Source: an archaeon (GTDB taxonomy: Archaea > Asgardarchaeota > Thorarchaeia > Thorarchaeales > Thorarchaeaceae). From it: 17,253 bases of DNA. How positions within the stretch are numbered: position 1 is the stretch's first letter; the number at the start of each line of letters is the position of its first letter. A program made the translations under genes and the position numbers. The stretch spans positions 1-17,253 of the forward strand of contig JAJRWI010000011.1 of assembly GCA_024276825.1 (NCBI GenBank), given 5' to 3'. The notes beneath the pieces were generated by a model. The model made no database searches, was not told the origin of the DNA, and was given only the letters and a program-made list of their open reading frames with translations. This document shows positions 1 through 17,253 of the stretch, piece by piece.

Positions 1-1260
1 CTTCCATAATAAGACTGCAAACAAGAAGGGAATATGAGCGATGCTCATCTCCAGACTTTCTCGTAGATTAAAAGTCACTGTGGCCATTTCACGAGGCTTT
101 GGCCTTGGTTTTCCTAAACGTATCCATTTTGAAAGGTCTGTGATGCGAACTGGGCCATATCGGACTCTGAAACCAGTCCGTGTTTTAATCTCAATTGGGT
201 CCATTCCTGCAGCTGAGAGTTGGGGCAGAATTAGTTCACGGTGGTTAACGATGCTATCCAGGTTAACCAGTCTTACCATGTGAATTACATCATTGGTGTC
301 AAAATGTGTGCCACGCGCCGCGCACCAGACATTAATGCCATCCGTATCACATACTAGAACCCAAGCATTCAAACCATCTTTTGTCAAGGTACGCATGACT
401 GTTAAATAGGTGAGTTCATAATTCGCTGTCACAATTACTGGGCTGTTCTCATCAGGAGAGCCAACTCCATAAAGACCAGGATGGATGGCTATGCCCCTCC
501 AGCTTCCTGTTAAATGGTTATACAGAATTCTGGCTCGCGCCTTAAAGCCCAAATATTCTTTCTTGACATTGATAAAAATCTGTCTTGGGTTTCCAATGCC
601 CCGTTTGCCAATGACGAGAGTTATCTCAGGACCATACTTTTGAATGCTTTCAATTTCAAGGCCTGAGTCTTCAATTATTCGCCTGATGTCAGTGATTGGT
701 GGGGGAAGTTTCTTTTTTGCTTTTTTCATAGCCTTTTTTCTGTTTTTCCAAAAGGTTCTTCTCTTAAATCGTCCCTTAGGAAGAGTTTCAGCAGCAATTA
801 TAAATTTTCCATCCTGCTTCAATTGGTCACGGACAATTTTCATGAATAAGTATCTCTCAGAGGGTTTAATCTCAGATAGAAGAAATGTGCTTACTATCAA
901 GTCATATTTGTCCATGGTGCTATCGTCCGCACTCTTATCACATGTTGCCTGTGATTCACCCAGACGCAAGATGTCCATTCTAATGAAGTTTGGAGGATTT
1001 GACATCTCTGAGGCCTGCTGCTCTGCATAGGATATCATTGCATCATCTGCATCTATTGCATCAATTAGTGCCCCTTTTCTTGCAGCATCCCGTGCAAAGC
1101 GACCAGTTCCACATCCTAGATCCAGAACTCTCATATTGGGCTTGACATGCTTAAGAATCTCAGTGTGAATATATGTAACTCGTCCGTCAAGCACTTGATC
1201 AAACAGGTGTTCATATGTTTCGGGAGTTTCTTCCAATGATATCATAAAGGCAACAGCCAT
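1..1260 (-). CDS. Fusion protein (3'-truncated by the window): N-terminal class I SAM-dependent methyltransferase + HgcA-like/CFeSP-family corrinoid-binding domain + start of a membrane segment
   Basis: Hand-translated; not in the ORF track. ATG at 1260 is preceded by GAGGTG (RBS), and 420 codons stay open to the window edge. N-terminus is MAVAFMISLEETPETYEHLFDQVLDGR. SAM motif I is VLDLGCGTG (1102-1128), followed by AIDADDAMI, YDLIVSTFLL and LKQDGKFIIA. From aa 261: PGLYGVGSPDENSPVIVTANYELT...AWVLVCDTDGINVWCAARGTHF...VNHRELILPQLSAAG...GFRVRYGPVRITDL...EMATVTFNLRESLEMSIAHIPFLFAVLLWK, which follows the HgcA motif order. Confidence 0.88.
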   Translation of the reverse strand, partial: MAVAFMISLEETPETYEHLFDQVLDGRVTYIHTEILKHVKPNMRVLDLGCGTGRFARDAARKGALIDAIDADDAMISYAEQQASEMSNPPNFIRMDILRLGESQATCDKSADDSTMDKYDLIVSTFLLSEIKPSERYLFMKIVRDQLKQDGKFIIAAETLPKGRFKRRTFWKNRKKAMKKAKKKLPPPITDIRRIIEDSGLEIESIQKYGPEITLVIGKRGIGNPRQIFINVKKEYLGFKARARILYNHLTGSWRGIAIHPGLYGVGSPDENSPVIVTANYELTYLTVMRTLTKDGLNAWVLVCDTDGINVWCAARGTHFDTNDVIHMVRLVNLDSIVNHRELILPQLSAAGMDPIEIKTRTGFRVRYGPVRITDLSKWIRLGKPRPKPREMATVTFNLRESLEMSIAHIPFLFAVLLWK

Positions 1261-1317
1261 CGTAAGCACCTCATTAAGAAGTCCAATTGTTTGGTCATAG
1301 GTTCACTTCACATAATG

Positions 1318-1330
1318 AATAATAAGTTTT
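1318..1330 (-). promoter_or_regulatory. Putative BRE/TATA promoter of the MTase-HgcA-like gene
   Basis: Minus strand reads AAAACTTATTATT about 60 nt upstream of the ATG at 1260. It resembles the TTTATTA boxes upstream of other genes in the window. Confidence 0.3.
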
Positions 1331-1368
1331 AGAAACTCAAATAGAGTAAACATTCTAGCTGGATGATT

Positions 1369-2526
1369 TCAGAACGCATTCCTCAAATCTTCAATCAGGT
1401 CGTCAACATCTTCAATGCCGACTGAAACTCTGATCAGCGAGTCTGTGATGCCGAGACTCTCTCTAGTTTTTCTTGGAATGCTTGCATGGGTCATCAAGGC
1501 AGGATGTTCAATTAGCGACTCGACGCCTCCAAGACTCTCAGCCACGATGAATATCTTAAGGCGACTCAGGAAGTCCTTTACATAGTTCAGGTCTCCATCG
1601 AGCTCAAAGGATATCATTCCACCAAAGCCTTTCATCTGCTTCATAGCCAAATCATGTTGAGGGTGATCATCCAGTCCGGGATAGTGCACTCTTCGCACCT
1701 TGTCATGGGATTGCAGGAATTCTGCAATCTTTAATGCATTATCAGCATGACGCTCCATTCTCACTGCCAGTGTCTTAATACCTCTTAAGACCAAGTAGCA
1801 ATCAAATGGTGATGGGACAGCACCTATAGCATTCTGGTTGAATTTTATCTTATCATAAGTTTTCGTGTCAGATAGTACTACTGCACCGCCTACCACATCA
1901 CTATGCCCACTAAGATATTTTGTAGTACTGTGAACAACAATATCAGCCCCCAAATCAAGAGGTGATTGAAAATATGGACTCATGAATGTGTTATCAACAA
2001 CGGTGATAAGACCCTTTTCACGAGCAATGTTCGATATTTCATTAATATCGCATAATCTCATCATAGGGTTTGTGGGCGTTTCCAGCCAGACCAATCGCGT
2101 GCTTTCGTTTATTGCTCGCTCCACATTAGTACTATCTCTTGCATCAACATAGGTGAATCTAAGTCCAAATTTACTAAGAACGCTATCGAAAAGTCTGCGG
2201 GTTCCTCCATAAAGATCGTCAAATGCAACCACATGATCTCCTTGCTTGAGTATTGACAAGAGCAGGGTTGCTTCTGCCGCCATTCCTGATGCAAATGCCA
2301 GAGCATATTGCGCTCCCTCTAGAGCAGCAAGCCTCTTTTCCAAGGCATCTCTGGTCACATTGCCAGTTCTAGAGTATTCATACCCTGCTGTTGGCTCGTC
2401 TAGCTTTTTTCTTGCGAATGTTGATGCCAAGTGGATGGGGACTACAACATCACCATATCCCCCTGGCTTAAGATTGGGCTCTTCTCCGACATGAATCGCT
2501 TTCGTGGCAAATCTCATTGTTATCAT
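1369..2526 (-). CDS. Cystathionine gamma-lyase/gamma-synthase (Cys/Met metabolism PLP enzyme, MccB/MetB-like)
   Basis: Motifs YEYSRTGN, FASGMAA, DDLYGGT, WLETPTNP, VDNTF, HSTTKYLSGHSD (PLP lysine), AESLGGVESL and IRVSVGIE. The start overlaps the upstream stop as ATGA (2523-2526). Confidence 0.9.
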   Translation of the reverse strand: MITMRFATKAIHVGEEPNLKPGGYGDVVVPIHLASTFARKKLDEPTAGYEYSRTGNVTRDALEKRLAALEGAQYALAFASGMAAEATLLLSILKQGDHVVAFDDLYGGTRRLFDSVLSKFGLRFTYVDARDSTNVERAINESTRLVWLETPTNPMMRLCDINEISNIAREKGLITVVDNTFMSPYFQSPLDLGADIVVHSTTKYLSGHSDVVGGAVVLSDTKTYDKIKFNQNAIGAVPSPFDCYLVLRGIKTLAVRMERHADNALKIAEFLQSHDKVRRVHYPGLDDHPQHDLAMKQMKGFGGMISFELDGDLNYVKDFLSRLKIFIVAESLGGVESLIEHPALMTHASIPRKTRESLGITDSLIRVSVGIEDVDDLIEDLRNAF

Positions 2527-3500
2527 CTCGGTCCAATAAAGCCATGTTCATTCATCCACTCATCTGAGTAGATCTTGCTTATGTAATTACGGCCAGTATC
2601 GGGGATAAGAACGACAATTAATTGGTCTTCGGTCATGCTCTTAGCGACTTCCAAAGCAGCAAACATTGCAGCCCCCGATGAACCCCCTGCCAATATTCCC
2701 TCTTGCTGGGCCAGTTTCTTTGTTGTCAACATGGCATCTCTATCACTCACAACAATGACTTCATCAATCACACTTAGGTCCAATGTCGAAGGCATGAAAT
2801 CCTCTCCAATACCCTCCACAAGATATGTGTGAATCTGACCCTGTGTCCCATAGAACTCGTGATGATACATTGAACCTTCTGGGTCTGCACCTACGACTCG
2901 AATATTGGGGTTTTTCTCTTTGAGATACTTGCTTGTTCCCGAAATTGTGCCCCCCGTTCCAATCCCTGCAACAAAGACATCGAGCTTTCCATCAGTCTGC
3001 TTCCAGATCTCTGGCCCTGTTGTGGCATAATGTGCAGCAGGATTGGCAGGATTGAAGTATTGATTTGGCATGAATGCCCGTGGGTTGTTCTCGACGATCT
3101 GCTCAGCCACTTTAACATAGTTTTCGGGGTGGTCAGGCTCAACATCAGTGGGGGTTATGATCACCTCTGCCCCCATGGCTCTTAGCAGGTCTATCTTCTC
3201 ATTACTCATCTTGTCGGGAATTGTGACAATCATCTTGTAGCCCTTTACAATGGCCGCTAAAGCCAGACCAATCCCAGTATTGCCAGAAGTTGGTTCCACA
3301 ATAGTATCGCCTGGCTTAATCAGACCTGCTGCTTCGGCTGCTTCAATCATCGAAATCCCGATACGATCTTTTACGCTACCTCCGGGGTTGAAGAACTCTA
3401 ATTTGGCCAATATTGTTGGCTTGAGACCCTCAGTTATTTTATTCAATCGCACAATTGGAGTGTTGCCAATAGTTTCAAGAATATTGTTATATACATCCAT
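2523..3500 (-). CDS. cbs: Cystathionine beta-synthase / cysteine synthase family PLP enzyme (catalytic domain only)
   Basis: Motifs IGNTP, KLEFFNPGGSVKDR (PLP lysine), EPTSGNTG and GTGGT. NQYFNPANPAAHY, DPEGS and YLVEGIGEDF look more like CBS than CysK. Start moved from the track's TTG at 3533 to the ATG at 3500, which follows AAGGTGA. Confidence 0.85.
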   Translation of the reverse strand: MDVYNNILETIGNTPIVRLNKITEGLKPTILAKLEFFNPGGSVKDRIGISMIEAAEAAGLIKPGDTIVEPTSGNTGIGLALAAIVKGYKMIVTIPDKMSNEKIDLLRAMGAEVIITPTDVEPDHPENYVKVAEQIVENNPRAFMPNQYFNPANPAAHYATTGPEIWKQTDGKLDVFVAGIGTGGTISGTSKYLKEKNPNIRVVGADPEGSMYHHEFYGTQGQIHTYLVEGIGEDFMPSTLDLSVIDEVIVVSDRDAMLTTKKLAQQEGILAGGSSGAAMFAALEVAKSMTEDQLIVVLIPDTGRNYISKIYSDEWMNEHGFIGPR

Positions 3501-3551
3501 TATATCATTCACCTTCTTATTTAACAAACTCAAAATACATAGTAATAATTC

Positions 3552-3929
3552 TCATAATTGACAAGCGCTGCAGTTGTCGGGCAATTCCATTGTACCATGA
3601 TGCAAGTTGCATACCATATTCTGTTTGCGTAATATAACGCACAATTTACAAAATGTCATCATGATATCAATGGGTGAGAATTCATTTGATACAATCTTCA
3701 TTGTTGATTCATGCACAATAGACTGAAACTCAGGAATTGTTTCTAAAGTGTCTATCAATTGATTACCCCTCTTGCGACTCATGTATTGACTTATTGCAGC
3801 TTGAGTAATTCCAAGAGTTTGCGCTGCCTTGACCTGAGAGAACGAATGTTTCTCAATCAGTTCTCTGGCCATTAATGAACGAAACGCTGGCAATACAGCA
3901 GTGACAATTAATTCGCAAGGAGTCCGCAT
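3552..3929 (-). CDS. Archaeal HTH transcriptional regulator (COG2522 / ThiR N-terminal-domain-like) with a Cys/His-rich C-terminus
   Basis: MRTPCELIV..LPAFRS...SQVKAAQTLGITQAAISQYMSRKRG HTH signature; C-terminal FCKLC...CNLHH...CSAC. Confidence 0.8.
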   Translation of the reverse strand: MRTPCELIVTAVLPAFRSLMARELIEKHSFSQVKAAQTLGITQAAISQYMSRKRGNQLIDTLETIPEFQSIVHESTMKIVSNEFSPIDIMMTFCKLCVILRKQNMVCNLHHGTMELPDNCSACQL

Positions 3930-3944
3930 GTTGAATCTCGATTC

Positions 3945-3968
3945 TATAACGCCGTTATATTAATAAAA
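3945..3968 (-). promoter_or_regulatory. TATA box plus palindromic operator of the HTH regulator gene
   Basis: Minus-strand TTTTATTA (3961-3968) is immediately followed by the palindrome TATAAC-NNN-GTTATA (3945-3959), which ends 15 nt before the ATG at 3929. Confidence 0.55.
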
Positions 3969-4089
3969 CTTGTGTAACTGATATATTCAAATAGTCCATT
4001 CCAAAAACCCAAATTCAGAGTGCCATAATTACTTTTATGAATTGAAATTGGGCCATGAGTTCAGAAATGTTAAGTGAGAATGGGCTGGA

Positions 4090-4869
4090 TTATTCTTCTG
4101 CATTATTCCATTGGTCTATGAAATAATCAGCCAAGAACTTGACGTAATCTTCATGTTGAGATACCACAGCCTTAGTCTGTTCATCATTATTGGGTTTTAG
4201 AAGGAATGTTATTGCAATAGAATCAAGAATTGCAAATGAAAACCTGACTTCCGGATTGAGTCGCGCGGGAAGTCCAATTTTAACTTGTTCAGTCCCAAGA
4301 AATCGGATATCAACAGTTCTGGCCAACAGTTGAATTAGATCATCTCTCAACAGATACCAATCGAGCAGTCCACCTGCAGTTCGCTTGCAGACCCAGACTC
4401 TAGTATTCACCGTTTTAAGAAGCCTATGAAGTTCATCAAGTATCCTATCATGATCAATAATATATGTGGATTCTAAGTCAGGCGAGCTTTCATCAAATAC
4501 TCGAATAAGTCTTGAACATAATGCCTTGACCTGACCCACTTTGCTAAAGTATTCATTTTCAAGTTCAGCTAAGATATGATTTAAACTCTCTTGGATTGGA
4601 ATTGCACAATATCGCTTTGGTTCATCATTGAATTCTTGGATAAGTTTCCTGCCCCTCAAGCTCTTGAGATTATCATATACACGTGAACGGTGAACACCTG
4701 AAATTGCACTAATCTGAGATGCAGTCAGAGAGCGGCTTTTCAATAAGACAACATAGACTCGAGCCTCATTCATTGTAAGGCTGAATGCCCGTGAGATCTC
4801 TCGAGTGATTTCATCAATCTGAGCGTTAGCATTCTCTGCTGAATTGCAAGGATAGTTGAGATTTGGCAA
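4090..4869 (-). CDS. TrmB-family transcriptional regulator
   Basis: N-terminal winged HTH LTMNEARVYVVLL...LTASQISAISGVHRSRVYDNLKSL..RKLI....EPKRY, followed by a PLD-like/effector-type C-terminal domain. Start is uncertain (TTG at 4869 chosen; the track uses GTG at 4899). Confidence 0.8.
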   Translation of the reverse strand: MPNLNYPCNSAENANAQIDEITREISRAFSLTMNEARVYVVLLKSRSLTASQISAISGVHRSRVYDNLKSLRGRKLIQEFNDEPKRYCAIPIQESLNHILAELENEYFSKVGQVKALCSRLIRVFDESSPDLESTYIIDHDRILDELHRLLKTVNTRVWVCKRTAGGLLDWYLLRDDLIQLLARTVDIRFLGTEQVKIGLPARLNPEVRFSFAILDSIAITFLLKPNNDEQTKAVVSQHEDYVKFLADYFIDQWNNAEE

Positions 4870-4881
4870 TGGTGTCCCACC

Positions 4882-4915
4882 GTGTTGCAACACACACACG
4901 ACAGGTGCTTATAAA
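4882..4915. promoter_or_regulatory. Divergent promoter region with a shared TATA-like box and a 12-bp palindrome
   Basis: GTGTTGCAACAC is a perfect palindrome (4882-4893). CTTATAAA (4908-4915) reads as a TATA box on both strands between the divergent genes. Confidence 0.4.
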
Positions 4916-4951
4916 CCCTCTTGGAAATCACAGTGCCAAGAAGGTATCAAT

Positions 4952-5884
4952 ATGGCCACGATAATGTCAATATTTCCAATCATCACAACAAGTGTAGCAA
5001 TCCTCTTTACATATTTGCTTTTCAAACAATGGCAAAGGCGAAAGAGAATCTACCAGTTTGTATGGTTCATATCGCTTGTAATGTTTGCTCTGACAGCAGC
5101 TTTCGAAGCAATCTCAGAGTTCATTGGCTGGAACATACTCGTGTATAGGGTGTATCTGGTTCTTTCAGCTTCACAAGTTGCCCTTATGGGTGCTGGAGCC
5201 CTTTACCTTGTACTAAGCAAAAATGTGTTCAACACTAAGGGCCTTCTTACCATTGATTTCATTTTGCTGATAATAATCGCTCTATTTTCATGGATGATGA
5301 CTCTTAGTTCAAAAACTGATTACACAGCCCTGTTGTTTGGTCCAATGGAATATCCAATTGCTGGTATAGGTGTTTACATTGTTCTAATCATTGGAGCCAT
5401 TCTTTACGGCAGAAACAAGAAAGACTATGAACGAAAAATGCTTCATGGCCATATCTACCTAATTTTCGCCATAATCCTGACCCTCTGGATGGGGGCTTAC
5501 GCAATGGTCGCGCAGATCTATGAGGAGAACTTTGTTGCAGGCATTGCAGTTGCAGGTCATGCAATGGCGCAGCATGTGAGGAACTTCTCTCCATTATTGA
5601 CCGTTTCAGGGGCGTTTCTTCTAATTGGCGTTGCATTCTTTTCATTTCTCAAGACACGCTTCAAGTTCAACCTCTGGATTGCTTTGGGCGGCTTGATTAT
5701 AGGTATCGCTGGTGCCATTGCTCGAACAGGTGCAGAGTTTGGAAATGTGCTCTATCTTGGTGAAGTTATGGGTGTGTTTCTGTTATACAAAGGGTTTGTG
5801 GACTCTGATAAAATGATAAAGATGAGAGAGAAGAAACTTGAGGAATCAGTCTCATCAAATGAGAGAACTGAAGTGACCCCTTAA
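4952..5884 (+). CDS. Polytopic integral membrane protein of unknown function (roughly 9-10 hydrophobic segments)
   Basis: Long ORF with repeated hydrophobic stretches separated by basic loops (KQWQRRKR, GRNKKDYERK). Likely start is the ATG at 4952 after AAGGT, rather than the track's 4856, which would overlap trmB. Confidence 0.8.
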   Translation: MATIMSIFPIITTSVAILFTYLLFKQWQRRKRIYQFVWFISLVMFALTAAFEAISEFIGWNILVYRVYLVLSASQVALMGAGALYLVLSKNVFNTKGLLTIDFILLIIIALFSWMMTLSSKTDYTALLFGPMEYPIAGIGVYIVLIIGAILYGRNKKDYERKMLHGHIYLIFAIILTLWMGAYAMVAQIYEENFVAGIAVAGHAMAQHVRNFSPLLTVSGAFLLIGVAFFSFLKTRFKFNLWIALGGLIIGIAGAIARTGAEFGNVLYLGEVMGVFLLYKGFVDSDKMIKMREKKLEESVSSNERTEVTP

Positions 5885-5907
5885 TTGATTGGAATTCAAT
5901 GAGTCAA

Positions 5908-5975
5908 ATTAATGATCTATTTGCAAGCAGATAAACCACCACCATAAAGAATGAATCTTCAAATAGATCATTAAT
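5908..5975. repeat. 16-bp perfect inverted repeat between convergent genes (terminator-like or MITE-like)
   Basis: ATTAATGATCTATTTG (5908-5923) and CAAATAGATCATTAAT (5960-5975), with a 36-nt spacer. Confidence 0.75.
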
Positions 5976-6007
5976 GGCCTTTTGAAGATACTGAACTAGA
6001 GAGTCGA

Positions 6008-7897
6008 CTATAATTTTAGAATGAAAGTATATTGATTATCTTCAATACTAAGTTTACTCTCAATGAGTTTGCCAGTCTTATGAATGAAATCTATCATAGG
6101 CACATTCTTGGGATGAACATAAGCGATGAATGCGTCGACACCCTTGCTTTTTGCAATTCTCATCATATGGCTCAAGAGAAATGTCCCAATACCGCGATTC
6201 TGATACTTGTCTTGAACAAGTAGGGCAAACTCCGCTTGATTGGTGATGCGGTTTAGTAGATATCTACCAGCCGCAATAATCTTCTCACCCTTAGAACCGC
6301 CAGCCTCTGGAATGACCGCTACTAATGATATATCCGACTCCTGATCGACAAAATAGAACTCGTGCAAGGTTTGCCTTCGCAGGGTTTTCAATGGTGTAAG
6401 AAATCTGAAAAATATCGATTCTTCACTTAAGCCATAGAATAGGTCCTTGATCTTATTCGCGTCATCAGGGCGTATTAATCGCACTTTGACTGTGATAGGA
6501 TATCCATCAGGGCCTGTGAACTCTCTCTGCGCCTCATATTCAATGGGGAAGTACGTACCTCTCGCAAGGAAGGGCACCTGATCCTCAAACACATATCGCA
6601 TTTTCTTAGCAGCTTCAAGTAGTTCATCTCTGAAATCAGGATGCGCAATTGCAATAAGAGATAGAACTCGTTCTCTGATAGTTCGGCCTCTTAATGTCGC
6701 ATAGCCATACTCAGTCACAATGACATCGACATCACCACGAGTGGTCACAACACCCGCGCCCTCGCTAAGTCTGGGAACAATTCTTGAGACCGTACCGTTT
6801 AGTGCTGTTGATTTTAAACAGATTATCGCTTTGCCACCTTTTGATCGTGATGCACCCCTGATGAAATCAACTTGACCACCAATGCCACTGTAAAAATGGT
6901 GCCCTATCGAATCCGAGCAGACCTGACCTGTCAGATCAACTTCTAGTGCACTGTTGAATGCCACCATTTTGTAGTTCTGGGCTATGACCCAAGGATCATT
7001 CACATATGAGGTCTCTCGAAACTCAAACATTGGATTGCTGTCCACATATTTATAGAGTCTTTGTGAACCCATGGCAAAGCTAGCAATGACTTTACCCTTG
7101 TTAATACTCTTCTTCTTATTCGTGACCACGCCTGCTTCAATCAGGTCAATAAGGCAATCAGAGAACATCTCTGTGTGAACCCCAAGATCCTTCACTTCGT
7201 TATCCAAGAGATGTTCAGTTACCGCTAGAGCAATGGTTCCTATTCCCATCTCAATCGTAGACTCGTTCTCAACAAGCCGAGCTGCATATTTTCCAATCAG
7301 CTTCGTGCATTCGCTCACTGTGGGGGTCTCAAACTCAAGCAGGGGCTCTGTGTGTGGCACAAGATAGTCAATATCTTGAACATGAATGAACGACTCGCCA
7401 TGAGTTACGGGCATCTTCTCGTTAACCTGAGCAATGACGAGCTCAGAACATAACGCTGCAGTCTTTGTTATATCAACTGAGATTCCAAGTGAGCAGTAGC
7501 CAAATTGATCTTGAGGACTGACTTGTATCAGAGCCACATCGAGAGGTATCCTTCCACTTGTGAAGAAGAATGGGATATCAGAAAGGGGTGCTGGAGTGTA
7601 GTCAGCACGGCCCTCTGATACAGCTTCTCTAATGTTGTCAGACACAAAAAATGTGTTGTGTCGAAATTGATTCTGGAATTTCCTGTCTGCAGAAGGCGTG
7701 TTCCCAAGAATTATCATATGAACTATCTCATTGTCAGCCATTCGGTTTGCATTCTTTGCAAGCTCTTCGACCAAATGGCATGGTACTCCGCATCCAGTGC
7801 CAATGAAAATACGGGCGCCCCTGTCAATCTTTTTAATGGCAGTGGTAGCGTCAGTGACTTTTTCCTTATACCTGTGTATCCAATCAGGAACTTCCAT
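6008..7897 (-). CDS. Acetyl-CoA hydrolase/CoA-transferase family protein fused to a C-terminal GNAT acetyltransferase
   Basis: Motifs LDVALIQVSP, SLGISVD, MGIG, HTEMFSD (catalytic Glu region), GIGGQVDFIRGA and VTEYGYA. C-terminal RLIRPDD..F..LSEES..FRF and the acetyl-CoA motif QNRGIG. RBS is GAGGTAG. Confidence 0.9.
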   Translation of the reverse strand: MEVPDWIHRYKEKVTDATTAIKKIDRGARIFIGTGCGVPCHLVEELAKNANRMADNEIVHMIILGNTPSADRKFQNQFRHNTFFVSDNIREAVSEGRADYTPAPLSDIPFFFTSGRIPLDVALIQVSPQDQFGYCSLGISVDITKTAALCSELVIAQVNEKMPVTHGESFIHVQDIDYLVPHTEPLLEFETPTVSECTKLIGKYAARLVENESTIEMGIGTIALAVTEHLLDNEVKDLGVHTEMFSDCLIDLIEAGVVTNKKKSINKGKVIASFAMGSQRLYKYVDSNPMFEFRETSYVNDPWVIAQNYKMVAFNSALEVDLTGQVCSDSIGHHFYSGIGGQVDFIRGASRSKGGKAIICLKSTALNGTVSRIVPRLSEGAGVVTTRGDVDVIVTEYGYATLRGRTIRERVLSLIAIAHPDFRDELLEAAKKMRYVFEDQVPFLARGTYFPIEYEAQREFTGPDGYPITVKVRLIRPDDANKIKDLFYGLSEESIFFRFLTPLKTLRRQTLHEFYFVDQESDISLVAVIPEAGGSKGEKIIAAGRYLLNRITNQAEFALLVQDKYQNRGIGTFLLSHMMRIAKSKGVDAFIAYVHPKNVPMIDFIHKTGKLIESKLSIEDNQYTFILKL

Positions 7898-7936
7898 TCA
7901 CTGCTACCTCTTGTTGAAAAACATATCACTAGAATG

Positions 7937-7944
7937 TAATAAAA
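7937..7944 (-). promoter_or_regulatory. Putative TATA box of the CoA-transferase-GNAT gene
   Basis: Minus-strand TTTTATTA about 40 nt upstream of the ATG at 7897, identical to the box at 3961-3968. Confidence 0.35.
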
Positions 7945-8039
7945 GAATTTCTGAATTCGAACATTGCCAAATGATGGGTGTATGATTTCGGTCATCAAAT
8001 AATGGCTAATTGGCTATTTCTGACAATAATGAGGATTCC

Positions 8040-8846
8040 TTATTCAATTCCAAGAAGCTTCATCATTGTCACTTCATCAAGAAGCCCAATTCCTTCCGCA
8101 ATTTCAGTCACTGCATTCAAGGATGGAGAACTGTCAGGCAGCTCAAAGATGGGCTTTCCAAGATAGTTCAATTCTGCGATCTTATCGTCTTCTGGAACTG
8201 TACCAATGAAATCCAGCCCGTTCTCTTCTAGTCCCTTGGAAAGCAGAGGAATGAGACTCTCGGGGACTCTGTTCGCAATAACCAGAATCCTTTTGAAATC
8301 AATATGGACTTCCTTTGCCAAATCACGAATTCGAATCGCTGCTTCAAAAGCGGCGCGTGAAGAGTCTATCACAATGATCAATACATCAACATTGCGATTT
8401 GTCCTCCTGCTGAAGTGCTCAAGGCCAGCACTCATGTCCATCAATGTAATGTCGTAGTTAGATGTCAATCGGTCAAGAATCTGTGTGAGCAGACGATTCA
8501 CATAACAGTAGCAACCTTCTCCTTCGGTCCTGCCCATTGCCAAAAGATCAAACTGCTCGCCCTCAACGAGTGATTCGAAGATCTCACCTTCAAAGATGTC
8601 TTGCTTTGCAGCAGACGCTGGCAGCTCCCCATTGTCTATCTTTCTTCTTATCTCTGTGGCAATGTCTCCGACTGATTTTGATATATCAACACCTAAGGCC
8701 CGAGGCAGGTTCATCACTGGATCTGCATCTACTAGTAGGAGAGACCTCTTGGTTTTACTTAACAAGACTCTTGAGAGGAGAGCTGTAAAAGTAGTCTTTC
8801 CAGTCCCACCTTTGCCTGATACAGAGATCACCAGTTTTTCTCGCAT
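8040..8846 (-). CDS. cooC: CooC/AcsF-type nickel-insertion ATPase (probably the acetyl-CoA synthase maturase)
   Basis: Deviant Walker A GKGGTGKTT, DADP, metal-binding GEGCYC and DMSAGLEHFSR; lies downstream of cdhE. Confidence 0.88.
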   Translation of the reverse strand: MREKLVISVSGKGGTGKTTFTALLSRVLLSKTKRSLLLVDADPVMNLPRALGVDISKSVGDIATEIRRKIDNGELPASAAKQDIFEGEIFESLVEGEQFDLLAMGRTEGEGCYCYVNRLLTQILDRLTSNYDITLMDMSAGLEHFSRRTNRNVDVLIIVIDSSRAAFEAAIRIRDLAKEVHIDFKRILVIANRVPESLIPLLSKGLEENGLDFIGTVPEDDKIAELNYLGKPIFELPDSSPSLNAVTEIAEGIGLLDEVTMMKLLGIE

Positions 8847-8991
8847 TTATATCACTAGCTCTTATTCCATTTGAGAAGATTGCAGATTCAATTTCTAATT
8901 GAAACTTTTAGTCTTTCCTATGCAACAGTAAATAAAGCCAGACATCTCAATTGAAGCGAAGAGAGAGGAGATTGTTTATGATCTTGAACAA

Positions 8992-10407
8992 TCACTCCTC
9001 TTTCCACAGTTCCTTTTGAAGATATTTTGGAATTCCACTTGAGTCTCTGGGACCGACCTTTACCGTCCATCCACTTGCCTCTTCGGTCTCACCACTGATC
9101 CTTGCCGCCATGCCTGGACTGATGATGATACGATGGTTCACCTTTTCTCCAAGTCCATATTCTTGAATTGCTTCAGCGACCTTTTCAGCAGTCAGCTTTC
9201 GACCAGCAACTGCAGACTGCACACTCATTCCTTCGGTGTCAATGACAAGCAGCCATGCATCCACATTACCCTGTTTAATGTCACTCTCCACTGTGAAATA
9301 TGTCAATGCAAAGTTCGTAGTATACATCACAGGTGAATCAGGTCCTGCATCTCCGAACTTGATCAGACCGGGCTGTACAGAAACCGGCTTTACGGGATCC
9401 GTATAGAGATTGCTCCTCAGAAATGTCAAAGGCAGGTTTGTCCACATGTCAAGGCTATGAAGGACAATAATGTCTGCATATCGGACGATCATTGCAGCTG
9501 CAGTAAGAACCTCATCCCACTTTGTGAGCTCAGGTGCATCGCCCTCCTTATAATCAGCCCATACTGAGATTGGCGTGCATAAAAGAGGATACCCAACCTG
9601 TTCATTGTCTGCAATGGTTGCAGCTCTTCTGAGTTGATTGAAGTTATCGACAGTTGTTCCAAGAGCAGAACGTGATAGTGTACCTGGATCCAGCACTATG
9701 TCATGAACACCCATCGCTTGCAATGTTGTGGCGAGCGATGCAAGATCGCTCAGGTTGTTGGGCGCATAGGCGACAATGGGCAGGTCGTGCTTGGCAGCAA
9801 TCTTTCCAAGTTCTGACCATGTGTCCACTGTAGCTGCATAGAGTAGGGGTCGTTTATCTGCAATTGCAGTGGCTGCGGCAGAGAGTAATTTGGCATCTAG
9901 AGAGCATAGCATTATTGGCCAATCAGTCAGACCAATGAGTTTCTTTGCTGCGTTAGCAAAGGTCTGAGGGTCTTTAGAAACACAACGAAGGGCTACTCCA
10001 TCAAGTCTGAGACCCTGTCCAATATAGACATAGGTCCAGTCCTCAATTGCCTTCACTCTCTTCTCAAAGGCCTCTGCATCTAGATTATCAGCTATGTCGA
10101 TGAAGAAAGCAGTGGGATTAGTATAACGAAGGTCATGCCTATAGAGTACCAGTTTTCCACCTATTGCAACGGTTTTCTCGCCTGTGCCTATAACGACTTC
10201 CCTCACTGGAGGGCGTAGAAGTTCTTCCAGTTTCGCACGATTCTTTGCGTACTTCTCTTCTTCATATAAAGGCGTACAGTCAGTGAGCTTTACTGTATGC
10301 TCTGCCATTTTCGCCGCGAATGCCATGCAATTGGCCTCACCACAGATTTTGCAATTTGTCCCTGGAAGTAGTGGATAGATCTCCATTGGTCCTGCAAGCT
10401 TTGCCAT
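8992..10407 (-). CDS. cdhE: ACDS gamma subunit (corrinoid iron-sulfur protein, large subunit)
   Basis: N-terminal [4Fe-4S] motif LPGTNCKICGEANCMAFA..C; YTDP.KP; C-terminal corrinoid domain TTNFALTYFTVESD...GPRDSS. Confidence 0.95.
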   Translation of the reverse strand: MAKLAGPMEIYPLLPGTNCKICGEANCMAFAAKMAEHTVKLTDCTPLYEEEKYAKNRAKLEELLRPPVREVVIGTGEKTVAIGGKLVLYRHDLRYTNPTAFFIDIADNLDAEAFEKRVKAIEDWTYVYIGQGLRLDGVALRCVSKDPQTFANAAKKLIGLTDWPIMLCSLDAKLLSAAATAIADKRPLLYAATVDTWSELGKIAAKHDLPIVAYAPNNLSDLASLATTLQAMGVHDIVLDPGTLSRSALGTTVDNFNQLRRAATIADNEQVGYPLLCTPISVWADYKEGDAPELTKWDEVLTAAAMIVRYADIIVLHSLDMWTNLPLTFLRSNLYTDPVKPVSVQPGLIKFGDAGPDSPVMYTTNFALTYFTVESDIKQGNVDAWLLVIDTEGMSVQSAVAGRKLTAEKVAEAIQEYGLGEKVNHRIIISPGMAARISGETEEASGWTVKVGPRDSSGIPKYLQKELWKEE

Positions 10408-10408
10408 C

Positions 10409-11596
10409 TTACACTCCCTCCGGTAATGCCATTGAAGTCCAGTCAGGATAGTCCTCAGACTTCACGGGCTTTCGTTCCTTCATCCAGTCAATCAGATCAT
10501 GAACCGTCTTGATTGCCGCAGGATGCATCATCATAAACAAATCATTACCTGCTAGCAATAAAGCCAGTGCCGTGACACTCTCCCATATTGGACCTCGCAG
10601 TTCTCTCGGGCCCAGAGCAGGGTCCTTTAGCCAGGCCTCACGGGCGGCCCATGCATTTGTTGTGCCAGAACTGATTGGGTATTGCAGCTCGGAGTCACCG
10701 AGTAGTCCTGCAAGACGCATTCTCTGCATAATTGTAAATGCATATTCAAGACCATATCCCAGTGCGGCAGTTGTTGGATCTATCACAATCTGCTCAGGCT
10801 TTAGCCAATCGATAAGACGACGATTGAGCTCTTTCTGCTGATTGATATCAAGTGATGTCCATGATAGAACCACTTGATTATACTTCTTGGCAGCTTCGGC
10901 GATTGGCTCATATACATCAACAGTTGCAGAACAGAGAAGTGTGCGCTCTCCCTCACAGACTTCTGCTGCCTTCGCAAGGACAGGACCATCCTTACCAGGG
11001 TCTCCAGCAGAACCAATCAAGACTGGAACCTTGACTGCCTGCAATACTTCCTCAATAGTCTTAGCAGCCTCATTGGGCGATGTGTCTTTCAATTGACGGT
11101 CCGTGCTGATCAGGTGCAATGTAATTGCATCTGCGCCATACTTGTTCACGCAGAGTTTCGCCCATTCAGCAGGGTCCTCCAAGACCTCTTCATAGTGGTT
11201 CTTGACCACCTTTGCCAGAGATATTTTCATATCAAACACATCAGCTGCGATAATTGGCAGATGCTTGGGCGGAGCTTGAAAGAGATCCCATGCAGGAGCC
11301 TTATGACCGCCAATTGTCAAAGTCTTACTTCTTGTTCCACCTTCATTCTTAGTCGCACCTATCGTGACCTCATGAATCTTTGATGTATATTCACCAAAAG
11401 GTGGCGTGAATTTGGCAGGAATCAGCGATGTTGGCATTGATAGTGCGGGCTTCGCCACTTGAGCAGCCACTTGCTGTATCATTGGCTGAAGTGACAGTCT
11501 GAGTTCATCCAGTTCAATGGTGACGTTCTCTAGGACTAATTCTGCGAACTCACCAAACATCTCGTCAAGGTTTGATTTCCGCTCTTCGTCAGTCAT
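10409..11596 (-). CDS. cdhD: ACDS delta subunit (corrinoid iron-sulfur protein, small subunit)
   Basis: Motifs DPAEWAK, IDPTTAALGYGLEY, NAWAAREAW, RGPIWE and MMMHP; ATGA overlap with cdhC. Confidence 0.95.
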   Translation of the reverse strand: MTDEERKSNLDEMFGEFAELVLENVTIELDELRLSLQPMIQQVAAQVAKPALSMPTSLIPAKFTPPFGEYTSKIHEVTIGATKNEGGTRSKTLTIGGHKAPAWDLFQAPPKHLPIIAADVFDMKISLAKVVKNHYEEVLEDPAEWAKLCVNKYGADAITLHLISTDRQLKDTSPNEAAKTIEEVLQAVKVPVLIGSAGDPGKDGPVLAKAAEVCEGERTLLCSATVDVYEPIAEAAKKYNQVVLSWTSLDINQQKELNRRLIDWLKPEQIVIDPTTAALGYGLEYAFTIMQRMRLAGLLGDSELQYPISSGTTNAWAAREAWLKDPALGPRELRGPIWESVTALALLLAGNDLFMMMHPAAIKTVHDLIDWMKERKPVKSEDYPDWTSMALPEGV

Positions 11597-12999
11597 TTTC
11601 TCTTCTCACCCGCTACCTTTCGACGAATGATGACTTTCTCAGCATATATTCGAGCATTCTTGAAGATTATCTCAATGCCACCGCCAACTCCGCCAACCAT
11701 TGCGGTAAACTCACCTGGAACCATTACTGCACCATCTTCAGATGTGGCCACCTGAGCAGCTGTTTCTTCTTCTGCTTCAAGTTCAGTCCACCGATTAACA
11801 ACAGGATGGTCATGAGTCTTGAGAAACTCTTTGAGTTCAGATATTGTTGTGACATCATTTTCGGTTGGTATCTTATCGCGTACATGTTCAGGGATAAACT
11901 CAAGGACTCGTTTTTTGATTGGTTCAGGGATCCACACGATGCGTTCCCATCCTCCATCAACCTGAAGAAACTTTGTTGAACGCATATATTCTATTGAGAT
12001 GCCATGAAATCCAGGAACTTGTCGGCCTCCTGCGGTAGTATCTGCCATGCTTGAGAAAGTCAGACCATTCACCGCCTCGCCCTTAAAGTCTCGATGCACT
12101 ATTCCAAGACCATCAACTTCAGGAATGACGAACGCAATTGCCTCAAAGCATCCACAGCTGGTGTGTGGCTTTTCAAAAGCGCTATAGAGTGATACCTCTT
12201 TCACCTTCCCAAGGGATTTCTCTGCATAGATTTGGTTCACGCCAGTGTACTCTCCACGAAAATCATCAATGGTCTCGCCCTTGGGAATCTCATACAGTGG
12301 ACCCTTTGGATCAACTCGTGCTGCAGCTCGTCCATCAAACCAGCTTATTGCACCGCAATTTGCATATCGTTGTGGAGTTATAGTGCATACATGGGTTGGT
12401 GCGAAAGACTGACATAGAGAGCATCCGTAAAAAGTGTCCACATCCTCGTCTTTCAGACCTCTTGCGCGTGCATCGCGCTCGTTGTACCTGTTAACTGCCT
12501 CATCATATCTATTCTCAAGTTCTTTGGCGTCAGTGATGAAAGTCACCTGGATTTTTTCGATTATGCTCATTTCACTCTTGAACAATCGTATCAATACTTT
12601 GCCAAGGTACTCCAATGAGTTGAAACCTTTTTCAAATGATTTCTTGCTGAGTCGAATCCAGATGTCATATCGCTGGTTAAGGTGCATCATTCCTTCAATG
12701 AAGTTGACATACTCGTGAATCCGCCGCTCAATCACTCCCTCAAGGTCGGGTTCAATCTCATTTCCTGCCACTTCAACCAAAATGGCAAAGGGATTATAGC
12801 TGCCCTCTTTCATATCCTTGAGATCAGGACCGATTATTGTGATTCTTTCATCTTCAACTTCATCCATCGAACGGGCCAAAGCGAGTTCAAACTTTTTCTC
12901 AATCTTTGGACCACCCAACTCAACGAACATGTCCTTACCGCGGACACGCTCTCCCTCGTAAATAACGCCTACATCTACTGGTAAGTCATCAAATGACAT
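11593..12999 (-). CDS. cdhC: ACDS beta subunit (acetyl-CoA synthase)
   Basis: Motifs YEGERVR, ERRIH, MHLNQR and the A-cluster ligands CSLCQSFAPTHVC, CGAI, HTSCGCFE. Start set at ATG 12999 after GGAGGTGG (the track starts at 13020). Confidence 0.95.
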   Translation of the reverse strand: MSFDDLPVDVGVIYEGERVRGKDMFVELGGPKIEKKFELALARSMDEVEDERITIIGPDLKDMKEGSYNPFAILVEVAGNEIEPDLEGVIERRIHEYVNFIEGMMHLNQRYDIWIRLSKKSFEKGFNSLEYLGKVLIRLFKSEMSIIEKIQVTFITDAKELENRYDEAVNRYNERDARARGLKDEDVDTFYGCSLCQSFAPTHVCTITPQRYANCGAISWFDGRAAARVDPKGPLYEIPKGETIDDFRGEYTGVNQIYAEKSLGKVKEVSLYSAFEKPHTSCGCFEAIAFVIPEVDGLGIVHRDFKGEAVNGLTFSSMADTTAGGRQVPGFHGISIEYMRSTKFLQVDGGWERIVWIPEPIKKRVLEFIPEHVRDKIPTENDVTTISELKEFLKTHDHPVVNRWTELEAEEETAAQVATSEDGAVMVPGEFTAMVGGVGGGIEIIFKNARIYAEKVIIRRKVAGEKRK

Positions 13000-13000
13000 A

Positions 13001-13546
13001 TTATTTGCCACCTCCAACAAAGACCAAAATTCCTTTCAAAAGCTCTTGATAGTTTTTCTCTTTCAAATTGGGCATACTCCAAGTCGCATGAGGTTGATAA
13101 TACCTGCTCAGCGAGATTGGCACAATATGCCGTGCAAAATTCATGATGCCTGATAACATTGTCCATTCCATATAATACGGAAGGCTGTGTGTTAGAATCA
13201 TATCATGAGGACCTTGCCCATGAGGACCTTTCCATTTTGGGTCCTGCAGATAGCCCACTATTTCCATGACCCCCATTGATTTGGCCCCTTCAAATCCACG
13301 TTCGATGAAATGCTTTACCGCTCCACCTGTTGCCACTATAGGGGTCTTTGTGATCTTGGAGAATTCAATTGAGAAATCAATCATGTCGCCCTTGCCAAAT
13401 TTGATGGTGGATGCTTTGGAGCCAACAATCATGAGAGGCTTCTTTGCCTTGCTCCAGACTCTCTTCAATTGCTCTGGCTTATTGAGTGATTTGGCTGATA
13501 CAGGACCGCAGATCTCTCCGGTCTGCCAAGGAGTTGCGCGCATCAT
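13001..13546 (-). CDS. cdhB: ACDS epsilon subunit
   Basis: Motifs PWQ, KAKKPLMIVG, LQDPKWKG..G.GPHD, PYY and YYQPHATWS; located between cdhA and cdhC. Confidence 0.9.
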   Translation of the reverse strand: MMRATPWQTGEICGPVSAKSLNKPEQLKRVWSKAKKPLMIVGSKASTIKFGKGDMIDFSIEFSKITKTPIVATGGAVKHFIERGFEGAKSMGVMEIVGYLQDPKWKGPHGQGPHDMILTHSLPYYMEWTMLSGIMNFARHIVPISLSRYYQPHATWSMPNLKEKNYQELLKGILVFVGGGK

Positions 13547-13551
13547 TTTTA

Positions 13552-15894
13552 TTACTCACCTCCAGTAAAGACCTGCTCCTTAAGCAGGGTGGGATCTGGA
13601 ATAGGCCGTTCCTTCCATTTGTTCTCCTTCATCTGAGCAAGTATCTTGTCCTTTAATGTGATTGGAATGTCAGATTCACGGCGCACATATTTCCAGACAT
13701 CTTCTGGGAAGTAGCCCATGTATTTTTCATGCAAGTCCACATAATGGCTCAGCTTGATGGCTCTGCCTTTACTTGTGTCATTAGGACGTATACATAATTT
13801 GGCAGTGAGCACATTTGCCTCGGCCACGGTTTCTGCAGCATAGAAGAGATGCTCAGGACCGGGAGCGGTGTACACACGTTCACCCGTGCGGGCATCATAG
13901 ACCATCCAATCTTGATCACGGTCTGCTCTTCCTAATAACATCCTTCTGTATTTTGATCCATGTGGGCCCACAATGACAGGAACTCCGAGCCGCCAGAAGC
14001 CTGCAGCAATTGAAGCAGCCTTTTGAGACATGGCGCCCCATGATATGCCAACAGCACCAACTCTGTTGTGGATGTAATCAGCAATTTCTGCATAATTTCC
14101 TCGCAGGTTTCTCTTTGCAAATATGGCTGCGATCTTTATAGCAGCTCCTGCAATATGAGAGTTGGCAACACATGACCCTACATTGACAACACATCCCGCA
14201 TCGAACTCGCCACTTCTTCGTTCATAGATTGTCTGACCATTCTCATCCTTGATGAACCCAGCAGACATTGCTGCGCAGCCAGAGGTCACTACTATGAATC
14301 GCCTTTTGGCAAACTCTTCAGCCATATCATGAACATCTTGTCCTCCACCCGGATAGTTCGCACAACCAACGTGAGCAATTATGCCCGGAATCTCGCCAAA
14401 GACAATAGGTTGACCAACTCTTCGAATCTCAGTATCCTGAATGGCACCGCGTCCCGTTCTTACTATGAATTTTTCATTCTCGCATATCTTTTGAGAGACT
14501 GCAACCATCCATGTATGAAGTTCAAAATCATTTGGACATGCGGCCTCGCATCTGGCGCAGCCAATACAGTTCTTGAACACATCACGGAGAGGCTGCATGT
14601 TTCCACTCTGAGCCGCTAGCACTGCCTCTTGCACATTCAAACTATTGGGACAGGCACGGACACATTCCATGCACTTCTGACAGTCCTGCGCCAGTTGTTG
14701 GATTTTTTTGGCACTTGGAAAGTATCGCTTCTTCCTTCTAACAGGTTTGACCGCCAATGCTACTCGTGTTGCCACCTCACCAACCTTATGGGGATCAGAA
14801 ATGTAGGCACCCGGAATTTTTCCTGATACAATCTCTTCAACAATCGAGTCAATAGAATCGTCAGTTCTATCAGGCAGCCCCATTACAGCTTTATCACTCG
14901 TAGAAATCACAGGCGAGCCTACTTTTTTCGCCTCAGTGACCACATCTGTTCGAATACATTGAGCATCAACAACAATGACATCCGCTTTGCCACTCCTGAT
15001 AAATCGGAGTTGCCATGAAATTGGCCCAATGACTTTGGCCTTGGGGTCATGTCTTGTGATGTCCCAAGCAGTGCAACATATACCCCCTACTTCGACTTGG
15101 TCGTTCAGCTTGTTCTCTGTGATATAATCAGTTATGAATGATGCAGGAACAACATTATGCCCAATTGTGAGAATGATTGCTTTGTTTGTGTCCATCATCC
15201 CAAACCCAGATTCCACCAGCGGGGCATCAGGGTCAGCTTGGGGCATTCCCAAAGTTGATACTTGAACTAAATCAGCGATCTCCATAGAGAGCTGATCTAT
15301 CATTCCGGTATGAAACACCTTACTCTCAAAGTCCATCCAACTGCCTTCCTGTCCTGTGTGAGTTGCGGACATGGTGTGTGTCAGTTGACTCTCACAATAG
15401 TCAAGGATGATACTGGCATCTTCCAAGGTTCGAGGACGCATTCCCGTCACAAGTCGTGAGACAGGCGCGTGAATCTCAGTGCCAGGTCCTTGAATCAACT
15501 TTGTTCGGGGACCATATTCTTCTATCAGATGTTCCACAAGATGTCTTGCATGAGCAAGATGTGCGGAGCATCCCATGTTGGCCGCTATAAGAACAATCCT
15601 TGCCTGTTGTCCTTTCATATCAAGACCGCAAGCCCCTCGTTTATCACCCGAAAGGTCGCACTTTCCAAATGTACAAAGGCAACACACTTGACAATATGGC
15701 ATGTACGAGGGCTGATATTTTGTCAGTAGCTTGTAGTCCCATGATCGCAATGTTGTAGGACCGGGCATTGGCGTTGGACCCATGGGTTCATCCCATTCGT
15801 CATCAACGATTTGACCAATCCTAACCTCAAGCCCCTTGAAAAGACCAAAACTCGTTTCGGCCTCATCGGCTTTTATATAGGCTTTCTTTTTCAT
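13552..15894 (-). CDS. cdhA: ACDS alpha subunit (archaeal-type Ni-CO dehydrogenase)
   Basis: Motifs MGPTPMP, CQVCCLCTFGKC..GACG, HTGQEG, GHN, GICCT, two extra Fe-S motifs CQKCMECVRACP and CIGCARCEAACP, then GCAN, GSCVAN and WGAMSQKA. Probable start is ATG 15894 (MKKKAY; the track starts at 15939). Confidence 0.95.
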   Translation of the reverse strand: MKKKAYIKADEAETSFGLFKGLEVRIGQIVDDEWDEPMGPTPMPGPTTLRSWDYKLLTKYQPSYMPYCQVCCLCTFGKCDLSGDKRGACGLDMKGQQARIVLIAANMGCSAHLAHARHLVEHLIEEYGPRTKLIQGPGTEIHAPVSRLVTGMRPRTLEDASIILDYCESQLTHTMSATHTGQEGSWMDFESKVFHTGMIDQLSMEIADLVQVSTLGMPQADPDAPLVESGFGMMDTNKAIILTIGHNVVPASFITDYITENKLNDQVEVGGICCTAWDITRHDPKAKVIGPISWQLRFIRSGKADVIVVDAQCIRTDVVTEAKKVGSPVISTSDKAVMGLPDRTDDSIDSIVEEIVSGKIPGAYISDPHKVGEVATRVALAVKPVRRKKRYFPSAKKIQQLAQDCQKCMECVRACPNSLNVQEAVLAAQSGNMQPLRDVFKNCIGCARCEAACPNDFELHTWMVAVSQKICENEKFIVRTGRGAIQDTEIRRVGQPIVFGEIPGIIAHVGCANYPGGGQDVHDMAEEFAKRRFIVVTSGCAAMSAGFIKDENGQTIYERRSGEFDAGCVVNVGSCVANSHIAGAAIKIAAIFAKRNLRGNYAEIADYIHNRVGAVGISWGAMSQKAASIAAGFWRLGVPVIVGPHGSKYRRMLLGRADRDQDWMVYDARTGERVYTAPGPEHLFYAAETVAEANVLTAKLCIRPNDTSKGRAIKLSHYVDLHEKYMGYFPEDVWKYVRRESDIPITLKDKILAQMKENKWKERPIPDPTLLKEQVFTGGE

Positions 15895-15944
15895 TTTGTT
15901 CCTGTCCCTCGAGTTATCAATGTATTTTCGGGTTAACATATATC

Positions 15945-15959
15945 CATAATAAAGTTATG
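15945..15959 (-). promoter_or_regulatory. Putative cdh operon TATA box overlapped by a palindrome
   Basis: Minus strand CATAACTTTATTATG contains TTTATTAT and is a CATAA-N5-TTATG palindrome, about 50 nt upstream of the cdhA start. Confidence 0.4.
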
Positions 15960-15978
15960 AAAATCCAAAGAACTAATG

Positions 15979-15992
15979 AAAAAAATGAAAAA
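15979..15992 (-). terminator. Possible oligo-T archaeal terminator after cooC
   Basis: Minus-strand TTTTTCATTTTTTT about 95 nt downstream of the cooC stop and upstream of the putative cdh promoter. Confidence 0.3.
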
Positions 15993-16085
15993 GTTCATAC
16001 ATTAGCCTAATAGTCACTATCAAATCTGAACATAGGCAAAAGGGGTTCAATCTTAGGATGAATAAGCATGGCTTTTCTCGTGAGT

Positions 16086-16883
16086 TTAAGAGATAAGATT
16101 CACCAATGCGTCTTTAGCTTCTTTTATAATTAGCATACCAGGGGACTGATCATCAAGGTCAATTGGTGCTATTCCTTTTCTATCGGCCGCGCGAATTGTT
16201 TCATCAAGCGGAACCAATCCAAGAAGAGGGATATTCTCACCATCAACCCGTTTTCGAATCATGTCTTCATCTTCTTGTGATACCACTTTATTGCCAATCG
16301 CAAAAACACGACCAATATCAATGTCTTCTGCAAGCGTTTTTATTCGTGCCATGATGTCAAGAGACCTCATTCCTGGCTCGACAACCACAATCAATGCGTC
16401 CATTCCTCTAGTGGTTCCTCTACCAAGATTTTCAAGACCAGCATCCATATCCATAACAAAGGCCTCATCAGTACCAATAACAAGATGCCGCATCAACGAT
16501 TTCAGAAGAGTTGCAGAAGGACACATACATCCAGAGCCTCCGGTGTCGACAGTTCCTGCAACAAGCAGAAAGACATTATCTGGTCCAGGAACTGCAAACT
16601 TGTCCACAAGATCATCCACTTTTGGATTTAATTTGAAAACGCCAGTTGAGGTCGGTCCGATTTCCTTGAGTTGTAATCTCTCTTCAACGAGCTCTTTGTT
16701 TTCTGTAAGAGGAACAAGGGTTTCAGCAACGTTTCTCGGAATACCAATCGCTGACCATAAGGTGCATGCGGGATCAGCATCAACAGCCACTATTCTCATG
16801 CCATCGCGGCCAAGCAATCGCGCGAATGTGCCTGCAATGGTTGTTTTTCCAACCCCACCCTTTCCAGCTATTGCAATTTTCAA
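16086..16883 (-). CDS. cooC: CooC-type nickel-insertion ATPase (probably the CO dehydrogenase maturase)
   Basis: Motifs MKIAIAGKGGVGKTT, DADP, FKLNPKVDD, GSGCMCP and DMDAGLENLGRGT; TTG start preceded by AGGAG. Confidence 0.9.
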   Translation of the reverse strand: MKIAIAGKGGVGKTTIAGTFARLLGRDGMRIVAVDADPACTLWSAIGIPRNVAETLVPLTENKELVEERLQLKEIGPTSTGVFKLNPKVDDLVDKFAVPGPDNVFLLVAGTVDTGGSGCMCPSATLLKSLMRHLVIGTDEAFVMDMDAGLENLGRGTTRGMDALIVVVEPGMRSLDIMARIKTLAEDIDIGRVFAIGNKVVSQEDEDMIRKRVDGENIPLLGLVPLDETIRAADRKGIAPIDLDDQSPGMLIIKEAKDALVNLIS

Positions 16884-16889
16884 CTTGGA

Positions 16890-17253
16890 TCAGTTCTCCT
16901 TTTTAATAGCATTGCCAAGCCTCTTGAGTACATCCAGCATTGTAGACTCAACATTATCTACAAAGGATGGACCCTGCAATTTCATTGAAACCATATCTAT
17001 TCGTTCCATGGACTTTCCTGACTCAAGAAAGGTGTCAGGGACTTGAATGAATACATCTGCAAAATGACTACAAAGCGAACTTGGATACCCTATATAGATC
17101 ATTTTGGTTTTTGCAAGCGCACGAGCTGCGGGGCCTGGAATCATAGCAAGCACATCATCACCCAGAATTAAAGAAACAGAGAAATCATCCTGCACAAGCT
17201 TGCTTAAGGCAGTTGCTGAAGGCTCATGATTTCCCGTTCCAGAAGAATAGTCA
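16890..17253 (-). CDS. C-terminal part of a formylmethanofuran dehydrogenase subunit B (FwdB/FmdB)-like protein, 5'-truncated by the window
   Basis: The frame stays open upstream of the track's GTG start to the window edge (..DYSSGTGNHEPSATALSKLVQDD..). The pattern LILGDD.LA..P..A...LAK...I.I....FADVFI.V....LESG.SM.R.D.V resembles a divergent FwdB C-terminus. Confidence 0.5.
   Translation of the reverse strand, partial: DYSSGTGNHEPSATALSKLVQDDFSVSLILGDDVLAMIPGPAARALAKTKMIYIGYPSSLCSHFADVFIQVPDTFLESGKSMERIDMVSMKLQGPSFVDNVESTMLDVLKRLGNAIKKEN

Follow-up and report, generated by a model that had tools for sequence, protein, structure and literature searches.

A methyltransferase–HgcA-like fusion gene with an HgcB-like partner ferredoxin in Asgard archaea, forming a lineage beside true HgcA

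The HgcA/HgcB pair for mercury methylation was reportedly described by Parks in 2013. SAM, which a preliminary description of the present DNA had named as a reported methyl donor of HgcAB, was indeed identified and demonstrated as such in 2024 (PMC11588087). All proven mercury methylators carry a GK in HgcA's cap helix, and C(M/I)ECGA is the corresponding HgcB motif (PMC10087281); in HgcB, the residues C73, C94, and C95 have been reported as crucial. True hgcAB has an ArsR-like regulator that reacts to arsenic and to SAH (bioRxiv 10.1101/2022.10.17.512643). Mercury methylation failed in all tested organisms with related fused HgcAB proteins. Here, a gene at the left end of a 17,253-nucleotide stretch of DNA (the window) from a Thorarchaeota-type Asgard archaeon is compared with these systems. 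In its product, a SAM-dependent methyltransferase is fused to a corrinoid and membrane protein of the HgcA type, and architecture, conservation, and phylogeny show the clade of such fusions to be a distinct lineage beside true HgcA.

Gene structure and domain composition

A single minus-strand frame, read from the ORF list and its translation, is open from a GTG at 1269 to beyond the left end of the window. The ATG at 1260 is the likely start codon, as judged from an N-terminus (MAVAFM) conserved in the family and from the ribosome-binding-like motif GAGGTG (1267-1272) just before it; the coordinates 1 to 1260 would then be correct. A putative promoter element is the A/T box TTATTATT at 1318-1325, some 60 nt ahead of the ATG. 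The frame is absent from the ORF track because it runs off the contig, and since the window is the entire contig C82, the 3′ truncation represents an assembly edge rather than a gene defect. The missing part is found on contig C74, which carries the HgcA-type membrane domain at its end, followed by a separate HgcB-like ferredoxin gene; the transmembrane helices and ferredoxin that the preliminary description had proposed to seek by extending the sequence leftward are thus both present there. An exact-match scan of the metagenome contigs with the first 40 bases of the window found no bridging contig. All motifs quoted in that description can be read in the translation (VLDLGCGTG, PGLYGVGSPDENSPVIVTANYELTYLT, DTDGINVWCAARG, LILPQLSAAG, GFRVRYGPVRITDL, EMATVTFNLRESLEM, and the hydrophobic IAHIPFLFAVLLWK), and domain matches bear out its claim that methyltransferase and HgcA-like corrinoid domain share one open frame. 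The feared frameshift or assembly error between the two domains was not found, neither here nor in any full-length homolog.

Features of the fusion gene and its surroundings (window coordinates unless a contig is named)
Feature	Position	Strand	Basis
Methyltransferase–HgcA-like fusion, partial CDS, 420 codons from ATG 1260	1..1260	-	ORF list and translation
CpaM-like class I SAM-dependent methyltransferase domain	631..1251	-	NF043040, Pfam, fold match
HgcA-type corrinoid-binding domain, C-terminal Rossmann-like part of PF03599	16..501	-	profile and fold matches
Cap-helix motif NVWCAARG	310..333	-	motif comparison
Start of first transmembrane helix (IAHIPFLFAVLLWK) of HgcA-type membrane domain	1..42	-	alignment to intact relatives
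Fusion gene continuation, beyond gap of about 22 codons	contig C74 (G000) 35874-36275	-	
Intergenic, upstream of fusion gene	1261..1368	-	direct sequence reading
Cys/Met-metabolism PLP enzyme, cystathionine gamma-lyase/synthase type	1369-2526	-	PF01053, 528 bits
CBS/cysteine-synthase-type PLP enzyme	2523-3533	-	PF00291, 280 bits

The split of the gene over two contigs, with about 22 codons missing, is what an assembly artefact, a chimera, or a pseudogene might look like. However, the frames on C82 and C74 each remain open to their own contig edge in the same phase, the two pieces match intact relatives (574-578 aa) on either side of the gap with 50-73% identity—the C74 piece aligning with their membrane domain—and the junction between methyltransferase and corrinoid domain lies well within C82, away from the edge. 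As the same fusion recurs in many independent assemblies, the probability of an artefact is close to nil, and the contig-truncated gene is confirmed as genuine.

The N-terminal domain contains the GxGxG SAM motif VLDLGCGTG at 1102-1128 of the minus strand, its fold matches SAM methyltransferases, and Pfam Methyltransf_25 covers aa 48-154 of the window protein over the full model; the residues G49, G51, G53, and D70 are invariant across 63 homologs. The preliminary description had mentioned a CpaM family, for which NCBIfam does hold a model (NF043040). It matches aa 7-213 with 125.5-126.9 bits, compared with only 37 bits for the second-best methyltransferase model. This score is below the cut-off of 180 bits, as are those of relatives (114-140 bits); as in CpaM, a class I SAM methyltransferase is fused in frame to an HgcA-type corrinoid protein. 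A PADLOC 'mad2' match (60 bits, aa 40-166) was discarded as generic methyltransferase-fold likeness.

The corrinoid domain is recognized by Pfam as CdhD/PF03599 (aa 260-373, E 1.4e-21, profile positions 266-377), and among solved sequences it comes closest to those of the CFeSP large subunits, 4djd_C and 2h9a_A. Over aa 258-418, the truncated window protein reaches 171.2 bits with the HgcA model NF040863 (cut-off 275 bits) and 189.9-192.8 bits with the HgcAB-like model NF043039 (cut-off 285 bits); full-length relatives, at 194-205 and 176-219 bits, also stay below these marks. In one of these relatives, the HgcA match extends over the whole model (205 bits, positions 28-321 of 325), and CpaM is matched with 114 bits. 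The clade of the window protein lacks the fused ferredoxin of single-chain HgcAB-like proteins. Membership in CdhE/AcsC is not indicated, with 88 bits for NF003195 against a cut-off of 306 and a match confined to PF03599 profile positions 266-377. As in HgcA, the PF03599-type domain bears a conserved cap-helix Cys (NVWC), and its codon at 322-324 of the minus strand presumably encodes the cobalt ligand; the residue is Cys313 if numbering begins at the ATG at 1260, and Cys316 in P0001 numbering. The cap helix reads NVWCAAGK in true HgcA, NVWCAA[GC]GG in HgcAB-like proteins, and NVWCAARG in the Asgard clades A and B, where it is invariant in 63 aligned sequences; without GK, it fails the community high-stringency HgcA motif.

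The C-terminal multi-helix membrane domain, mostly encoded on C74, is colinear with that of true HgcA, and the membrane loop M(D/N)F.G.T...SP....E is common to both. In an AlphaFold model of the full-length relative P0002 (pLDDT 85.6, pTM 0.80), five long helices span residues 398-572; the top PDB match of this model is the HgcAB model 9a0b_A (34% identity), with SAM methyltransferases next.

The ferredoxin encoded 3′ of the fusion on C74 is of the 2x[4Fe-4S] type and has two CxxCxxCxxxC motifs; cluster 2 is followed by a Cys (GCGC), and the chain ends in a Cys-Cys pair. Its best NCBIfam match is HgcB (NF040864) over the full model, scoring 58.7 bits against a cut-off of 99 bits. Genuine HgcB aligns with it in both cluster motifs, in the Cys of the GVGC position, and in the terminal pair, all of them invariant in 12 ferredoxins; the ferredoxin reads CTNCTA instead of C(M/I)ECGA and therefore fails the community HgcB motif. 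A complex predictor scored fusion and ferredoxin at 0.60 versus 0.00 for the best of three controls, which weakly supports an association. In the calibration, 58 of 80 solved complexes attained the mark, as against 2 of 110 mismatched pairs; at 0.60 or less, only 7 of the 80 solved complexes passed, and both mismatches did. The alignments supplied to the predictor were made for this analysis, and resemblance to the deposited HgcAB model may have raised the score. The runs shared at least 54% of contacts, and the partner pLDDT was at least 57.

Relatives, phylogenetic placement, and gene neighborhood

Fusions of this type are widespread and present in databases under a generic name, close homologs being called 'methyltransferase domain-containing protein' at NCBI. 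They occur in dozens of homologs from independent assemblies—about 575 aa long in Thor- and about 555 aa in Lokiarchaeal genomes, and found in Odin- and Sif-archaeal ones too—and fusion followed by ferredoxin is seen in 9/9 orthologous loci of the same family, which argues against an assembly chimera. The shorter close relatives that were checked are each labelled partial or begin at a contig edge. Among 150 global representatives, none of the 98 GK-motif HgcAs has a methyltransferase domain, and the AARG proteins (10/10) are fusions or pieces consistent with fragments. The short AARG protein P0368, considered as a split form, begins at base 1 of its contig and hence is a fragment, and the match of the giant P0350 (4450 aa, 38 matched stretches) is spurious, since this protein is a Thr/Val/Gly repeat of low complexity and has no NxWC motif. 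An in-frame TGA in a clade-B match (G135), considered as a selenocysteine codon, turned out to be the stop codon of the upstream gene; two other TGA-bearing matches showed no cap-helix motif in the stretches examined.

In the corrinoid-domain tree, the fusion clade is sister to true HgcA (support 95/88). True HgcA itself is monophyletic (100/99) to the exclusion of the Asgard fusion clade, which therefore does not fall inside HgcA. Nine CdhE sequences, including the window's own (8992-10407), form the outgroup (100/100), and the clustering with ordinary CdhE that the preliminary description had named as counter-evidence was not seen. True HgcA seems to have its closest relative in the fusion lineage; the sister position is not decisive, however, because an AU test did not reject the grouping of all methyltransferase-linked lineages as one clade (p=0.204). 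With distant outgroups, the methyltransferase-domain tree left the deep nodes unresolved and the long outgroup branches scattered, and its partition into three groups alone is usable.

Upstream of the fusion gene, two co-oriented genes encode PLP enzymes (cbs-cgl); as this adjacency was found in none of the nine orthologous loci, it was not taken as functional evidence. The window also has a complete cdh (CODH/ACS) operon about 8 kb from the fusion gene, a proximity not kept in the relatives' loci. In 4/10 Thor loci, the gene directly upstream of the fusion encodes an ArsR with a CVCE site, and the arrangement arsR<>acr3-fusion-ferredoxin is present in 8/17 Loki-type loci, although the acr3 linkage is seen only in two genera of one family and may reflect one ancestral arrangement. 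From these neighborhoods, the gene context of the relatives points to a probable connection with soft metal(loid)s, and it connects the HgcA family with Asgard arsenic loci of the ArsR/ACR3 kind. In the window's own locus, neither arsR nor acr3 is nearby. A Cys-rich regulator at 3552-3929, considered as an ArsR type, is unrelated to the relatives' regulators (BLASTP E 6.6; weak HTH_3 matches); the genome's best ArsR-like match is a generic one on contig C35. ArsM was not found in the source genome with the NF008823 profile.

Proposed function and competing explanations

The preferred reading, held with a probability of roughly 55%, is that of a three-part Asgard membrane enzyme of about 578 residues which, together with its separate ferredoxin, would pass a methyl group from SAM via cobalt to a thiophilic metal(loid). 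In such a scheme, the ferredoxin would reduce the cobalamin to Co(I), the fused methyltransferase domain would bind SAM and methylate Co(I) to methyl-Co(III), and the methyl group would go to a thiophilic metal(loid) bound by the invariant Cys cluster of the ferredoxin (GCGC plus terminal CC). From sequence we infer a route from SAM to Co(I) to an acceptor, with Hg(II) and As(III) as the leading candidates for the latter. The earlier interpretation as a SAM-linked, HgcA-like enzyme is supported; of the claim that this enzyme is self-contained, the part concerning SAM methyltransferase and corrinoid holds, both residing on one chain, whereas the ferredoxin is a separate gene and the enzyme hence not fully self-contained. 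The fused domain could also have another role, given that true HgcAB has no methyltransferase domain and yet uses SAM, and the finding that ND132 does not make methylarsenicals counts against an As(III) acceptor, at least for true HgcAB. Also counted against the preferred reading are a cap helix without GK, a ferredoxin without C(M/I)ECGA, and the non-methylating hosts of related fused HgcAB.

The pair might instead be a functional ortholog of HgcA/HgcB and a mercury methylase in the proper sense, with methylmercury as product and an additional SAM-loading domain. Cap-helix Cys, HgcA-type membrane domain, and a separate HgcB-like ferredoxin with equivalents of C73, C94, and C95 are in keeping with this, as are the sister position to true HgcA and an adjoining ArsR-type regulator like that of many proven methylators. 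Yet both community high-stringency motifs fail, both curated scores remain under their cut-offs (205 vs 275 for NF040863, 58.7 vs 99 for NF040864), and the clade branches outside true HgcA (100/99), which makes this explanation unlikely. Alternatively, a CpaM/HgcAB-like system could act on a non-metal substrate by methylating an organic small molecule, a peptide, or a lipid, or by reductively dehalogenating halomethanes, the Cys-rich tail of the ferredoxin then being incidental. It is favored by CpaM as best match of the methyltransferase domain, by an HgcAB-like supergroup dominated by methyltransferase fusions, by the failure of fused-HgcAB organisms to methylate mercury, and by halomethane dechlorination by HgcAB, as reported in a 2026 preprint. 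Against it, the corrinoid domain groups with true HgcA (95/88, though the AU test leaves the alternative unrejected), the invariant GCGC and CC thiols together with the ArsR and ACR3 contexts suggest soft metal(loid)s, and biosynthetic genes were not seen in the 27 loci examined; a non-metal substrate is possible, if on balance doubtful.

Methionine synthase undergoes SAM-dependent reductive reactivation. By analogy, the SAM domain could be a repair module that remethylates inactive Co(II), while a Wood-Ljungdahl C1 carrier would supply the catalytic methyl group; the cdh operon in the window and the use of SAM by true HgcAB without need of a methyltransferase domain may be adduced in favor. 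Such a repair role is very improbable: the proximity to cdh is not kept in relatives, the catalytic donor shown for HgcAB is SAM and not methyl-tetrahydrofolate, and the domain, which does not resemble the MetH activation domain, belongs to the ordinary class I methyltransferases. A more far-reaching view, rather unlikely on present evidence, would take the Asgard pair to have survived in the form ancestral to all of the HgcA family, as a methylase of soft metal(loid)s that is driven by SAM and works through a corrinoid. Its substrate would be arsenite or Hg(II), it would be under the control of ArsR-type sensors, and true HgcA would be the one lineage in which the CpaM domain was lost and SAM came to be used directly. 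If this were true, mercury methylation would be a side reaction of an ancient metalloid-handling enzyme, and an ArsM-independent anaerobic route of metal(loid) methylation would be defined.

The lineage bears on why microbes have HgcAB and how its corrinoid is methylated, and as an uncharacterised sister lineage it could help reveal the original role of the HgcA family. A dedicated SAM methyltransferase within an HgcA-like chain provides independent genomic (Rosetta-stone) support for a family-wide SAM-to-cobalt step. The stand-alone CpaM mentioned in the preliminary description as a neighbor of HgcA-like genes does exist, in the form of a 212-aa methyltransferase translationally coupled to unfused HgcAB-like genes, and constitutes a further link to SAM. 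One enzyme with and without a loading domain offers an experimentally tractable contrast. Surveys of hgcA that apply the motif filter drop the fusion genes; if the fusion proteins methylate mercury, Asgard-rich sediments would hold methylators missed by current surveys.

Comparison with described systems

With CdhE/AcsC (PDB 4djd, 2h9a), its nearest experimentally solved sequences, the fusion shares a homologous C-terminal cobalamin-binding domain. In contrast to these proteins, it has neither N-terminal Fe-S domain nor TIM barrel and possesses a cap-helix Cys, a membrane domain, and a methyltransferase domain. ArsM resembles the fusion in its class I SAM methyltransferase fold, and in the sister clade B the fusion gene is part of an ars-type operon; similarity to ArsM models is weak, however (25-50 bits), and corrinoid and ferredoxin are interposed.

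HgcAB-like/CpaM systems likewise have an HgcA-type corrinoid and membrane protein to which a CpaM-type methyltransferase is coupled or fused, with ArsR-type regulators upstream. A bona fide CpaM-HgcAB-like triple fusion of 640 aa (HgcAB-like 333 bits, CpaM 248-251 bits) is encoded on contig C18 of the same genome. Unlike in this system, the ferredoxin of the window's gene is separate instead of forming a fused tail, the last membrane helix is kept, and the Cys features of HgcB, absent from the tail of the C18 paralog, are retained. The fusion clade remains below both cut-offs (219 vs 285 and 114-140 vs 180), and its corrinoid domain is placed with true HgcA and not with the HgcAB-like supergroup (95/88; alternative AU p=0.204).

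The likeness to HgcA/HgcB comprises the PF03599-derived corrinoid domain, the NVWC cap helix, the C-terminal five-helix membrane domain with its loop motif, the separate adjoining 2x[4Fe-4S] ferredoxin whose second cluster is followed by a Cys and whose chain ends in Cys-Cys, ArsR-type regulators that are often nearby, and SAM as the (likely) methyl source. The fusion clade differs by its N-terminal class I SAM methyltransferase, absent in 98/98 GK-motif representatives, by AARG where HgcA has A(A/G)GK and CTNCTA where HgcB has C(M/I)ECGA, and by forming a separate, Asgard-only group below both curated cut-offs. Apart from the GK and CMECGA motifs, the fusion lineage keeps all tested hallmark residues of HgcA and HgcB.

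Architecture and conservation of the fusion gene

A single minus-strand open frame in the ORF listing runs from position 1269 off the left end of the window. In the start region (window 1258-1272, minus strand), the GTG at 1269 given by the ORF lister is probably not the true start: this codon is part of a ribosome-binding-like GAGGTG motif, and six bases beyond the motif an ATG, at 1260, opens the conserved family N-terminus MAVAFM; the coordinates 1-1260 of the preliminary description are therefore correct. Every protein motif quoted there is found in the translation, and the fusion of a methyltransferase to an HgcA-like corrinoid domain noted from sequence is confirmed by Pfam and NCBIfam domains within the one frame (Table). 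The window spans the entire contig C82 of a 2.94-Mb genome (98% complete), and the truncation of the gene is an assembly edge. C74, another contig of this genome, has at its right end a helix-rich minus-strand open frame that extends to the edge in phase with the C82 frame and matches the C-terminal membrane domain of intact relatives with 49-73% identity (tblastn). In an alignment with these relatives, a gap of ~22 residues separates the C82 piece from the C74 piece, and an exact-match scan of the metagenome contigs with the window's first 40 bases found no bridging contig. Five bases past the stop of the C74 frame lies a gene for a 105-aa 2x[4Fe-4S] ferredoxin with the C-terminus ECCGK. From the shared phase, the gap, and the position of the ferredoxin, a full gene of ~578 codons is predicted, encoding methyltransferase, corrinoid, and membrane domains and followed by a separate ferredoxin gene. 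The membrane domain and adjacent HgcB-like ferredoxin that the preliminary description proposed to seek leftward are thus present on C74.

That homologs might never be fused had also been considered; in a sample of 201 genomes from the phylum, full-length orthologs are encoded by nine other genomes of the window's family, and 9/9 are fused, with the membrane domain in frame and a ferredoxin directly downstream. Dozens of homologs of 571-590 aa, with 55-65% identity and identical Pfam architecture, occur in Thor-, Odin-, and Sif-archaeota and 'Promethearchaeota', and a second group (~550-560 aa, 33-37% identity) stems from Lokiarchaeota. This lineage is already in databases, solely under a generic name (merely 'methyltransferase domain-containing protein' at NCBI). 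Each close relative lacking the methyltransferase either carries a 'partial' label or begins at a contig edge. Among the best 150 global representatives, 98 have the GK motif of true HgcA, none of them with a methyltransferase domain, and the ten AARG proteins are without exception either fusions or shorter pieces compatible with being fragments. The closest intact relative was modelled with AlphaFold (63 homologs in the alignment; pLDDT 85.6, pTM 0.80); the model consists of a methyltransferase of Rossmann type, a corrinoid domain of alpha/beta type, and five long helices. In the PDB it is matched best by the deposited HgcAB model 9a0b_A (34% identity) and next by SAM methyltransferases; a comparison by sequence gives CFeSP large subunits as the nearest solved proteins.

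Table. Features of the fusion protein, the window, and related loci
Feature	Position	Strand	Remarks
Methyltransf_25 class I methyltransferase, complete	aa 48-154 of fusion protein		Pfam
PF03599/CdhD, C-terminal part	aa 260-373 of fusion protein		Pfam, E 1.4e-21
CpaM ('corrinoid protein-associated methyltransferase')	aa 7-213 of fusion protein		NCBIfam, 125.5 bits
HgcAB-like	aa 258-418 of fusion protein		NCBIfam, 189.9 bits
HgcA	aa 258-418 of fusion protein		NCBIfam, 171.2 bits
Cys-rich HTH regulator (125 aa), CBS/cysteine-synthase-type and cystathionine gamma-lyase/synthase-type PLP enzymes	1369-3929	-	directly upstream of fusion
629-aa protein	6008-7897	-	acetyl-CoA hydrolase/transferase N- and C-terminal domains, C-terminal GNAT acetyltransferase domain
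Complete ordinary CODH/ACS (cdh) operon	8040-15939	-	CdhA-type (795 aa), 181-aa ORF, CdhC, CdhD, CdhE, CooC-type ATPase
Second system of the same genome, full-length	C18:7391-9313 (L002:757-2679)	+	640-aa single chain
Methyltransferase+PF03599 fusions, ~540 aa, Anaerolineales-type contig	L024:4001-5870		cap helix NVWC(A/G)(A/S)GG
Loki-type ORFs without Pfam or NCBIfam match: ~417-424 aa beyond arsR; ~106 and ~120 aa after ferredoxin	L051:1726-2979; L051:7163-7561; L056:7132-7845; equivalents	-; +; +	three further ORFs accompanying the arsR<>acr3-fusion-ferredoxin cluster

Relationship to HgcA, HgcAB-like proteins, and CpaM

Cap-helix motifs divide the proteins into three groups: true HgcA (NVWCAAGK), HgcAB-like (NVWCAA(G/C)GG), and the Asgard clade, in which NVWCAARG is invariant. 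With nine CdhE sequences, the window's own among them, as the root, a maximum-likelihood corrinoid-domain tree recovers true HgcA (100/99), an HgcAB-like supergroup (91/85), and a union of the Thor and Loki fusion clades (96/87), the latter being sister to true HgcA with 95/88 (89/69 with one outgroup). Clustering with ordinary CdhE, raised in the preliminary description as an alternative for the C-terminal domain, was not seen, CdhE being the outgroup. The sister relationship to true HgcA is favoured but not settled, because an AU test does not reject the union of all methyltransferase-linked lineages (p=0.204). Independent support for it comes from the Asgard membrane domain, which aligns colinearly with its true-HgcA counterpart and has a loop in common with it (LTMDFAGMT..SDP...E vs LAMNFTGSTP.TSP...E) that is divergent in HgcAB-like groups. 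Full-length relatives score under every curated NCBIfam cut-off (HgcA, 205 vs 275 bits; HgcAB-like, 219 vs 285; CpaM, 114-140 vs 180), and the fusion and ferredoxin pair fails the high-stringency motifs of the community protocol for HgcA and for HgcB (PMC10087281). In the tree of Lin et al. 2023, for which the alignment had been trimmed of its first 327 columns, Asgard sequences belong to the fused-HgcAB subtree. The fusion represents a lineage of HgcA/HgcB-type systems in its own right, restricted to Asgard archaea and carrying a fused CpaM-type SAM methyltransferase. The preliminary reading is supported.

The stand-alone CpaM mentioned there as a neighbour of HgcA-like genes does exist: a translationally coupled 212-aa methyltransferase precedes unfused HgcAB-like genes, with an ArsR-type gene upstream. 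Fusions are widespread: several Asgard lineages have triple fusions of ~640 aa (including the paralogous C18 gene of the window's genome), Promethearchaeota, Calditrichaeota, and Desulfobacteraceae have triple fusions of ~590 aa, and Anaerolineales have forms of ~540 aa. Given these coupled and fused forms, true HgcA is the sole lineage without a CpaM partner; true HgcAB takes the methyl group directly from SAM (PMC11588087). Methyltransferase-domain groups equal corrinoid-domain groups, with the deep nodes of the methyltransferase tree unresolved. A literature search found no paper mentioning CpaM or a methyltransferase-fused HgcA. The C18 chain, preceded by a Cys-free winged-helix gene, scores 248-251 bits with CpaM and 333-335 bits with the HgcAB-like corrinoid-membrane-ferredoxin model, both above cut-off. 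The ~540-aa bacterial fusions are a separate clade that branches basally in the HgcAB-like supergroup.

Genomic context

In 4/10 Thor loci the gene immediately before the fusion encodes a 130-aa ArsR-family protein with a CVCE site. Twenty Loki-type loci were examined and the NVWCAARG target was obtained in 17, and in eight of these 17 the next gene upstream, on the same strand, encodes the arsenite-efflux protein ACR3 (274-278 bits, cut-off 282.8), accompanied in seven by a divergent ArsR/SmtB regulator; these eight are not independent because they are drawn from two genera of one family. In two Loki-type loci a DUF166 gene is inserted before acr3. An ArsR-like regulator linked to true hgcAB responds to arsenic and SAH, and methylarsenicals were not detected in ND132 (bioRxiv 10.1101/2022.10.17.512643). 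The window's own locus contains neither arsR nor acr3; an ACR3 gene is located elsewhere in the genome, on contig C4, and a search of the genome with NF008823 found no ArsM. Upstream of the window's fusion lie cbs- and cgl-type genes and a regulator with weak HTH_3 matches only. Together, these genes would constitute a homocysteine-to-cysteine route removing the SAH-derived by-product of SAM use; the cbs-cgl adjacency is confined to the window's genome, being absent from all orthologous loci examined (0/9). The cdh pathway looks patchy within the family, since CdhE was matched in 0/4 other genomes, a small sample.

Partner ferredoxin and proposed methyl relay

In the best-supported mechanism that we infer, the ferredoxin would reduce the corrinoid cobalt to Co(I), SAM would methylate Co(I) to methyl-Co(III), and the methyl group would then pass to a thiol-bound metal(loid), a candidate acceptor. 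A controlled complex predictor with author-supplied alignments scored the fusion-ferredoxin complex at 0.60 (best control 0.00), with contact agreement between runs of at least 54% and partner pLDDT of at least 57. In calibration, 58 of 80 solved complexes passed the predictor's mark, as did 2 of 110 mismatched pairs; with a score of 0.60 or under, only 7 of the 80 solved complexes passed it, and so did both mismatches. The prediction weakly suggests that the two proteins pair. Among NCBIfam models the C74 ferredoxin matches HgcB best, along the model's entire length (58.7 bits, cut-off 99). An alignment with genuine HgcB of two hgcAB loci shows that the C74 protein retains both cluster motifs, the cysteine at the GVGC position (reading GCGC), and the terminal cysteine pair; the cluster, GCGC-position, and terminal cysteines are invariant in 12 partner ferredoxins. 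HgcB-type cysteines are absent from the fused ferredoxin tail of the C18 system, both after cluster 2 and as a terminal pair, and from the 83-aa ferredoxin following the Anaerolineales ~540-aa fusion on L024, in which the first cluster motif is only partial and a Cys tail is lacking. C73, C94, and C95 of HgcB are reported as crucial (PMC11588087), and the GCGC cysteine and terminal cysteine pair of the Asgard ferredoxin are their counterparts.
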